Positions 1-64,000 are shown, numbered from the stretch's first letter. The stretch: 64,000 bases of DNA from an uncultured delta proteobacterium (GCA_963782055.1 CAWAIF010000003.1:2816001-2880000); one strand, 5' to 3'. Numbers and translations are program-made. The notes: generated by a model from the letters alone, not told the origin.

Positions 1-191
1 CGGTCCACCGCAAGGTTCACGAGCGGGGCGCCCTGGTCGTCGGTGCCCTCCACGCCCAGCGCGCGGAGCACGACGCGCTCCACGCCGACGGTGGTGTGGG
101 CATCGATGTAGCGCTGCACGTCGTCGGCCACCTCCGCCGCGAGCGCGCGGCACGAGGCGACCTTCTTCGCGTCGACGGGGACGGTGGCCAT
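1..191 (-). CDS. kamD: Lysine 5,6-aminomutase alpha subunit, 5' part (runs off window edge)
   Basis: Manual translation from ATG at 191: MATVPVDAKKVASCRALAAEVADDVQRYIDAHTTVGVERVVLRALGVEGTDDQGAPLVNLAVD. Matches the KamD N-terminal pattern (IxxHTTVxVERxxxRxLGxxG...PLxNxxVD). Absent from the ORF track because it is truncated. Confidence 0.8.
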   Translation of the reverse strand, partial: MATVPVDAKKVASCRALAAEVADDVQRYIDAHTTVGVERVVLRALGVEGTDDQGAPLVNLAVD

Positions 192-299
192 ACGAGGCTT
201 TTGCCACACGCGCGTGATCCGCGAAAGCCCGTTGCGGCCGGGCCGGAAGGCCGGGCGGCGCTGGCGTTGGCGATCGCGTCGCCCGGCCGGGCGGATCCG

Positions 300-836
300 T
301 CAGCTCGCGGGCGATCTGCGGGTGGCCTGCACCGCCGCGGCCGCCAGCAGCGCGAGCAGCGCCGCCAGGCCGACCGCGAGGGCCGGGCTGGGCGCGGGAT
401 CCTCCGCCAGCCGGGCGCGCGCCGCCTCGACCTCCGCCGGGCCGAGCCCCTGGGCCGCGCCCACGCGCGCGAGCCCCTCGTCGGCGTCGCGCGCGAGGCG
501 GTCGTTGCCGGAGAAGAGCGCGCGCGTGGAGAGCGCGGCCGCGCGCACGGCATCCCACGCCAGCGTGGCGGTGGGGAGGTCGTGGCTCTGCTCCGCCTGC
601 CGCGCGATGTCCTCCAGCCGCCCGAAGGCGCGTCCCGGATAGGGACTGAAGGGGACCCGCGCCATGGCCGCCTCGCGCGCCGACGCGATGGCGCCGCGCA
701 GATCGCCGTGTGAGGAGGCCTCGTCGCTCGCCCGCATGGCCCGCGCGCCGGCGACCCACTGCGCCCTCGCCGCGACGCCCAGCACCGCCGCCAGGAGCGC
801 CACGACGGCGATCACCCGCGTCGCGCCCCGGCTCAC
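300..836 (-). CDS. Hypothetical membrane protein (N- and C-terminal hydrophobic helices)
   Basis: C-terminal part of ORF 300..1670; GTG start overlaps the upstream stop (GTGA); protein-like composition only from VSRGATRVIAVVALL onward. Confidence 0.7.
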   Translation of the reverse strand: MSRGATRVIAVVALLAAVLGVAARAQWVAGARAMRASDEASSHGDLRGAIASAREAAMARVPFSPYPGRAFGRLEDIARQAEQSHDLPTATLAWDAVRAAALSTRALFSGNDRLARDADEGLARVGAAQGLGPAEVEAARARLAEDPAPSPALAVGLAALLALLAAAAVQATRRSPAS

Positions 837-1765
837 GTGAAGTCCCGCTTGCGGAAGAAGAGCGCCGCGATGGCCAGCATCACCGCGCTGTAGCCGAGCG
901 CCTGCGCGCCCGCGCGCCCGACGAAGGCCCACACGGGCACGTCGGGTACCTGGCCAAGGAGCAGCGGCCGCGGCGGGACGTAGACGTGGAGGTTGGGCAC
1001 CACGTGCGAGATGGCCGCCGCGAGCTTCTTCGTCCCCTCGCCGAACTGCCGCGCGGGCAGGTGGGCGAGCGTGTCCGCCGAGCGCCCCACCAGGAAGACG
1101 CCGAGGGTGAAGACGGCGGTGAGGAAGGGCGACGAGAAGGAGGAGAAGAGGGTGGCGATCGCGGCGACGATGCTCGCCTCGCAGAGCGTCAGGGCGGCGG
1201 AGGCGATCACCAGGCCGCGATTCTGCCCCGCGGGGGACGCCAGGATCGCCATGGCGGCGAAGGCGGCGAGCGACCATGGGATGAGGACGAAGACGCGGGT
1301 GTACTTCGCGCGGAGGAGCAGCACGCCCAGGATGGCGAGCAGCAGGACCACCGCGCCCGCGACCAGCGCCGGCTTCTGATTCGCCTCCAGCGCGAGCACC
1401 GCGAGCACGGCGGCGGCGTCGGTGGCGACGAAGACGACGAGCGTCGCGATCGTGCCCATGTACTTGCCCAGCAGGTACTCGTGCCGACGCAGCGGTCGCG
1501 CGAGGATGGGGAAGACCGTCTTGAGCTCCAGCTCGCGATGGAGGGACGTGGCGCCCAGGACGATGGCCACGAGCGCGGCGTAAAGGGAGATCGACCCCGC
1601 GCCGATGTCGGAGACCACGCGCGGCTGCTGGTCGAGCGAGAGGCTGGCCACCACCACGGCGTAGGCGCACGTCGCCAGCGCGAGGGCGAAGAGGCCGTAC
1701 AGCACGCGCGCGCGGACCGCCTCGCGGTACGCGTTCATGGCCACGGCGAGCATGCGCGCCAGCAT
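833..1765 (-). CDS. ABC-2 type transporter permease (PilI-like)
   Basis: Multiple TM helices; 'AMNAYREAVRAR' and 'RELELKTVFPILARPLRRHEYLLGKYMG' motifs typical of this family. Confidence 0.8.
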   Translation of the reverse strand: MLARMLAVAMNAYREAVRARVLYGLFALALATCAYAVVVASLSLDQQPRVVSDIGAGSISLYAALVAIVLGATSLHRELELKTVFPILARPLRRHEYLLGKYMGTIATLVVFVATDAAAVLAVLALEANQKPALVAGAVVLLLAILGVLLLRAKYTRVFVLIPWSLAAFAAMAILASPAGQNRGLVIASAALTLCEASIVAAIATLFSSFSSPFLTAVFTLGVFLVGRSADTLAHLPARQFGEGTKKLAAAISHVVPNLHVYVPPRPLLLGQVPDVPVWAFVGRAGAQALGYSAVMLAIAALFFRKRDFT

Positions 1766-1827
1766 GATTGCCCTTTAGCAGACCTCGGCGGGGCGCGGAA
1801 AGAACCGGCGCCTGCGCGGCAGGGGGG

Positions 1828-2475
1828 TCAGGCGGGGTGCTCCGAGGTGTGGCGGAGGTTCTCCAGCACGTAGCGCTCCACCAGCCGCGGCACGCTCAGC
1901 ACCGCGGCGCGCAGGCGCTCCTCGTAGAAGGCGCGGACGATGCCGGGCCCGGGATCCACCAGCGCCCCGTAGGTGAGCAGCACGCGCGGCGCGCCGGAAG
2001 GGGAGGGCGCGAGCGGCTCGGCCCGGAAGAAGCCCCAGGCGTCGTCGATGGCGTGGGGGAAGGAGCGGTCGAGCCAGAAGCGGACGGTACTCTCGCGCGA
2101 GTACTTGCGCACCCGCAGCACATAGGACGCCGACATCACGCCGTTGCCCTGCTCCAGCTGGACGTAGGTGTCGTGGGTGGGGCCGGCGACGAGGCGCGCG
2201 TCGCGCGTGCGCGGCAAGAGCTGGCGGTAGGCGCTCGGATCGTCGAAGAGGCCGAGCACCTCCTCGACCGAGGCGTCGACGATGGTGTACGTGACGCCGC
2301 CCACGAACCGGCGCTCACCGTCCTCCACCGTCTGCTCGCGCGTGATCGTCTGGCCGGCCTGGAGGCGCGCCTGCTCGGCCGCCGTCAGGCCGTCTGCGCG
2401 CGCGGCGGACGGGGCGAGGCACGCGGCCGCGACCGCGAGCACCAGCCATCCTCTCCTCAGGCGCGTCAGCAGCAT
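1828..2475 (-). CDS. Secreted SRPBCC/START (polyketide cyclase-like) domain protein
   Basis: Signal peptide ending ARA-D; 'IVDASVEEVLGLFDDPSAYRQLLP' START-like motif. Confidence 0.65.
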   Translation of the reverse strand: MLLTRLRRGWLVLAVAAACLAPSAARADGLTAAEQARLQAGQTITREQTVEDGERRFVGGVTYTIVDASVEEVLGLFDDPSAYRQLLPRTRDARLVAGPTHDTYVQLEQGNGVMSASYVLRVRKYSRESTVRFWLDRSFPHAIDDAWGFFRAEPLAPSPSGAPRVLLTYGALVDPGPGIVRAFYEERLRAAVLSVPRLVERYVLENLRHTSEHPA

Positions 2476-2587
2476 GGCCCGCCCATGTTAGGAACGGCCT
2501 CCCGGCAGCGCAACCCAGCTCGGTCGCGAAGAACCTGCCCGGGGAGAGGACCTCCACGCGATCGGTCGGGTGGCTTCGGGGTGGCGC

Positions 2588-3535
2588 CTAGCGGATCGCG
2601 ACGATCTGCACCTTCGGCCCCATGCTCACCGTCAGGGGCCCGCGGGTTTCGTGCAGATCGCCGTCGATCATGTAGCGCATCACGCCGTCCGCGCTGTGGA
2701 TGGTCGCGCTCTCGGTGACGGCCTCGTAGGTCTTGCCTTCGCGCATCGGCGCGGCGCGCCAGATCCGCGGTAGATCCCGCACGAAGCCCATGGGGCTCGT
2801 GTGGATGCCCAGCAGGTGGAAGTGCCCCGGCCGCTCGTCGAAGCGCCGGAACGGCCGGAAGTGCAGGCCTATCTGGTCGATGGTGCCGCCGGCGACCGCG
2901 AGGTAGTCGCGCTCCTCCCAGCGCGTGCCGTCGGGCAGCTCCACATGGCCGCGGAAGGGCGCGGCGATGCGCGAGACGACCTCCCCGCCGACGAGCGCGC
3001 TGCCCACACCGCTGAGCAGCGTGCGCGCGGCGACGAGCGGCGACGGCTCGCCGTTGCGGTAGTACTCCGCGAGGAAGCCGTAGACCGCGCCGGTGCCGAA
3101 GAGGAAGCCGTACGTCTGGCCGATGCGCATCACGTTGCGCTCGAGGTTCTCCAGGGGACGCGCGGCGCGCTCCACGTACAGCCGGATGAGGCGGTCGAGC
3201 AGCGCCTCCGGCCGGCCGTGGCGGATGCCGATGGAGTTGGCCACCGTGTTCATGGTCCCGCCGCGCAGGAAGGCCACCTGGGGCAGCGCCTGGTTGCGGT
3301 AGACGTCGATGAAGCCGGTCAGCGTGACGTGGTTGGTCCCGTCGCCCCCGCCGATGCCGAGCACGTCGATGCCCAGGTGCTGGAAGTCCTCGGCGATGCG
3401 GTGCAGCTCCTCCAGCGAGCGGACCTCCCGCACGATCCCGTGGTCCCCCAGGGTGCGGGCGAGCCTCGTCGTGGCGCCAGGGTCGTGGCGGTTGCGACGG
3501 CTCTTCGGGTTGACGATGATGCCGATCCCGGACAT
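2588..3535 (-). CDS. Diacylglycerol/sphingosine kinase family lipid kinase
   Basis: IIVNPKS, GGGDGT, LRGGTMNTVA and C-terminal IDGD motifs. Confidence 0.9.
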   Translation of the reverse strand: MSGIGIIVNPKSRRNRHDPGATTRLARTLGDHGIVREVRSLEELHRIAEDFQHLGIDVLGIGGGDGTNHVTLTGFIDVYRNQALPQVAFLRGGTMNTVANSIGIRHGRPEALLDRLIRLYVERAARPLENLERNVMRIGQTYGFLFGTGAVYGFLAEYYRNGEPSPLVAARTLLSGVGSALVGGEVVSRIAAPFRGHVELPDGTRWEERDYLAVAGGTIDQIGLHFRPFRRFDERPGHFHLLGIHTSPMGFVRDLPRIWRAAPMREGKTYEAVTESATIHSADGVMRYMIDGDLHETRGPLTVSMGPKVQIVAIR

Positions 3536-3617
3536 TCGCCACGAGGGTGGCCGCGCGGGGGCCTCGCGTCAACCGCGAGGGTTGCCAGCGGGCCGCTCAG
3601 GCACCACCCTGCCGTGG

Positions 3618-4535
3618 ATGCCCAGCGTGAAGGAGCAGGTGGAGTGCGCACACAAGGCTGCGCTTGTCGTGCCGCAACCGGACCGCGCGATCGTCGCGGT
3701 GACGGGCGGCGACAGGGCGAGCTGGCTCAACGGCGTGGTGACGTGCGACGTCGCCCGGCTACGCGCCGGAGAGGCGGCCTACGGCCTCGCCGTGACGCAG
3801 AAGGGACGCATCGTGGCGGACCTGCAGGTCTACGTCGACGAGGACAGGTTGCTGCTGGTGGTGCCCGCGTCCGCGCGCGAGGATCTGCTCGCCGCGTTCG
3901 AGCGCTACCTGGTGATGGAGGACGCCGAGCTCTCCGCGGTGCCGCTCCGCGCCTTCGCCGTGCACGGGCCCGCGTCGGCGACGGTGCTGGAGCGCGCGCG
4001 GGCCGCCGGCGCGCTGGGCGCCGCGCTCGACCTCACCGGCCTCGGCGGCGCGCTGGTGCTCGTCCCCGACGATCGCGCCGACGCGGTCGCCGCGGCGATG
4101 GCGGACGCCGCGCGCGCGGCCGGCGGCGCCGTCGGCGACGACGCCGGCTGGGAGTCGCTGCGGCTGGAGCGCGGCGTGCCGCGCTACGGCAAGGACTTCG
4201 ACGCGAGCACCTACCCTCAGGAGGCCTCGCTGGAGAAGCGCGCCGTCTCCTTCGACAAGGGCTGCTACCTCGGCCAGGAGGTGGTGTGCATGCTGGAGAT
4301 GCGCGGCCACGTGAAGCGCAAGCTGGTGCCGGTGGTGCTCGAGGGCGCTTCGCCGGAGGCGGGCGCGGAGGTGACCGACGTGGCGGGCGCGGTCGTCGGC
4401 AAGCTCACCAGCGTCGCCGCGGGCGCCACGGCCGACCAGGCCGTCGGCCTCGCCATGGTGAAGCTGGCGAGCGCCCAGCCGGGCACCGAGCTGCGCGTGG
4501 GCGCGATCGCCGCGCGCGTGACGCTCGTGCAGTGA
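3618..4535 (+). CDS. ygfZ: YgfZ/GcvT-family folate-binding Fe-S cluster repair protein
   Basis: VTGGDRASWLNG and the signature KGCYLGQE; start placed at ATG 3618. Confidence 0.9.
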   Translation: MPSVKEQVECAHKAALVVPQPDRAIVAVTGGDRASWLNGVVTCDVARLRAGEAAYGLAVTQKGRIVADLQVYVDEDRLLLVVPASAREDLLAAFERYLVMEDAELSAVPLRAFAVHGPASATVLERARAAGALGAALDLTGLGGALVLVPDDRADAVAAAMADAARAAGGAVGDDAGWESLRLERGVPRYGKDFDASTYPQEASLEKRAVSFDKGCYLGQEVVCMLEMRGHVKRKLVPVVLEGASPEAGAEVTDVAGAVVGKLTSVAAGATADQAVGLAMVKLASAQPGTELRVGAIAARVTLVQ

Positions 4536-4541
4536 CTCCAG

Positions 4542-5399
4542 TCAGAGCTTGCGATCCAGCTTGTAGCGGTGGTGGCCGCTGTCGGTCTCGCCAAGCCGCG
4601 TGACCTTGAGCATCTCCAGCGCGATCTCGCGAATGCGCCCGTCCTTGTCGACCTTGAGGTGCAGGCGGTCGCCGTCGCTGCGCAGCACGTCGCAGCGGCC
4701 GAAGGCGAAGTGCTCCACCACGTCGCCGGCCTCGGGGAAGGGGCCATCCTCCTCCTCCTCGTGGCGAACCGGCGGGCGCGGCGGTATCAGCGCTCCCGCG
4801 GCGGGCGGCCCGGGGGCGCGCCGCGCGGCGTGGCGCGGCTCCGGCTGCGCGGCGCTCGCGGCGATGGCATCCCCCCACGCGGCGGGCGGCTCGGGGGAGC
4901 GGGCGGGCGCCGCCGCGCGCGGGGCGGGCGCCGCCGCGCGTGGGGCGCGCACCGCCGAAGCGTCGCCGAGCATCATCACGCCGGCCCTGGGATCCATCGC
5001 GAGCGCGAGGGCGAGATCCTCCGAGGAGACGGCGTGCACCTCCAGGCCGACCACCCGCGCGTAGGCGAGCTCCCCGCTCCACGTCTCGGCGTTGCCGCCG
5101 TCGGTCTCGCGCGAGAGCACCACGCGCAGCGACACCGCGGGGGAGCCCTCGGCGAGGCCGACGGTGCCGTCCATCGAGACCACGTGGAGCGCACCCTGCA
5201 GGCGCCGCATCGGTCCCAGGCCGCCTGCGGAAGGGGAGTAGACGCGGATGGCGACGTCCTCGATCACGCCGTGACCGCGCAGCCACCCGGTGGCGACGGC
5301 CGCCTCGCGCAGGAGCGCCGTCAGCCCGTCAGGCAACGACTCGCCCTCGGCGACGCGAAAGTAGTGGTGCCGGGTCGTGTTGGAGGAGTGCGCGGTCAT
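4542..5399 (-). CDS. PPC/DUF296-like domain protein with Pro/Ala linker and C-terminal Tudor/SH3-like domain
   Basis: 'FRVAEGESLPDGL...GWLRGHGVIEDV...VVSMDGTV...WSGEL' PPC pattern; ATG 5399 overlaps the upstream stop (ATGA). Confidence 0.7.
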   Translation of the reverse strand: MTAHSSNTTRHHYFRVAEGESLPDGLTALLREAAVATGWLRGHGVIEDVAIRVYSPSAGGLGPMRRLQGALHVVSMDGTVGLAEGSPAVSLRVVLSRETDGGNAETWSGELAYARVVGLEVHAVSSEDLALALAMDPRAGVMMLGDASAVRAPRAAAPAPRAAAPARSPEPPAAWGDAIAASAAQPEPRHAARRAPGPPAAGALIPPRPPVRHEEEEDGPFPEAGDVVEHFAFGRCDVLRSDGDRLHLKVDKDGRIREIALEMLKVTRLGETDSGHHRYKLDRKL

Positions 5400-6583
5400 G
5401 TGGGCCCGCCCGTCAGGTTCAGGACAGGCGGCGGTCTCGCGGGCACCGGGCACCCGGGGCCCGCCGGCGACGACGACGGACCCGCCTCGGTGGGGCAGCG
5501 GTCCTGCGCGTCCAGCACGCCGTCCTTGTCGGTGTCGCGGCCCAGCGGCGCGAAGACCAGGCCGAGCACGAAGCGGAAGCGCGGGGTCGTGACCGGGGCC
5601 GTGCTGGAGAGCGGCAGCCAGCCGCCGCCCCCGAGCTGCAGCGCCAGATCGCCGCCGAGGAGCGGCGCGCTGCGCACCGAGAGCATCCACTCCGCGGGCG
5701 CGATGAACTGTCCGTTGGGCGTGCTCACCAGGCCGCTGCCTGTCTGCGAGACCGTCGCCTGCTCCTCCAGCACCGGCAGCGCGCGCGCCTCCGCGGTGAC
5801 GCTCAGCAGCTCGTGGTCCAGGATGTCATAGCCCACGCCGAGCGCGGCCGTCATCTGGGTGCCGATGCGCGCGCCGAGGAGCTCGGCGACCGGTCGCACG
5901 CGCAGGCCCAGCTCCGCGCCGGCGAACCAGCGGCCGTGGCGGAAGTCCGCCGCGACGGAGGGGATGTAGACGCCGGTGCGTTCGGAGGCGAAGGAGCCCT
6001 GGTCGCCCGTGGGCGCGCTCATCTCGAAGCGGGCGGTGAGCGACCACCAGTTGCCCTGCAGCAGCGCGCCGTTGGTGTGCGGATCGCGCCGCTCGCGCGG
6101 GACGATGGCGTAGGCCGCGCCGAAGCGCATGTCGCCGCTGGCGGTGGTGGAGAGGCTGTCACCGCCGGTGATCGGGCTGACGCCGGAGCCATCCTGGAAG
6201 ATGACGGCGGGGAGCACCAGGTCCAGCTCGAGCCGCCGGGTGAGCCCGTAGGCGAAGAGGAAGGAGCTGGACACCTGGTTGTCCACGGCGGTGCGGTCGC
6301 TGCCGTCCGGGCCGGGCGACGGCAGGTGAAGGACGACGGGCCGCGACTGGTACGCGGTGATCAGTCCGAAGGACACCCGCCCCTGGGCCACCGTCTCGGT
6401 GCCTCCGACCGAGAGGAAGCGCGCGGGCCCCGCGTGCGGCCAGAACGTGTTGGCGTCGATGCACGGGTTGACGAGCGGATTCTGGCAGTCGGCCGCCATC
6501 ACCGGGGAGGAGGCGAGACACGCCGCGGCGGCCGCGATGGAGGCGACGAGGGCGGAGCGCCGCAGGGCCGGAACGGGCGGCAT
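5396..6583 (-). CDS. Outer-membrane beta-barrel protein (OmpA-family-like barrel) with one TSP3-type Ca-binding repeat and no OmpA_C domain
   Basis: Signal peptide; alternating beta-strand pattern; 'TPRFRFVLGLVF' then DTDKDGVLDAQDRCP...GCP before the stop. Confidence 0.7.
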   Translation of the reverse strand: MPPVPALRRSALVASIAAAAACLASSPVMAADCQNPLVNPCIDANTFWPHAGPARFLSVGGTETVAQGRVSFGLITAYQSRPVVLHLPSPGPDGSDRTAVDNQVSSSFLFAYGLTRRLELDLVLPAVIFQDGSGVSPITGGDSLSTTASGDMRFGAAYAIVPRERRDPHTNGALLQGNWWSLTARFEMSAPTGDQGSFASERTGVYIPSVAADFRHGRWFAGAELGLRVRPVAELLGARIGTQMTAALGVGYDILDHELLSVTAEARALPVLEEQATVSQTGSGLVSTPNGQFIAPAEWMLSVRSAPLLGGDLALQLGGGGWLPLSSTAPVTTPRFRFVLGLVFAPLGRDTDKDGVLDAQDRCPTEAGPSSSPAGPGCPVPARPPPVLNLTGGPT

Positions 6584-6664
6584 GGGGCGACAAGCTACTC
6601 GGCCAGGACCGCCCTGGGAAGGGCTGGCGGCGGGGGACCCGAAGCGTGGTAAAAGGCGCTCGCG

Positions 6665-7273
6665 ATGCCCCCCATCTCCGAAGCGCACCCTCTCGTGCTC
6701 GGCAGCGCCTCCCCGCGCCGCCGGGACCTCCTGACGCTCGCCGGCGTGGCTCACGTGGTCTTCGCGGTGCCGGTGGACGAGACGCCCCGCGCGGGCGAGC
6801 CCGCCGCCGACTACGTCGCGCGCGTCGCGAAGGTGAAGCTGGAGGCCGTGTGGGACGGCCTGCCCGAGCAGCTGGCCCGCATCGGTCACTGCGTGCTCTG
6901 CGCGGACACCTCGGTGGTGCTCGACGACAAGGTCCTCGGCAAGCCGCAGACCGGCGAGGAGGGCGCGAGCATGCTGCGTGCCCTCTCCGACCGCGAGCAC
7001 GAGGTGATGACCGCCTTCGTCGTCGGCAGCATCGCCGACAGGGTCCTGCTCCACCTGGAGGTGGTCACGACACGCGTCGTCTTCCGCGCCGTGCGCGAGC
7101 GCGAGCTGCGCGCCTACGTCGCCTCCGGGGAGGGGCGCGACAAGGCGGGCGGCTACGCCATCCAGGGGCGCGCCGGGGCGATGGTAAGGCGCATCGAGGG
7201 CTCACCCACCAACGTCATCGGCCTGCCCACGTGCGAGGTGGTCAGCGCCCTCGAGGGTCTGAGGCTCCTTTGA
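6665..7273 (+). CDS. maf: Maf family nucleoside triphosphate pyrophosphatase
   Basis: LVLGSASPRRRDLL, ADTSVV, LGKP, DKAGGYAIQG, NVIGLP. Confidence 0.95.
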   Translation: MPPISEAHPLVLGSASPRRRDLLTLAGVAHVVFAVPVDETPRAGEPAADYVARVAKVKLEAVWDGLPEQLARIGHCVLCADTSVVLDDKVLGKPQTGEEGASMLRALSDREHEVMTAFVVGSIADRVLLHLEVVTTRVVFRAVRERELRAYVASGEGRDKAGGYAIQGRAGAMVRRIEGSPTNVIGLPTCEVVSALEGLRLL

Positions 7274-8718
7274 CGGAGGCGGCCGCGGCGGCCTCGCGAC
7301 TGGTTCGCACGGCGCCGCGAGCGGATGCGCGGCTGGGCACCACCACGGCGCTCGCCGCCTTCGCCCTGGTCGCGCGCGGGGTCGTGGTGGCGTGGGCGGC
7401 TGGCCGCTTCCCGCCGGCCGCCGACGGGCACTACTACCACGTGCTCGCCTCCCGTCTGGCGATGGGCGCGGGCTACACGTGGGCGTGGCCCGACGGCTCG
7501 GTCACCTACGCCGCGCACTACCCCGTCGGCTACCCGGCGATGCTCGCCGCCCTCTACGCCGTCTTCGGCGCGCATCCGGTCCTCGGGATGATCCTCAACG
7601 CGCTGCTCGGCGCCGCAGGCGTCGCCGCCGCGCACCGGGTGATGCTCCGTGTGGCGCCGCCGCGCGCGGCGCTCGTGGCGGGCGTCGTGTCCGCGCTCCA
7701 CCCCGCGCTCCTGCTCTACACGCCCGCGCTGATGACCGAGGGGGTCACCGCGTCGCTCCTGCTCGTCGCCCTCGCGCTGGCGCCGCGTCCGGGCGCGCGC
7801 GCGTGGCCGCGCTGGGTGGCCGGCGGCGCGGTGATGGGCGTGGCGACGCTGGTGCGGCCGCAGTGCATCCTCGTCGCCCCGGGCCTGGGCTTCGTCTACG
7901 CGATGGCGGGCGGGCTCGGCGTGCGCGCGCGCTTCGCGCTCGCGGCGGGCCTGACGGCCATGGCGCTCGCGGTGTGCGCGCCGTGGACCGCGCGCAACTG
8001 CGCCCGCATGCACCGCTGCGCGCTGGTGAGCGTCAACGGCGGGTGGAACCTGCTCATCGGCGCGCAGACCGACAGCGGCGCGTGGTCGGAGATCGTCGTC
8101 CCCGACGGCTGCAAGACGGTGTGGGACGAGGCGGGCAAGGACACCTGCTTCGAGCGCGCGGCGCGCGCGTCCATCCTGGCGCACCCGCTGGCGTGGATGG
8201 CCCGCGCGCCGGCGAAGCTGGCGGTGACCTTCGACTACTTCGGCGCCGCCCCGTGGTACCTGCACGAGTCCGGCCCCGCGGCCTTCTCCGAGCGCGCCAA
8301 GGTGGCGCTGGGCACGGTCGAGACGATCGTCTCCCGCCTCCTGCTCTTGCTGGCGCTCGCCCTCGGCGTCCCGTGGCGCGGCCGCACGCTGCGCCAGCGC
8401 GGGGCGCTCGCCGCCGGCGCCGCGGGGATCGTCTTCGCCGTCGGCCGCACGGCGTGGCCCTCCTACGGCCTGCTCGCCCTGCTGCTCGTGCTCGCTCCCC
8501 GCGACAAGCTGCTCTCGCCGTTCGTCGCGTACTTCCTCGCCGCGACCATGGCGACGCACGCCGTCTTCTTCGGCGCCGGGCGCTACGGCCTGGTCGTGGT
8601 GCCCTTCGTCACCCTCCTCGCCTTCGTCCGGCTGCGGGCCAGGGCGCCGGGCGGCGAGGGGGCTTGCGTCAGCGACGCCCCGGTGCCACCGTCGGTGGTG
8701 TCGACGCCCGGCAGGTGA
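7270..8718 (+). CDS. GT-C (ArnT/PMT, GT39-like) integral membrane glycosyltransferase
   Basis: Many TM helices; D..YY..LA, YPVGYPAML, LMTE, LVRP, PWTARN, SVNGGWNL motifs. TTG start overlapping the maf stop is assumed. Confidence 0.75.
   Translation: MTEAAAAASRLVRTAPRADARLGTTTALAAFALVARGVVVAWAAGRFPPAADGHYYHVLASRLAMGAGYTWAWPDGSVTYAAHYPVGYPAMLAALYAVFGAHPVLGMILNALLGAAGVAAAHRVMLRVAPPRAALVAGVVSALHPALLLYTPALMTEGVTASLLLVALALAPRPGARAWPRWVAGGAVMGVATLVRPQCILVAPGLGFVYAMAGGLGVRARFALAAGLTAMALAVCAPWTARNCARMHRCALVSVNGGWNLLIGAQTDSGAWSEIVVPDGCKTVWDEAGKDTCFERAARASILAHPLAWMARAPAKLAVTFDYFGAAPWYLHESGPAAFSERAKVALGTVETIVSRLLLLLALALGVPWRGRTLRQRGALAAGAAGIVFAVGRTAWPSYGLLALLLVLAPRDKLLSPFVAYFLAATMATHAVFFGAGRYGLVVVPFVTLLAFVRLRARAPGGEGACVSDAPVPPSVVSTPGR
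8664..8692 (+). promoter_or_regulatory. Candidate sigma70-type promoter for rnpB
   Basis: TTGCGT-N17-CACCGT ending 8 nt before the predicted RNase P RNA 5' end. Confidence 0.4.
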
Positions 8719-9096
8719 TCGCCGGTCGGAGGCGCAAGCCGATGACGGGAGGAAAGTCCGAGCTCCAGAGGGTACGGTGCCGGGTAACGCCCGGTGGCGG
8801 AGACGCCGAGGAAAGTGCCACAGAAAACAGACCTCCTCTCTCCGGAGAGGGAAGGGTGAAAAGGCGGGGTAAGAGCCCACCGCGTGCGTGGTGACACGCA
8901 CGGCACGGCAAACCCCACCAGGAGCAAGGCCGCGTAGGCAGGCGATGCGCTCGCGAGAGCGCGGGAGGGCGACCCGCCCGAGCCTGCGGGTAGGCTGCTC
9001 GAGGCGGCTGGCAACAGCCGTCCTAGAGGAATGATCACCGCCGCGCGAAGGGTGACCGACGCGCGGAACAGAACTCGGCTTACGCCGGACGTCGAC
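8700..9096 (+). ncRNA. rnpB: RNase P RNA, class A
   Basis: Conserved GAGGAAAGTCCGAGCTC, AGTGCCACAGAAA, GGTAAGAGC, GGCAAACCCCAC, ACAGAACTCGGCTTA; P1 pairing of GTCGACGCCCGGC (8700) with GCCGGACGTCGAC (9084-9096). Confidence 0.97.
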
Positions 9097-9097
9097 C

Positions 9098-9137
9098 CGC
9101 TCGCCCGTGCCGCAAGGCGCGGGCGGGCGCGTTTTGT
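9098..9137 (+). terminator. Rho-independent terminator after rnpB
   Basis: 14-bp GC stem (with G-U pairs), GCAA loop, then TTTTGT. Confidence 0.75.
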
Positions 9138-9144
9138 GGGCTCG

Positions 9145-9594
9145 CTACTTGTTCTTGCGTGGCCGGGCGGCCTCGCGCAGGCGCTCCAGCGCCTTGTTCA
9201 TCGCCACCACGTCCTTGGAGGGGACGGAGGCCAGCAGCTTCGCCTCGAAGGCGTCCCGCCGGCGCACGACCTGGTCGGCCAGCTTGCGTCCCTGCGTGGT
9301 GAGCGAGACGAGCGTGAAGCGGTGGTCGTCGGGGGCCGCCCGCCGCGCCACCAGGCCCTCGGTCTCCAGCTGCTTGACCTGGCGCGTGATGGCGGCGCCG
9401 TCGACGTTGAGCCGCTGCTGCAAGGTGGACTGCGAGAGCTCTTCCTTCTGCCGGAGGTGGGAGAGCAGGGCGAGGCGGGCCTGGCTCATCCCCGCCTCCC
9501 TCTCGAACGCGGAGGCCACCTCGTGGTAGGCGCGCGCGATGAGCTGCATGAACGACTCCCCGCCTCCATCCTTGCCCTTGTTCGGCTTCGCCAT
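9145..9594 (-). CDS. MarR family transcriptional regulator
   Basis: 'LSQSTLQQRLNVDGAAITRQVKQLETEGLVARRAAPDDHRFTLVSLTTQG' winged HTH. Confidence 0.9.
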   Translation of the reverse strand: MAKPNKGKDGGGESFMQLIARAYHEVASAFEREAGMSQARLALLSHLRQKEELSQSTLQQRLNVDGAAITRQVKQLETEGLVARRAAPDDHRFTLVSLTTQGRKLADQVVRRRDAFEAKLLASVPSKDVVAMNKALERLREAARPRKNK

Positions 9595-9723
9595 CCAGAG
9601 CCCCTTCCGGCGCTGAGCAGCCACTGGGAACCACTCAGATCCAACGCCGAAGAATCGGCGCATCAGCCACGGAAAGCAAGACTCAAGGCTCGCCTGCCAC
9701 ACTGCCCCGCGAGGCAAAATGCG

Positions 9724-9755
9724 AAAAACGCCCGGCCGAACGAACGACCGGGCGC
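9724..9755 (-). terminator. Rho-independent terminator after erpA
   Basis: On the minus strand: GCGCCCGGTCG-loop-CGGCCGGGCG followed by TTTTT. Confidence 0.7.
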
Positions 9756-9778
9756 AGGGTTTGGGTTGGAGGATCGGC

Positions 9779-10105
9779 TCAGACGGAGAAGGACGAGCCG
9801 CAGCCGCAGGAGCCCTTCACGTTCGGGTTGTTGAACTTGAAGCCCGAGCCGTGCAGGCCCTCGACGTAATCGATCTCCGTCTCTTCCAGGTACTGGTGGC
9901 TCAGCGGGTCGACGTAGAGCTTCACGCCGTTCGACTCGTAGGTCTCGTCCATCTCGCCGATGTTGTCCTCGAAGTAGAGGTCGTAGGTGAACCCGGCGCA
10001 GCCGCCGCCGATGACCCGGAGGCGAAGGCCCTGGCCCTCCAGATTCTCGGTCGCGGCGATCTCCTTGACCTTGTTGGCGGCTTTCTCGGTGATGCTGATG
10101 GTCAT
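9779..10105 (-). CDS. erpA: A-type Fe-S cluster insertion protein (ErpA/IscA, HesB family)
   Basis: GGGCAGFTY and CGCGSSF motifs; AAGGAG RBS. Confidence 0.9.
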   Translation of the reverse strand: MTISITEKAANKVKEIAATENLEGQGLRLRVIGGGCAGFTYDLYFEDNIGEMDETYESNGVKLYVDPLSHQYLEETEIDYVEGLHGSGFKFNNPNVKGSCGCGSSFSV

Positions 10106-10128
10106 CGGCTAGGTCTCCTTGCAACGGC

Positions 10129-10157
10129 AGTATAAGTTCGCCCGGCCGCGATTGCCA
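10129..10157 (-). promoter_or_regulatory. Candidate sigma70 promoter of erpA
   Basis: TGGCAA-N17-TATACT just upstream of the RBS. Confidence 0.45.
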
Positions 10158-10181
10158 GGGCCGGTGGTCGGCGGGATCCTC

Positions 10182-11444
10182 TCAGGTGCCGGAGGTGACG
10201 CGGACCACGGTCCCGCCGGCGTTGTCGCAGGTGACGAGGAAAGCGCCCGGGCCGGCGGGCACGAGGGAGGTCACCCCGCGGCCCCGGATGTGCGTGCACG
10301 GCGGCACGGGCATGCTGGACACCATGCCCCCCGGGCTGACCACGCCGACGACGCCGTCGGGAGTGGCGAAGGCGAGGGTGCCGGAGCGGTCGATGACGAC
10401 GCCGGTGTGCGCCGGCATGCCGAACGCGCCAGGACCGCCGTCGGGCGCCAGGACGATGGGCGGCGTCGAGAGCGGCACGCGCAGGGTCTCGGTGCCCGCC
10501 GGGTCGAGCGCGATCGCGAAGGTGTGGCCGGGCACCGCCGCCATGAGGTAGGCCGCCTTGCCGCGGAGCGCGACCGGACCGAGGTAGTAGCCGGCCCCGC
10601 CGATGGTGGCGCGCGGCACCGCGATGCCCTGCCGCGGGTCCATGGCGTAGAGGTGGCGACCTCCGACGACCGCGAGCAGGGTACCGTCCTCGGTCAAGGT
10701 GGCGCCCTGGTCGATCGCGCCGTCGAAGCTGCCGATGCGCGACGCGTCCCGTCCGGGCGTCCACGCGTAGACCACGCCCGTGCGCGCGGTGGCGATGATC
10801 TTGCCGCCCGCGGCGAGCAGGGCGCCGGTGAGCGGCTCCGGCGTGGCCGTGCGCGCGCGCACGTCGCCGTCGGCGTCGAGGACGACCAGCTCGTTGGTGC
10901 CGGCGACGGCCACGCCGCCGTCGTCGAGGGCGAGCGGGGTCACGAACTGGCCGGCGCCCACGCGCTCGCCGCCGAGGCGTGTCTGGAAGCGCGCCGCGTA
11001 GTGTCCGCCCGCGGCGTGGGTGTAGCCCCGTACCTCGTTCTGCGTCGTGACGAACACCACCGTGCCGTCGCTCAGGACGGCGGGCGGGCTGGTCGGACCC
11101 AGCCGCAGCGGCGCGCGGGCCAGCTCCTGTCCGTCCGGCGCGAGCCAGGTCAGGTCCCCGTGGCTGAGCACCACGATCTCCTTGTCGGTCACGATGGGCG
11201 GCACCTCGACCGGCGCGCCCGTCGTCACCTCCCACTCCTTGCGCAGCGGCGCGCGCGGGAGCGCCACGCGCGACAGACCGGAGCGGCGCGCGTCCACGCG
11301 CACGGTGGCCGCGGGCCCCTGCGGCACGCCGACGAGGATGGTCGACGGGTGGCGCGGGTCGGAGCGCTGCGCCAGCGCCGCGGCGGAGAGCGACGCGATC
11401 GCGACGAGCAGGACAGCCGCGCGCCCTCGTGCGGCGCGGGTCAT
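10182..11444 (-). CDS. Secreted PQQ-like beta-propeller repeat protein (BamB-like fold)
   Basis: Signal peptide (ALA-Q); repeated 'P.v..dG.v.v....l...' blades; ATGA overlap with the upstream gene. Confidence 0.7.
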   Translation of the reverse strand: MTRAARGRAAVLLVAIASLSAAALAQRSDPRHPSTILVGVPQGPAATVRVDARRSGLSRVALPRAPLRKEWEVTTGAPVEVPPIVTDKEIVVLSHGDLTWLAPDGQELARAPLRLGPTSPPAVLSDGTVVFVTTQNEVRGYTHAAGGHYAARFQTRLGGERVGAGQFVTPLALDDGGVAVAGTNELVVLDADGDVRARTATPEPLTGALLAAGGKIIATARTGVVYAWTPGRDASRIGSFDGAIDQGATLTEDGTLLAVVGGRHLYAMDPRQGIAVPRATIGGAGYYLGPVALRGKAAYLMAAVPGHTFAIALDPAGTETLRVPLSTPPIVLAPDGGPGAFGMPAHTGVVIDRSGTLAFATPDGVVGVVSPGGMVSSMPVPPCTHIRGRGVTSLVPAGPGAFLVTCDNAGGTVVRVTSGT

Positions 11445-13627
11445 CGCTTCGTCCCGGCGATGAGCAGGGTCGCCTGGAGCTCCGGCACCACCTTGCCGTC
11501 GGCGCCGGAGAACGGGCGCGTCACGCGCCCGTAGGCGCGGACCTTGTCGCCCGTGCGCGGCGCGGGCTCGCCGCCCCAGACCACGCGCGCGATGCACGGG
11601 CCGTGGGCGCAGCCGCGCTTGTCGTCGAGCACGATGACGGTCTGGTGGTGCGTCGTGCGCGCCTCCACCACGTCACCCTCGACCACCGCGGTCTTGCCGG
11701 CGTTGCCCGCGATGTCGGCGGCCATGGCGTCGTAGGCGAGGGGGGAGGTCTTCTCGATCGCCGCGGCCTCCTCGTCCAGGCTGGAGACTCGCTTCAGCGT
11801 GATCTTCGCCGTGCGCGAGGCCGGAGTGCTCTTGCCCTTCGCGGCGCTGCCCACGACGACGAAGGTGTGCTCGCCGGGCGCGAGATCGACCTTGGTCTCG
11901 AAGGTGCCGTCCGCCGCGGCCGGCGCGTCGGCGCCGTCCACCGTGACGTGGCCGCCCTTCGCGGTGCGGCCGGCGACCCAGACGCTCGCGGCGTCGGTCA
12001 CCATGCCTTCAGCCGGCGCGTCGAGGTGCAGCGGCACCACGCTCACCTTCACGGTCACCTCGCCCTTCTGCTCCTTGCCCTTCTTCGGGGTGACGACGTA
12101 GGGCAGCGTGCGCTCGATCGTGCGCGACACATCGGAGAGCCCGGTGACGTCGGCGGTGACGTCGTACGAGACGGTGGCCTTGCCGGAGGCGTCCAGCTTC
12201 ACCGGCTTGCCGTCCAGGGTGACCGACATGCCTGGCTCCGCCTCCACGTTCACCTTGATGGCGGGCGGGTCGGCGTTCACCGCGGAGACGTCCCCGCGGA
12301 TGCGGTACGAGACGGGGACCGAGAGCTTGACGGTCTCGTCGCGCCCGACGCCCGGCCGGTTCACCGCGAGCTGCAGGGGGTTTTCGCCGACGACGAGCGG
12401 GGAGGGGAGGTCCAGGTCCGCCTGGTGATTCTTGAACGTCGCCTTGGAGGCGCCGAGGGTGACCGCCGTGCCGTCCGCGCAGCTCTCGCAGGTGAGGTGG
12501 AGCTGCTCGTTGCCCTGCGGGCCGACCTGCGGGCTGGCGACGAGCGGGGAGCTGCCGTGCCAGAGCACCGCCAGCAGCACTCCGCCGACGAGCACGAGCG
12601 CCGCGATGATGCCCGCCACCACCGCGATGGGCGCGCCGCGCTTGCGGGTGATGACCGGCGGCGCGGGTGCGGCCTCGCTGAAGTTGAGCGGTGCGGGAGC
12701 GGGGACGATCGCCGGCAGTGGCTCGTCGGGCATGCGAGGCGCGGCGACGCCGAGCATCGTCTGGCCGACGCGCGGCTGGGCGGGCGCGGGCGCGGAAGAA
12801 TGCGTCGGCGCGATGCCGGGCACCGCGACGCCGAGCATCGTCCGCGAGCCCTGCGGACCGGGCGGCTGCTGGGGCTGCTGCGGCTGCTGCGGCGCGGACG
12901 CGAGCTGCGGGGCGATGCCGGGCATGGCGACGCCGAGCATCGTCTTCATCAACCCGGGCTGCGGCGCGGCGGGCTGCTGAGGTTGCGGCTGCGCGGGAGG
13001 TTGCTGCGTGAACGGCTGCGGCTGCGCGGGCGCGGGGGCCTGCGCCTGGGCGGCGCGAATGTCGGGAGGCGCGACGAACCCGAGCATCGTCTTGGCGGCG
13101 AGACCCCCGCCGGCGGGGGTGGAGGGCACCTGCGCCGGCGCCGGATGGGCCTGCATCGGCTGGGTCGGCGCGGGGGCGTGCGCGGGCTGTGCGGGCGGGG
13201 GGCCGGCCTGCGCAGGGGGTGCGGCGGACTGCGCGGCCTGTGGCGCCTGGAGGCCACGCAGATCGGGCGGCGCCATGAACCCGAGCATCGTGCGCGCGCC
13301 GGCGGCGCCCAGCGAGCCTCCTCCCGCCGGCTGCGCAGCAGGTGGCGGCCCGGCCTGCACGGGCTGGGCGGCAGGTGGCGGCGCGGCCTGCACGGGCTGG
13401 GCGGCAGGTGGCGGCGCGGCCTGGGCAGGCTGCGCGGGCGCTCCAGGTTGCGCGAGGGGGCTGGTGAAGCCGAGCACCGTGCGCGCGCCCTTGATGGGCA
13501 TGTCGGCTGCCGCCGGACGCACCGGTGCCGGCGCCGGCGCGCCTTCGGTCACCGCGCCGCACTGACCGCAGAACTTGGCGCCGTCGGGCAGCGCATTTCC
13601 GCATTGCGGGCACGTCCGTCCAGGCAT
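11441..13627 (-). CDS. Zinc-ribbon, Pro/Ala/Gln-rich, single-TM protein with periplasmic Ig-like domains and a C-terminal OB-fold-like domain
   Basis: CPQC...FCGQCG at the N-terminus; low-complexity linker; TM 'IAVVAGIIAALVLVGGVLLAVLW'; beta-rich periplasmic part ending 'GDKVRAYGRV'. Confidence 0.75.
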   Translation of the reverse strand: MPGRTCPQCGNALPDGAKFCGQCGAVTEGAPAPAPVRPAAADMPIKGARTVLGFTSPLAQPGAPAQPAQAAPPPAAQPVQAAPPPAAQPVQAGPPPAAQPAGGGSLGAAGARTMLGFMAPPDLRGLQAPQAAQSAAPPAQAGPPPAQPAHAPAPTQPMQAHPAPAQVPSTPAGGGLAAKTMLGFVAPPDIRAAQAQAPAPAQPQPFTQQPPAQPQPQQPAAPQPGLMKTMLGVAMPGIAPQLASAPQQPQQPQQPPGPQGSRTMLGVAVPGIAPTHSSAPAPAQPRVGQTMLGVAAPRMPDEPLPAIVPAPAPLNFSEAAPAPPVITRKRGAPIAVVAGIIAALVLVGGVLLAVLWHGSSPLVASPQVGPQGNEQLHLTCESCADGTAVTLGASKATFKNHQADLDLPSPLVVGENPLQLAVNRPGVGRDETVKLSVPVSYRIRGDVSAVNADPPAIKVNVEAEPGMSVTLDGKPVKLDASGKATVSYDVTADVTGLSDVSRTIERTLPYVVTPKKGKEQKGEVTVKVSVVPLHLDAPAEGMVTDAASVWVAGRTAKGGHVTVDGADAPAAADGTFETKVDLAPGEHTFVVVGSAAKGKSTPASRTAKITLKRVSSLDEEAAAIEKTSPLAYDAMAADIAGNAGKTAVVEGDVVEARTTHHQTVIVLDDKRGCAHGPCIARVVWGGEPAPRTGDKVRAYGRVTRPFSGADGKVVPELQATLLIAGTKR
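13329..13423. repeat. Coding tandem repeat, 33 bp x about 3 (PVQAAPPPAAQ)
   Basis: GGCTGGGCGGCAGGTGGCGGCGCGGCCTGCACG units starting at 13329, 13362 and 13395. Confidence 0.85.
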
Positions 13628-13771
13628 CGGTTTGTCCCCTATGCGTACGTCAAAGATCCGGGATGTCCAAGTCTCCCGTACGGTCGCGCCCGGGCGGGCA
13701 CGCTCCGTACCATGTGCAGTCTGCAACTGAAGCTTGGGCCGCGCCTCCGATGGGGGGTATAAGCCAAGGCC

Positions 13772-14950
13772 ATGAAGACGCGCTGGGTCCTTGGAGCCGT
13801 CATGGCCCTCTCGGCGGCGGCGGGGGCCGCCCTGCTCTCGTGCGACGGCGACGACACGCCGCCGGCCACCTTCCCCGATGCCTCGGCCGACGTGGTGGCC
13901 TCCGACGTGACCACCGACGCTCCGGACGTGGACGGTGGGTCCGACGCCGACGCCGGCGCCCGGGCGAAGGTCATCCTGGTGCACGCCTCCCCGGACGTGC
14001 CGGCGGTCCGCGTCTGCTTCGCCATCGGCACCAAGAACGATGGCTCCGACGCCGTGCTCGCGCCCTTCCCGCCGCTGCCGGACAAGGCGGTCGGTGCCCA
14101 GCCGTACCCAGGCGTCTTCCCCGGCACCGGCGGCACGCTCCCCGACCTCGGTCAGGATCTGTCCGGCAAGGTGGTGGTCCCCTACGCGGTGCTCGCCAGC
14201 AAGGTGTCGACCGACGTCGCGACCGACGGCGGCATCGCGCCCGTCGCGTGCGACAGCCTCATCGCCGGCGACGGCGGACTGACGCCCGGCGTGGACTACA
14301 TTCCGCTTCCGCCCATCCCGGCGGGCACGCTGAAGCCGGACACCACCTTGCTGCTGGCGGCCACCGGCTGCTTCCCCACGGCGGTCGACTCCAAGGCGAG
14401 CGCCGCCCTGTGCGGGGCCGACTACGACACGCAGAAGGGCAACGTGGCGATCAAGGGCTTCGTGCTCGATCGCGCCGTCGCCGACGCGCAGAAGACCGGC
14501 ACCCAGGCGGCGCACCTCTCCTCGCAGGTGCAGGGGCTGCTGCAGGGCGGCAACGCCACCGGCATCACCGTCGGCGTCATCGTCGCCGATGCGGGCGGCT
14601 ACCAGCCCGTCACCAGCAACGCCGATCCGGTCGCGTACGGTCAGATCAAGCCGGCCCCCGCCTCCGCGCTGTCCTTGCCGCCCGCCAGCTCCGCCGAGCT
14701 GTCGCTCGGCGTGCTGGACCCCGATGGGGGCCCGGCGCTGTCGGTCGTCGACGTGCCCTTCGCCTCCATCTACACCGCGACGACAGGCCAGACGCAGGGC
14801 GCGGACCAGTACTTCGTCGCCGGCGCCAACTTCACCTTCGTGATCCTCGGCGACCCGACCCAGCCGTTCGTCACCGACGCCGGCGTCAACGGCTACGGCC
14901 TCCACGTCCTCGCCTTCCCGAACAATCCGCCCGTCGCCAAGTACCCCTGA
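13772..14950 (+). CDS. Lipoprotein, DUF4397-like
   Basis: Lipobox LLSC; 'KVILVHASPDVPAVRVC' motif characteristic of DUF4397. Confidence 0.65.
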   Translation: MKTRWVLGAVMALSAAAGAALLSCDGDDTPPATFPDASADVVASDVTTDAPDVDGGSDADAGARAKVILVHASPDVPAVRVCFAIGTKNDGSDAVLAPFPPLPDKAVGAQPYPGVFPGTGGTLPDLGQDLSGKVVVPYAVLASKVSTDVATDGGIAPVACDSLIAGDGGLTPGVDYIPLPPIPAGTLKPDTTLLLAATGCFPTAVDSKASAALCGADYDTQKGNVAIKGFVLDRAVADAQKTGTQAAHLSSQVQGLLQGGNATGITVGVIVADAGGYQPVTSNADPVAYGQIKPAPASALSLPPASSAELSLGVLDPDGGPALSVVDVPFASIYTATTGQTQGADQYFVAGANFTFVILGDPTQPFVTDAGVNGYGLHVLAFPNNPPVAKYP

Positions 14951-15033
14951 CCTTCCCCAGCGCGGGCCCCATCGGCTCCGCGTCACGGGTCGCGAGGGGC
15001 GTGACGGACCGAGGCGGAGTATGGTGACGCGCA

Positions 15034-15876
15034 GTGCGCGCGTACGTGTTGGGAAGCGGGTCGAGCGGCAACGCGCTGCTCGTCGAGACCGAGGGTGTAC
15101 GCATCCTCGTCGACGCGGGGATCGGCCCGCGCGTGAGCGCCACGCGCCTGCACGCGCTGGGGTCCGACCTCTTCCCTCGCGGGGTGGACGCCATCGTCGT
15201 CACGCACCACCACGGCGATCACGCCGCGCAGCTGGAGCCCCTTTGCCGTGCCCTCGGCGTGCCCAAGGCGGGGCATGTACGCGACGGGGACGAGTCCGGC
15301 CCGCTCGTCTTCCTCCACGACGGCATCGAGGCGTCGCGCGTCCGTCATCGCTTCGCGGTCCGGCGCTTCGTCCCCGGCCACTCCTTCCGCGTCCGCGGCG
15401 TGGAGGTGCGCACCATGACGGTGCCGCACGACGCGCCGCAGGTCGCGGTGGTGGTGGCGACGCGCCGTCACGCCCTGGGGATGGTCACCGACATCGGCGC
15501 GGCGCCGCGCGGCCTGGTCGACTTCTTCGCCGCGTGCGACACGGTGCTGCTGGAGTCCAACTACTGCTCCGAGCTGCTGGAGGACGGTCCTTACCCCCTG
15601 AGCCTCAAGCGGCGGGTGGCGGGGGGCCTCGGGCACCTCGCCAACGACGAGGCGGGTCGGCTCGCCGCGAAGCTCGCAGGCTGCAACGTCTCGCGGGTGT
15701 TCTTGTGTCACCTCTCGCGGAGCAACAACACGCCGGAGAGGGCGCTTCGTGCGGTGCGGGACGCCGCGCCCGACCTGGCGGTGGAGGCCATCCCGCACGG
15801 GGAGCCGAGGCTGCTCGACCTGAGCCCTGGGAGCGCGCCGGGCAACGCCTACCGCCAGCTCACCCTCCCGCTCTGA
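15034..15876 (+). CDS. MBL-fold metallo-hydrolase (YycJ/WalJ-like)
   Basis: LGSGSSGNA, THHHGDH, VPHDA, LESNY, GHLAN, CHLS..NN motifs. Confidence 0.9.
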   Translation: MRAYVLGSGSSGNALLVETEGVRILVDAGIGPRVSATRLHALGSDLFPRGVDAIVVTHHHGDHAAQLEPLCRALGVPKAGHVRDGDESGPLVFLHDGIEASRVRHRFAVRRFVPGHSFRVRGVEVRTMTVPHDAPQVAVVVATRRHALGMVTDIGAAPRGLVDFFAACDTVLLESNYCSELLEDGPYPLSLKRRVAGGLGHLANDEAGRLAAKLAGCNVSRVFLCHLSRSNNTPERALRAVRDAAPDLAVEAIPHGEPRLLDLSPGSAPGNAYRQLTLPL

Positions 15877-15953
15877 GGTCCCCCACCGTCCCGCGGACGG
15901 CCCCGGCGAGCGTGAGGGTGGCGGAAAGGTCAAGCTGTGGCTAAAAGGCGCCC

Positions 15954-16238
15954 ATGAGCACCCGCACCGTCCACTGCCGCAAGCTCGGAAAAGACCTCCC
16001 CGGCCTGGAGCGCCCCCCCTACAAGAACGAGCTGGGCCAGAAGATCTACGACGAGGTCTCCAAGGAGGCCTGGGACATGTGGCTCAAGGATTCGGTGAAG
16101 TTCATCAACACCTACCGGGTCGACCTCGCCTCGTCGGAGGGGCAGAAGTTCATGTTCGACCAGTGCGCGATCTACTTCGGCTTCAAGGAGGGCGACGCGG
16201 CCCAGACGGCGTTCACCCCGGCCGAGGAGCAGAAGTGA
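15954..16238 (+). CDS. yggX: Fe(II)-trafficking / oxidative damage protection protein
   Basis: MSTRTVHCRKLGKDLPGL..PPY..ELGQKIY..VSKEAW..W is the YggX pattern. Confidence 0.93.
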   Translation: MSTRTVHCRKLGKDLPGLERPPYKNELGQKIYDEVSKEAWDMWLKDSVKFINTYRVDLASSEGQKFMFDQCAIYFGFKEGDAAQTAFTPAEEQK

Positions 16239-16242
16239 CCGC

Positions 16243-19200
16243 ATGAGCGCCGCCAAGTCGCCGCCGGGCCCGTACGCCCGCGTCGCGCGCGACGAGCTCG
16301 CGCTCGGCGTCGCCGGCTTCACCTGGGCCGACCTCTTCGACCCGCCGCGCCTCCGCGACCTGCACCAGGTCTTCGACGAGCAGTTCCGCGAGCGCGCCCC
16401 CGACGCATGGGCCACCTTCGACGCCTACCGCCGCTGCCAGGGCGAGGGGATGACGCCGGAGCAGCGCAGCGAGGCCCTGCTCGCCGCCGCCCCGCACGTG
16501 AGCGCCTTCCTGGCGCAGCTCTTCGCCGTGGGCGACGAGGTGGTCGAGGTCAAGGAGGAGGTCCACTCCCGCGACCCGCTGTGGCACTTCAAGAAGGACT
16601 TCGCGAAGAAGCGGGTCCTCAAGGCCGACGCGGGGCGGAGCTGGACGCACGGCGACGCCCTCGCCCACGAGGCCGCGCGCCTCGCCCTCCACGTCGTCAC
16701 CGAGACGGACGGCGCCGACGAGGAGCTGCGCGTCGCCGAGGGCACCCTGCAGGTGCTGGCGGTCGACGACGTCGCCCGCAAGGTGAAGAAGCAGGGCGGC
16801 GCCCAGTGGACCGACGAGCTGCGCGCGCGCGCCCGGGCGCTGCGCGAGGCGCTCGGGGCGAACGCCGAGCTCGCTCCCCTCCTGCCGCAGGGCGACGACA
16901 CCCTGGGCGACGTGGCCGGGCTGGTGCTGGATGCGCTGGAGCACGAGCTCGCCCGGCGCCACGCTGACCCCGCCGACCCTGCCTCGCGGTGGCCCTCCCT
17001 CCACCAGCCGCACAACCTGGACTACGCGCACCTGGTCCAGCTCCGCCGGCCCGACCCCAAGCTCCCCGAGCTCTTCGTCGGGCCCGAGCACGAGCGCCGC
17101 CAGCGTGACAGCTTCCGCCTGACCGACAAGCGCGGCAGCGCGCGGGAGGTCGAGCAGGAGGTGGACTACTGCCTCTACTGCCACGGCCGCGACAAGGATT
17201 CGTGCAGCAAGGGCTTCCGGGACAAGGGCGGGGGTTACAAGAAGAACCCCCTCGGGGTCGAGCTGCAGGGCTGCCCGCTCGAGGAGAAGATCAGCGAGAT
17301 GCACGTGATGCGCCGCCAGGGCGATGTCGTCGCGGCGCTGGCGCTGGTCACGGTCGACAACCCGATGACGCCGGGCACCGGTCACCGCATCTGCAACGAC
17401 TGCATGAAGGCGTGCGTCTTCCAGAAGCAGGAGCCGGTCAACATCCCGCAGGTGGAGACGCGCGTCCTCACCGAGGTGCTGACCCTCCCGTGGGGTCTGG
17501 AGATCTACTCCCTGCTCACGCGCTGGAACCCGCTCAACGTCCGGCGTCCCTACGCGAAGCCCTACAACGGCCGGAACGTGCTCGTCGTCGGCCTCGGTCC
17601 GGCGGGCTACACGCTGGCGCACCACCTGGCGAGCGAGGGCTTCGGCGTCACCGCGGTGGACGGCCTGAAGCTCGAGCCGCTGCCCTTCTCCCTGACGGGC
17701 GGCTACCCGGGCTCACCGGAAGACGGCGGCTACCTCCCGCCGGAGCCGATCAAGGACGCGCGATCCATCTACGGCCGCCTGGACGAGCGCATCCTGCTCG
17801 GCTTCGGCGGCGTGAGCGAGTACGGCATCACCGTCCGGTGGGACAAGAACTTCCTCACCCTCACGTACATGACCCTCGCGCGCAACCGGCACGTGCGCAT
17901 GTACGGGGGCATCCGCTTCGGCGGCACGCTCACCCTCGAGGACGCCTGGGACCTCGGCTTCGATCACGTCGCCATCGCCGCCGGCGCCGGCCGCCCGACG
18001 CTCATCGACATCAAGAACAACCTCGCCCGCGGCATCCGCAAGGCGAGCGACTTCCTGATGGCCCTGCAGCTGACCGGCGCCTACAAGAAGACCTCCATCG
18101 CCAACCTGCAGGTGAGCCTGCCGGCGGTGGTGATCGGCGGCGGCCTGACGGCCATCGACACCGCCACCGAGCTGCTCGCCTATTACTGCGTGCAGATCGA
18201 GAAGACGGTGGAGCGCTACGAAGGCCTGCGCGCCACGCTGAGCGAGGCGCAGGTGCGAGCCCTCTTCGACGACGAGGAGTGGGGCGAGATGCAGGAGCAC
18301 CTCGGCCACGGCCGCCAGCTCCTCGCCGAGAAGGCGACGGCGAAGCGGGAGGGCCGCCCGCCGAACGTGCAGCGCCTCCTGGACTCCTGGGGCGGCGTCA
18401 CCCTCGTGTACCGCAAGAGCCTCGCCGACTCCCCCGCGTACCGCCTCAACCACGAGGAGGTCATCAAGAGCCTGGAAGAGGGCGTGCGCTACGTGGAGGG
18501 CCTGTCGCCGACAGAGGCCGTCCTCAACGACTCCGGCGCGGTGCGCGCGATGAAGTTCGTCCGCAAGGACGGCTCGGTGGTGGAGCTCCCCGCGCGGACG
18601 GTGTGCGTCGCCGCGGGCACCAGCCCCAACATCAGCTACCAGAAGGAGCACTCGGGCAGCTTCGTCCTCGACGCCAAGAACCGCTACTTCCTCGCCCACC
18701 GCGCCGCGGTGGACGCCGCGGGCCACGTCACGCTGGCCCCCGCCGAGGACATCTCGGAGGGCTTCTTCACCAGCTACCTGCAGGGCGACAGGACCGTCTC
18801 CTTCTACGGCGACAACCACCCGCACTACGCGGGCAGCGTCGTCAAGGCGATGGCGAGCGCCAAGGACGGCTACCCGCACGTCGCCGCCCTCTTCCCGGAG
18901 ATCGCCCGGCTCGATCCGGCCGCTCAACCCTCGCGTGACGAGGCCCTCCGCGCGATGTTCGCCAAGCTGGACGATCAGCTCCTCGCGCGCGTCGTGGAGG
19001 TCAAGCGTCTGACCCGGACCATCGTGGAGGTCGTCGTGCGCGCGCCGATGGCCGCGCGCAAGTTCCACCCCGGGCAGTTCTACCGGCTGCAGAACTTCGA
19101 GACACGCGCGCCGGTCGTCGGCGGCAAGGACACCGCCGGCGCGGCGGGCACGCGCCTGGCGATGGAGGGCCTCGCCCTGACCGGCGCCTGGGTCGACCCG

Positions 19201-19980
19201 GACGCCGGCACCATGGGCACCATCGTGCTGGAGATGGGCGGCAGCTCGCGCCTCTGCGCCATGCTGGAGCCGGGCGAGCCCGTCGTCCTGATGGGCCCGA
19301 CGGGCACACCCACCGAGATCGCGCCCAAGGAGACGGTCCTCCTCTGCGGCGGGGGCCTCGGCAACGCGGTGCTCTTCTCCATCGCCCGGGCCTTCAAGGC
19401 GCTCGGCAGCACCGTGCTCTACTTCGCCGGCTACAAGGACGGCGCCGACGTCTTCCGCATGGATGACATCGAGCGCTACTCCGACCAGGTGGTGTGGGCC
19501 ACCGACGGCGGCGAGGCGATCGCGCCCCGGCGGGAGCAGGACGCCCACTTCCGCGGGAACGTGGTGCAGGCGATGCTCGCCTACGCCGGAGGGAAGCTCG
19601 GCAAATCGCTGGTGCGCCTCTCCGACGTCAACCGCATCATCGCCATCGGCTCCGACCGGATGATGGCCGCGGTGAAGGACGCCCGCCACGGCGTGCTCCT
19701 GCCGTACCTCGACCGCCGCCACGTCGCCATCGGCAGCATCAACTCGCCGATGCAGTGCATGATGAAGGAGGTCTGCGCGCAGTGCCTCCAGCGTCAGGTG
19801 GACCCGAAGACGGGCAAGGAGACGGTGGTCTTCACCTGCTTCAACCAGGACCAGGACCTGGACGCGGTGGACTTTGGGCACCTGCGCCAGCGCCTGCGCG
19901 CCAACAGCATGCAGGAGAAGCTCTCCAACGCCTGGCTGGACGTGCTGCTGAAGGAGAACCCCACCCTGCTGCAGGTGTAG
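16243..19980 (+). CDS. Large Fe-S flavoprotein: GltD/NfnB-like module fused to an FNR/NfnA(PyrK)-like module
   Basis: CLYCH, GCP, GHRICNDCMKAC, GLGPAG, GGGLTAIDTA; C-terminal PGQFY, MGPTG, GGGLGNA, INSPMQCMMKEVCAQC...C. Confidence 0.85.
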   Translation: MSAAKSPPGPYARVARDELALGVAGFTWADLFDPPRLRDLHQVFDEQFRERAPDAWATFDAYRRCQGEGMTPEQRSEALLAAAPHVSAFLAQLFAVGDEVVEVKEEVHSRDPLWHFKKDFAKKRVLKADAGRSWTHGDALAHEAARLALHVVTETDGADEELRVAEGTLQVLAVDDVARKVKKQGGAQWTDELRARARALREALGANAELAPLLPQGDDTLGDVAGLVLDALEHELARRHADPADPASRWPSLHQPHNLDYAHLVQLRRPDPKLPELFVGPEHERRQRDSFRLTDKRGSAREVEQEVDYCLYCHGRDKDSCSKGFRDKGGGYKKNPLGVELQGCPLEEKISEMHVMRRQGDVVAALALVTVDNPMTPGTGHRICNDCMKACVFQKQEPVNIPQVETRVLTEVLTLPWGLEIYSLLTRWNPLNVRRPYAKPYNGRNVLVVGLGPAGYTLAHHLASEGFGVTAVDGLKLEPLPFSLTGGYPGSPEDGGYLPPEPIKDARSIYGRLDERILLGFGGVSEYGITVRWDKNFLTLTYMTLARNRHVRMYGGIRFGGTLTLEDAWDLGFDHVAIAAGAGRPTLIDIKNNLARGIRKASDFLMALQLTGAYKKTSIANLQVSLPAVVIGGGLTAIDTATELLAYYCVQIEKTVERYEGLRATLSEAQVRALFDDEEWGEMQEHLGHGRQLLAEKATAKREGRPPNVQRLLDSWGGVTLVYRKSLADSPAYRLNHEEVIKSLEEGVRYVEGLSPTEAVLNDSGAVRAMKFVRKDGSVVELPARTVCVAAGTSPNISYQKEHSGSFVLDAKNRYFLAHRAAVDAAGHVTLAPAEDISEGFFTSYLQGDRTVSFYGDNHPHYAGSVVKAMASAKDGYPHVAALFPEIARLDPAAQPSRDEALRAMFAKLDDQLLARVVEVKRLTRTIVEVVVRAPMAARKFHPGQFYRLQNFETRAPVVGGKDTAGAAGTRLAMEGLALTGAWVDPDAGTMGTIVLEMGGSSRLCAMLEPGEPVVLMGPTGTPTEIAPKETVLLCGGGLGNAVLFSIARAFKALGSTVLYFAGYKDGADVFRMDDIERYSDQVVWATDGGEAIAPRREQDAHFRGNVVQAMLAYAGGKLGKSLVRLSDVNRIIAIGSDRMMAAVKDARHGVLLPYLDRRHVAIGSINSPMQCMMKEVCAQCLQRQVDPKTGKETVVFTCFNQDQDLDAVDFGHLRQRLRANSMQEKLSNAWLDVLLKENPTLLQV

Positions 19981-20031
19981 CAGGTGTAGCGGAGGGCCCG
20001 CGTGCGGGGCGGCCCGTGCCGCCCGGTGCGA

Positions 20032-21105
20032 TCAGTTGACCTTGCCGTTGGTCACGCAGCCGAAGACGATGTCGACCTTGCCCGACTTGTCCTTTTGCAC
20101 CGCGTCGCACGTGGTGCCGCAGAGGATGATCTTGCTCGGGTTGGTCGGGTCGTCGTAGTGCCAGCCGCTTCCGCCGTTGCAGCTCTCGTTGTAGGTGAGC
20201 GTCTGCGGGCTGGCGTTGGTGGGCGTGAAGACCACGTTGACCTTGTTCGGGTCGAGCGTCTCGCCGTTGGGGGGCGCGGGGATGGCGTACTCGCACGCCA
20301 GCGTCAGGCCGCGGATGGCGTCCAGCGCCTTCTCGAAGTCCTGCGAGGTCTGCTGGGGGTTGTTGGTGGAGACGATCGTCGCCTGACCGGTGCCGCCCGC
20401 CTTCGCGATGGTGTCCAGGTTGGCGGTGTTGCCGATGCCGATGACGAAGGTGGGGACCGACCCCGCCATCGCCGCGGCCGCCGCCGAGACGTTGTTGACG
20501 GAGCTGCTGCAGTCGTTGGGCTCGCCGTCGGTCACCAGCACGACCGCCGCCTTGGTCCCCACGTTCTGCTGCTGCTGGTCCGCGGCGTACTGCAGGGCGC
20601 CCTGCAGCGCCGGGTGCGTGGGCGTGCCGCCGCCGGGGGAGTTGGCGTTCATCGCGTTGGCGAAGTCCTTCGAGTTGGGCAGGGGCCGCATCGAGACCGA
20701 CGGCGTGGAGTAGCTCGTCGTGGTGCACTCGTTGTTGTTCTGCGGGAAAAACTGCAGCGACGCGGAGAGACCGGCGGACTTGGGGTCGGCGAAGAAGCCA
20801 GTGAGCCCCTGCTTGCACGACGTCCACTTGCTGCTCTGCCCCATGCTGCCCGACTTGTCGAACATCACGACGAGGTCGACAGGGATGGGCTTCGGCGTGG
20901 CGGTGGAGGAGGCGCAGTTGTCCAGGCTGGAGCCGTCGCCGCCGGCGTCGCCGGTGCCGACGAAGCCGGGCGCCCCGCCGTCGCCGTTGCCTCCGTTGAT
21001 CCCGTTGCCGTCGCCGGGGAAGGCGCTACCCGGATCGCTCCCGCACGCCACGACGGCGAGTGCACAGAAGACAGCAGACGCGGCGAGGGTGCGAGACAAG
21101 ATCAC
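20032..21105 (-). CDS. vWA-domain lipoprotein
   Basis: Lipobox VVAC; MIDAS DKSGSM...T...VTDG; Cys-rich C-terminus; strong RBS AAGGAGGTGA. Confidence 0.85.
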   Translation of the reverse strand: MILSRTLAASAVFCALAVVACGSDPGSAFPGDGNGINGGNGDGGAPGFVGTGDAGGDGSSLDNCASSTATPKPIPVDLVVMFDKSGSMGQSSKWTSCKQGLTGFFADPKSAGLSASLQFFPQNNNECTTTSYSTPSVSMRPLPNSKDFANAMNANSPGGGTPTHPALQGALQYAADQQQQNVGTKAAVVLVTDGEPNDCSSSVNNVSAAAAAMAGSVPTFVIGIGNTANLDTIAKAGGTGQATIVSTNNPQQTSQDFEKALDAIRGLTLACEYAIPAPPNGETLDPNKVNVVFTPTNASPQTLTYNESCNGGSGWHYDDPTNPSKIILCGTTCDAVQKDKSGKVDIVFGCVTNGKVN

Positions 21106-21144
21106 GGGTCACCTCCTTGAGCACGGCTCCGAGCTCGGCCTCTC

Positions 21145-21160
21145 TGCAACCCGCGAGCCA
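21145..21160 (-). promoter_or_regulatory. Sigma54 (-24/-12) promoter candidate for the vWA lipoprotein gene
   Basis: TGGCTCGCGGGTTGCA versus consensus TGGCACGNNNNTTGCW; GG-N10-GC spacing correct. Confidence 0.65.
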
Positions 21161-21299
21161 GGCGTGACGGACGCCCGCACTGTGACTCTACCGCCGGATC
21201 GTACGGTCAGGGGTCGCGCCCTCCGTCTGGTGGGGTCCGGCTGGTGGTCGGGCGATCCACCCCGATCCGCGCGACGCTCTTGTTTCCAGGGCGCGGGCC

Positions 21300-22049
21300 G
21301 TGCCTAATGGCGCCCCCGTGGCGACCCGCTACCACATCGGCGCGAAGCAGCTGGAGAGCAACGTCTCCTCGTACGCGAAGCGCTTCGACTTCCTGGAGGT
21401 GCGCATGCCCTCCTTCGCGGAGCGCGGACCGTCGCTGGCCTTGCTCCGTCGCTGGCGCAAGCAGGTGCCGCCGCACTTCGACTTCTCGGTGGTGGTGGGA
21501 CCCACGGCGTCGCACCTGCGACCTGGCAGGGAACACGACGAGGAGATCGACGCCGCCCTCGCGGCGGCCGACGCGCTGCAGGCGCGGTGCATGCTGGTGG
21601 TGACGCCGGTGGAGGTCAGCCCCGCGGCGGTGTGGCGGGACCGCCTCGCCAAGTTCGCGGCGCGCGTGCACCGGGACGCCACCCACCTGGCATGGGAGCC
21701 GCGCGGCCCGTGGGAGACGGAGGACGCACGCCGCCTGGCGCGCGGGCTGGAGCTGGTGCTCTCGGTCGATCCCGCGCGCGATCCGGTGCCTCCCGGCAGC
21801 GTGGCGTACTGCCGGCTGCGCGCGCTCGGCGAGACGCGCTCCTTCGGTGCGGCCGCCCTCGAGCGCGTGGTCGCCAACATCGGCACCCGTCGCGACGCCT
21901 ACGTGGTCATCGAGACGAGCTCCGCGCTCGCCGAGTGCAAGCGCCTGCGGCAGATCGTGCAGCGCCCGGCGCGGCGCGAGGGCGGCTTCGGCCGGGTGGT
22001 GCGGCCCCGCGCAACAATAATGAAGGTGAAGGACGACGAGCAGGAATGA
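21300..22049 (+). CDS. DUF72 family protein
   Basis: YAKRFDFLEV, RRWRKQVPPHFDFSV, LAWEPRG, VDP, AYCRL motifs. Confidence 0.75.
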   Translation: MPNGAPVATRYHIGAKQLESNVSSYAKRFDFLEVRMPSFAERGPSLALLRRWRKQVPPHFDFSVVVGPTASHLRPGREHDEEIDAALAAADALQARCMLVVTPVEVSPAAVWRDRLAKFAARVHRDATHLAWEPRGPWETEDARRLARGLELVLSVDPARDPVPPGSVAYCRLRALGETRSFGAAALERVVANIGTRRDAYVVIETSSALAECKRLRQIVQRPARREGGFGRVVRPRATIMKVKDDEQE

Positions 22050-23044
22050 CGTCCCCGACGTTCGCCGTCGCGGCCACGTCCCCGGACGTCCAGGGCGCAG
22101 CCGCCGCGATGCTCCCGCGCGGCAACGCGCTCGATGCCGTCCTCGCCGCGGTGCTCGCCGCCGGCGCGGTGCATCGCGGCGTGCTCCTCGGGCCCGTGCA
22201 GATCCTCGTCGCCGGGCCCGGCGTCGGCGCGCGCGCGGTGGACGGGCGCGTGCGGCAGCCTGGCGCCGGCGGCTCGCGTCCCCGCGGCTTTGTTCCGGAG
22301 GAGACCATCCCCCCCGCGGCCCGCGCCGGCGCGCCGTGTCTGTTCGCGGCGGTCGCCGCGGCGCTCGCCTCCTTCGGGTCGGCGACGCTCGCGCGGGTCG
22401 CGGCCCCCGCGGTGGAGCTCGCGCGCTCCGCCTCTGCGCCGCGGGCCAAGCTGCTCACCGCCTTCTCCCGCCGCGGACCGGGGGTGCTCCAAAACGACGC
22501 CTTTCGCGACCCGCTCGTGGCGGCGTGCGGGCGTCTGGCGGGAGGGACGCTCGTCGACGCCGACCTGGTGCCTCGCCCGGAGGTGACGGCGTGCGCGGTG
22601 GAGCGCCTGGACGGCTACCGCGTGGCGCGCGCGCCCTGGGCCGAAGAGGCGGCTCCGAGCGACACCACGCACGTCGTCGTCGCCGCCGACGGCAGGGGGA
22701 TGCTCGCGATCGCCTGTTACGAGGCGGGCCGCGCCGGCTTCGCGATCGAGGAGCTGGAGCTGGAGATGCCGCTGGTGGCGCAGCCGGTGCTTCGTGGCCA
22801 GCGCCGCACGCCCCCCGGCGAGCCCATTCCCGCGGCGTGCCCCATCGCCCTCTGCGGGCCGAAGAGCTACGAGATCGCCCTGGGCTTCGAGGCCAGTCCC
22901 CGCGCCGCGGCGAGCCTGGCGAAGGCGGCCCTGCGCCTGGCGGCGGGGGACACGCTGGAGTCCGCGGCGGCGGGCGAGCGCCTGCGCGCGGTGGTCCGGG
23001 CGGACGCGTCGGCGCGGCGAGCCCGGGCCTACACCCTGGGCTGA
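22046..23044 (+). CDS. Short gamma-glutamyltranspeptidase-like (Ntn hydrolase) protein
   Basis: GNALDAVLAA, VDGRV, PAVELAR, GGTLVDADL, DTTHVVVAADGRG; ATGA overlap with the DUF72 gene. Confidence 0.6.
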   Translation: MTSPTFAVAATSPDVQGAAAAMLPRGNALDAVLAAVLAAGAVHRGVLLGPVQILVAGPGVGARAVDGRVRQPGAGGSRPRGFVPEETIPPAARAGAPCLFAAVAAALASFGSATLARVAAPAVELARSASAPRAKLLTAFSRRGPGVLQNDAFRDPLVAACGRLAGGTLVDADLVPRPEVTACAVERLDGYRVARAPWAEEAAPSDTTHVVVAADGRGMLAIACYEAGRAGFAIEELELEMPLVAQPVLRGQRRTPPGEPIPAACPIALCGPKSYEIALGFEASPRAAASLAKAALRLAAGDTLESAAAGERLRAVVRADASARRARAYTLG

Positions 23045-23075
23045 TTGGGCAGACAGAGGCGGAGCGACTCGACGA

Positions 23076-23300
23076 TCAGAGCTTCACGCCGTGGCGCTTG
23101 GCGTAGGCGGTGATGCCGATCTTGTCGATCGTCCGGATGTCGCGCGTCGTCAGGTTGAGCGTGACGAACTTCTTCAGCTCGGGCACCCACACACGGCGCG
23201 TCTGGACGTTGATGTTCTGCCAGCGCTTCGTCTTGATGTTGGAGTGCGAGACGTTCTGCGCCTTGAGCTTACGCTTGCCGGTGATGTCGCTGCGGGCCAT
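23076..23300 (-). CDS. rpmB: 50S ribosomal protein L28 (Cys-free form)
   Basis: MARSDITGKR...NVSHSNIKTKRWQNINVQ...IRTIDKIG. Confidence 0.95.
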   Translation of the reverse strand: MARSDITGKRKLKAQNVSHSNIKTKRWQNINVQTRRVWVPELKKFVTLNLTTRDIRTIDKIGITAYAKRHGVKL

Positions 23301-23384
23301 GACGACGGATCCTCGAGTTTTCACGACCTTCGGCCCCTTGGCCCGGACACGAATTCCGGGCGGACCCCGAAGGAATGGGCGCGG

Positions 23385-23413
23385 AAAGTGCTCGACGCGG
23401 GTCGCTTTGTCAA
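23385..23413 (-). promoter_or_regulatory. Candidate sigma70 promoter of rpmB
   Basis: TTGACA-N17-CACTTT on the minus strand. Confidence 0.5.
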
Positions 23414-24246
23414 GGGGACTTTCCCCGGGCGCCGCCGGGGCTCGCCGCGCCGAGGCGGGCGACCAGATCGGCGCAGAAGGCGCGGGTCTTCTCGAAGCCG
23501 CCGGGGTGCAGCCGCAGCGTCGTCTCGTCCATGTAGAGCCGCCGGGCGAGCTCCACCTGGATGGCGTGCACGTCGCTGGCGGGATCCCCGTAGTGCCGGG
23601 TGGTGTACCCGCCACGGTAGGGGTCGTCGTGGCGGACGGTCAGGCCGACCTCCAGCGCGTGCCCCTCCACCTCGTCGATGAGCGGGCCCGCCGCCGTCGT
23701 GCGGCCCTGCGTGCCCGGCACCACGTCCGCCCGGCGCACCCCCGCGTCGCCGTGGCCGCTGCGCCCGATGCTCGGCATGGAGTGGCCCGCGAGCACCACG
23801 ACGTAGCCGAACCGCGCCCGCTTTCGCTCGATCTCCGCGTGAAGGGCCTCGTGATAGGGCTGGTGGATGGTGGCCAGCCGCTCGTCCAGCTCCGCCGGCG
23901 TGAGGGGGGCGGACAGGCACCGCTCGCCCTCCGTCGTCAGCCGCCAGATCACGCCGCGCGGGGCGCGCCGGCCGGGAGGGCCGCCCGCCACAGCCTCGCC
24001 GTCGTAGTCGTCCTGCCCGCGGTTGAGGTCGACCACGTAGCGAGAGACATGGGACACGAGGAGGGTGGCGCCCAGGTCCGGCGCGCTCTCGTAGAGCTCG
24101 TCGACGAACAGGTCGGCGTCCCGGGCGATGGAACGAAGCGGCGCGAGGAGCCGGAGGGCGATGTGAGGCGGGACGAGCACTCCGGCGTGAGGCACCTCCA
24201 CGATGACCGGTGTCTCCCGCGCCCGCGGCGGGGTCAGGGTGAACAT
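23410..24246 (-). CDS. N-formylglutamate amidohydrolase family protein
   Basis: VPHAG, DADLFVDELY, SRYVVDLNR, PYH..L, GHSMPS, PYRGGYTTRHYG, IQVELAR.LYMDE. Confidence 0.9.
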   Translation of the reverse strand: MFTLTPPRARETPVIVEVPHAGVLVPPHIALRLLAPLRSIARDADLFVDELYESAPDLGATLLVSHVSRYVVDLNRGQDDYDGEAVAGGPPGRRAPRGVIWRLTTEGERCLSAPLTPAELDERLATIHQPYHEALHAEIERKRARFGYVVVLAGHSMPSIGRSGHGDAGVRRADVVPGTQGRTTAAGPLIDEVEGHALEVGLTVRHDDPYRGGYTTRHYGDPASDVHAIQVELARRLYMDETTLRLHPGGFEKTRAFCADLVARLGAASPGGARGKSP

Positions 24247-24461
24247 CCTCACGGGGCACACCCTAACACCGGAATCGGGCCAGGCGGCCGCCCGGCCGCC
24301 CCCACCCCCCCCAGCCCCACCGCCCCCGCGTCGCATTGCTGCCATGCTTGCAATGGGACGTTTGGCCCACCGCGCGAGGGGAAAGCCCTGGCGGCGGGCA
24401 CAATAACGACCGGTCGGTTTGATGTCCGGCCGCCACGGGGCGCGCCGCCGTCGTGGCTGAC

Positions 24462-25346
24462 TCACGCCCGCGGGTGCGCCTTCGTGTACGCGGCCTGGAC
24501 GTGGTCCTGCGCGACGCGCGTGTAGATCTCGGTCGTCGCCAGGTCGGCGTGCCCGAGCATCGCCTGCACCGCGCGCAGGTCGGCGCCGCCGCGAAGCAGG
24601 TGGGTCGCGAAGGAGTGCCGCAGCTTGTGGGGGGAGACGGGCAAGGAGACGCCCGCCGCCCGCGCGTAGCGCTTCAGCAGCTTCCAGAATCCTTGACGCG
24701 TCAAGCGTCTGCCGCTCGGCGAGAGGAAGAGCGCGCTCTCGCCGGCCCGCGCCAGCGCCGGCCGCACCTCCGCCAGGTACTCCTCCACGTGCACGAGCGC
24801 CACCTCTCCGACGGGCACCAGCCGGCGCTTGCCGCCCTTGCCGAGCACCGACACCACGCCGCGCTCGCGATCCAGGTCGCCCACGCGCAGGGCGCACAGC
24901 TCCGAGACGCGCAGCCCGCACGCGTACATCAGGTGGATCATCGCGCGGTCGCGCACGCCGCGCCGGGTCACGATGGCGGGGCGCCCGGCGATCGCCTCGA
25001 TGTCCTCCTGCCCGAGCACCTTCGGCAGCCGCCGGCCGAGGCGCGGTCGCTCCACCAGGGCGGTGGGATCCTCGGCGATGGCCTTCTCCCGGACGAGGAA
25101 CTTGAAGAAGCCGCGGATCGCCGAGAGCTGCCGCGCGCTCGAGCGCGCGCCGAAGCCGCGCCTGACGTTCTCGGTGAGCAGGGCCGCGAGCTCTCCCGCG
25201 CCCACCTCTCGTGGCCCCGCGCGGTCGCCCGCGTGCGTCGCCAGGCGGTTCAGGTCCCGGGAGTAGGCCTCGAGGGTGTTGGCCGCCAGCCCGCGCTCCA
25301 CGCGCAGGTGATCGAGGTAGGCGTCGATCCACCCGGAGAGGTCCAC
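24462..25346 (-). CDS. xerD: Site-specific tyrosine recombinase XerD
   Basis: ERGLAANTLEAYSRDL, YACGLRVSEL, GKGGK.R, LTRQGFW, PHKLRHSFATHLL, MLGHA..TTEIYT. Confidence 0.9.
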   Translation of the reverse strand: MDLSGWIDAYLDHLRVERGLAANTLEAYSRDLNRLATHAGDRAGPREVGAGELAALLTENVRRGFGARSSARQLSAIRGFFKFLVREKAIAEDPTALVERPRLGRRLPKVLGQEDIEAIAGRPAIVTRRGVRDRAMIHLMYACGLRVSELCALRVGDLDRERGVVSVLGKGGKRRLVPVGEVALVHVEEYLAEVRPALARAGESALFLSPSGRRLTRQGFWKLLKRYARAAGVSLPVSPHKLRHSFATHLLRGGADLRAVQAMLGHADLATTEIYTRVAQDHVQAAYTKAHPRA

Positions 25347-25355
25347 CCCGCGATC

Positions 25356-26177
25356 TTACGTCGGCCCGCCCGGCTCCACCACTTTCCCGGCGCGCCGGGC
25401 CGCCATCGTAAATCGTTTCAATATAGTACTAGGGTCGTCCTCACGCATGAGCGTCTCGCCGATCAGCGCCGCGTCGGCGCGTTCCCGGGTGACGCCGCGC
25501 ACGTCGGCCTCCGTCTTCAGTCCGGACAGGTGCACCGCCACGCGCTCCGGCGGGACCCGCGCGAGGACCCGCGCGGCGGCCGCGGCGTCCATCGCCAGCG
25601 TGTCGAGATCGCGCGCGTTGACGCCGATGATGCGCGCGCGTGTGGCGAGCGCGCGCACCAGCTCGGTGCTGGTGGCCACCTCGACCACCGGTTCCAGCCC
25701 CCGCGCGAGCGACGCCTCCACCATCCCCCCGAGCGCCCCCGGCGAGAGGATGCGCGCGATGATCAGGACCGCATCGGCGCCGTGGCCCCGCGCGTGATCG
25801 AGCTGCACCGCGTCCACCACGAACTCCTTGGCCAGCAGGGGCACCGCGCGGCCCGCGGCGTCCAGCGCGCCGCGCGCCGCGGCCAGATCGGCGTACGAAC
25901 CGCCGAAGAAAGGCCCATCGCAGAGGACGCTCACCATCCGCGCGCCGGCGTTCGCGTAGGCGAGGGCGCGCTCGGCCGGCGTCATCGCCCGCGAGAGCTC
26001 TCCGGCGCTCGGGCTCCTTCGCTTGATCTCGGCGATCAGGCAGAGCGCTCCCGGGTCCCGCAGCGCGGCTCGCGCGTCGAGGGGCTCGCGCGACGCGCGG
26101 GGTGGCGCGGCGCCGCGGAGGCCGGCGACCTCGGCGTGCTTGGCGCGGAGGATCTCCGCGAGCACGCCGCCGCTCAT
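25356..26177 (-). CDS. trpC: Indole-3-glycerol phosphate synthase
   Basis: IAEIKRRSPSAG, SVL, GADAVLII, IGVNARDL, LIGETLM; ATGA overlap with trpD. Confidence 0.93.
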   Translation of the reverse strand: MSGGVLAEILRAKHAEVAGLRGAAPPRASREPLDARAALRDPGALCLIAEIKRRSPSAGELSRAMTPAERALAYANAGARMVSVLCDGPFFGGSYADLAAARGALDAAGRAVPLLAKEFVVDAVQLDHARGHGADAVLIIARILSPGALGGMVEASLARGLEPVVEVATSTELVRALATRARIIGVNARDLDTLAMDAAAAARVLARVPPERVAVHLSGLKTEADVRGVTRERADAALIGETLMREDDPSTILKRFTMAARRAGKVVEPGGPT

Positions 26178-27214
26178 GTCACCAGCCGCGAGCTCTCGCC
26201 GCGCGTGGCTTCCCGCCACGCCGCGACCTTGCGCCGCGCGGCGCCGCTCTCGATGGCGCCGGACGCCGCCCTCGCCGCCTCGCGGGGTGAGGAGGCCGCC
26301 CCGGCGACGAGCAGCGCGGCGGCTGCGTTCAGGACGACCGCCTCGGTGGCCGGGTGGACGCCACCGGAGACAATCGTTTCAATAGAATCTGCGTTCTTCC
26401 GCGCGTCGGCCCCGGCCAGCGCGGAGTGATGCAGCCGGCGGAGCCCGAAGTCCTCCGGCGTGAGGCGCATCTCGCGCACTTGCCCGGCCTCCACCACGCT
26501 CACCCGCGTCGCCGCGGAGGGGCTCACCTCGTCCAGGCCGTCCTCGCCGTGCACGACCCACGCCCGCACCGTGCCGAGCTCCGCGAGCACCCGCGCCAGG
26601 ATGGGCCGGAGGGCGTCGTCGTAGACGCCGATGAGCTGGTGCGTCGCCATGGCCGGGTTGGCGATCGGACCGAGCGCGTTGAAGATCGTCCGCACGCCGA
26701 GCTCCTGCCGCGCCTGAGCGGCGTGGCGGAGCGCCGGGTGGTGCGCGGGCGCGAAGAGGAACGCGATGCCGACGGTACGCAGCAGGTCGGCGTGCTGCCC
26801 GACGTCGAGGTCCAGCGGGATGCCGAGCGCCTCCACCACATCGGCGCTGCCGCACCGGCTCGAGACGCTGCGGTTACCGTGCTTGGCGACCGGAACGCCC
26901 GCCGCCGCGACCACGATGGCGGCGGCGGTGGAGACGTTGAGCGTCTGCGCGCCGTCGCCGCCGGTGCCGCACGTGTCGACGACCACCGGCAGCCCGTGGT
27001 CGACGCACGTCATGTGGGCGCGCAGGGCGCGCACGGCGGCGCCGATCACCTCCGGCGTCTCGCCCATCGTCCGAAGCGCGGCGGCGAAGGCGCCGACCTG
27101 CACCGGCGTCCACCCGCCAGAGAGGATCGCCTCGAACGCGTCGCGCACGAGCCCCGCGTCCGGCGCGCTCCCCGAGCAGAGACGCGTGAAGGCATCGGCG
27201 AAGACGAGCTTCAT
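26174..27214 (-). CDS. trpD: Anthranilate phosphoribosyltransferase
   Basis: DTCGTGGDG, NVST, KHGNRSVSSRCGSAD, GLDE. Confidence 0.96.
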   Translation of the reverse strand: MKLVFADAFTRLCSGSAPDAGLVRDAFEAILSGGWTPVQVGAFAAALRTMGETPEVIGAAVRALRAHMTCVDHGLPVVVDTCGTGGDGAQTLNVSTAAAIVVAAAGVPVAKHGNRSVSSRCGSADVVEALGIPLDLDVGQHADLLRTVGIAFLFAPAHHPALRHAAQARQELGVRTIFNALGPIANPAMATHQLIGVYDDALRPILARVLAELGTVRAWVVHGEDGLDEVSPSAATRVSVVEAGQVREMRLTPEDFGLRRLHHSALAGADARKNADSIETIVSGGVHPATEAVVLNAAAALLVAGAASSPREAARAASGAIESGAARRKVAAWREATRGESSRLVT

Positions 27215-27801
27215 GACGGCGCCCGCGCCGGCAGCGACGCCACCCAGTTGCCGATCAGCCGCTTGCCCTCCAGCGTGAGCACGCTCTCCGGGTGAAACTG
27301 CACGCCCATCACGTCGAGCGCGCGGTGCCGCAGCGCCATCACCTCGCCCTGGGCGGTCCACGCCGCGATCTCCAGGCAGTCGGGCACCGAGGCGCGGTCG
27401 ACCAGCAGCGAGTGGTAGCGCGTGGCCTCGAAGGGGGAGGGGAGCCCGGCGAAGACGCCGCGGCCGTCGTGCTCGATGGGCGAGGTGCGCCCGTGCATCA
27501 AGCGCTCCGCGCGCACCACGCGTCCACCGAAGGCCTGCCCGATCGCCTGGTGCCCGAGGCACACACCCAGGATGGGCAGCTTGCCGGCGAGGTCGGTCAC
27601 ACACGCGAGCGACACGCCTGCGTCGTCCGGCGTGCATGGCCCGGGGGAGATCAGCACGCCGCTCGGCGCCGCAGCGGCGATGCCCGCCGTATCGATCGCG
27701 TCGTTCTTCACCACGGTCACGATGCTCCCGAGCTCGCCGAGGTACTGCACGAGGTTGAAGGTGAAGGAGTCGTAGTTGTCCACGACGAGGACGCTTCGCA
27801 T
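27211..27801 (-). CDS. trpG: Anthranilate/aminodeoxychorismate synthase component II
   Basis: DNYDSFTFNL, ISPGP, GVCLGHQ, RYHSL, QFHPES. Confidence 0.93.
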   Translation of the reverse strand: MRSVLVVDNYDSFTFNLVQYLGELGSIVTVVKNDAIDTAGIAAAAPSGVLISPGPCTPDDAGVSLACVTDLAGKLPILGVCLGHQAIGQAFGGRVVRAERLMHGRTSPIEHDGRGVFAGLPSPFEATRYHSLLVDRASVPDCLEIAAWTAQGEVMALRHRALDVMGVQFHPESVLTLEGKRLIGNWVASLPARAPS

Positions 27802-27865
27802 CGGCGGATCCCCAAGAGTAGGGCCTTTGGCGCCCCGGGGCGAGCTGCCGCCGACGATATGCCCG

Positions 27866-28342
27866 TCAGCGCGGGTGGATCTCGCCGGAGAGGGTCATCG
27901 CGCGCTTCTCCAGCTCGGCCTGCCTCTGCACTGCGGCGAGGCGGTCCTCCAGGCTGGTGCCCTCCAGCGCGGCGGCGTAGCGCGGGATGGCCGCCTTCCG
28001 GTCCTTTAGCAGCGACACCAGCGCGTCGTGCTCCTTCTTTCCCCACGCCGTGCGAGGAGTCTTCGTGCGCGCCGTCGCCAGCGCCTGCTGCGCCAGCGGG
28101 AGCGCCTCGGTGCGCAGAACCTTCGCCGCGGCGGCGTCGTCGTCACGCGCCTCGTCGTCGTCGGCCTTCTTGAGCGCCGCGTCCACGTCGTGATCGGCGG
28201 CGAGGATGGCGTCGAGGTCCGCGCGGTCCAGCGCCGTCGGATCCTGCACCGGCGCGGGCGTCGGCGTGTCGCACGCGGTGGCGAGCAGCGCCGCGGTGAG
28301 GAGGGCGACGATCAGGCGCAGCCGCGCGCCTCGAGGTTCCAC
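27866..28342 (-). CDS. Hypothetical helical lipoprotein (start uncertain)
   Basis: 'LIVALLTAALLATAC' lipobox followed by an amphipathic helical body. Confidence 0.65.
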   Translation of the reverse strand: MEPRGARLRLIVALLTAALLATACDTPTPAPVQDPTALDRADLDAILAADHDVDAALKKADDDEARDDDAAAAKVLRTEALPLAQQALATARTKTPRTAWGKKEHDALVSLLKDRKAAIPRYAAALEGTSLEDRLAAVQRQAELEKRAMTLSGEIHPR

Positions 28343-28671
28343 CGGACGAGCTGCGCCAGGTACGCCCTGTCGAGCAGCTCGGCATGGACGAGGCGCAACG
28401 CCTGCTTGTTCTCCCAGCGGCGCACGTTGCGCGCCCAGAGCCACATGCGGTGCTGCGTCCCCGGCACGCCGAGCTCCAGCGGGCAGTAGTCCTCCTGCTT
28501 GGTCGGCTCGTGGATGGTGCGGATGAGCATCCCGCCGGCCGAGACGTCCAGGATCTCGGCGAGGTGAGGGAAGCCCCCGATGTACTTGTTGACCCACATC
28601 GGCGTGGCGATGGGGGAGCGCTGCTGCGCGCGGCGGTCGGCGTTGTTCCGGCGGATGCGTCGACGGTCCAT
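28312..28671 (-). CDS. Stand-alone PilZ domain protein
   Basis: RxxxR (RAQQR) and DVSAGG c-di-GMP-binding motifs; GAGGAG RBS. Confidence 0.85.
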   Translation of the reverse strand: MDRRRIRRNNADRRAQQRSPIATPMWVNKYIGGFPHLAEILDVSAGGMLIRTIHEPTKQEDYCPLELGVPGTQHRMWLWARNVRRWENKQALRLVHAELLDRAYLAQLVRWNLEARGCA

Positions 28672-28769
28672 GGGTCGTCTCCTCTCGCGATCCGAAGTGT
28701 AGGTTGATGTGGTTGTCCATGGCCAACAACGTGCGCGAACCTCCTCGCGCGCGAGGCGGCCGAAAGATC

Positions 28770-28811
28770 TTCACGGCGCGTTTGACACGAAAGGCGCCGT
28801 GAAACTAACGT
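28770..28811 (+). promoter_or_regulatory. Sigma70-like promoter whose -35 lies inside a 10-bp inverted repeat
   Basis: TTGACA (28782)-N18-TAACGT (28806); arms TTCACGGCGC (28770) and GCGCCGTGAA (28794). Confidence 0.5.
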
Positions 28812-28931
28812 CTTCGCTTCGCGGGCGCACGTCATCATCGCTGTCCGCAGCGGCGAGGTCGGGTCCCATGGGTCACGCCCCCTTGCGTGTCCTTGCTGGA
28901 ACCGTGCCGTGATGATCTGGAGAGAAATTCG

Positions 28932-30161
28932 ATGGCCGACGAAAAGAAGCCGAAGATTGACCTGAAGGCCCGTCTGGGGAAGACGAACGTGGGAACGCCT
29001 GCGCCGCCCCAGGCGGTGTCGTCGTCGGGCAACCTTCCTGGCGCCGACATCTCCGCGCCTGCGCCGGCGATCCCTCCGCCCGCCATCAGCTCGGTGCCGG
29101 GCATGAGCGGGCCGGGGCTCCCGGTGCCGCCGGGCATCCCGGTCGGTTCGGCGCCCCGCTTCGATCCGACCAACCCCCTCGCCGCCGCCATGGCGCCGCG
29201 CGCGTCGGTGCCGGTGGCGCCCCTGCAGCCGCAGCGCATCGAGGTCGACGAGATGGCGGTGCAGCAGGCCGCCAAGAAGGCGCGCCGCACCGGGATGGTG
29301 TTCGCGGCCGTCGCGCTCTTGATGGGCGTCGGCGTCGGCGTCGTCGGGGGTCAGGCGTCGCAGCAGGGCAGCGATCGCACGCGCGCCAAGGAAGACGCTG
29401 CGGACCTCAAGACGAAGGTGGACGAGGCGAAGAAGACGCTCGACACGCTCGCCACCAAGCTGGAGGACGGGCAGAAATCCCTCAGCGCGAAGGACATCAA
29501 CCAGCGCAAGTTCCCCGACAGCCTCGCCAAGGAGCTCGGCGGCATCCACGTCGATTTCGACGGCACGCAGCTCGCGGGCCGGCGCTTCAGCGGCTTCTCC
29601 ACCGACACCGCCGGCCTGCTCTTCGACTTCGTCACCCGCGTGCAGGCGCTCAACGACGAGAAGGACGCCGTCAAGAACCTGCTGACCAAGCTGCAGAAGC
29701 CGATCAGCGAGCAGTTCGCCGCGCTCGCCTCCGGGCAGACGTCCGTCGGCGTGATGGTGCTGCTCGGCGGTCAGACCGGCCGCGACCCGCAGGGCAACTA
29801 CCTCGGCGTCCTCTCACCCATCGTGCCGCCCATCGTCGTCAAGCGGGACGCCATCGAGATCCCCAAGGACCTCAAGGGCCTCGTCAACGGCAACCCCGTC
29901 GGCGTGCCCAAGTACACCGGCGGCAGTCTCGCCAAGGACGCGGCGGCGGTCTACATCACGCCCGGCAGCTTCAACGCCGTCTGCCCCAGCGAGCAGCGCT
30001 CGCAGGCCGCCATGCTGGGGATCAAGCTCGGCGACCTCATCCGCGAGATCCGCGGCGAGCCTCAGACGCAGACGGACATCGTGACCGACACCAAGCCCGG
30101 CCTCATCGAGGAAGCGGACAAGCTCAGCAAGGGCCTGCAGAAGACGATCGACCACAAGTGA
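28932..30161 (+). CDS. Hypothetical single-TM protein: Pro-rich cytoplasmic N-terminus, periplasmic coiled coil
   Basis: MADEKKPKIDLKARLGK; TM 'GMVFAAVALLMGVGVGVVGG'; typical codon usage. Confidence 0.75.
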   Translation: MADEKKPKIDLKARLGKTNVGTPAPPQAVSSSGNLPGADISAPAPAIPPPAISSVPGMSGPGLPVPPGIPVGSAPRFDPTNPLAAAMAPRASVPVAPLQPQRIEVDEMAVQQAAKKARRTGMVFAAVALLMGVGVGVVGGQASQQGSDRTRAKEDAADLKTKVDEAKKTLDTLATKLEDGQKSLSAKDINQRKFPDSLAKELGGIHVDFDGTQLAGRRFSGFSTDTAGLLFDFVTRVQALNDEKDAVKNLLTKLQKPISEQFAALASGQTSVGVMVLLGGQTGRDPQGNYLGVLSPIVPPIVVKRDAIEIPKDLKGLVNGNPVGVPKYTGGSLAKDAAAVYITPGSFNAVCPSEQRSQAAMLGIKLGDLIREIRGEPQTQTDIVTDTKPGLIEEADKLSKGLQKTIDHK

Positions 30162-30174
30162 GCGTGGTGGGTCG

Positions 30175-30534
30175 CTAGGCGCGGCCCCACACCAGGTCCA
30201 GGCGCGAGCGGGCGTCGGTCGCCGCGCCCAGATCTGTGTACCCTGCAAGCAGCAGGGCGCCCGCGCGCGCGGCGCGCTCCGCCGGTCGCCTCGGTCCCAG
30301 CCGCGCGAACAGGCCGCGCGCGCCGCCCGGCTCCGGCATCACGACCACCAGCGTGCCGCGGGGCAGCGAGCCCGCCGGCGGGAGCTGCGCGACGAGGCTG
30401 CGGGCGTCCCCCGCGGCCGCGAACTCCACCAGCCACGCCTCGCCCTCGGGCTCGAAGCGGGCCACCCCGAACGGCGGCGTGCGCGGCGGCTGCTTGCCGA
30501 CGAAGCGCATGGTGGCGGGGGCGGGCGGCCTCAA
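30175..30534 (-). CDS. Hypothetical protein
   Basis: Fills the gap downstream of the CNNM gene; plausible composition; start uncertain. Confidence 0.5.
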   Translation of the reverse strand: MRPPAPATMRFVGKQPPRTPPFGVARFEPEGEAWLVEFAAAGDARSLVAQLPPAGSLPRGTLVVVMPEPGGARGLFARLGPRRPAERAARAGALLLAGYTDLGAATDARSRLDLVWGRA

Positions 30535-30541
30535 GGGCGTG

Positions 30542-31801
30542 TCACGCGACGGCCCGCTCGGCCACGATCTCCACCTTCACCACGCGTGTCTCGTCCGCCT
30601 CCCGCACGATGAACTTGAGGCCGTCGAGCTGCATCACGTCCCCGGTGCGGGGCACGTGCCCCGCCTGGTGCACCAGCAGTCCGCCCAGCGACTCGAAGTC
30701 GCCGTCGGCGGGGATGTCCCGCTTCAGGTACGCCGACAGGTCGGCGATGGAGACCGCGGCGTCGGCCAGGACGTGGCCATCCCCCACCTCCTCGATCTGC
30801 GTCTCGGTGTCGTACTCGTCGCGGATGTCGCCGACAATCTCCTCCAGGATGTCCTCCAGCGTGATGACGCCCGCCGTCCCGCCGAACTCGTCGGAGACGA
30901 TGGCGAGGTGGAGCCGGCGCGCGCGCATCTCCTTCAGGATGGTGGCGATGGTCTGCGACTCGGACACGAAGAGCACCGGCGTGCGGACCATGTCGAGCGC
31001 CTTGCCGCTGAGGGTGCCCTCGCGCACCTTGCGGAACAGGTCCTTGGCGTAGAGGAGGCCGACGATCTGATCGAGCTGCTCGCGGTAGACCGGGTAGCGG
31101 GAGTGGCCGTCGCTCGCCGCCAGCTCCAGCACGCGAGAGAGCGGCGTGCTCTGCTCGACGGCGGAGATCTTGCGCCGCGGGACCATGACCTCGCGCGCGG
31201 TGAGGTCGCTGAACTCCAGCGCGTTGCGGATGATCTGCGCGGGCTCGTTGGCGAGGGCGCCGGCGCGCTCGCCCTCGTTGACCAGCCACTCCACCTCCGT
31301 CTCGGTGATGCGGGCGTCGTGGGTGTGGCGCTTGGGGACATGGCGCTGGACGAAGCGGCCGAGCCACGCGAGGGGCGCGGCGACGGGCATGGTGGCGAGC
31401 TCCAGGGGGAGCAAGAAGCGCAGGGCGGCGGCGCCAATCTGCTCCGGGCGCTGGCGGCCGAGGGAGCCGAGCAGCTCGGCGAAGGTGCCGTAGGTCAGCA
31501 CGGCGCCCACCACCGCGAGCACCGGCCCCAGGCGTGGGTCGCTGCCCATCTGATTGGCGGCCTCGTCGAAGAGGGCGGCGGCGATGGCGATGGCCACGAC
31601 GCGACAGACCAGCCAGCGGGAGAGGATGCGCTCCGGGTCCTGCACGAAGCGCGCGAAGGCGGAGCCCTTCTCCTGCCCGAGCATCTGCAGGTGGGCCCCC
31701 GGCATGGACGTCAGCGCGCTATCTCCGGCCGCAAAGAGCGAACCCACGCCGGACGCGAGGACCGCGCCGGCTATCCAACCCACTGGCTCTCCTGGAATCA
31801 T
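30542..31801 (-). CDS. CNNM/hemolysin-family transporter (DUF21 + CBS pair + CorC/HlyC)
   Basis: SLFAAGDSALTS, AREVMVPR, GHSRYPVY, DEFGGTAGVITLEDILEEIVGDIRDEYD. Confidence 0.9.
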   Translation of the reverse strand: MIPGEPVGWIAGAVLASGVGSLFAAGDSALTSMPGAHLQMLGQEKGSAFARFVQDPERILSRWLVCRVVAIAIAAALFDEAANQMGSDPRLGPVLAVVGAVLTYGTFAELLGSLGRQRPEQIGAAALRFLLPLELATMPVAAPLAWLGRFVQRHVPKRHTHDARITETEVEWLVNEGERAGALANEPAQIIRNALEFSDLTAREVMVPRRKISAVEQSTPLSRVLELAASDGHSRYPVYREQLDQIVGLLYAKDLFRKVREGTLSGKALDMVRTPVLFVSESQTIATILKEMRARRLHLAIVSDEFGGTAGVITLEDILEEIVGDIRDEYDTETQIEEVGDGHVLADAAVSIADLSAYLKRDIPADGDFESLGGLLVHQAGHVPRTGDVMQLDGLKFIVREADETRVVKVEIVAERAVA

Positions 31802-31924
31802 CGTGACGGACGCAACCCCCAGAAACCTCAACCTAACCGACCGCCCCCCGTGGTCAAGGGAGGGTGGGGGCACCGAGCCCGGCGATTTCACGCAACTTAC
31901 CGGGATTGCGGCCGAAATGGGCTC

Positions 31925-32584
31925 ATGGCCGCCGCTCCCCCTCCCAGCCCGAACGCCCCTGCCAGGGCCCCGCACACCCCTCCGCCCGGCAAGCCGCAGG
32001 GCAAGAAGCTGCCGGCTCAGCCGTTCGCCGCGTGGATGGCGAAGCTGGGGCTGGGAGCGGGGATGGCGCAGGCCACTCCCCCGGTGGCGGTCCCCCACGC
32101 ACCGCCGCACGGCGCCCCCAAACCGCCGGGGCAACCGCAGCCTACAGCGCAGCCGCACGGGGCGAAGGACGACGAACCGCTCCTCGGGCGGCGTCACGAC
32201 CGCCGCGACGACGACCTGGATCCGCGCGCGCGGCACGCCGCGCAGCTCGCGCCTCCGGCGTACGTCACGCCGCTCGCGCAGCCCGCGCCCCCGCCACCGG
32301 CCGACGCGCCCGCCGCGGCGCAGGCGCACGCCTCGCTGGAGGAGCTGCTGCCCGCCCTGGTGCGTCGCGTGGCCTGGTCGGGGGACGGCAAGCGCGGCAC
32401 GGTGCGGATGGAGCTCGGCGCGGGCGAGCTCGCCGGAGCGACGCTGCTCGTGTCCTCCGACGCCGGCCGCGTGCGCGTGGAGCTGAACGCCCCGCCCGGC
32501 ACCGACGTCACCGCGTGGAAGGACCGGCTCCGCGCGCGGCTGGAGTCGCGCGGCCTGAGCATCGAGTCGCTCGAAGTGACCTGA
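31925..32584 (+). CDS. Pro-rich protein with a C-terminal FliK/YscP-like domain
   Basis: 'GTVRMELGAGELAGATLLVSSDAGRVRVEL...LRARLESRGLSIESLEV' resembles the Flg_hook/T3S4 domain. Confidence 0.6.
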   Translation: MAAAPPPSPNAPARAPHTPPPGKPQGKKLPAQPFAAWMAKLGLGAGMAQATPPVAVPHAPPHGAPKPPGQPQPTAQPHGAKDDEPLLGRRHDRRDDDLDPRARHAAQLAPPAYVTPLAQPAPPPPADAPAAAQAHASLEELLPALVRRVAWSGDGKRGTVRMELGAGELAGATLLVSSDAGRVRVELNAPPGTDVTAWKDRLRARLESRGLSIESLEVT

Positions 32585-32590
32585 GCCGGC

Positions 32591-33595
32591 CTACGCCTCG
32601 CCGAGGACGCGCAGGGCGTTGCCGCGAAGGATCTTGCCGATGACGCGCTCGGGGATGCCGGCCTCCAGCATCGCCGCGGTGAGGTGCGGCAGGCCGGTGG
32701 GATCGGCCAGCTCCCGCGTCGGGACGATGAAGCCGTCCCAGTCGCTGCCCAGCGCGGGGCAGTCCTCGCCCACCACGTGCAGGATGTGCTTCATGTGCTT
32801 GACGACCGGCTCCAGCCCGCCGCCGCCGAGGTAGCGCGGGCAGAAGATGACGCCCACGACGCCCCCGCGGTCCGCCACGGCGCGGAGCTGCTCGTCGTCG
32901 ATGTTGCGCCAGTGCTCGAAGGCGCCCAGCACGCCGGTGTGGCTGACGATGAGGGGCCTGGTGGCGATGGCGCACGCGTCCATGAAGCCCGGCTTGTTGA
33001 TGTGAGCGAGGTCGACGATGACGCCCAGCTCCTCGCAGCGCGCCACGACGTCGCGGCCGAAGGGGGTGAGTCCGAGATCGCGGCGGCCGCGGCCGTACGC
33101 GGGGTAGCCGACCTCGTTGGCCGTGAAGTGGAGCAGCCCGAGGTAGCGCAGGCCGCGGCGGCGCCAGCCGTCCAGGCGCCCGATGTCGCCCTCCAGCGCG
33201 TGCGCGCCCTCGACGCCGAGCAGGGCGCCGAGCGCGCCGTCGCGCTGCGCGGCCTCCAGCTCCTCGCGCGTGCGCACCAGGCGCAGGTCGTGGGTGTGAG
33301 AGAGGGTCTGCTCCATCACGTCCAGCTGCTCGTCGATGGCGCGCGCCAGGCCGCGCACGCGGCCGAGGATCGGCAGGCTCACCATGGTGAAGAACTGCGC
33401 CCCCATGCCGCCGTCACGCATGCGAGGGACATCGACGTGGCCGCCCAGCGCGGCGCGCGGCAGGGGCGGCGTGTGGCGGTTGAGCAGGTCGTAGCCGACG
33501 AAGCGCCCCCACATCAGCGTGTCGGCGTGGAGGTCGATCGAGGGGTAGCGCGCGTGGATCGCGAGCGCTTCGGGGGAGACATCGGTCTCGGCCAT
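32591..33595 (-). CDS. Membrane dipeptidase (peptidase M19)
   Basis: DLHADT, GVEGAH, IVDLAH, VSHT, RNIDDEQL, LGSDWDG, GNALRV. Confidence 0.92.
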   Translation of the reverse strand: MAETDVSPEALAIHARYPSIDLHADTLMWGRFVGYDLLNRHTPPLPRAALGGHVDVPRMRDGGMGAQFFTMVSLPILGRVRGLARAIDEQLDVMEQTLSHTHDLRLVRTREELEAAQRDGALGALLGVEGAHALEGDIGRLDGWRRRGLRYLGLLHFTANEVGYPAYGRGRRDLGLTPFGRDVVARCEELGVIVDLAHINKPGFMDACAIATRPLIVSHTGVLGAFEHWRNIDDEQLRAVADRGGVVGVIFCPRYLGGGGLEPVVKHMKHILHVVGEDCPALGSDWDGFIVPTRELADPTGLPHLTAAMLEAGIPERVIGKILRGNALRVLGEA

Positions 33596-33637
33596 CGCCG
33601 CGGAGCATAGCGCGCGTGTGTGCTAAGGTGCGGCTGC

Positions 33638-34606
33638 ATGGCAGCTCTGCCGCCCCCGATGGTCTGCGAGGACGTGCTCGAGCTCGTCGGCGGGACGCCG
33701 CTGGTGAAGGTCCGCACGCTGGGGCGGGAGGCGCCGCGGGCCGAGGTGTGGGCGAAGATGGAGCAGCAGAACCCCGGTGGCTCGCTGAAGGACCGCATCG
33801 CGGTGGCCATGCTGGACGCCGCCGCGGCCGACGGCCGCCTGCGTCCGGGGGGCGTCGTCATCGAGCCGACGAGCGGCAACACCGGCATCGGCCTGGCCAT
33901 CGCGTGCGCGGTGCGCGGCTACCGGTGCGTGCTGACGATGCCGGAGAGCATGAGCCTGGAGCGCCGGCAGCTTCTGGAGGCGCTGGGCGCCGAGCTCGTG
34001 CTCACCCCCCAGACCGAGCAGATGGAGGGCGCCGTCGCCCGGGCGCAGGCGCTCGCGGCGGAGACCGAGGGCGCCTTCATGCCGCACCAGTTCGAGAACC
34101 CGGAGAACCCGGGTGCGCACGCGCGCACGACGGCGTGGGAAATCCTGGAGTCCATGCGGGAGCTGTCGGTGGACGCGCTCGTCGCCGGCGTGGGGACCGG
34201 CGGCACCATCAGCGGGGTCGGCAAGACGCTGCGCGAGCAGCTGGGCGCGCGCGCGTCCGGCGGGCCCCTCGTCGTGGCGGTCGAGCCGGAGGCGTGCGCC
34301 ACGATCTCCCGCGGCGAGCGCGGCCCGTCCAAGATCCAGGGCCTGGCGGCCGGCTTCGTGCCCTCCAACTACCACCCTGACGTGGTGGACGGCGTGCGCA
34401 CCGTGAGCGACGAAGACGCGTGGCGCACCAAGGTGGCGCTCGCGCGCCGCGAGGGGCTGCTGGTCGGCATCAGCTCGGGGGCCGCCGTGCACGCGGCGCT
34501 CGGGGTGGCGCGGGAGCTCGGGCCCGGCAAGAACGTCGTCACCGTGCTCTGCGACACCGGCGAGCGCTACTTCAGCCTGGCGACGTTCTTCGCGGAGGTC
34601 GCGTGA
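33638..34606 (+). CDS. cysK: Cysteine synthase A
   Basis: [62 protein letters not shown]. Confidence 0.9.
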
Positions 34607-35322
34607 GCGAGCGCCGCGACGCGCGGGTGCTGGTGGTGGGCGTGGGCGGCCTGGGGTGCCCGGCCGCCACCGTGCTCGCGCGCGCCGGCGTTGGTTTGCT
34701 GCTGCTCTGCGACGACGACGTCGTGGAGGAGGCGAACCTGCACCGGCAGGTGCTCTTCGACGCCTCGAGCGTGGGCAAGCCCAAGCTGGAGGAGGCGAAG
34801 GCCGCGCTGGAGCGGCTGGCGCCCGGGACGCGGGTGGAGCTCGCCCGGACGCGCTTCGTGCCCGGCGTCGCGCTGGAGCTGCTGGAGAACGTCGACCTCG
34901 TCGTGGAGGGGGCCGACAATTTCGCGACCAAGTTCCTCGTGGCCGATGCGTGCGGGCTTGCATCGGTGCCTGTCGTGCACGCCGCCGCCATTCGCTGGAA
35001 CGGGACGGCGCTGGCGGTCGCGGCCAAGGGCCGGCCCTGCTACCGGTGCCTCTTCGAGGACATCCCCTTCGAGCAGCAGGCGAGCTGCGCGGAGGCGGGG
35101 GTGGTGGGGCCCATGGTGGGGGTCGTCGGCGCGGTGGCGGCGGACCTGGGGCTGCGGCTGCTGGACGGCGCCGCCGCCGGGACCCTCGTCACCTACGATG
35201 CCCGGACCGACCGCATGCGGCGGCGGGTGGTGCCGCCTCGCCGGGACTGCCCCCTCTGCGCCACTCGCCGCATCGAACGTATCGACGAAACGCGCTACGT
35301 TCGGGGCGACGCGAGCCCCTGA
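34603..35322 (+). CDS. HesA/MoeB/ThiF family adenylyltransferase (E1-like), N-terminally short
   Basis: GVGGLG, NLHRQ, DNF, CYRC, a Cys in SCAEAG, CPLC; GTG start overlaps the cysK stop. Confidence 0.9.
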
Positions 35323-35372
35323 GAGGGCCCTCGCGGACCTCCGAGAGAGAACGGAGCATCCAAGGAGCGATC

Positions 35373-35645
35373 ATGGAAACCATCGTGCGCATCCCCGCCC
35401 CCCTGCGGACCCTCACCGGCGGCAAGGACGAGGTGTCCGCGTCGGGCAAGACGGTCGGAGAGGTCATCGACGATCTGGAGACGAAGCACCCCGGCCTGAA
35501 GGACCGCCTGCTGGACGAGAAGGGCGTGCGGCGCTTCGTCAACATCTACGTGGGCGAGGAGGACGTGCGCTTCCTCGAGGGCCTCGCCACCGAGCTGCGC
35601 GCGGGCGATCAGCTCAGCATCGTGCCCGCCATCGCGGGGGGCTGA
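35373..35645 (+). CDS. Ubiquitin-like sulfur carrier (CysO/MoaD/ThiS family)
   Basis: VRIPAPLRTLTGG...RRFVNIYV..EDVRFL.GL.T...SIVPAIAGG C-terminus; AAGGAG RBS. Confidence 0.92.
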   Translation: METIVRIPAPLRTLTGGKDEVSASGKTVGEVIDDLETKHPGLKDRLLDEKGVRRFVNIYVGEEDVRFLEGLATELRAGDQLSIVPAIAGG

Positions 35646-35647
35646 GC

Positions 35648-36004
35648 GTGGCCGACCGTCACGCGCGCCAGATCCGCCTCGCCGAGGTGGGCGAGGAGGG
35701 GCAGGCGCGCCTCGAGCGGGCGAGCGCCCCCATCACCGAGCGTGGCGTCGCCGGCGAGACGATGGCGCGCTACCTGACCGCGGCGGGCATCGGTACGCTG
35801 ACCGTGGACGACGACACGCACGAGCAGGCCGTCCGGGCGATGAGCGATGCCACCGGCGTGGTGCGCGGCCCGGTGGGCGCGCCCGCGCCCGACGGCGACC
35901 TGGACGATCTCCACCCCGCCGCGCGCGACGTGGCCCGGGGCGCGCGCGGCGCGGTGCGGGTGCTGCGGCGGGTGTGGCTGCGCGAGGAGCCGAAGGGGTC
36001 TTGA
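35648..36004 (+). CDS. Small degenerate ThiF/MoeB-like protein (N-terminal Arg-finger segment, no catalytic motifs)
   Basis: VADRHARQIRLAEVGEEGQARL...ARYLTAAGIGTL; starts 2 nt after the carrier stop, and its stop overlaps the cysM start. Confidence 0.75.
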   Translation: MADRHARQIRLAEVGEEGQARLERASAPITERGVAGETMARYLTAAGIGTLTVDDDTHEQAVRAMSDATGVVRGPVGAPAPDGDLDDLHPAARDVARGARGAVRVLRRVWLREEPKGS

Positions 36005-36951
36005 GCGGAAGGACGGTCCGCGCCCGCCGCATCGAGTCGGTGGTCGACGCGGTGGGCAACACGCCGCTGGTGCGGCTCCGGCGGGTCGCGCCGGACGCGC
36101 GGGGCGTGTCCGTCTACGCCAAGCTGGAGTTCTGCAACCCCGGCGGGAGCGTGAAGGACCGCGCGGCGCTGCGCATGATCACCGACGCCATGGCCGACGG
36201 CCGCCTGCGCGAGGGCCGGACGCTCATCGACTCCACGAGCGGCAACACCGGCGTCGCCTACTCGCTCTTCGGAGCGGTGTTCGGGCTGAAGGTGCAGCTC
36301 GTGATGCCCTCCAACGTCTCCAGACCGCGCAAGGACATCGCGCGCGCCTTCGGCACCGAGATCGTCTTCTCCGACCCGATGGAGGGCTCGGACGGCGCCA
36401 TCCGGCAGGCGCGGGAGATCGTCGCGGGAGACCCGGGGCGGTACTTCTACCCGGACCAGTACGCCAACCCGTCCAACCCGCTCGCGCACTACGAGGGCAC
36501 CGGCGCGGAGCTGCTGGCCGCGCTGGGGGATCGCATCACCCACTTCGTGGCGGGGCTCGGGACGAGCGGCACGATGATGGGCACCGCTCGCCGGCTGCAC
36601 GAGCGCTCGCCGGCGATCCGGTGCGTGGCGGTCCAGCCGGCGGAGCCCATGCACGGGCTGGAGGGGCTCAAGCACATGGCCACCAGCCTGGTGCCCGCCA
36701 TCTACGACCCGTCGGTGCACGACGAGATCATGGAAGTGACCACCGAGGACGGCTGGGACATGGCCGACCGCCTCGCCGCAGAGGAAGGGCTGCACGTCGG
36801 GCACTCCTCCGGCGCCAACGTGTGGGCGGCGGTCCGCATCGCCGAGGGCCTCGCCGCCGCCGGGCGCGAAGGTTGCGTCGTAGCCGTGGTGGCCGACCGC
36901 GGCGACCGGTATTTCGCGCCGATGAAATGGGAAAGGCGCTACGTTTGGTGA
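36001..36951 (+). CDS. cysM: PLP-dependent cysteine synthase B-like enzyme (likely sulfur-carrier-dependent CysM)
   Basis: GNTPLV, NPGGSVKDRAA, STSGNTG, DQYANPSN, GLGTSGTMMG, LEGLK; lies between the carrier and JAB genes. Confidence 0.8.
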   Translation: MSGRTVRARRIESVVDAVGNTPLVRLRRVAPDARGVSVYAKLEFCNPGGSVKDRAALRMITDAMADGRLREGRTLIDSTSGNTGVAYSLFGAVFGLKVQLVMPSNVSRPRKDIARAFGTEIVFSDPMEGSDGAIRQAREIVAGDPGRYFYPDQYANPSNPLAHYEGTGAELLAALGDRITHFVAGLGTSGTMMGTARRLHERSPAIRCVAVQPAEPMHGLEGLKHMATSLVPAIYDPSVHDEIMEVTTEDGWDMADRLAAEEGLHVGHSSGANVWAAVRIAEGLAAAGREGCVVAVVADRGDRYFAPMKWERRYVW

Positions 36952-36957
36952 CCCGAA

Positions 36958-37479
36958 ATGCGTGACGTGGTCAAGCATCCGTGGGCGCGTGACGGCGTGA
37001 GGATGACGCGCGCGGTGGCCCAGCGCGTGGAGCAGGAGGCGATCGCCGCCTACGCGAAGGACGAGGAGAGCTGCGGCCTGCTCGTCGGCCCGTCCGCCGA
37101 CGCGCTCCTGGTCGACGCCACCGTCCCGATGCACAACCGCGCCAACAAGCTGCACGCGCTCGACCCGGAGACGTACCCGCGCACCGGCCGGATGTACTTC
37201 GACATCGACCCGCTCAAGTTCCAGAAGGCCATCGCCGCGGGCGAGGCGGAGGGACGCCCGGTGAAGGTGCTCTACCACTCGCACCTGGACGCGGGCGCTT
37301 ACTTCTCCGAGACGGACGCCGCGGCGACGACGATGGGCGGCGTCGAGCCCGCGTACGACCTGGCGTACCTGGTGACCAGCGTGCGCGAGGGCAAGGTCGA
37401 CGATCGCAAGCTCTTCGTGTGGGACCCGGACGCGCGCGCCTTCGCCCCTGCGCCGCTGGTGGTCGTGGACGCCCCGTGA
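36958..37479 (+). CDS. JAB/MPN metallopeptidase (Mec-like, M67)
   Basis: EESCGLL and YHSHLDAGAYFSETD (JAMM HxHx7Sx2D). Confidence 0.9.
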   Translation: MRDVVKHPWARDGVRMTRAVAQRVEQEAIAAYAKDEESCGLLVGPSADALLVDATVPMHNRANKLHALDPETYPRTGRMYFDIDPLKFQKAIAAGEAEGRPVKVLYHSHLDAGAYFSETDAAATTMGGVEPAYDLAYLVTSVREGKVDDRKLFVWDPDARAFAPAPLVVVDAP

Positions 37480-38765
37480 CGCGCCGGTCGCGAGCCGCCG
37501 GTGCCCTGGTGGTCGGCGTCGCGGCGTGCATGGCGGCGCCGGCGCGGGCGGACCTCCCCAATCTCGCCAATCTCGCCGGTCGCGTGGCGGAGGGATACCA
37601 GGCGGGGGGCGGGCGCGTGGTGACGCTGCCGGCGCGCTTCCTCTACGAGGACGAGACGGTCCCCGTCCGGGTGCCGCCCGCGCAGCAGGCGCGCTGCGTG
37701 ACGGTCGCGCTGGTGGCGGCGCGCGGGCTGTCCTTCCACGTCCACGCGGGCGCCGAGAACGACGACGACGACCAGGTTACCGGCCGCACGTCGAGCGTGG
37801 CCGGCGCGCTCGAGCTCGCGTCGTGCGACGGCCGTGGCTTCGGGCGGCTGCGCATCAAGAGCGACGCAGGCCGCGGCGCCCTCGAGGTGGTGGTGGCGTA
37901 CTCGGACAAGCCGATGCCGGCGCTCCGGTCGCTGCTGCCCGAGCGCGTCGGCGGCCCGGTGCCGCCCGCGATCGACCCCGGGGCGCTGCCTCCCGCCGTC
38001 TCGCCCGAGAAGCGCGCGGAGTCGCTCGAGGCGCGCACCCGCGACGCGGGCGGCACGGTGCTGCCGCGCGGCGCGGCCGTCTCCAACGGCGAGGGCGCCG
38101 GCATCGTGCGCGTGACGCTGGAGCCGGGCTGCCACCGCATCGGGTTCTTCTCCACGGCCGTCGTGGAGGGGAAGCGCAAGGTGCGGCTGGACGTCGACGC
38201 CGACCTGCGCGACGAGCAGGACGACACGGTGCTCGCGCGCGATCGCGGCGAGGCCTCCGACGCGCACCTGGACGCGTGCGTCGGCGCGCGCACGGTGGCG
38301 CTGGCGAGCTGGAGCGGCGCCGCCCCCGGCGCGAGCATCCTGGTGGCGCGGGGGTACTGGCCGCTGCCGGAGAAGCTGCCGCGCGTGTGGGGTCCGGCCG
38401 CGCGCGCGCGCATGGCCTCCGCGCTGCGCGCCCACGGCCTTCGCGGCCCGCGGGAGACGCCGGTGGCGCTCTACGAGGGCGTCGCCGGCGAGACGCTGCT
38501 GGGCGTCCCGTTGGAGGCGGGGGCGTGTTTCGTCGGCGTCGTCGCCGTCACGCGCGGGACACCCCACGGGATGATGCTGCGCGCCGAGGTGGGCGGTCGC
38601 GTCTCGGCCGACGACCGCGGCACGTCCGCGGGCGCAGCCCTGGTCGCCTTCTGCACCCGCGATCACGCGCTCGCCCACGTCACGGTGGACGCGCGCGGCG
38701 CCTCGCTGGCGTGGGGGCTGGCGCTCTACCGCGTGGCGCGCGGGGCGTGGGAGGAGGGGCCGTGA
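37476..38765 (+). CDS. Secreted hypothetical protein with 3 repeated two-Cys beta domains
   Basis: Signal peptide (ARA-D); GTGA overlap with the JAB gene; internal repeats. Confidence 0.7.
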   Translation: MTRRSRAAGALVVGVAACMAAPARADLPNLANLAGRVAEGYQAGGGRVVTLPARFLYEDETVPVRVPPAQQARCVTVALVAARGLSFHVHAGAENDDDDQVTGRTSSVAGALELASCDGRGFGRLRIKSDAGRGALEVVVAYSDKPMPALRSLLPERVGGPVPPAIDPGALPPAVSPEKRAESLEARTRDAGGTVLPRGAAVSNGEGAGIVRVTLEPGCHRIGFFSTAVVEGKRKVRLDVDADLRDEQDDTVLARDRGEASDAHLDACVGARTVALASWSGAAPGASILVARGYWPLPEKLPRVWGPAARARMASALRAHGLRGPRETPVALYEGVAGETLLGVPLEAGACFVGVVAVTRGTPHGMMLRAEVGGRVSADDRGTSAGAALVAFCTRDHALAHVTVDARGASLAWGLALYRVARGAWEEGP

Positions 38766-40435
38766 CGCGCGTCGCGTGGGGCGTGCTCGGCGTCCTCTCG
38801 GTCGCCGCCTGCGGGGGAACGGCGGGGCCCCCCGCCGCCGTCCCGCTCGGCGCGCCGAAGGTGATCCCTGGCGATCTGGACGCGGCGGTGCTGCTGGGGG
38901 ACGCGCCCGCGCGGGCGCGCGCGGCGGGGGCCGGACCGGTGAGCGTCGTCGCGTCGGGCGCGCTGGCGGAGGGCGAGCGCATCGGCGCCTTCGTCGACGT
39001 GCCCGCCGACGCGTGCCTGCTCGCGTACGCGCGTGCGTCCGGCTCGCTGGACGACGCCAATCTGGTCGCCTTCGCCGACGAGGGCAACCCCGTCGCGGCG
39101 GACGAGGCGCCGGACCCCCACCCGACGGTGATGCTCTGCCCGCCTCACCCGAGGCGCGTGTACCTCGCCGCGCACGCGGTGTCGGGGGAGGGGCTGCTCG
39201 CGCTGGCCGCGCAGCTCGTCCCGCGCGAGAAGGCGGCGGCGGTGGCCGAGCAGGTGGGCGCGCGCGGTGGCGGCAATGGCGGCTCGCGCGCCGCGGAGGG
39301 ATGGCCCGGCCTGGACGAAGCGGTGCTCGCGCACCGCGCGGCGCTCGGTGGCAAGTGGGAGGAGTCGCGGCGGGTGGCGGTCACCGTCGACGCCCGCACG
39401 CGATCGGTGGTGCCGGTGTCGATGGACGCCAACCAGTGTCTCGACGTGCTCGTGGTGCCCGACGACGGCGTGGCCCTGCTCGACGTCGTGGTGACCGACG
39501 GCGATGGCCGCTCGGTCGCCCGCGGCGGCGGCGGCCTGCGCGATCGCGCCGCGGTGCTGTGCAGCGCGACGGCGTTCCACGGGACGGTGCTGGTGCGGCC
39601 TCACGTCGGCACCGGACTCGCGGCGGTGGTCGTGTCGCACGCGCCCATCGAGGCGGCGCCGGACCTGAGCGCGAGGCCGGACACGGTCTGGTACGCGACG
39701 ACACGCACGGTGGAGCAGGCGCGCAAGACGCTGGACGCTCGGCTCTCGCGCGAGGGCTACGGGCAGGGCGCGCTCGTCGCCAGCGGGACGCTCGCGCTGG
39801 GCAGGCGCATGACGGTGGCGGTGCTCGGCTCGTCGGGCGCATGCACGCGGGTGGACGTCGTCGCCGGCGCGCCGCTCTCCCTGCTCGACGCGCGCCTCTG
39901 GGACAATCACGGGGCCCTGGCGGCCTCGGGGAGCGGCGCCTCGCAGGTGGTGCTCTTCGCGTGCAGCTCCGCCAAGCTGCACCTGGACATCGACGCGCGC
40001 GGGCGGCCAGGTCCGTTCGGCGTGGTGACGCACAAGGAGAGGTGGCAGAGCGCGCCGCTGCTGGCGAAGCCGCTGGCAGGCTCACGCATGCTGGCGCGGA
40101 GCGTCGACGGCACGCTGGGGCTGGAGCACGGCACGACGGGGGAAGTGCGCGCCCACGCGCTGGACGCCGCCCACCGCGCGGCGTGGGAGGCTACGGCGCC
40201 CGCCGGGGCGTGCGCGGTGGTGGCGGCGGGGGCGCAGGGGCCCGGGAGCGGGGTGCTGCTGCGCGCCTTCGACGCGGGGACGGGGGAGGAGCTGGACCGC
40301 TCCCTCGGCACGACCTCCGCGCGCGTGCGTGCTTGCGCGGGCGCGACGCCGCGCAAGGTGCGCTACGAGCTCACCGTCTCGGCGGGGAAGCTGGACGTGC
40401 TCGTCGGCGAGCGCCGGCAGCCGGCGAAGCCCTGA
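38762..40435 (+). CDS. Lipoprotein with 4 repeated two-Cys beta domains
   Basis: Lipobox VAAC; GTGA overlap; internal repeats similar to the upstream gene. Confidence 0.7.
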   Translation: MTRVAWGVLGVLSVAACGGTAGPPAAVPLGAPKVIPGDLDAAVLLGDAPARARAAGAGPVSVVASGALAEGERIGAFVDVPADACLLAYARASGSLDDANLVAFADEGNPVAADEAPDPHPTVMLCPPHPRRVYLAAHAVSGEGLLALAAQLVPREKAAAVAEQVGARGGGNGGSRAAEGWPGLDEAVLAHRAALGGKWEESRRVAVTVDARTRSVVPVSMDANQCLDVLVVPDDGVALLDVVVTDGDGRSVARGGGGLRDRAAVLCSATAFHGTVLVRPHVGTGLAAVVVSHAPIEAAPDLSARPDTVWYATTRTVEQARKTLDARLSREGYGQGALVASGTLALGRRMTVAVLGSSGACTRVDVVAGAPLSLLDARLWDNHGALAASGSGASQVVLFACSSAKLHLDIDARGRPGPFGVVTHKERWQSAPLLAKPLAGSRMLARSVDGTLGLEHGTTGEVRAHALDAAHRAAWEATAPAGACAVVAAGAQGPGSGVLLRAFDAGTGEELDRSLGTTSARVRACAGATPRKVRYELTVSAGKLDVLVGERRQPAKP

Positions 40436-40472
40436 TTGAAGCGCCCTCCAGGCGGCGCCTCTGGACGGCTGT

Positions 40473-41675
40473 TCACGCGCGCAGGCGGGCGAGCGCCTCG
40501 TCGGCGCGCTGCGGGTCCACCCCGCTCAGGCAGAGCGCGCGGCCGCGACGAGGAAGGAAGACGACGCGGCACTTGCCGCGTGCCCCCGGCCAGAGGCTGG
40601 AGAGCCCGAGGTCCAGCGCGATCCCTGCGGCGACGATGCCGAGCCCGGCGAGCAGGACCGACGGCGACGCCGAGCGGACGCCGTCCACCACCGCGCCGAC
40701 GCCGACGTACGAGCCCAGCGCGAGGAAGAGCAGGCCGGCGTAGAGGCCGAGGCGCGGGAAGCGAACCTCGCGCGCCGCGCGCACCAGGCCGTCCTTGCCG
40801 ATGGTGATCTCGCGATCACGCAGGGTGCGGCCGAGCAGCTCGGTGCGGGTGCGGATGCGCACGCCGGCGCTGGAGAGGGTGACGTCGGCGGGGCGCCGGT
40901 AGGACAGGACGAAGCGCGCGAGGAGGCGCGCGAGGCCGGTGACGAGGAGCAGGCCGGTGACGGCGAGCAACGTCGTGAGGACGGCGCCGCGCGGCGCCGG
41001 CGCGAGCTCGCCCTCCACGCGTGACTCTCCGGCGGCAGCGCTCGGCGCGAGGATGGCCGCCAGCAGCGGGTCCTGCACGTCCGCGGCGAGCTTCTCCCTC
41101 GCCGTGCGGGCCGCCTTCGCCGAGCTGGTGGCGAGCGCGGCGCACGCGACGGCCATCTGCCCGCGGGTGGCGGTGCGCAGCTTGCCTGCCTCGAAGCGCC
41201 TCACCCTCTCGGCGACGGCGCCCCAGACCTCCTCCGCCCGGGCGCCCAGGGCGCGCGCGACGAGCGGGGTGGCGTCGAAGGCCGTGTCGGAGGCGAGGCG
41301 GACGAGCTCGCCGGCGATGGCCTCGGCGGAGGCGCCCTCCCAGGTGGCGAGAGCGTGGGCGGCCAGCGCCCCGGCCAGGGCGCGCTCGGCGTCGTCCTCC
41401 GGCCCGCGCGACAGCACCGCGGCCACGTCCCCGGCGTCGGTGCCGGTGTCGTCCTCCGAGAGGCCCAGCGCCTCGATCTTCGCGCGAACGGCGTCGCCCT
41501 CCAGGGGCGCGCCGCGCTCCTTCGCGCCGACGCGCAGCGACTCCCGCGCGAGCTTCGCCACGTCCTCGCGGCGCACGAGGGCGTCGATGGCGTCGAAGGC
41601 GGCGATGTCCGCGCCGAGCGACGGCTTCGGGTCGGTTCCCTCGTGGGCATCGCGCTTGGCGTCGGAAGGGGCCAT
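40473..41675 (-). CDS. Hypothetical protein, helical N-terminus and C-terminal TM helices
   Basis: Three hydrophobic segments near the C-terminus; start uncertain. Confidence 0.65.
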   Translation of the reverse strand: MAPSDAKRDAHEGTDPKPSLGADIAAFDAIDALVRREDVAKLARESLRVGAKERGAPLEGDAVRAKIEALGLSEDDTGTDAGDVAAVLSRGPEDDAERALAGALAAHALATWEGASAEAIAGELVRLASDTAFDATPLVARALGARAEEVWGAVAERVRRFEAGKLRTATRGQMAVACAALATSSAKAARTAREKLAADVQDPLLAAILAPSAAAGESRVEGELAPAPRGAVLTTLLAVTGLLLVTGLARLLARFVLSYRRPADVTLSSAGVRIRTRTELLGRTLRDREITIGKDGLVRAAREVRFPRLGLYAGLLFLALGSYVGVGAVVDGVRSASPSVLLAGLGIVAAGIALDLGLSSLWPGARGKCRVVFLPRRGRALCLSGVDPQRADEALARLRA

Positions 41676-41849
41676 CGGGCTTGCTTCGTCTACTGCAACG
41701 CCCGGCAAAGCTCCACTATTGCGCGCGCCATGCCCGCAGCGAGGCAGGTCGAGGCGACGCCGAGAAGTTGGCCGCCCCCCGTCGGGTTGGCTATGGCCCA
41801 GATATCACGACGCTCGAGCGGGTGCTCGGGCGCGCCGCGAGGAGACGTC

Positions 41850-42110
41850 ATGATCAAGGCCAAAGCCGAGTTGCTGACCGAGCTCAGGGGGATGTTGCGC
41901 GACGTGTTCGTCGCGAAGGCCGCCGGCCAGGAGTACGGCCGGCTCGCGCGTGCTCACGGCTATGTCGACGGCTTCATGAAGGTCATCCTGGACGCCGGCA
42001 TCGCGACCAAGGCCGAGGTGCTGGAGATCGTCGCCGCCGAGCGCGAGCGCGTCTCCGGACCCGCGCTGCGGACCCTCTCCGACCTGGACGCCGAGACCGC
42101 CGCCGCCTGA
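41850..42110 (+). CDS. Small hypothetical protein
   Basis: GAGGAG RBS then MIKAKAELLTELRGMLRDVF...RAHGYVDGFM. Confidence 0.7.
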   Translation: MIKAKAELLTELRGMLRDVFVAKAAGQEYGRLARAHGYVDGFMKVILDAGIATKAEVLEIVAAERERVSGPALRTLSDLDAETAAA

Positions 42111-42114
42111 CCCC

Positions 42115-45100
42115 TCAGGGGTTGACGAGGGCGACGTCGCCGATGGTGTCCTTGGTCGCCTGATCGGTCTGGCGGTACCAGTTGGCGATCTGCGAGGTGC
42201 CGGGGACGAACTTCGGGAAGAAGCCGGCGAACTTGCCGGTCTGCGCGATGGTCTTTGCCGTCCACGTGTGCGTGCCCGACTGGCCGGGGGCGCCGGTGGC
42301 CACGCGGAGCACGCCGGCCGTCGAGTCCTGGTAGGCGATCTTCACGTTGCCGCTGGCGTCCACCTGCATGGTGGCGTCGTCACCCACGATGTGCTGCCCG
42401 TCGGGGTAGGGCTTGCCGGAGTCGAAGCCGTCGTCGACCACCTCGGGGGCGAGGGGCTGGCCGGCGCCGCCGGGCCAGAGCAGGTACTGCAGGTGCTCCT
42501 GGATGCCGTTGATGTAGGCGACGTGCCAGTCACCGTTCGGCGCGATGAAGAGCGTCGCGGCGATGCCGTCGTCACCGGTGTCGGTGGCGTTGGGGCGGGT
42601 GCCCGTCTCGCCGTCGAGGATCGTCGCCGTCCACTTGCCGCCGGCGTTGGAGACGCCGACGAGGTTGCCGTGGACGCGGTCGTAGATGACGACGCCCAGC
42701 GTCCCGGAGGGCGACGCCGCGAGGCTGATGTAGTCGCCGTAGGCGTTGGGGTAGCTGGTGGGGATGTTGGGGTCGACGATGGCGACGCAGGTCGCGTTGC
42801 CGTTGTCGGTCACGCAGGCGTTGCCCGACGCGCAGGCGGGCTGGCAGCCGCCCACCGTGGGGGTGCAGGTGAAGGTCGTCGCGAGGCACGCCTCGTTGGA
42901 GCCGCAGAACTGGGGCTCGCAGGGGCCGGCGTCGTCCACCGCCGCGTCCTCGAAGGCCCAGTCCGTCGACGACTGCGGCACCGCCGTGCTGGCGCGGCCG
43001 ACCACCACGCGCGCCTTGGTGGCGCCGCCGGTGCCCTTCTCCATCGCCAGGAAGGCGATGACGGGCTTGCCGTTGACCATGATCATCTTCACATAGCGGC
43101 CGATGTCGGCGCCCGCCTTCTGCTGCACGACGTGGATGTTCCACTTCGACCCGTCGAACGCGGCGAACTTGAGCTGCATGTTCGTCGCGTCGTAGTAGGC
43201 GACCATCGGGTTGCCCTGGTCGTCGAGCTGCATCGAGGTCCAGAGGCCGACGTCGTCGCCGGGATCGACGAGGCCGCCGCGCCAGCCGGTGGGGTCGTTG
43301 TCGGGGCAGCTGCCGTCGGTGGGGGCGGGGGGGAGGCCGTCGACCGACTGCCACTGCACGGCCTGCTTGCCGGAGTCCCACTTGCCCACGACCAGGTCGC
43401 CGTAGAGGAAGTTGAAGCCCAGCGTCTCGGAGAGCACCGAGTCGTTGTAGCCGGCGACCCAGATGGTGCCGTCCTTGGCGGCGGCGACCGAGGTGTACGC
43501 GCCGATGAGGCCCATGGGCAGCGCGGAATCGCAAGTCTGCTTGCAGTCGCTGCCGCAGCCGTTGGCGCCTGATCCGTCGTTGCCCCCGCAGTTGCACCCC
43601 GGGTTGAACGCCGCGACCAGCGCGATCGTCCCGAACGTCACCGTGGCGGCGCGGGCAGAACCGATCTTGCGCGCCTCAGCGAAGAAAGGGAGCGGGGCCG
43701 CCCCCGTTCCACGCCGCTCGCCGCGGGGGCTTCCCCCGTGTGCCCGGCGGCGGCGCCAGCCGAGCGCCGCCAGCCCGAGCAGGGCGGGGATGGACCAGAG
43801 CCACGCGTTCTGCGGGGTGGAGCCGGGCGCGCTGCACCCGCACCCGCCGGCGGCGCCGAGGGTCGGGTCGTTGCGGCCGCGGATGAGCCCCTCTTCCTGG
43901 CTCTGCACGTTGCCGTCCTCGTCCTTCACCTCGACGGTGACCGACTGCGCGCCGTCGACGACGGCGGAGGGGATGTCGGCGACGGCGCCCCATGGCGTCC
44001 ACTCGCCCTTCTTGCCGATGGCGTCGGTGACGCGATAGCGCTGCTGCAGCGCGGAGGTGTCGCTCACGATGTCCCAGGCCGAGACGTGGAGGTCCGCTCC
44101 GCTGTGGTCGAGCGTCACGAAGGGCGGCAGCGTGTCGATGGTGAAGGGCACGAGCGCCGGCTCGGCCGACTGGCTCATCTCCTCGCCCTTCACGCGTGCC
44201 CACACCTTGAGGACGTGCTTGCCCTGCAGGAAGAGCGCGTCGTTCTTGATGGTGACGTCGCGGCCGACCTTCCACTCGCTGTGGGTGCCCTCGTCGACGG
44301 CGTAGCTGTACTCGACGACGTGGGCGCCGTTGTCCAGCGAGGAGCCGAACTGCATGTGCAGCTCGGGGAGCTTGGCGCGGTCCGCCGTCGCGAGGCCCAT
44401 CGCCTCCGGCCAGACCTTCTTGTCCAGGACGCGCGCCTGCACGTCCGCCTGCTGGACCGCGTTGCCCTTGGCGAGCGAAAGGTCGGCGAAGATGCCGACG
44501 AAGTCGTCGGAGTCCTTGGTGAGCTTGCGAATGCCGCCGTCGGGGATGGTCATGCCCAGCCCGAAGCTGGCCAGCGAGCTGGAGAGGTCGATGGGCTTGA
44601 TGCTGCCGAGGAACTGGCCGGCGATGCCGCCGAGCAGGGAGCTCAGCGACGTCGCCACGGTGGCGGGATCGTCGGTGAGCAGGCCGGCGTTGGTGACCTT
44701 CGCGTTGGCCACGCCGATGTCGCCGATGATCGGGAGCAGGGCGCCGTTGGGGTTGGTGTTGGGGTCCACCGCGGTCGACAGGTTGACCGGGATGGTCAGG
44801 TCGCCGGTGAAGGTGAAGGCCCGGACGTAGCGATCCATGCTCCAGACGTAGAAGTCGATGGAGAAGGCCTGGAGCGAGATGTTGAGCAGCGGGTCGGTCT
44901 TGAGGTCCGTGCCGCCGCCGATGCTCACGACCGGGGGCTTCTGCGGGCGCGTGGTGATGGCGACGGGCGCGCCCTTCTGCTCGAAGGTGAGCTTCTTGAT
45001 GCTCGGGATGAGCACGCTGAGCAGGCCGCTCTGGAGCTGCGAGACCTGCTCGGTGGAGACGCCCAGACACAGCAGGCCGCTGTTGTAGACGCTGCCGAAC

Positions 45101-46335
45101 GCGTAGTTCAGGAAGCGGCCGGCGAGCGCGATGCCCAGGTCCGGCCCCTTGTCACCCTGCGGCCAGGGGGAGACGGCGTTGGACTCCATCTCGTCGGGGA
45201 TGGGGATGCCGGTCGGGATCTGGTTGTCGAACGCCGGGACGCACCCGCTCTGCGGCTGCGGCAGCGTGCCGCCGAGGAAGCCGAGGGTCATGCCGTTGGG
45301 GGCATTCTTGTTGCCGTCCGGCGGGGCGGTGACGCCGGGGTCGGTCGTCGGGATCATGTTCCCGCCTGCGGCCAGCACGAAGTCCAGCCCGCCCGCGGTG
45401 CCTGGCGAGAGACTCGCCAGCGCGCCGCTCAGGTCCATGTGGCCGTCCATGCCGAGGAGCATGGGGACGCACGTGTTGGGGTCGCTCTTGTAAACGCACT
45501 TGGAGTTGTCGTTGCTCGGCTGCGAGCCCGTCGGGCAGGGCGGGTTCACGTTCGCGGTGGGCTTGGTGCAGAGCTGGCTCTGGAGCGTCGACTTGAGGGT
45601 GTTCTGCAGGGGACCGACGATCTGGCCGACCACGTAGCTCTTGAACAGGTTGACGATCGTCGAGAGGAACCCTCCGCAGAGCTGCACGTGGCCGGAGTCG
45701 ATGGTCGCGCTGACCACCATGTTGGCGGTGTCGATCTTGGTGTAGCCGTCTCGCGGGGCGATGGTCTCGGCCACCAGCGGGAGGATCGCCTCCACCGGGA
45801 AGTCGGCGTAGGTGACGTTGGGCTTGCCGTTGCTGCAGCCGCCGTTGCCGATGCCGATCTCCATGTTGCCGAGGGACGTGTTGACCGGGATGTCGTCCAC
45901 CTTCACCGGCACCGTCCCGCTCACCCGGATGGCGGGCTCGCCGTTGACCGACGTGTACTCCGCCGCGTCCAGGTGCAGCTTGGCGTTGGGCAGGTCGATC
46001 AGCGCCTTGCACTGCGTCGAGTTCGGGTTCTTGCAGATCTCGATGTTGATGAAGGTGATCTTCGTGGTGCTGTGCGGGATGTCGAAGGAGAGCGTCCCGC
46101 CCTGGCCCATCGCCGCCCCGGCGACGGTGCCGAGGTTGTCGCCGAGGAAGTCGAGGCCGTGGCGCGTCACGCGCGCGGCCGCCGCGTTCTCGACGGTGCT
46201 CGCCTTGGGGAACCCGCCGGGGAGGGGAGTGACGCCACAGCCGGCACACCCGCTGGTGCAGCCGCCCCCGCTGCACGCCACCACCGTGAAGACGAAGACA
46301 ATCGCGGACAACCGCCGCCAGAAAGAACGAAGCAT
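42115..46335 (-). CDS. Large lipoprotein: BPI/LBP-like region, Ig-like domains, internal MYXO-CTERM, C-terminal beta-propeller
   Basis: Lipobox VVAC; AARVTRHGLDFL; GGCGCS...LLGLAALGWRRRR mid-protein; about 7 'G.y.sl..d.G...iay.D' blades. Confidence 0.8.
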   Translation of the reverse strand: MLRSFWRRLSAIVFVFTVVACSGGGCTSGCAGCGVTPLPGGFPKASTVENAAAARVTRHGLDFLGDNLGTVAGAAMGQGGTLSFDIPHSTTKITFINIEICKNPNSTQCKALIDLPNAKLHLDAAEYTSVNGEPAIRVSGTVPVKVDDIPVNTSLGNMEIGIGNGGCSNGKPNVTYADFPVEAILPLVAETIAPRDGYTKIDTANMVVSATIDSGHVQLCGGFLSTIVNLFKSYVVGQIVGPLQNTLKSTLQSQLCTKPTANVNPPCPTGSQPSNDNSKCVYKSDPNTCVPMLLGMDGHMDLSGALASLSPGTAGGLDFVLAAGGNMIPTTDPGVTAPPDGNKNAPNGMTLGFLGGTLPQPQSGCVPAFDNQIPTGIPIPDEMESNAVSPWPQGDKGPDLGIALAGRFLNYAFGSVYNSGLLCLGVSTEQVSQLQSGLLSVLIPSIKKLTFEQKGAPVAITTRPQKPPVVSIGGGTDLKTDPLLNISLQAFSIDFYVWSMDRYVRAFTFTGDLTIPVNLSTAVDPNTNPNGALLPIIGDIGVANAKVTNAGLLTDDPATVATSLSSLLGGIAGQFLGSIKPIDLSSSLASFGLGMTIPDGGIRKLTKDSDDFVGIFADLSLAKGNAVQQADVQARVLDKKVWPEAMGLATADRAKLPELHMQFGSSLDNGAHVVEYSYAVDEGTHSEWKVGRDVTIKNDALFLQGKHVLKVWARVKGEEMSQSAEPALVPFTIDTLPPFVTLDHSGADLHVSAWDIVSDTSALQQRYRVTDAIGKKGEWTPWGAVADIPSAVVDGAQSVTVEVKDEDGNVQSQEEGLIRGRNDPTLGAAGGCGCSAPGSTPQNAWLWSIPALLGLAALGWRRRRAHGGSPRGERRGTGAAPLPFFAEARKIGSARAATVTFGTIALVAAFNPGCNCGGNDGSGANGCGSDCKQTCDSALPMGLIGAYTSVAAAKDGTIWVAGYNDSVLSETLGFNFLYGDLVVGKWDSGKQAVQWQSVDGLPPAPTDGSCPDNDPTGWRGGLVDPGDDVGLWTSMQLDDQGNPMVAYYDATNMQLKFAAFDGSKWNIHVVQQKAGADIGRYVKMIMVNGKPVIAFLAMEKGTGGATKARVVVGRASTAVPQSSTDWAFEDAAVDDAGPCEPQFCGSNEACLATTFTCTPTVGGCQPACASGNACVTDNGNATCVAIVDPNIPTSYPNAYGDYISLAASPSGTLGVVIYDRVHGNLVGVSNAGGKWTATILDGETGTRPNATDTGDDGIAATLFIAPNGDWHVAYINGIQEHLQYLLWPGGAGQPLAPEVVDDGFDSGKPYPDGQHIVGDDATMQVDASGNVKIAYQDSTAGVLRVATGAPGQSGTHTWTAKTIAQTGKFAGFFPKFVPGTSQIANWYRQTDQATKDTIGDVALVNP

Positions 46336-46450
46336 GAGTCCTCCGAGTCCGTGCCGTGCGCCGCCAGCGCCCGCGGGTGCGGGACCTTGGAGCTCGAGCA
46401 GCGCCTGGCCGTGTGCCCGGTCAGCCCGCCTCCAGAGGTAGCTCGAGTTT

Positions 46451-46507
46451 ACACCGAATTCGGTGTCTCGTCCGTCACGATGGTTCGACGCGGAGGTGAT
46501 GAACCAT
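46451..46507. promoter_or_regulatory. Palindromic operator candidates upstream of the 1406-aa gene
   Basis: Perfect 16-bp palindrome ACACCGAATTCGGTGT (46451-46466); ATGGTTC/GAACCAT inverted repeat (46480-46507). Confidence 0.4.
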
Positions 46508-46586
46508 TATCCGTGTGCGAATAGCGGGCGGGGGGGGGCCGGAAGAATTTGCCGCCCTGAGCAAAATCGGGACGCCGTCCGATCGG

Positions 46587-47756
46587 TCACTCTCCGGCGG
46601 CGTCGGCGGCCCCGGCATCCCCCGCATCCGCCCCGCCATCGGCCCCTGCGTCGGCGCCGCTGTCGCTGCCGCCGTCCACCGCGCCGGCCTGGCAGTTGGG
46701 GTCAGCGGAGCCGTCGTTGATCTTCACCGCCGCGGCCGCGAACGCCGCCGACAGCCAGAAGCTGTCCGCGCACCCGCCGGGCGTCTTGGTCGTCGAGCAG
46801 AAGTCGCCGGTCGCGGCGATGTTGCCGTTGGTGTCGCGCATGCACTTGTTGTCCGGACCCTTGGCCGTCTTGGTGAGCACGACGCACAGGCTGGAGGAGA
46901 GGACCGAGACGTCGACCTGGTCGGCGTCTTCCAGCGTCATGTAGCCGCCGATGGCGCCGGCCGTGTGCCACTTGGTGCAGGAGCCCGGGTCGGAGACGAC
47001 GCAGCTCGACGTGAGCGCCTTGCTGTTGAAGCTGCCGATGCAGTTGCCGTCGCTCGAGAGCGTCGCGCTCTGCAGCACGGCATCGCGGATGGGCAGCACG
47101 ATGATGGCGTTGATGTCGCCACCGACGAACACCGGCACGTTGAGCAGCGGGATGGTGTCGGAGGTGAAGGTGTTGCCCGTCGAGTCGAAGGTGATCTTCG
47201 CCTGCTCCGGCTTCACGTCGAGGGTGCCGACCTGCTTGCGGAAGAAGCAGAAGCCCTGGCCGAAGGGGTCGCTCGAGGGGGGTGCGCCGCCGGTGGTGAC
47301 CATCCCGGCGGACTTGTCGATGCGCACCAGCCAGTTGAAGGAGCCATCGCCGCTGGGGTCCCCGCACTCCGGCGCCTTGAGGTCGATGCCCTTGGTGACG
47401 ACCGAGTCCTGGATGACCGCCGAGGTGAGGCTCGCCGGCGCGGTGAGGAAGAGGCGACGCAGGCGCATGTCCAGCGTGGTCTTGCCGGTGTTGTCGGCCA
47501 TGGGCAGGCACGTGTTCGGGTCGCCGCACTTCTGCGTGTCGATGTTGCACACGCCGTCGGTCGCGGGGCAGGAGTTGTCCGACGGGTCGCACGTGGGGGA
47601 GGGGAAGTTGCCCGGGCCGCCGCCGTCGCAGGGGGCCGGCCCCACCGACGGGTTGTACGGGCGTACGCGGTCCGGCGTGCACGCGACGACGAGCGCCGCC
47701 ACCGCGCCCGCCGCGCATCCGGTCACCGAAAGCGCCAGCAAGATCCGCTTCGTCAT
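46587..47756 (-). CDS. Cys-rich hypothetical lipoprotein
   Basis: Lipobox VVAC; many Cys; DAG/DGG-rich tail; GAGGGAG RBS. Confidence 0.75.
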   Translation of the reverse strand: MTKRILLALSVTGCAAGAVAALVVACTPDRVRPYNPSVGPAPCDGGGPGNFPSPTCDPSDNSCPATDGVCNIDTQKCGDPNTCLPMADNTGKTTLDMRLRRLFLTAPASLTSAVIQDSVVTKGIDLKAPECGDPSGDGSFNWLVRIDKSAGMVTTGGAPPSSDPFGQGFCFFRKQVGTLDVKPEQAKITFDSTGNTFTSDTIPLLNVPVFVGGDINAIIVLPIRDAVLQSATLSSDGNCIGSFNSKALTSSCVVSDPGSCTKWHTAGAIGGYMTLEDADQVDVSVLSSSLCVVLTKTAKGPDNKCMRDTNGNIAATGDFCSTTKTPGGCADSFWLSAAFAAAAVKINDGSADPNCQAGAVDGGSDSGADAGADGGADAGDAGAADAAGE

Positions 47757-47785
47757 CTCCCTCGTCCTCCCGAAGTCTCCGCCGG

Positions 47786-48724
47786 TCACTCCGGCAAGGT
47801 GAGCGTACCGCCGTACTCGACCATCTTGGCAAATGCCGCGAGCCGCGCCGTCAGATCCTTGCGCTGGGCGGCGAGCAGTCTGCCGGGGCCGATGCCCTCC
47901 ACGCAGAAGGAGGCGAGCGCGGCCGCGAAGAACATGCCCCGGCGCAGGCCCGCGGGGGTGACCTCCCCGTGCCGCGCGAGGTAGCCCATCAGGCCCCCGG
48001 CGAAGGTGTCGCCCGCGCCCGTCGGGTCGAGGACGTCCTCCAGCGGGTAGGCGGGGGCGTAGAAGATGCCCTGCTCATCGAAGAGGAGCGCGCCGTGCTC
48101 GCCCCGCTTGATGATGAGCATCGACGGGCCGCGGGAGCGGATGTCGCGGGCGGCCTTGACCAGGTTGTGGATGCCGGAGAGCTCGCGCGCCTCCTCGTCG
48201 TTGATGACGAGAAGGTCCACGCGCCGGAGCACGTCGGCCAGCGGCTTGGGCTCGCCGGAGATCCAGAAGTTCATCGTGTCGGCCAGGACGAGCTGCGGAC
48301 GCTCCACCTGATCGAGCACCTCCAGCTGCAGGGCCGGGTGGATGTTGCCGAGCAGCACGTAGGGCGTGCTCTTGTAGGCGGTCGGGATCTTCGGCCGGAA
48401 ATCGGCGAAGACGTTGAGGTGCGTCTCCAGGGTGGTGCGGGTCGCCAGATCGTCGGCGTAGCGGCCGCGCCAGCGGAAGGTCTTGCCTTCTGCGTGCTCC
48501 ACGCCGGCGAGGTCCACGCCTCGGGCGCGCATCAGCTCCAGGTGGGCGGCGGGGAAGTCGGCGCCCACCACGCCGACGACGCGCACCGGCGCGAGCATGG
48601 ACGCGGCGAGGGACGAGTACGTCGCCGCGCCTCCGAGGACATCGTTGAAGGTGCCCGTGGGCATCTCGAGGTCGTCGAACGCGAGCGATCCGACGACGAG
48701 CAGGGGGGACGTTTGAGGCTGCAC
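47786..48724 (-). CDS. PfkB family carbohydrate/nucleoside kinase
   Basis: VVGSLAFD, LGGAATY, INDEEA, DPTGAGDTFAGG; GTG start with GGAG RBS. Confidence 0.9.
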   Translation of the reverse strand: MQPQTSPLLVVGSLAFDDLEMPTGTFNDVLGGAATYSSLAASMLAPVRVVGVVGADFPAAHLELMRARGVDLAGVEHAEGKTFRWRGRYADDLATRTTLETHLNVFADFRPKIPTAYKSTPYVLLGNIHPALQLEVLDQVERPQLVLADTMNFWISGEPKPLADVLRRVDLLVINDEEARELSGIHNLVKAARDIRSRGPSMLIIKRGEHGALLFDEQGIFYAPAYPLEDVLDPTGAGDTFAGGLMGYLARHGEVTPAGLRRGMFFAAALASFCVEGIGPGRLLAAQRKDLTARLAAFAKMVEYGGTLTLPE

Positions 48725-48756
48725 GGCGTTCTCCGGGGTGGCTGGCCCCGCTTCTA

Positions 48757-49647
48757 CTACGAAAGGCCCGGCAAAAGCCACGACAGGCGAGCCTTCGCGG
48801 CGACAGAAATGCGATCGGGCGCCGTCATCACCGCGCCGGCGAGCGCGCCGTGGGCGCGGCTCTCGCGCGGGTCGAACAGGTTGCCGGCCAGCGCGCCGAT
48901 CGCGCGGCGCGCGGTGGCGACGTTCTTCTGCATCACCGCGACCACGGCCTCCACCGTGACGTCCTCCGCGGATACGTGCCAGCAGTCGTAGTCGGTGGCG
49001 AGGGCGACGGTGCAGAAGGGCAGCTCCGCCTCGCGCGCGAGCTTGGCCTCCGGCATGGACGTCATGCCGATCACCGACACGCCCCAGGAACGGTAGAGCA
49101 GGCTCTCGGCGCGGGTGGAGAACTGCGGCCCGTCGATGCAGACGTAGGTGCCGCCGCGGTGCACGCCGCGCGGGCCCTTCGCGTGGACGGAGGTGGACGC
49201 CTCGGCCGCCGCCGTGGCGAGCTTCTCGCAGACCGGGTCGGCGAAGGCGACGTGCGCGGCGATGTCCTCGTCGAAGAAGGTGGAGACGCGCCGCCGGGTG
49301 AGGTCGATGTACTGGTCGACCAGGACGAAGTCGCCCGGCTCGATCTCCTCCTTCATGGATCCGACCGCGCTCACGCTGACCAGGTGCGTCGCGCCGAGCT
49401 TCTTCAGGGCGCACACGTTCGCCCGGAAGTTGATGGAGTGCGGGGGCACGCGGTGTCCGCGGCCGTGGCGCGGCAAGAACAGCAGCGTCGTCGGGCCGGA
49501 GGGCGTCTGCAGCGTGCCGCGCACCACCGCGTCGCTCGGTGGGCCGTAGGGGGTGTCGACCGTCAGCTCCTCGACGCCCTGCAGGCCGTCCATCTCGTAG
49601 AGGCCGCTGCCGCCGAGCACGGCGAGGGTGTGGCGCGGCGCCGTCAC
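48757..49647 (-). CDS. mtnP: S-methyl-5'-thioadenosine phosphorylase
   Basis: GGSGLY, TPYG.PS, PRHGRGH, SAVGSM, GPQFSTRAES, IGMT, ATDYDCW. Confidence 0.93.
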   Translation of the reverse strand: MTAPRHTLAVLGGSGLYEMDGLQGVEELTVDTPYGPPSDAVVRGTLQTPSGPTTLLFLPRHGRGHRVPPHSINFRANVCALKKLGATHLVSVSAVGSMKEEIEPGDFVLVDQYIDLTRRRVSTFFDEDIAAHVAFADPVCEKLATAAAEASTSVHAKGPRGVHRGGTYVCIDGPQFSTRAESLLYRSWGVSVIGMTSMPEAKLAREAELPFCTVALATDYDCWHVSAEDVTVEAVVAVMQKNVATARRAIGALAGNLFDPRESRAHGALAGAVMTAPDRISVAAKARLSWLLPGLS

Positions 49648-50294
49648 GGCTCCTCCTTCTCGGGGCGCAAAGAGCCGTGGCGCAGGAGCATCTCGGCAAG
49701 GCGGGCGCGCCGTGGCCGCCGGGAGCGCTCCGCCAGGACGATGGCGCGCAGGGTGTCGGCGGCGCGGTCCACGTCGTCGTTGACGATCACGTAGTCGAAG
49801 AGGGCATAGTGCTCGATCTCCCGCTTGGCGACCTGGAAGCGGCGCTGCACCACCTCCTCGCTGTCGCTGCGTCGCCCGCGCAGGCGGCGCAGGAGCTCGT
49901 CCATCGAGGGGGGCAGGATGAAGACGCCCACCACGTCCGCCACCTTGGCGCGGATCTGCCGCGCGCCCTGGTAGTCGATGTCGAAGATGATCCCGCCGCA
50001 GCCCGCCGTCTTGCGGGCGCGGTCCACCTCGGCGATCGATGTACCATACAAGTTGCCGTGGACCTCCGCCCACTCCATGAAGGCGTCCTCGGCGACGAGC
50101 CGCTCGAAGGCGGGGCGGTCCACGAAGTGGTAGTCGGTGCCGTCCTTCTCGTTCGCGCGGGGCGGCCGGGTGGTGTGGGACACCGAGAAGGCCAGCTCCG
50201 GGAAGGCGGCCTGCAGCCGCCGCGTGAGGGTGGTCTTCCCGGCGCCGCTCGGCGACGAGAGGATGAGCAGGACGAACTCGGACGGGGCGACCAT
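49644..50294 (-). CDS. gmk: Guanylate kinase
   Basis: SSPSGAGKTT, SVSHTTRPPR..E.DG.DYHFV, EWAEVHGNLYGT. Confidence 0.96.
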   Translation of the reverse strand: MVAPSEFVLLILSSPSGAGKTTLTRRLQAAFPELAFSVSHTTRPPRANEKDGTDYHFVDRPAFERLVAEDAFMEWAEVHGNLYGTSIAEVDRARKTAGCGGIIFDIDYQGARQIRAKVADVVGVFILPPSMDELLRRLRGRRSDSEEVVQRRFQVAKREIEHYALFDYVIVNDDVDRAADTLRAIVLAERSRRPRRARLAEMLLRHGSLRPEKEEP

Positions 50295-50342
50295 CGCGGG
50301 ACAGGCAACGCTAGTGCAACGCCGCCCGTTCTGGAACAGCGA

Positions 50343-51215
50343 TCACTCCACGTTCTGCACCTGCTCGCGCATCCGCTCGATTTCCGCTTTCATGTCCACC
50401 ACCGCGTGGGCGATGGAGGCGTCGGCGCTCTTCGACCCGATGGTGTTCACCTCGCGCGTGAGCTCCTGGAGCAGGAAGTCGATCTTGCGGCCGATGGGCC
50501 CGCTCTCGACCAGCAGGCCGGCGAGCTGGTCGGTGTGGATGCCGAGGCGCGTCAGCTCCTCGGCGATGTCGGAGCGGTCGGCGAAGAGGGCGATCTCCTG
50601 CTCCAGGCGCGTCTCGTCGAGCTGGGCGTCCAGGGAGGCGCGGAGCCGGTCGGCGCGCTCCTTCAGGCGCTTGCGGTGCTGCTCGACCACCTCCGGGGCG
50701 CGCTTGGTCACGGCCGCGGCGATGCCCCGCAGCACGTCCACGCGCGCCCCGAGGTCGCGCGCGAGCGCCTGGCCCTCGCGCTCGCGCATGGTGTCGAGCT
50801 CGTCGGCGGCGGAGGTGAAGGCCGCCCGCAGCGCCTCGCGCACCGGGCCCTGCGAGTCGCCCTCGGCCGCCGCGAAGAGGTCGGGGACGAGCGAGAGGAG
50901 GGAGAGCGGCACCTGCGCCCCGGGGGCCAGCTCGTCGCGCAGGGCGGTGAGCTCGGCCCAGGCGGCGCGGGCGCGGGCGCGGTCGAGCCTCGGCGCGCCG
51001 AGGGCCACGCCGTCCACGCGGACCGCGACCTCCACCCGACCGCGCGAGAGGCGCTCGCGGCACAGGTGCTCGACGAAGCCGGCGAGGTCGAGCAGCTCGC
51101 GCGGCATGCGCACCCGGACGTCGAGGAAGCGGTGGTTCAGCGCGCGGATGTCGACCGAGACCTTGCCGGTGCCGACAGGGTGCTCCCCCCCTCCGAAGCC
51201 GGTCATGCTCCGCAT
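50343..51215 (-). CDS. yicC: YicC/YloC family endoribonuclease
   Basis: MRSMTGFG, NHRFLD, DIAEELTRL, GRKIDFLLQE..RE.NTIGSK, REQVQNVE. Confidence 0.95.
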   Translation of the reverse strand: MRSMTGFGGGEHPVGTGKVSVDIRALNHRFLDVRVRMPRELLDLAGFVEHLCRERLSRGRVEVAVRVDGVALGAPRLDRARARAAWAELTALRDELAPGAQVPLSLLSLVPDLFAAAEGDSQGPVREALRAAFTSAADELDTMREREGQALARDLGARVDVLRGIAAAVTKRAPEVVEQHRKRLKERADRLRASLDAQLDETRLEQEIALFADRSDIAEELTRLGIHTDQLAGLLVESGPIGRKIDFLLQELTREVNTIGSKSADASIAHAVVDMKAEIERMREQVQNVE

Positions 51216-51326
51216 GAAGATTAGCCTACCGCCAGCATATGGTTGAGGCGGCCCGCCGTCCACCCCGGAGGCGCGCTTTTGGCGGCTGGCCCCGCGGGAG
51301 CGCCAGACCTCAGCGTCGACGTCCTC

Positions 51327-51839
51327 TCAGCCGAGGCCCTTCTTTCGCTTGATGATCTCCATCATGCGACCGTACTCCACGTCCCACTCGCGCGAGCCTT
51401 CCTTGACGTGCTTGAGCTGCGCGCGGACCTCGCCGTCGAGCTCGCCGTCGGCGTTCATGTGCTTCTTGAAGATGGGGGCCATCTTCCGGCGCAGCACGAC
51501 GTCCTCGGAGTAGATCTCGTCGACGTTGCTGGAGTGGCCGAAGATCTCGACGACCTGGTCGAGCAGGTAGTCGAGCGCATCCTCCCCCACCTTGATGCCC
51601 TTGGAGTCCGCCACCTGGGCGCGCACGCGGTTGAAGTCCCCGCCGGAGCGGCCGGTGCGGTCGAGCAGCTCACGGGTGCGCTCGTTCACCTCCTTCTCCG
51701 TCTGCACGTACTGGCGGAGCACGGCCTCGACGTCGAGCTCTACCTCGCGAGGGTTCTCCGCTTCGATGTCGCCCGCGGCGAGGAGGGTACGGACGACCTC
51801 GCTGGCTATGGGCCCGATCCGTCCTGCAAAGAGTCGCAT
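51327..51839 (-). CDS. DUF507 family protein
   Basis: MRLFAGRI...; C-terminal 'LDGEVRAQLKHVKEGSREWDVEY...IKRKKGL'. Confidence 0.75.
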   Translation of the reverse strand: MRLFAGRIGPIASEVVRTLLAAGDIEAENPREVELDVEAVLRQYVQTEKEVNERTRELLDRTGRSGGDFNRVRAQVADSKGIKVGEDALDYLLDQVVEIFGHSSNVDEIYSEDVVLRRKMAPIFKKHMNADGELDGEVRAQLKHVKEGSREWDVEYGRMMEIIKRKKGLG

Positions 51840-51899
51840 GTGGCCTACGCTACCTCGGCCCGGTCCAAGCGCTCTCCCTTTTTTGGTATCGTCGTGCGG

Positions 51900-52979
51900 A
51901 TGGCGACCTGCGCGTGGTGCATGGCGAAGATGGCCGACGCGCGGGCGCCCTGCCCGAGCTGCGGGCGGAGCTCCGACGATCTCATCGCGGGCGACGGTCC
52001 CGCCCTGGAGCCGTCCTCCCCCGCCATGGTGGTGCCCGACCTGGTGATCCCACAGCCGCGCGCCTCCAGGCCCGCGCTGGCCGCGCCGACGCCGGCGGTC
52101 CCGCCGCCCGCGCCCTCCGGGCCGAGCGCCTTCGACGACGAGGACCTCGGCGGCGGGGCGGACCTGCAGCTCGACCTGAGCGGCGCCGTCGCCGCGCCGC
52201 CGAAGCCGGCGGTCACCTCGCCGGCCACCGGCGGAGGCTTCAGTCCCTTCGACGACGACGAGATGATGGGCAGCGGCGTCTCGCTGGACCTGGACATGAG
52301 CGGCGGCGGGCTCCCGCCCCGCATCTCCGGCGCCTCGCTGCCGCCGGCGGTCTCCTCCGGGAGCCTGCCGCCTTCGCCGGTCTCCCAGCGCTCCCTGCCG
52401 CCGGTCTCGCAGCGATCGCTGCCGCCTGCCGCCGACGCCTCCCCGGGGACCGCGCCGGGGGTGGACCCCTTCGAGGCGCGCGCGCTGGCGGACTTCGGCC
52501 CTCCGCCGGACGTCTTCTGGCGCGCGCCGATGTACGCCCTCCGCGTGGTGCGCCGCCGGGCGGAGCTGCGCCGCGCGCTCGCCCTGCGCAAGGACGAGTC
52601 CGCCGACGCCGCGCGCCGGGCCGAGGACGCCCTCGTCGCCTTCGCCGAGCGGGCGCGACCGATCGCCGAGAGCGCGGGCGGACGGGGCCTGGATGACGTG
52701 CGGGCGGCGGAGGACCTGATGCGCGGCCGCGACTCGGCGCTCGCCGCCGAGATGGATGCCCACAAGGGAGCGCTCGCGGAGGTGGACGCGCGCCTGGCGC
52801 CCGTCGAGGCGGAGCTCGCCGCGGCGAAACAGGAGGAGGAGAAGATCGCGCGGGAGCTCGCCGCGGCCGAGGAGGTCAGGAGGCGCGCGGAGGCGAAGGT
52901 GAAGCGCGCGGAGATCGAGATCCGCAACGCCACGCAGCTCCTGGCGTCGCGCCGCGCCCCGCAGGGGGCGCCGCAGTGA
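51900..52979 (+). CDS. Zinc-ribbon, low-complexity, coiled-coil hypothetical protein
   Basis: CAWC...CPSC at the N-terminus; SLPP repeats; heptad-rich C-terminus. Confidence 0.7.
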   Translation: MATCAWCMAKMADARAPCPSCGRSSDDLIAGDGPALEPSSPAMVVPDLVIPQPRASRPALAAPTPAVPPPAPSGPSAFDDEDLGGGADLQLDLSGAVAAPPKPAVTSPATGGGFSPFDDDEMMGSGVSLDLDMSGGGLPPRISGASLPPAVSSGSLPPSPVSQRSLPPVSQRSLPPAADASPGTAPGVDPFEARALADFGPPPDVFWRAPMYALRVVRRRAELRRALALRKDESADAARRAEDALVAFAERARPIAESAGGRGLDDVRAAEDLMRGRDSALAAEMDAHKGALAEVDARLAPVEAELAAAKQEEEKIARELAAAEEVRRRAEAKVKRAEIEIRNATQLLASRRAPQGAPQ

Positions 52980-53527
52980 GCCAGTCCGGGGCGAGCGACG
53001 CCGCGCTGGAGGCGCAGATCGCCGCGCGCACGGCCGAGCGCGATGGCTTCGCCGCGGAGGTCCGCGCGCAGGAGGCGGTCGTGGCCGAGGTGCAGAACCG
53101 GCTGACGGCGGCGCGCCGGCGCGTGGCCGACGCGCAGGGGCGGGTCAACGCGCTGCGCGGGGAGCGCAAGGCGCTGGAGGATCGCTTCGGCCGGCAGGTG
53201 GGCACGCGGTCGGAGGGGGTGGAGGAGGCGCGGCGGCACCTGCGCCTCGCCCTCGCCGGCTTCGCCCGCGCCGCCATCATGGACCAGTCCGCGTACGGGG
53301 CGGACTTCGACGCCGCGCGGGAGGAGGTCAATCGCGCCGCCGACCTCGCCGCGCGCAAGGCGAGGGACGTCTCGCTCCACGAGGCGGCGCTGGAGTCGCA
53401 CGACCGCTCCAAGGTGACCCTCGGCTTCGTGCTCGCAGGCGCCGCCGTCGTGCTGGTGCTGGTGCTGCTGCTCTTCCCCTTCCTCTACCGCGCGGTGGTG
53501 GTGCCCGGCTCACCGGCGGCGCCGTGA
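52976..53527 (+). CDS. Coiled-coil protein with a C-terminal TM anchor
   Basis: GTGA overlap; long helical region; TM 'VTLGFVLAGAAVVLVLVLLLFPFLY'. Confidence 0.7.
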   Translation: MSQSGASDAALEAQIAARTAERDGFAAEVRAQEAVVAEVQNRLTAARRRVADAQGRVNALRGERKALEDRFGRQVGTRSEGVEEARRHLRLALAGFARAAIMDQSAYGADFDAAREEVNRAADLAARKARDVSLHEAALESHDRSKVTLGFVLAGAAVVLVLVLLLFPFLYRAVVVPGSPAAP

Positions 53528-54709
53528 CGGCGGGGGCGTGCTCTTGGGCGGGGGCGCCCTGGAGGGCGTGCTGCGCGGCGGGGGCGCCTTCGAGGGCGCG
53601 GGGCGCGATGGCGCCGGCTTCTCGACGGCCGGCGGCGTCGCGGGGGAGCGCACCAGCCTCGGCTCCCGCAGCCCCATCTGCAGCCGCCGCATGACGGCGC
53701 GCTTCTGCCGCTCCTTGTACTTGGCGTGGGAGGCCTCGCCGCGCTCGTTCTTCGCCTCCGTCTCGCGGTCGATGACCTGGAACTCGCAGATGACGAAGAC
53801 GACAGGCGCGAGCGGCCACGCGCTGCTCGGCGCGCGCTCCAGCATCTCGCGCGGGAGGCGGATGGGCATGTCCACGACGAAGTGGATGACGCGGTAGCTG
53901 TCCGCGCTGAAGCGGTTGTCGCTGGGGGTGAGGTCGTCGTCCTTGCCGCCCTGCATGCTCGGCAGCATCGGCCGCAGGTTCGGGTGCTTCTCCGCGTAGC
54001 CGCGGATGTGGAACATCGAGTTGATGCTCTCGCCCGGGATGACGTAGTTGAACGGGAAGAGGTGCGTCGTCAGGTACTGCATGACGGAGAAGATGTCCTC
54101 GTAGCTGCGCGTGACGATGCGGAAGCGCAGCTTGTCGTAGATCTGCGCCGCCACCGTCTCCTGCTTGGAGAGGAGCTTGGTGTAGAGCGAGTCCTTGTTC
54201 TTCCGGCCGCCGACGAACTCCAGGATGGGGAAGCCGTGGGCGAGCATGCCGCCGATGACCCGGTAGACCTTCTCCTCCACCATGTGGAAGACCTCCTGGT
54301 CGGAGAGCGGCAGCATGAACAGCAGCTCGCGCCCCTCCAGGTGGTGGATGATGTGCATGCACTTGAGGATGGTGCACGCGCACGTCTGGCGGTGCCCGCG
54401 CGTCGAGGCGACGAGCATCAGCTCCTCGATCGTGGCCCGCTCGATGGGCTTGGGGATCGGGAACTCGAAGTGGCGGCGCAGGTAGTCGATCGCCTCCTTC
54501 TTGATGGCGTCGATGCGCCGCCGGTCAGCCGGCTCGTCGGGGTGGAACTCCTGCGCGCGCAAGAACTCGTCCACCTGCGCCTCGTCCTTGAAGTCCAGGC
54601 GATGCCAGTCGATGACGGAGTCACCCCGGAGGACGAGGCGCACGGCCTCCAGGTCCATCAGGGTGAACTCGTCGAGCCGCTTGAGCCGCTCGCTCGGGGT
54701 CGCTGCCAT
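53510..54709 (-). CDS. TIGR04552-like protein with a RelA/SpoT-type nucleotidyltransferase domain
   Basis: G.SVIDWHRL; GRKNKDSLYTKLL; IYDKLRFRIV; SYRVIHF; EFQV; GEASHAKYK. Confidence 0.8.
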   Translation of the reverse strand: MAATPSERLKRLDEFTLMDLEAVRLVLRGDSVIDWHRLDFKDEAQVDEFLRAQEFHPDEPADRRRIDAIKKEAIDYLRRHFEFPIPKPIERATIEELMLVASTRGHRQTCACTILKCMHIIHHLEGRELLFMLPLSDQEVFHMVEEKVYRVIGGMLAHGFPILEFVGGRKNKDSLYTKLLSKQETVAAQIYDKLRFRIVTRSYEDIFSVMQYLTTHLFPFNYVIPGESINSMFHIRGYAEKHPNLRPMLPSMQGGKDDDLTPSDNRFSADSYRVIHFVVDMPIRLPREMLERAPSSAWPLAPVVFVICEFQVIDRETEAKNERGEASHAKYKERQKRAVMRRLQMGLREPRLVRSPATPPAVEKPAPSRPAPSKAPPPRSTPSRAPPPKSTPPPSRRRR

Positions 54710-54737
54710 GGTGCAGGCTGTGGCGTATACCACGCGG

Positions 54738-55613
54738 GTGCGTTCCACGCGTGGCGAGCGAGAGGCGAGGCGGCTGACGGCCGTCGGCGAGGCCCTGGAG
54801 GCCGTGCGCCGGCGCTGCGACGTGCCGACCCGTCTCGCCGCCGATCCGGTCGGGATCGTGCGGCGCTTCGAGACGCCGGAGGATCGCGAGATCGTCGGGC
54901 TCCTCGCCGCGTGCATCGCCTTCGGCAAGGTGGCGTCCATCCGCCACAAGCTGGAGGACGCGCTGGCGCGGCTGGGGCCGAGCCCGGCCCGGGCTGCCGA
55001 CGACGCCGCCGGGACGGCCCGGCGGCTTCGCGGGTGGGTGCACCGCGTCTTCCGGGGGGAAGACATCGCCCGCCTGCTCGTCGGCGCGCGCCGTGTCCAG
55101 CGCGCGGAGGGCTCGCTGGGGCGCGCCTTCGCCTCGGCCCTGCGCGCGCGGGGGGAGCTGCGCCCCGCGCTCGCCCACTTCTGCGAGGCCATCCGGGAGG
55201 CGGGGGGGCTGCGGCCGCTCCCCGGGCGCCGCGGTCCCTCGCACCTGCTGCCTGACCCGATGGGCGGGGGAGGGAGCAAGCGCCTGCTGCTCTACCTCCG
55301 CTGGATGGTCCGCCCCGCCGACGGCGTCGACCTCGGGCTGTGGGACGTGCCCGCCGGCGTCCTCATCTGCCCGGTGGACACCCACATCCACAAGCTCGGC
55401 CGTAACCTCGGCTTCACCCGCCGCCGCGCCGTGACCTGGCAGACCGCGGAGGAGATCACCGCCGGCCTGGCGCGCTACGACGCCGCCGACCCTGTGAAGT
55501 ACGACTTCGCCCTCTGCCACATGGGGATGCTCCAGCGGTGCCCATCGCGCCGGGAGGCAGCCCGGTGCGAGGGTTGCGGGGTCAAGAGTGTCTGCCGCCA
55601 CTGGGCGCGATAA
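54738..55613 (+). CDS. TIGR02757/DUF2400 family protein (HhH-GPD-like) with a C-terminal Cys cluster
   Basis: DREIVGLLAA..AFGKV, KRLLLYLRWMVR, DLGLW, PVDTHI, DPVKYDFAL; start uncertain. Confidence 0.85.
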   Translation: MRSTRGEREARRLTAVGEALEAVRRRCDVPTRLAADPVGIVRRFETPEDREIVGLLAACIAFGKVASIRHKLEDALARLGPSPARAADDAAGTARRLRGWVHRVFRGEDIARLLVGARRVQRAEGSLGRAFASALRARGELRPALAHFCEAIREAGGLRPLPGRRGPSHLLPDPMGGGGSKRLLLYLRWMVRPADGVDLGLWDVPAGVLICPVDTHIHKLGRNLGFTRRRAVTWQTAEEITAGLARYDAADPVKYDFALCHMGMLQRCPSRREAARCEGCGVKSVCRHWAR

Positions 55614-55697
55614 TCCGCTTGGCGGCGGCGCCAGGGCGTGAGACCGTCGCACCAAGGCTCCGCGTCGCCACGCGACCGGGCCCGCGCACCATCGCTC

Positions 55698-56828
55698 ATG
55701 GCTCCGGAGGCAAAAGAGTTCTCGCTCGACGCGGTGCGCACCGACGGCTGGTTCGAGCGCATCGGCGAGGGCATCGGCAGCTTCCAGGCGCTCTGCGAGA
55801 TCGTCGGGGAGCGCTTCTTCGCCTTCTCCATCATCGTCGGCGCGCGCATCACCGCGCTGACCGTGGACCGCCGCGCGCCCGACCAGACGCTGGTCGACTT
55901 CGTCGTGGGGCTGGGGGAGGTGGACACCGACCTCGAGCCGCAGCGCCTCACCCTCGCCGACTTCCGTCGCCGCCTCGTCGGCGCGCTGCTCGTCGAGGAG
56001 GACCGCGATCAGCCGCGTCCCACCCGCGAGACGGACACCGAGGCCATCCAGCTCTTCATCGGCGTGCGCTACCTGCTGCTCGCGCCGCTCTACGGCTACT
56101 CGCTGCGCACGCTGGTGGTGCCCGGTGACGACGACGAGCCCGCGCGCGTGCTGCTCTCGCGCGACGGCGCCGACGAGGAGTACGACCTCGACGCCTTCCG
56201 CATGCGCGTGCGCGCGCACGTGCGCGAGGAGCTGGAGCGCACGACCGCCGGACAGCGGAGCGCCATCGACCTCTCCAAGGTGGCCGAGGCGGAGTCCGCC
56301 GCCCTGCGCGGCGAGTGGGCACGCGTGGTGCAGCTCCTCGGCGCGTGGCCGGCCCCGCTCGCCATCTTCCTGCGCACGCCGGAGGGCCAGCTCCTCGCCC
56401 CCGACGCCCGCGCGCTCATCTCGAAGGGGCTCGGCCTGCTCGGCTCGGCGTGCGTGCACCTCGGGGAGGTCGAGCAGGCGGAGGAGGTCTTCCGCATCGG
56501 CATCCAGTACGCGCAGGAGGGCATGGCCGCGGCCGATCTGTTCCGCCGGCTGGGCGAGGCGCTCCTCAAGAGCGAGCGCCCCGGCGAGGCGGTGGGCCCG
56601 CTGCGTCGCGCGGTCGCCTTCGGCGGCGCGCGCGTGGACGTGATGCCGCTGCTCGGCCGCGCCTTCGTCGCCCGCAAGCGCTACGTCGCCGCCTACGCCT
56701 GCCTGCGCGAGGCCATCGCCGCCGGCGCCTCCGAGCGCGACTTCACCGACGAGCTGCGCGAGATCGAGAACGCCCTGGGCCCCGCGCTCACCGCGTTGAA
56801 GGCCATGCGCCTCGCCCGGCCGGCGTGA
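55698..56828 (+). CDS. Hypothetical protein with C-terminal TPR-like repeats
   Basis: Helical repeats 'LLGSACVHLGEVEQAEEVF', 'LGEALLKSERPGEAVGPLRRA', 'LLGRAFVARKRYVAAYACLREA'. Confidence 0.7.
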   Translation: MAPEAKEFSLDAVRTDGWFERIGEGIGSFQALCEIVGERFFAFSIIVGARITALTVDRRAPDQTLVDFVVGLGEVDTDLEPQRLTLADFRRRLVGALLVEEDRDQPRPTRETDTEAIQLFIGVRYLLLAPLYGYSLRTLVVPGDDDEPARVLLSRDGADEEYDLDAFRMRVRAHVREELERTTAGQRSAIDLSKVAEAESAALRGEWARVVQLLGAWPAPLAIFLRTPEGQLLAPDARALISKGLGLLGSACVHLGEVEQAEEVFRIGIQYAQEGMAAADLFRRLGEALLKSERPGEAVGPLRRAVAFGGARVDVMPLLGRAFVARKRYVAAYACLREAIAAGASERDFTDELREIENALGPALTALKAMRLARPA

Positions 56829-56932
56829 CTCGTCCCGGCCGCGGGTAGGCAGGGTTGCAGCGGGCCCTGGTTGGCGCGACAATTCTTCGGCTGCCGCGTG
56901 ACGGGACGCGGGGCGGCTGAAGGAGGCTCGTC

Positions 56933-58741
56933 ATGCGCTTGCGCGGCTGGATGTGTGTGGGCTCCGCGCTGCTCTGCTTTGCTTGCGGCGGCAACGGCGA
57001 CAACCCGTTCGCGGACGGAGGAGGGGTGCCGGACGGCGGGAGCGTCGACGGCGACGTGGGCGACGCGCCGCAGTTCGGCGGCGGCGACGCGGAGGCGGGC
57101 TCCGGCTGCACCAAGTGCTCCGGCGACCTCCACAGCGTCCTCGACTGCAACGACGACCACGTCATCCAGACGTGCTCAGGTAACCAGGGCTGCGGGCCGG
57201 GCGGGTGCATCGACGCGTGCGCGAGCGCCGCCGCCAACAAGAGCTCCATCGGCTGCGACTACTACGCCATTCCCGCCGACGGATGGAGCAACATCCCCGA
57301 GTTCAACGCCGGCACGAGCGACGGCTCCTGCTTCGCCGCGTTCGTCACCAACAACTGGGGCGCGCCGATGAAGGTGAGCCTCCAGTTCGACGGGCAGACG
57401 ATCGACGGCACCGCCCACGCGTACATCCCGCAGGGCAAGGGCAACAACATCACCTACCAGGCGGTGCCGCAGACCGGCATCCCGCCGAACCAGATGGCGA
57501 TCGTCTTCCTCGCGCAGTACGGCGGGGCGGCCGCCTTCAAGACGCTGTGCCCGACCTCGGTGAGCCCCGCCATCACCAGCGTCGACGTCGGCGTCCACGG
57601 CACCGGGCTCGGTCACGCGGTGCGCCTGCAGACCTCGGTGCCGGCGGTGGTCTACGACATCTACCCGTACGGCGGCGCGCTCAGCTACACCGCGAGCGCC
57701 ACGCTGCTCCTGCCCACCACCGCGTGGGACACCAACTACCTCGCCGTCACCGCCTGGCACGGCTTCGGCACCGGCTACTCGCGGCCGAGCAACGTCTCCA
57801 TCGTGGGCACCGAGGACAACACGCAGGTCACCATCAGCCCGACCGCCGCCATCGTCGCGCGGACCACCGGGCAGTACGGGACCGTGGCCGGCACGGGCAA
57901 GGGCGTGCCCCACACCTACACGCTCGGCCAGGGTCAGGTGCTGCAGTTCGTCCAGATGGAGGACCTGAGCGGCAGCCCCATCCAGTCGGACAAGCCCGTC
58001 GGCGTCTGGGGCGGCCACTACTGCATGAACATCCCCGACACCGCGGGCGCGTGCGACGCCGCGCACCAGGAGATCCCGCCGGTGAAGGCGCTCGGCCACG
58101 AGTACGTCGCGGTGGCGCACCGCCCGCGCTCGAACGGAGACAACCCGCCGTGGCGCATCCTGGGCGCGGTGGACGGCACGACGCTCACCTACGACCCGCA
58201 GGTCGCGGGCGCGCCGGCCACGCTGAGCAGCGGCCAGCTCGTCGAGTTCAACGCGACCGGGCCCTTCACGGTGAAGTCGCAGGACGACAAGCACCCGTTC
58301 TACCTCGCCGGCCACATGACCGGCGCGTCCGCCGGCGGGGGCGGCAGCCTGGGCGATCCGGAGACGGTCAACGTCATCCCGCCGGAGGAGTTCCTCGCCA
58401 ACTACATCTTCTTCACCGACCCCACCTACGCCGAGACCAACCTCGTGGTCATCCGCAAGAAGGCGCAGAACGGCTTCAGCGACGTCACGCTGGACTGTCT
58501 CGGCACCCTCACCGGGTGGCAGGCCGTGGGCGGCGGCGGGCAGTATGAGTACACCCGCGTCGACCTGCAGAAGGGGCACCAGCCGGTGGGCAACTGCGAC
58601 AACGGCCTGCACACCATGAAGAGCGACACGCCCTTCGGCATCACGGTGTGGGGCTTCGACACCACCGTCAGCTACGCGTACCCGGCGGGCGCCAGCGTCA
58701 AGCCCATCAACACCGTGGTGGTCCCCCCTGTCCCGAAGTGA
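56933..58741 (+). CDS. IgGFc-binding protein N-terminal domain lipoprotein
   Basis: Lipobox CFAC; SATLLLPTTAWDTNY, DLSGSPIQSDKPVGVWGGH.C, QEIPPVKALG.EY, SYAYPAG. Confidence 0.8.
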   Translation: MRLRGWMCVGSALLCFACGGNGDNPFADGGGVPDGGSVDGDVGDAPQFGGGDAEAGSGCTKCSGDLHSVLDCNDDHVIQTCSGNQGCGPGGCIDACASAAANKSSIGCDYYAIPADGWSNIPEFNAGTSDGSCFAAFVTNNWGAPMKVSLQFDGQTIDGTAHAYIPQGKGNNITYQAVPQTGIPPNQMAIVFLAQYGGAAAFKTLCPTSVSPAITSVDVGVHGTGLGHAVRLQTSVPAVVYDIYPYGGALSYTASATLLLPTTAWDTNYLAVTAWHGFGTGYSRPSNVSIVGTEDNTQVTISPTAAIVARTTGQYGTVAGTGKGVPHTYTLGQGQVLQFVQMEDLSGSPIQSDKPVGVWGGHYCMNIPDTAGACDAAHQEIPPVKALGHEYVAVAHRPRSNGDNPPWRILGAVDGTTLTYDPQVAGAPATLSSGQLVEFNATGPFTVKSQDDKHPFYLAGHMTGASAGGGGSLGDPETVNVIPPEEFLANYIFFTDPTYAETNLVVIRKKAQNGFSDVTLDCLGTLTGWQAVGGGGQYEYTRVDLQKGHQPVGNCDNGLHTMKSDTPFGITVWGFDTTVSYAYPAGASVKPINTVVVPPVPK

Positions 58742-58821
58742 GGCGAGCCGTACGCCGCTCCCCGCGGCCCCGCACGCGTGACGTGCGGCGGACCGCAGGG
58801 AGTGCGCGTGGCGCAGGGGCT

Positions 58822-59376
58822 CTACAGCAGCGAGATGTCCACCCGCCGGTCCTGGGCCCACGTGGACTCGTCGGTGCCGGTCGCGTCCAGCTTCCCGCGC
58901 GAGGTGGCCTGGAGCTGATGCTCCGCCACGCCTCGCGACTCGAGGTACTGGGCGACGCTGCCCGAGCGGTGTGCGCCGAGCACGAAGTTGTACTCGGTCT
59001 CGCCGCGCGGGTCCGCGCGGCCGATGAGCGCGACCGACCGCCCCTCGAGAGGCCCGGTCTTCAGGCACTCGGCGACCTTGTCCAGCAGGGTGTAGTCCTC
59101 GGGCATCAGGTCGGAGGTGTCGAAGTCGAAGTGCGGGGCGCGGCTCGCGACGGGCTGGTGCACCGCGGTGAGGTCGATCTTGCAGGCGGAGATGATCTCT
59201 CCGGACACCTTGAGGCGAGGCGTTCGGATCGGGGGGGTGGACGTCACGGTAAGCGTCGAGGTCGGCTCCGCGGCGGGCGGGGCCTCCTCGTGGGCGCACC
59301 CCAGCAGGGTGGTTCCGGCTGCGAGGACGATCGCCGCGCCGAACGAACGCACCCAGTGTGGCTGAGCGTTCTTCAT
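58822..59376 (-). CDS. OmpA_C / Pal-like peptidoglycan-binding lipoprotein
   Basis: Lipobox LLGC; HFDFD, GRADPRG..EYN..LG..R, SRG, DRRVD. Confidence 0.9.
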   Translation of the reverse strand: MKNAQPHWVRSFGAAIVLAAGTTLLGCAHEEAPPAAEPTSTLTVTSTPPIRTPRLKVSGEIISACKIDLTAVHQPVASRAPHFDFDTSDLMPEDYTLLDKVAECLKTGPLEGRSVALIGRADPRGETEYNFVLGAHRSGSVAQYLESRGVAEHQLQATSRGKLDATGTDESTWAQDRRVDISLL

Positions 59377-59403
59377 GGCGGACTCCTTTCTTCCAGACGA
59401 GGG

Positions 59404-59419
59404 TGCATCCCACGTGCCA
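59404..59419 (-). promoter_or_regulatory. Sigma54 (-24/-12) promoter candidate for the OmpA/Pal-like gene
   Basis: TGGCACGTGGGATGCA, GG-N10-GC spacing, upstream of the AAGGAG RBS. Confidence 0.65.
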
Positions 59420-59494
59420 CCGGTGAATTCACTTCATTGCCGCAGGGGCGGCGCGTGCCGCCCGTGCGATGAGGGGTGCATCCGTGCAGTCCCG

Positions 59495-59523
59495 TTGACA
59501 TCCCCAGCCCCTGCGACTACTCA
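59495..59523 (+). promoter_or_regulatory. Candidate sigma70 promoter of the nuo operon
   Basis: Perfect TTGACA, N17, weak -10 (TACTCA). Confidence 0.35.
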
Positions 59524-59613
59524 CCCAGGGCGAGTGTCCACGCGAAAAGCCGGGAAAATTGCGTTGTCTGGCCCCGGCAGAGCCGCCCCCCGCCGTGGAC
59601 GTCGCGAGCCCGC

Positions 59614-59979
59614 ATGATCTTCGCCACCTACGCCCCCATCTTCCTCGTCATCGCCATCGCCTTCGTCCTGGCCCTGGTCTTCTTCTTCGGCCACGGGCTG
59701 CTCGGCAAGAAGGCGAAGTTCAGCGAGGAGCGCATGCAGCCGTACGAGTCGGGCTCCCCGAGCGACGGCGGTCAACACGTCAAGCTGAGCGTCAAGTTCT
59801 ACCTGACGGCCATCCTCTTCGTCGTCTTCGACATCGAGGTCGTCTTCATCTACCCGTGGGCGATCCACTTCAAGGAGCTCGGGTGGCTCGGGCTGGGGAG
59901 CATGGTCGGCTTCCTGACCGTCATCATCGTGGCCCTCGTGTACGTCTGGCGTAAGGGCGCCCTGGAGTGGGAGAGCTGA
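59614..59979 (+). CDS. nuoA: NADH-quinone oxidoreductase subunit A
   Basis: PYESG, KFYLTAILFVVFDIEVVFIYPWA, YVWRKGALEW. Confidence 0.96.
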   Translation: MIFATYAPIFLVIAIAFVLALVFFFGHGLLGKKAKFSEERMQPYESGSPSDGGQHVKLSVKFYLTAILFVVFDIEVVFIYPWAIHFKELGWLGLGSMVGFLTVIIVALVYVWRKGALEWES

Positions 59980-59980
59980 C

Positions 59981-60828
<848 letters not shown>

Positions 60829-60832
<4 letters not shown>

Positions 60833-61422
60833 GCACCGTCGCGATCGAGAAGCTGAAGGCCCACCTCGGCGAAGCGGTCATCGAGACGCACGATCACCTG
60901 GGTGACGACACCGCGGTGGTGACGCCGGAGGCCTGGAAGGCCGCCTGCAAGCTGCTGCGGGAAGACTCCTCGCTGGACTTCAACCTCTTCGTGGACCTCT
61001 GCGCGGTCGACTACCCCGAGCGTCTGCCCCGCTTCGAGGTCGTCCTGCACCTGTACTCGGTGACCAGGCGCCACCGCATCCGCCTCAAGACTCGTGTCGG
61101 CGACGAAGAGGGCGAAGGCGCCGAGCTGGACTCCATCGTCTCCATCTGGCCGGGCGCCAACTGGCTGGAGCGCGAGACCTTCGACATGATGGGCGTGGTC
61201 TTCAAGGGTCACCCCGACCTGCGCCGCATCCTGATGTACCCCGAGTTCGTGGGGCACCCGCTGCGCAAGGACTACCCGGCGCAGAAGACGCAGCCGCTCA
61301 TCCCGTATCGCACCGAGGACGAGGCCGGCGTCATCCTGGACAAGCTGGCCCCCTTCGGCGCCGACGAGGGCATGGCCTTCGGCCGCAGGTGGTACGAGCC
61401 CGAGACCGGGGGCGAGAGCTGA
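60829..61422 (+). CDS. nuoC: NADH-quinone oxidoreductase subunit C
   Basis: ANWLERETFDMMGVVFKGHPDLRRILM, GHPLRKDYP. Confidence 0.96.
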
Positions 61423-62636
61423 TGGAACCCGTCGATCTGGAACTCGAAGAAGGCGAGCTGGAGCTTCCCTCGGAGCCCATGCACCTCAACATGGGCCCGT
61501 CGCACCCGGCGATGCACGGCACCGTGCGCGTCGTGCTGGAGCTCTCCGGCGAGAACATCGTGAAGGCCGACGTGCAGGTGGGCTACCTGCACCGCGGCTT
61601 CGAGAAGATGTGCGAGCGCGGCACGTGGGCGCAGGTCTTCCCCTACGCCGACAGGCTCAACTACGTCTCGCCCATGCTCAACAACGTGGGCTTCGCCCTC
61701 GCCGTCGAGAAGATGTGCGGCATCGAGGTCCCCGAGCGCTGCCAGTGGTACCGCATGATCCTCGGCGAGCTGGCGCGCATCAGCGACCACCTCACCTGCG
61801 ACGGTGCCATGGCGATGGAGCTCGGCGCCTTCACGCCCTTCCTCTGGTGGATGCGCGCCCGCGAGATGGTCTGGGACGTCCTGGAGGAGGAGACCGGCGC
61901 CCGCCTGACGCACTCCTTCGGCCGCATCGGCGGCATGGCCAAACCCCCGACGCCCGGCCTGGGCGAGATGGTCCGCGGCGTCGTGCCGAAGATCCTCTCC
62001 ATCGTGAACGAGGGCGAGAAGATGCTGCTCACCAACCGCATCTTCATGGACCGCATGGAGAACGTCGGGGTGATCAGCGGCGACGACGCGCTCGCCCTCG
62101 GCTGGACGGGCCCCTGCCTGCGCGCGTCGGGCGTGCCCTACGACATCCGCAAGGCGCACCCGTACCTCAAGTACGACGAGGTCGACTTCGAGGTCCCCGT
62201 CGGCACCCGCGGCGACACCCTGGACCGCTTCCTCGTGCGCCTCGCCGAGATGCGCCAGAGCGCGCACATCCTCGCGCAGTGCATCGACCGCATGCCCGAT
62301 GAAGGCCCGGTCAACGCCGACGACCCGCGTGTCGTCCTGCCCGAGAAGCACGATGTCTACACGACCATCGAGGCCACCATCCAGCACTTCAAGGTGGTGA
62401 TGGAGGGCGCCAAGGTCCCCGCCGGCGAGTGCTACTCCTACACCGAGGGTGGCAACGGCGAGCTGGGCTTCTACCTCGTATCCGACGGGAGCGGCACGCC
62501 CTACCGCGTCCGCATCCGGCCACCTTGCTTCACCATCGTCAGCGGGCTGGAGAGGCTCATCACCGGGCGCATGCTGAGCGACATCATCCCGACGTTCGGG
62601 TCGCTCAACATGATCGGCGGGGAGTGCGACCATTGA
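61422..62636 (+). CDS. nuoD: NADH-quinone oxidoreductase subunit D
   Basis: NMGPSHPAMHG, GYLHRGFEK, DRLNY, ELARI..HL, GELGFY, GECDH. Confidence 0.96.
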   Translation: MEPVDLELEEGELELPSEPMHLNMGPSHPAMHGTVRVVLELSGENIVKADVQVGYLHRGFEKMCERGTWAQVFPYADRLNYVSPMLNNVGFALAVEKMCGIEVPERCQWYRMILGELARISDHLTCDGAMAMELGAFTPFLWWMRAREMVWDVLEEETGARLTHSFGRIGGMAKPPTPGLGEMVRGVVPKILSIVNEGEKMLLTNRIFMDRMENVGVISGDDALALGWTGPCLRASGVPYDIRKAHPYLKYDEVDFEVPVGTRGDTLDRFLVRLAEMRQSAHILAQCIDRMPDEGPVNADDPRVVLPEKHDVYTTIEATIQHFKVVMEGAKVPAGECYSYTEGGNGELGFYLVSDGSGTPYRVRIRPPCFTIVSGLERLITGRMLSDIIPTFGSLNMIGGECDH

Positions 62637-62699
62637 GGCCGGCCGCAGGCCGAACGGCGCGAAGACTGAGTCCGGCGAACTGAGCGAGAAACAGCGACC

Positions 62700-64000
62700 A
62701 TGCCCACCTTCAAGCTCGACGGAAAAGAGATCCCCTTCCAGCCCGGCGAGACCATCATCACCGCCGCCTGGAAGCAGGGCATCGAGATCCCACACTACTG
62801 CTGGCACCCGGGCCTCTCGGTGGCCGCCAACTGCCGCATGTGCCTGGTGGAGATCGTCCCCGGGCCGAACCAGCGCGCCATGCTGCTGGACATCCTGGAG
62901 TGGGACGCCGCCGCACACGACTACACGCCGGTCCGCAAGCCGAAGCTCCAGCCCGCCTGCCAGATCCAGGCCGCCGAGGGCATGGAGGTCCGCTCCGACT
63001 CGAGCGAGCACGTGCGCACCGCCCGCAAGGACGTGCAGGAGTTCTTGCTCCTCAACCACCCGGTGGACTGCCCCATCTGCGATCAATCGGGCGAGTGCAA
63101 GCTGCAGGACTACTGGCTGGAGCACGGCCAGTACCACAAGCGCCGCCGCGACGAGCCGGTGCACAAGCCGAAGGGCGTGGTCTTCGGGCCGACCATCGTC
63201 TACGACGCCGAGCGCTGCGTGATGTGCACGCGCTGCATCCGCTTCATGGACGAGGTGGCGAAGGACCCCGTCCTCGACATGCGCGAGCGCGGCAACCTGC
63301 GCGAGATCACCGTCTCCCCCGGCAAGGAGCTCACCGGCAAGTACACCTTCATGGTGGAGCAGGTGTGCCCCGTCGGCGCGCTCACCACCAAGGACTTCCG
63401 CTTCAAGGCGCGCGTGTGGTTCTTGCGCGGCGCCAAGAGCGTCTGCCAGGGCTGCGCGACGGGCTGCAACGCATGGCTGGACTTCGACCCGCGCCACAAC
63501 CTGGCCGAACGCTACCGCTCCCGGGAGAACGACGAGGTCAACAAGTTCTGGATGTGCGACGACGGCATGCTGACCTACAAGCGCGCCCACGAGGGCCGCG
63601 TGGTCGACCCGCGCACCAAGAAGGTCGCCTCCCTGGCGAAGGCGCACGCCCGGGCGAAGGAGCTGCTCGAGGGCGTCCCGCCGGAGTCGGTCGCCATCCT
63701 GCTCTCGGCGCAGCACAGCCTGGAGGACAACTGGGCGGCGCGCGAGCTCGGGCGCATGCTCGGCGCGCAGAACGCCTTCTTCACCGCCGCGCCCGACGGC
63801 TACGAGGACGACATCCTCATCCACAAGGACAAGAACTCCAACCGCGAGGGCGTCAAGGTGATCGCGCCGGAGGCGAAGCCCTTCGCCGACCTGCTCTCGG
63901 CGATCGCCGACGGCGGCGTGCGACACGTCATCGCGCTGGGCGGGGAGACCCCCGGCGGCGAGTCCGACGGCGAGGCGCTCAAGAAGCTGGACGCCCTCAT
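62700..64000 (+). CDS. nuoG: NADH-quinone oxidoreductase subunit G (partial, runs off window)
   Basis: Manual translation: MPTFKLDGKEIPF...IPHYCWHPGLSVAANCRMCLVE...LLNHPVDCPICDQSGECKLQDY...RCVMCTRCIRF...CPVGAL...CQGCATGC. Confidence 0.92.
   Translation, partial: MPTFKLDGKEIPFQPGETIITAAWKQGIEIPHYCWHPGLSVAANCRMCLVEIVPGPNQRAMLLDILEWDAAAHDYTPVRKPKLQPACQIQAAEGMEVRSDSSEHVRTARKDVQEFLLLNHPVDCPICDQSGECKLQDYWLEHGQYHKRRRDEPVHKPKGVVFGPTIVYDAERCVMCTRCIRFMDEVAKDPVLDMRERGNLREITVSPGKELTGKYTFMVEQVCPVGALTTKDFRFKARVWFLRGAKSVCQGCATGCNAWLDFDPRHNLAERYRSRENDEVNKFWMCDDGMLTYKRAHEGRVVDPRTKKVASLAKAHARAKELLEGVPPESVAILLSAQHSLEDNWAARELGRMLGAQNAFFTAAPDGYEDDILIHKDKNSNREGVKVIAPEAKPFADLLSAIADGGVRHVIALGGETPGGESDGEALKKLDAL

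Follow-up and report, generated by a model that had tools for sequence, protein, structure and literature searches.

A short MoeB and a small degenerate paralogue as a candidate two-gene E1-like enzyme in a bacterial sulfur-carrier operon

Every ubiquitin-like pathway begins with an E1 enzyme. In the eukaryotic heterodimers SAE1–SAE2 and NAE1–UBA3, the inactive subunit supplies the arginine finger, and the locus described here bears on how the symmetric bacterial MoeB/ThiF homodimer became an asymmetric E1 of this kind, in which only one half is active. The locus lies in a stretch of 64,000 nucleotides from an uncultured delta proteobacterium (GCA_963782055.1, CAWAIF010000003.1:2816001-2880000; ‘the window’), in which a MoeB-like gene lacks the N-terminal segment typical of MoeB and a separate gene of the same operon opens with that segment. 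Are the two genes halves of a single enzyme? An initial annotation of the DNA had proposed, from the reciprocal losses, an active-plus-inactive E1 heterodimer. Co-occurrence across genomes, rates of non-synonymous and synonymous change (dN/dS) and prediction of the complex lend computational support to this proposal.

Two genes that share out an adenylation domain

The operon contains the following features (coordinates are those of the window; all are on the + strand).

33620..34606, +, cysK-like PLP enzyme that opens the operon; start uncertain, GTG at 33620 or ATG at 33638
34603..35322, +, MoeB-short, N-terminally truncated ThiF/MoeB adenylation domain, 239 aa, proposed active subunit
34639..34656, +, GVGGLG, Gly-rich nucleotide loop of MoeB-short, residues 13–18, from the sequence
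34735..34749, +, NLHRQ, ATP-phosphate-binding motif of MoeB-short, residues 45–49, from the sequence
35373..35645, +, ThiS/MoaD/SAMP-like sulfur-carrier protein, 90 aa, GG at the C-terminal end
35648..36004, +, small subunit, putative mini inactive adenylation domain, 118 aa, GTG start
35657..35671, +, R4-H-A-R7-Q8 motif in the small subunit, with R7 as putative arginine finger in trans
35915..35980, +, C-terminal helix of the small subunit, residues 90–111, motif PAARDVAxGAxxAL; helix from the AF2 model
36001..36951, +, cysM-like PLP enzyme; TTG start overlaps the stop of the 118-aa gene (TTGA)
36958..37479, +, JAMM/MPN+ (Prok-JAB) metalloprotease, Mec+-like; Pfam Prok-JAB 42.8 bits, cut-off of 25

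The cysK-like gene matches Pfam PALP (257 bits) and NCBIfam cysK TIGR01139 (362 bits, over the cut-off of 351), and the carrier matches Pfam ThiS (65.3 bits) and NCBIfam SAMP1 (62.3 bits, over the cut-off of 60). The cysM-like gene scores 213.9 bits against Pfam PALP; its top NCBIfam match, cysM TIGR01138, reaches 336.5 bits, under the cut-off of 394. The translation of the metalloprotease carries the HSHLDAGAYFSETD motif. The operon thus combines a carrier of the ThiS/MoaD type ending in GG, a cysteine-synthase paralogue, a JAB protease and an E1-like gene, the gene set of operon type 4c of Iyer 2006. By Pfam, the operon has no E2-like gene, and an Rfam scan of 32000–38000 gave no riboswitch or other RNA family. 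The only other ThiF gene of the genome encodes a 406-aa rhodanese–MoeB and is located elsewhere. Among 93 related loci, the six-gene order seen here recurs in 54, with the cysK-like gene kept at the same position in 54; 12 have an operon type made up of the short E1, the carrier, the small gene and the JAMM gene, and 6 have only the short E1 and the small gene. The pair formed by MoeB-short and the small gene is the constant core of at least three operon types among these loci.

MoeB-short belongs to the ThiF family (Pfam PF00899, 200.7 bits; cut-off of 28.1). Its match runs from 19 to 237 of the 238 profile positions, and the N-terminal helices with the R-Y-x-R-Q arginine finger are absent: only 7 residues precede the first Rossmann strand (RVLVVG), in agreement with the initial annotation. 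The frame does not supply the missing part further upstream; extension to 34420 contains no RxxRQ and, as had been claimed, runs into the 3′ end of cysK, which is read in another frame (the GTG start at 34603 itself overlaps the cysK stop, as GTGA). None of the 120 closest homologues of MoeB-short has an N-terminal RxxRQ motif. All motifs listed as retained are present in the translation: GVGGLG, NLHRQ, DNF (residues 105–107), the two CxxC pairs CYRC (146–149) and CPLC (216–219), and SCAEAG (161–166) with its Cys. Among 80 homologues the invariant positions include G13, G15, G16 and G18 of the Gly loop, N45, L46, R48 and Q49 of NLHRQ, K61, DNF, CYRC, CPLC and C162. We take these to be, in function, the Gly loop, the Arg of NLxRQ, the downstream Lys, the catalytic Asp, the zinc-binding CxxC pairs and the crossover-loop Cys. 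By Pfam, MoeB-short consists of the ThiF domain alone, with no rhodanese domain, and neither it nor the small protein has a catalytic-Cys domain, a UFD or any other extra domain.

The 118-aa protein, encoded 2 nt past the stop codon of the carrier, begins with RHARQIRLAEVGEEGQARL, the very segment that MoeB-short lacks. Its Pfam ThiF match is confined to profile positions 1–53 and scores 27.4 bits, just under the cut-off of 28.1; the ThiF-profile content of the two proteins is complementary. At the position of the Gly loop the small protein has ERGVAG instead of GxGGxG, and NLxRQ, the catalytic Asp motif and Cys are all absent from it, so that the earlier description of a degenerate domain stands. 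All of its NCBIfam matches are far under their cut-offs; the top model common to both proteins, NF006444, is matched at 147–372 by MoeB-short and at 126–182 by the small protein. Judged by motif content, separate genes encode one competent and one incompetent adenylation domain whose parts complement each other, as in heterodimeric E1s.

A profile search of 1.84 billion representatives returned 457 matches to the small protein at E ≤ 1e-10, and 146 of the best 150 of these 457 are 82–145 aa long. The small protein is therefore a member of a real, conserved family with at least 150 representatives. R7, Y42 and G98 are invariant in 104 aligned members, and 12 further columns (R4, Q8, A99, A102 and L103 among them) reach at least 90% conservation in the same sequences; the middle segment (about residues 55–88) is missing in many members. 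If the N terminus aligns without gaps, R7 is the counterpart of E. coli MoeB R14 and ThiF R11, the arginine fingers that we presume to be the second Arg of R-Y-x-R-Q. Genes of this family currently carry the label ‘hypothetical’ or the mistaken one ‘adenylyltransferase’.

The small protein is modelled by AF2 with a pLDDT of 90.3 and a pTM of 0.83, as N-terminal R-x-x-R-Q/G-x-x-G-Q helices, a three-strand Rossmann remnant and a C-terminal interface helix. VIA-align superposes 111–115 of the 118 residues on Uba4, TcdA, MoeB and ThiF (Z of 9.5–11.6, with Uba4 at the top, Z 11.6). Residues 1..114 of the model fall on 8..217 of MoeB 1jwa_B (Z 9.7, 113 residues, rmsd 2.9) and residues 1..115 on 5..215 of ThiF 1zud, and inactive E1 subunits or domains (APPBP1, SAE1, the IAD of Uba1 and bacterial BilD, 8tz0_A 3..171) align at Z 8.2–8.9. 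As modelled, the small protein is an internally deleted E1 adenylation domain that covers part of that domain. Profile comparison (hhalign) of the small family with MoeB-short aligned only the Gly loop and the following helix and strand (small 33–59 to MoeB-short 15–41, probability 79%) and gave no alignment of the C-terminal helix; the equivalence of this helix is drawn from motif spacing, the ranges of the structural alignments and the symmetry of the predicted contacts.

Co-occurrence, selection and natural fusions

If the two proteins complete one another, the small gene should be found with truncated MoeB, as the initial annotation had proposed to check. We collected 80 loci, each from the genome of a different species, on MoeB similarity alone, using the MoeB-short alignment; the co-occurrence test is thus independent of the small gene. 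MoeB is short in all 80, and a gene of the small family lies downstream on the same strand in 76, the other four contigs ending within 272 nt, although the compared genomes are kin, so that these counts overstate the number of independent observations. The reverse search agrees: of the 30 best loci for the small-gene profile in a 401-genome sample of the phylum, 20 hold stand-alone small genes, 9 are the N-terminal parts of full-length MoeB proteins, and the remaining one (L053) is probably a further stand-alone gene. A visibly short MoeB adjoins 19 of the 20 stand-alone genes, and at the twentieth (L030) the N terminus of MoeB is cut by the edge of the locus; a full-length MoeB beside a stand-alone small gene was never seen among these 30 loci. 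Because the pattern recurs in every related locus examined, it is far beyond chance. Within the genus, the small gene lies about 270–290 nt past MoeB-short in four genomes; in another the contig ends before its position, and in a further one (85% complete) it was not found. At least one of the loci with the operon belongs to a cultured strain, in the record of Labilithrix luteola DSM 27648 (L133).

The small gene is under purifying selection, with a median dN/dS of 0.22 (range of 0.16–0.37) in 15 close pairs that form about four clusters and are not independent. In the same pairs dN/dS is 0.12 for MoeB-short and 0.06 for the carrier, and the small gene undergoes non-synonymous change 2–3 times faster than MoeB-short. 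Estimates over all 902 locus pairs were dropped owing to synonymous saturation in GC-rich DNA, which brings even MoeB-short near 1 in distant pairs.

The start and stop codons of the small gene are coupled to those of its neighbours; the commonest distance from the carrier stop to the small-gene start, −4 nt (25 of 89 loci), points to translational coupling. MoeB-short and the small protein also occur as a natural fusion, a single 379-aa ORF (L033; cluster P0285, 5 members), which is rare (one cluster, 1 of 120 among the matches listed). In a cluster of three members (P0105), the small protein is fused to the JAMM protease instead.

The predicted complex and its alternatives

In structure prediction, MoeB-short with the small protein gave an ipSAE of 0.91 in three runs, compared with 0.00 for the best of three controls, a result to be read with the warning, issued by the tool itself, that the predictor may recall solved MoeB/ThiF homodimers, the small protein being a MoeB fragment. 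That ipSAE mark is reached by 116 of 157 solved complexes and by 2 of 215 mismatched pairs. The runs share at least 98% of their contacts, with a partner pLDDT of at least 88. The predicted interface takes in residues 3–8 of the small protein and residues 43–48 of MoeB-short (the NLHRQ motif), and the C-terminal helix of the small subunit, which has the lowest-error contacts, is predicted to run antiparallel on MoeB-short helix 170–181. Twelve of the 15 columns that are at least 90% conserved fall within the predicted interface of 40 residues (hypergeometric P = 1.3e-4). Of the 25 contacts predicted with the lowest error, 15 are matched in that list by their two-fold mate, and for the other 10 both mate residues lie within the interface; this pseudo-two-fold pattern is that of a canonical E1-like dimer and may reflect likeness to solved homodimers. 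The site predicted for the small protein is the place of the second protomer in the MoeB homodimer.

The explanation that we consider probable is that the operon carries out cysteine synthesis through a protein-thiocarboxylate carrier, in the manner of CysO/CysM/Mec+, with an E1-like enzyme made from two gene products, one active and one a degenerate paralogue. MoeB-short would be the active adenylation subunit, with the ATP site, zinc site and crossover-loop Cys kept and two N-terminal helices lost. The small protein would contribute those helices with the invariant R7, a three-strand Rossmann remnant that would not bind nucleotide and a dimer-interface helix. It would replace the second protomer of a MoeB/ThiF-type dimer, laying its N-terminal helix and Arg in trans over the ATP site of MoeB-short, and the outcome would be an asymmetric dimer with one active site. 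There the carrier encoded alongside would be adenylated on its C-terminal Gly-Gly, in preparation for thiocarboxylation; cysteine would then be built on the carrier by CysM and freed by the JAMM protease. Here we assume that the operon chemistry follows the cysteine route of M. tuberculosis CysO/CysM/Mec+, and the pathway is proposed by that analogy. We would likewise expect R7 to be catalytic and the stoichiometry to be 1:1. The pair is likely to have arisen when a full-length (rhodanese-)MoeB was duplicated and the two copies underwent complementary losses. This would not be a simple gene fission, since the first strand–helix–strand unit is retained in both products.

The same data could be read in other ways, one of which we regard as unlikely: MoeB-short would be a self-sufficient homodimeric adenylyltransferase, and the small protein a regulator that competes for the dimer interface, acting as a decoy protomer to titrate carrier activation or switch it off, or to pass the loaded carrier to CysM. 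The predicted binding site is indeed the canonical dimer interface, which MoeB-short could use with itself, and the small gene evolves faster than the enzyme. PMC13139853 reports, moreover, that the arginine fingers MoeB R14 and ThiF R11 are not essential and that E. coli TcdA has none. As E1-like enzymes can work without this Arg, MoeB-short might be active alone; equally, the main contribution of the small subunit may be the dimer interface rather than the Arg. It would, however, be unexpected for a regulator to retain precisely what is missing from its target, with R7 unchanged across 104 sequences, and the absence of the N-terminal helices from all 120 closest MoeB-short homologues better fits an obligate complement. 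Translational coupling in one operon and fusion in one lineage suggest equal stoichiometry, not titration.

It is a little less probable again that MoeB-short forms the usual homodimer and that two small proteins dock outside it to give only the missing N-terminal helices, as in complementation by fragments of a split protein. Such a heterotetramer would account for the missing segment being the best-conserved part of the small protein, but not for its retention of the interface helix (G98, A99, A102 and L103) and of the helix after the Gly loop (Y42, L43, A46 and G47): both are predicted to pack two-fold on the equivalent helices of MoeB-short, on surfaces that would already be occupied in a homodimer, and the small protein can be superposed over its full length on a single E1 domain. 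That the small ORF is the decaying residue of a MoeB duplication, or a spurious gene call in GC-rich DNA, and has no function is very improbable and already contradicted by the conservation data. Its loss of catalytic motifs, variable middle-segment length and Pfam score just below threshold are what decay might leave, but a remnant would hardly persist in 76 of 80 loci (the other four being cut by contig ends) at a dN/dS of 0.16–0.37, with invariant residues within a confident fold (pLDDT 90) and start and stop codons coupled to those of its neighbours.

Comparison with known systems

We found no description of a split or heterodimeric bacterial sulfur-carrier E1 in the openly licensed PMC and bioRxiv literature that was searched. 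The same gene set, an E1-like enzyme with a ThiS/MoaD-like carrier, a JAB/JAMM protease and a cysteine synthase, makes up the operon type 4c that Iyer, Burroughs and Aravind described in 2006 (PMC1779556, Table 1) and is shared with the CysO–CysM–Mec+ system of M. tuberculosis, in which MoeZR sulfurates CysO (PMC3227635). In those operons one full-length chain, joined to a rhodanese domain, forms the E1, whereas here the E1 has neither rhodanese nor the N-terminal helix and there is an extra small gene. The words ‘truncated’ and ‘heterodimer’ do not occur in the 2006 paper (PMC1779556).

MoeB-short shares its fold and catalytic motifs with the E1-like enzymes of E. coli MoeB–MoaD (PDB 1jw9/1jwa) and ThiF–ThiS (1zud), on whose chains the small protein superposes at Z 9.5–9.7. 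In those enzymes one full-length chain forms a symmetric homodimer that has two active sites, and the Arg of the partner’s N-terminal helix reaches the ATP site in trans (PMC13139853). Here two different gene products carry the N-terminal helix and the catalytic core, so that a dimer can have only one active site. Complementary losses in a ThiF-like heterodimer are also found in yeast Tcd1–Tcd2, the ct6A dehydratase, in which one paralogue lends an arginine finger to the other (same source); however, both of these subunits are full-size domains, the system is eukaryotic and its substrate is tRNA t6A, not a ubiquitin-like carrier.

BilD of the BilABCD antiviral system also joins an inactive and an active adenylation domain as a pseudo-dimer, with Arg9 coming from the inactive domain; according to the 2023 structural paper that describes it (PMC10557695), all other known bacterial E1-like proteins are homodimers. 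The small protein aligns to residues 3..171 of BilD (PDB 8tz0) at Z 8.3. BilD differs in being one chain, ordered IAD–AAD, with a CYS domain and an E2 as its partner in protein conjugation. The pair described here is encoded by two genes (or, in one lineage, by a fusion with the opposite order, AAD–IAD), its inactive part is far smaller and its context is presumably sulfur transfer.

The arrangement resembles SAE1–SAE2 (SUMO) and NAE1/APPBP1–UBA3 (NEDD8), in which active and inactive adenylation subunits come from separate genes and the Arg of eukaryotic E1s is supplied by the inactive subunit (PMC10557695). The small protein aligns to the APPBP1 and SAE1 chains at Z 8.3–8.9, but their inactive subunits have 310–530 aa and those of the present family about 80–150 aa. 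In the bacterial pair there is no catalytic-Cys domain, UFD or E2, and a sulfur carrier encoded in a metabolic operon is the putative substrate; the likeness to a heterodimeric E1 would lie in the adenylation step, and the enzyme falls outside the canonical conjugation E1s. An origin independent of the eukaryotic heterodimers is probable. With a slight leaning in its favour, we suggest that bacteria evolved, separately from eukaryotes, an obligate asymmetric E1 that is completed by a minimal inactive adenylation domain of roughly 100 residues, comprising only a trans-acting N-terminal Arg helix and a two-fold interface.

A widespread two-gene bacterial E1 with so small an inactive partner would be a natural experiment on the indispensable parts of the inactive half, and a tractable one—all of the proteins are small and probably soluble, and the substrate carrier is encoded alongside. 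The labels of the small genes are also a practical matter for annotation. If the proposal is true, several hundred myxobacterial species would carry the pair, which would represent the smallest functional form of an IAD, and the step from homodimer to heterodimer that is thought to mark the origin of eukaryotic E1s would have happened repeatedly in sulfur-carrier metabolism.

The sulfur-carrier operon and its short MoeB

Six closely packed genes on the + strand of the window (33620-37479) form an operon:

33620-34606, +: cysK-like PLP enzyme
34603-35322, +: MoeB-short, a ThiF/MoeB-family protein of 239 amino acids, the proposed active subunit
35373-35645, +: ThiS/SAMP-like carrier of 90 amino acids with a C-terminal GG
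35648-36004, +: ORF of the small protein, 118 amino acids, the proposed inactive partner
36001-36951, +: cysM-like PLP enzyme
36958-37479, +: JAMM/Prok-JAB protease

The cysK and MoeB-short genes meet at GTGA and the small and cysM genes at TTGA, and a 2-nt gap separates the carrier from the small gene. Iyer et al. 2006 (PMC1779556) described the same gene set as operon type 4c, a sulfur-carrier cysteine operon. In the M. tuberculosis counterpart, the E1-like MoeZR sulfurates the carrier, CysO (PMC3227635). The two cysteine-synthase paralogues (33620-34606 and 36001-36951) are ~40% identical to one another; the product of the former passes the NCBIfam cut-off for CysK, and that of the latter is nearest to CysM, below the CysM cut-off.

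Upstream lie a divergent gene for a Peptidase_M19 membrane dipeptidase (32591-33595, -) and one for a putative divalent-cation transporter with CNNM, CBS and CorC_HlyC domains (30542-32329, -), which is unrelated to the split E1. Peptidase_M19 also adjoins a reduced Rrf2-MoeB-short-small locus in another genome, G029 (L022:4292-5299, -), and these neighbours may reflect a link to Cys-Gly or glutathione turnover. In G029 an Rrf2-family iron/redox-responsive regulator (L022:5319-5831, +) precedes the pair, no carrier, cysM or JAMM gene adjoins it, and two large ORFs without Pfam matches lie downstream. A 448-amino-acid ORF 3' of the JAMM gene (37419-38765, +) has a signal-peptide-like start and no Pfam match. 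Its relatives share an open frame with the small gene in some genomes (L026, L086); the resulting called protein of 539 amino acids (P0037), with a mid-chain hydrophobic segment, is a putative fusion or, alternatively, two genes without a stop between them.

All motifs listed in the initial annotation are present in the translations. MoeB-short lacks the N-terminal segment, as claimed there: its Pfam ThiF match spans profile positions 19-237 (200.7 bits). The upstream frame is indeed taken by cysK, which the in-frame start at 34420 overlaps in another frame, with no RxxRQ motif. We rejected 34420-34602 (+, MoeB-short frame) as a coding extension; it is an alternative frame of the conserved cysK 3' end. 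The peptide of this open frame looks conserved across loci and could mislead gene callers to longer MoeB models. The sole other ThiF-family gene in the window's own genome (G000:C3:6156609-6157829, equal to L136:1081-2301, outside the window) encodes 406 amino acids, an N-terminal rhodanese followed by a full-length MoeB with the N-terminal motif (R-Y-S-R-H ... G-E-A-G-Q). This protein is likely to be the housekeeping E1 of the genome and is similar to what was probably the ancestor of the split pair. MoeB-short (model positions 147-372) and the small protein (model positions 126-182) share the same best NCBIfam model, NF006444, of the rhodanese-MoeB type.

Fold and conservation of the small protein

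The small protein begins like ThiF, as initially annotated: its Pfam ThiF match is confined to profile positions 1-53 and scores 27.4 bits, slightly below the cut-off of 28.1. It has a degenerate Gly loop and neither NLxRQ nor any Cys, again as first read, and there is no catalytic Asp; the content of the small protein and that of MoeB-short are complementary. Its AlphaFold2 model (pLDDT 90.3, pTM 0.83) has two helices at its N-terminus, followed by a strand-helix-strand-helix-strand unit and then a long C-terminal helix (90-111). Foldseek returned ThiF and MoeB as best matches. In VIA-align, 111-115 of the 118 residues superpose on E1-like adenylation domains, with Z scores of 11.6 for Uba4, 9.7 for MoeB (1jwa_B, chain range 8..217), 9.5 for ThiF (chain range 5..215) and 8.2-8.9 for the inactive halves APPBP1, SAE1, the Uba1 IAD and bacterial BilD (8tz0_A 3..171). 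Because of this extensive superposition, the model identifies the small protein as an E1 adenylation domain with its catalytic middle deleted. If the N-terminus aligns ungapped, R7, the second Arg of its R-x-x-R-Q motif (R4-H-A-R7-Q8), would correspond to MoeB R14 and ThiF R11, which PMC13139853 describes as trans arginine fingers.

The small protein belongs to a real, conserved family. An initial search gave 8 homologues. When 1.84 billion representatives were searched with a profile, 457 proteins matched at E<=1e-10; of the 150 best, 146 match end to end and are 82-145 amino acids long. R7, Y42 and G98 do not vary among 104 aligned members, and conservation is at least 90% at R4, Q8, L11, G15, G18, Q19, L43, A46, G47, A99, A102 and L103; the middle (~residues 55-88) is variable and missing from many members. 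Source annotations read 'hypothetical' or 'adenylyltransferase', and profile scans of Pfam and NCBIfam found no dedicated model for the family.

Co-occurrence and natural fusions of the pair

The 120 closest MoeB-short homologues (57-69% identity) start 2-39 residues ahead of the Gly loop, and the N-terminal motif was found in none of them (0/120). Scanning one genome for each of 185,579 species with MoeB-short patterns yielded 513 relatives, of which the best 80 loci were kept. MoeB is short in all 80, and the proposed co-occurrence is borne out in 76, where the small gene lies downstream on the same strand, usually ~300 nt from MoeB-short and immediately 3' of the carrier; the remaining 4 have at most 272 nt of downstream DNA. 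Conversely, the top 30 small-profile loci in a phylum sample of 401 genomes comprise 20 stand-alone small genes, 9 N-termini of full-length MoeB/MoeZ genes and 1 probable stand-alone gene (L053). A visibly short MoeB adjoins 19 of the 20, and in the twentieth (L030) the MoeB N-terminus is cut by the locus edge. No stand-alone copy lies next to a full-length MoeB in these 30 loci.

The pair persists across operon types: 54 of 93 loci have the six-gene form, 12 lack the PLP enzymes (short E1, carrier, small gene and JAMM) and 6 have the short E1 and small gene alone. The commonest spacing from carrier stop to small start is -4 nt (25/89 loci). Within the window's genus, the pair is present in G001, G002, G005 and G006; the contig of G003 ends too early to show it, and it was not found in G004 (85% complete).

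In genome G071 the two genes form one continuous ORF of 379 amino acids, active then inactive, joined via a Pro/Ser/Gly-rich linker (L033:1495-2631, -). Such a fusion is also a called protein cluster (P0285, 5 members), the sole one among 120 proteins listed. Two further fusions join the small protein to the JAMM protease (P0105, 278 amino acids, 3 cluster members) and MoeB-short to the ThiS-like carrier (P0203, 316 amino acids). One source labels P0105 'proteasome lid subunit RPN8/RPN11'. The L033 fusion lacks the crossover-loop Cys, and the Gly loop of its small part (GAGPGS) is less degenerate.

Predicted heterodimer, alternatives and known systems

Given an own alignment for each protein, structure prediction returned the proposed heterodimer with an ipSAE of 0.91 in three runs, the best of 3 controls scoring 0.00; 116 of 157 solved complexes attained the ipSAE mark used, as did 2 of 215 mismatched pairs. 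At least 98% of contacts are common to the runs, with a partner pLDDT of at least 88. As MoeB and ThiF homodimer structures are solved, the high score may partly be the predictor's memory. The predicted interface involves the post-Gly-loop helix (20-29), the NLHRQ segment (43-48) and the crossover Cys with the next helix (162-184) of MoeB-short, and residues 3-8 (R-x-x-R-Q motif), 38-47 and 88-107 of the small protein. For the symmetry check, residue x of the small protein was equated with MoeB-short x-18 in the first helix (backed by hhalign) and x+78 in the C-terminal helix (from motif spacing). Under this mapping, the list of the 25 lowest-error contacts also includes the two-fold mates of 15 of its members, and for the other 10 both mate residues lie within the predicted interface; the small protein is therefore predicted to sit exactly at the second-protomer position of a symmetric MoeB dimer. 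The 40-residue interface contains 12 of the 15 most conserved small-protein columns (P = 1.3e-4).

We propose an asymmetric E1-like dimer with a single active site. MoeB-short would bind ATP and the carrier C-terminus; the small protein would provide the partner half, and its N-terminal helix would place R7 above the phosphates of ATP. Complementary content, conservation and co-occurrence are observed directly and the geometry is a prediction; a catalytic role for R7, the stoichiometry and the chemistry downstream are what we infer. As the chief caveat, the MoeB and ThiF fingers are reported to be non-essential, and TcdA to be without one (PMC13139853), so the interface rather than the Arg may be the indispensable contribution. 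The small protein could instead regulate a self-sufficient MoeB-short homodimer as a decoy protomer, which we consider improbable; slightly less probable still is a 2:2 complex with complementation of the helices alone. That the small ORF is a non-functional remnant is very hard to credit: the proposed dN/dS check gave 0.16-0.37 (median 0.22) for the small gene in 15 close locus pairs, which are not independent because they fall into ~four clusters, more distant pairs being saturated and unusable. The same pairs gave 0.12 for MoeB-short and 0.06 for the carrier. The split-E1 reading of the initial annotation is supported in silico.

All known bacterial E1-like proteins other than BilD form homodimers, according to PMC10557695, and our literature search, with subscription papers outside its reach, turned up no account of a split bacterial sulfur-carrier E1. 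The arrangement is directly testable. The closest known systems are homodimeric MoeB and ThiF, heterodimeric SAE1-SAE2 and NAE1-UBA3, yeast Tcd1-Tcd2, and BilD, a single chain of inactive (IAD) and active (AAD) domains in which Arg9 comes from the IAD.
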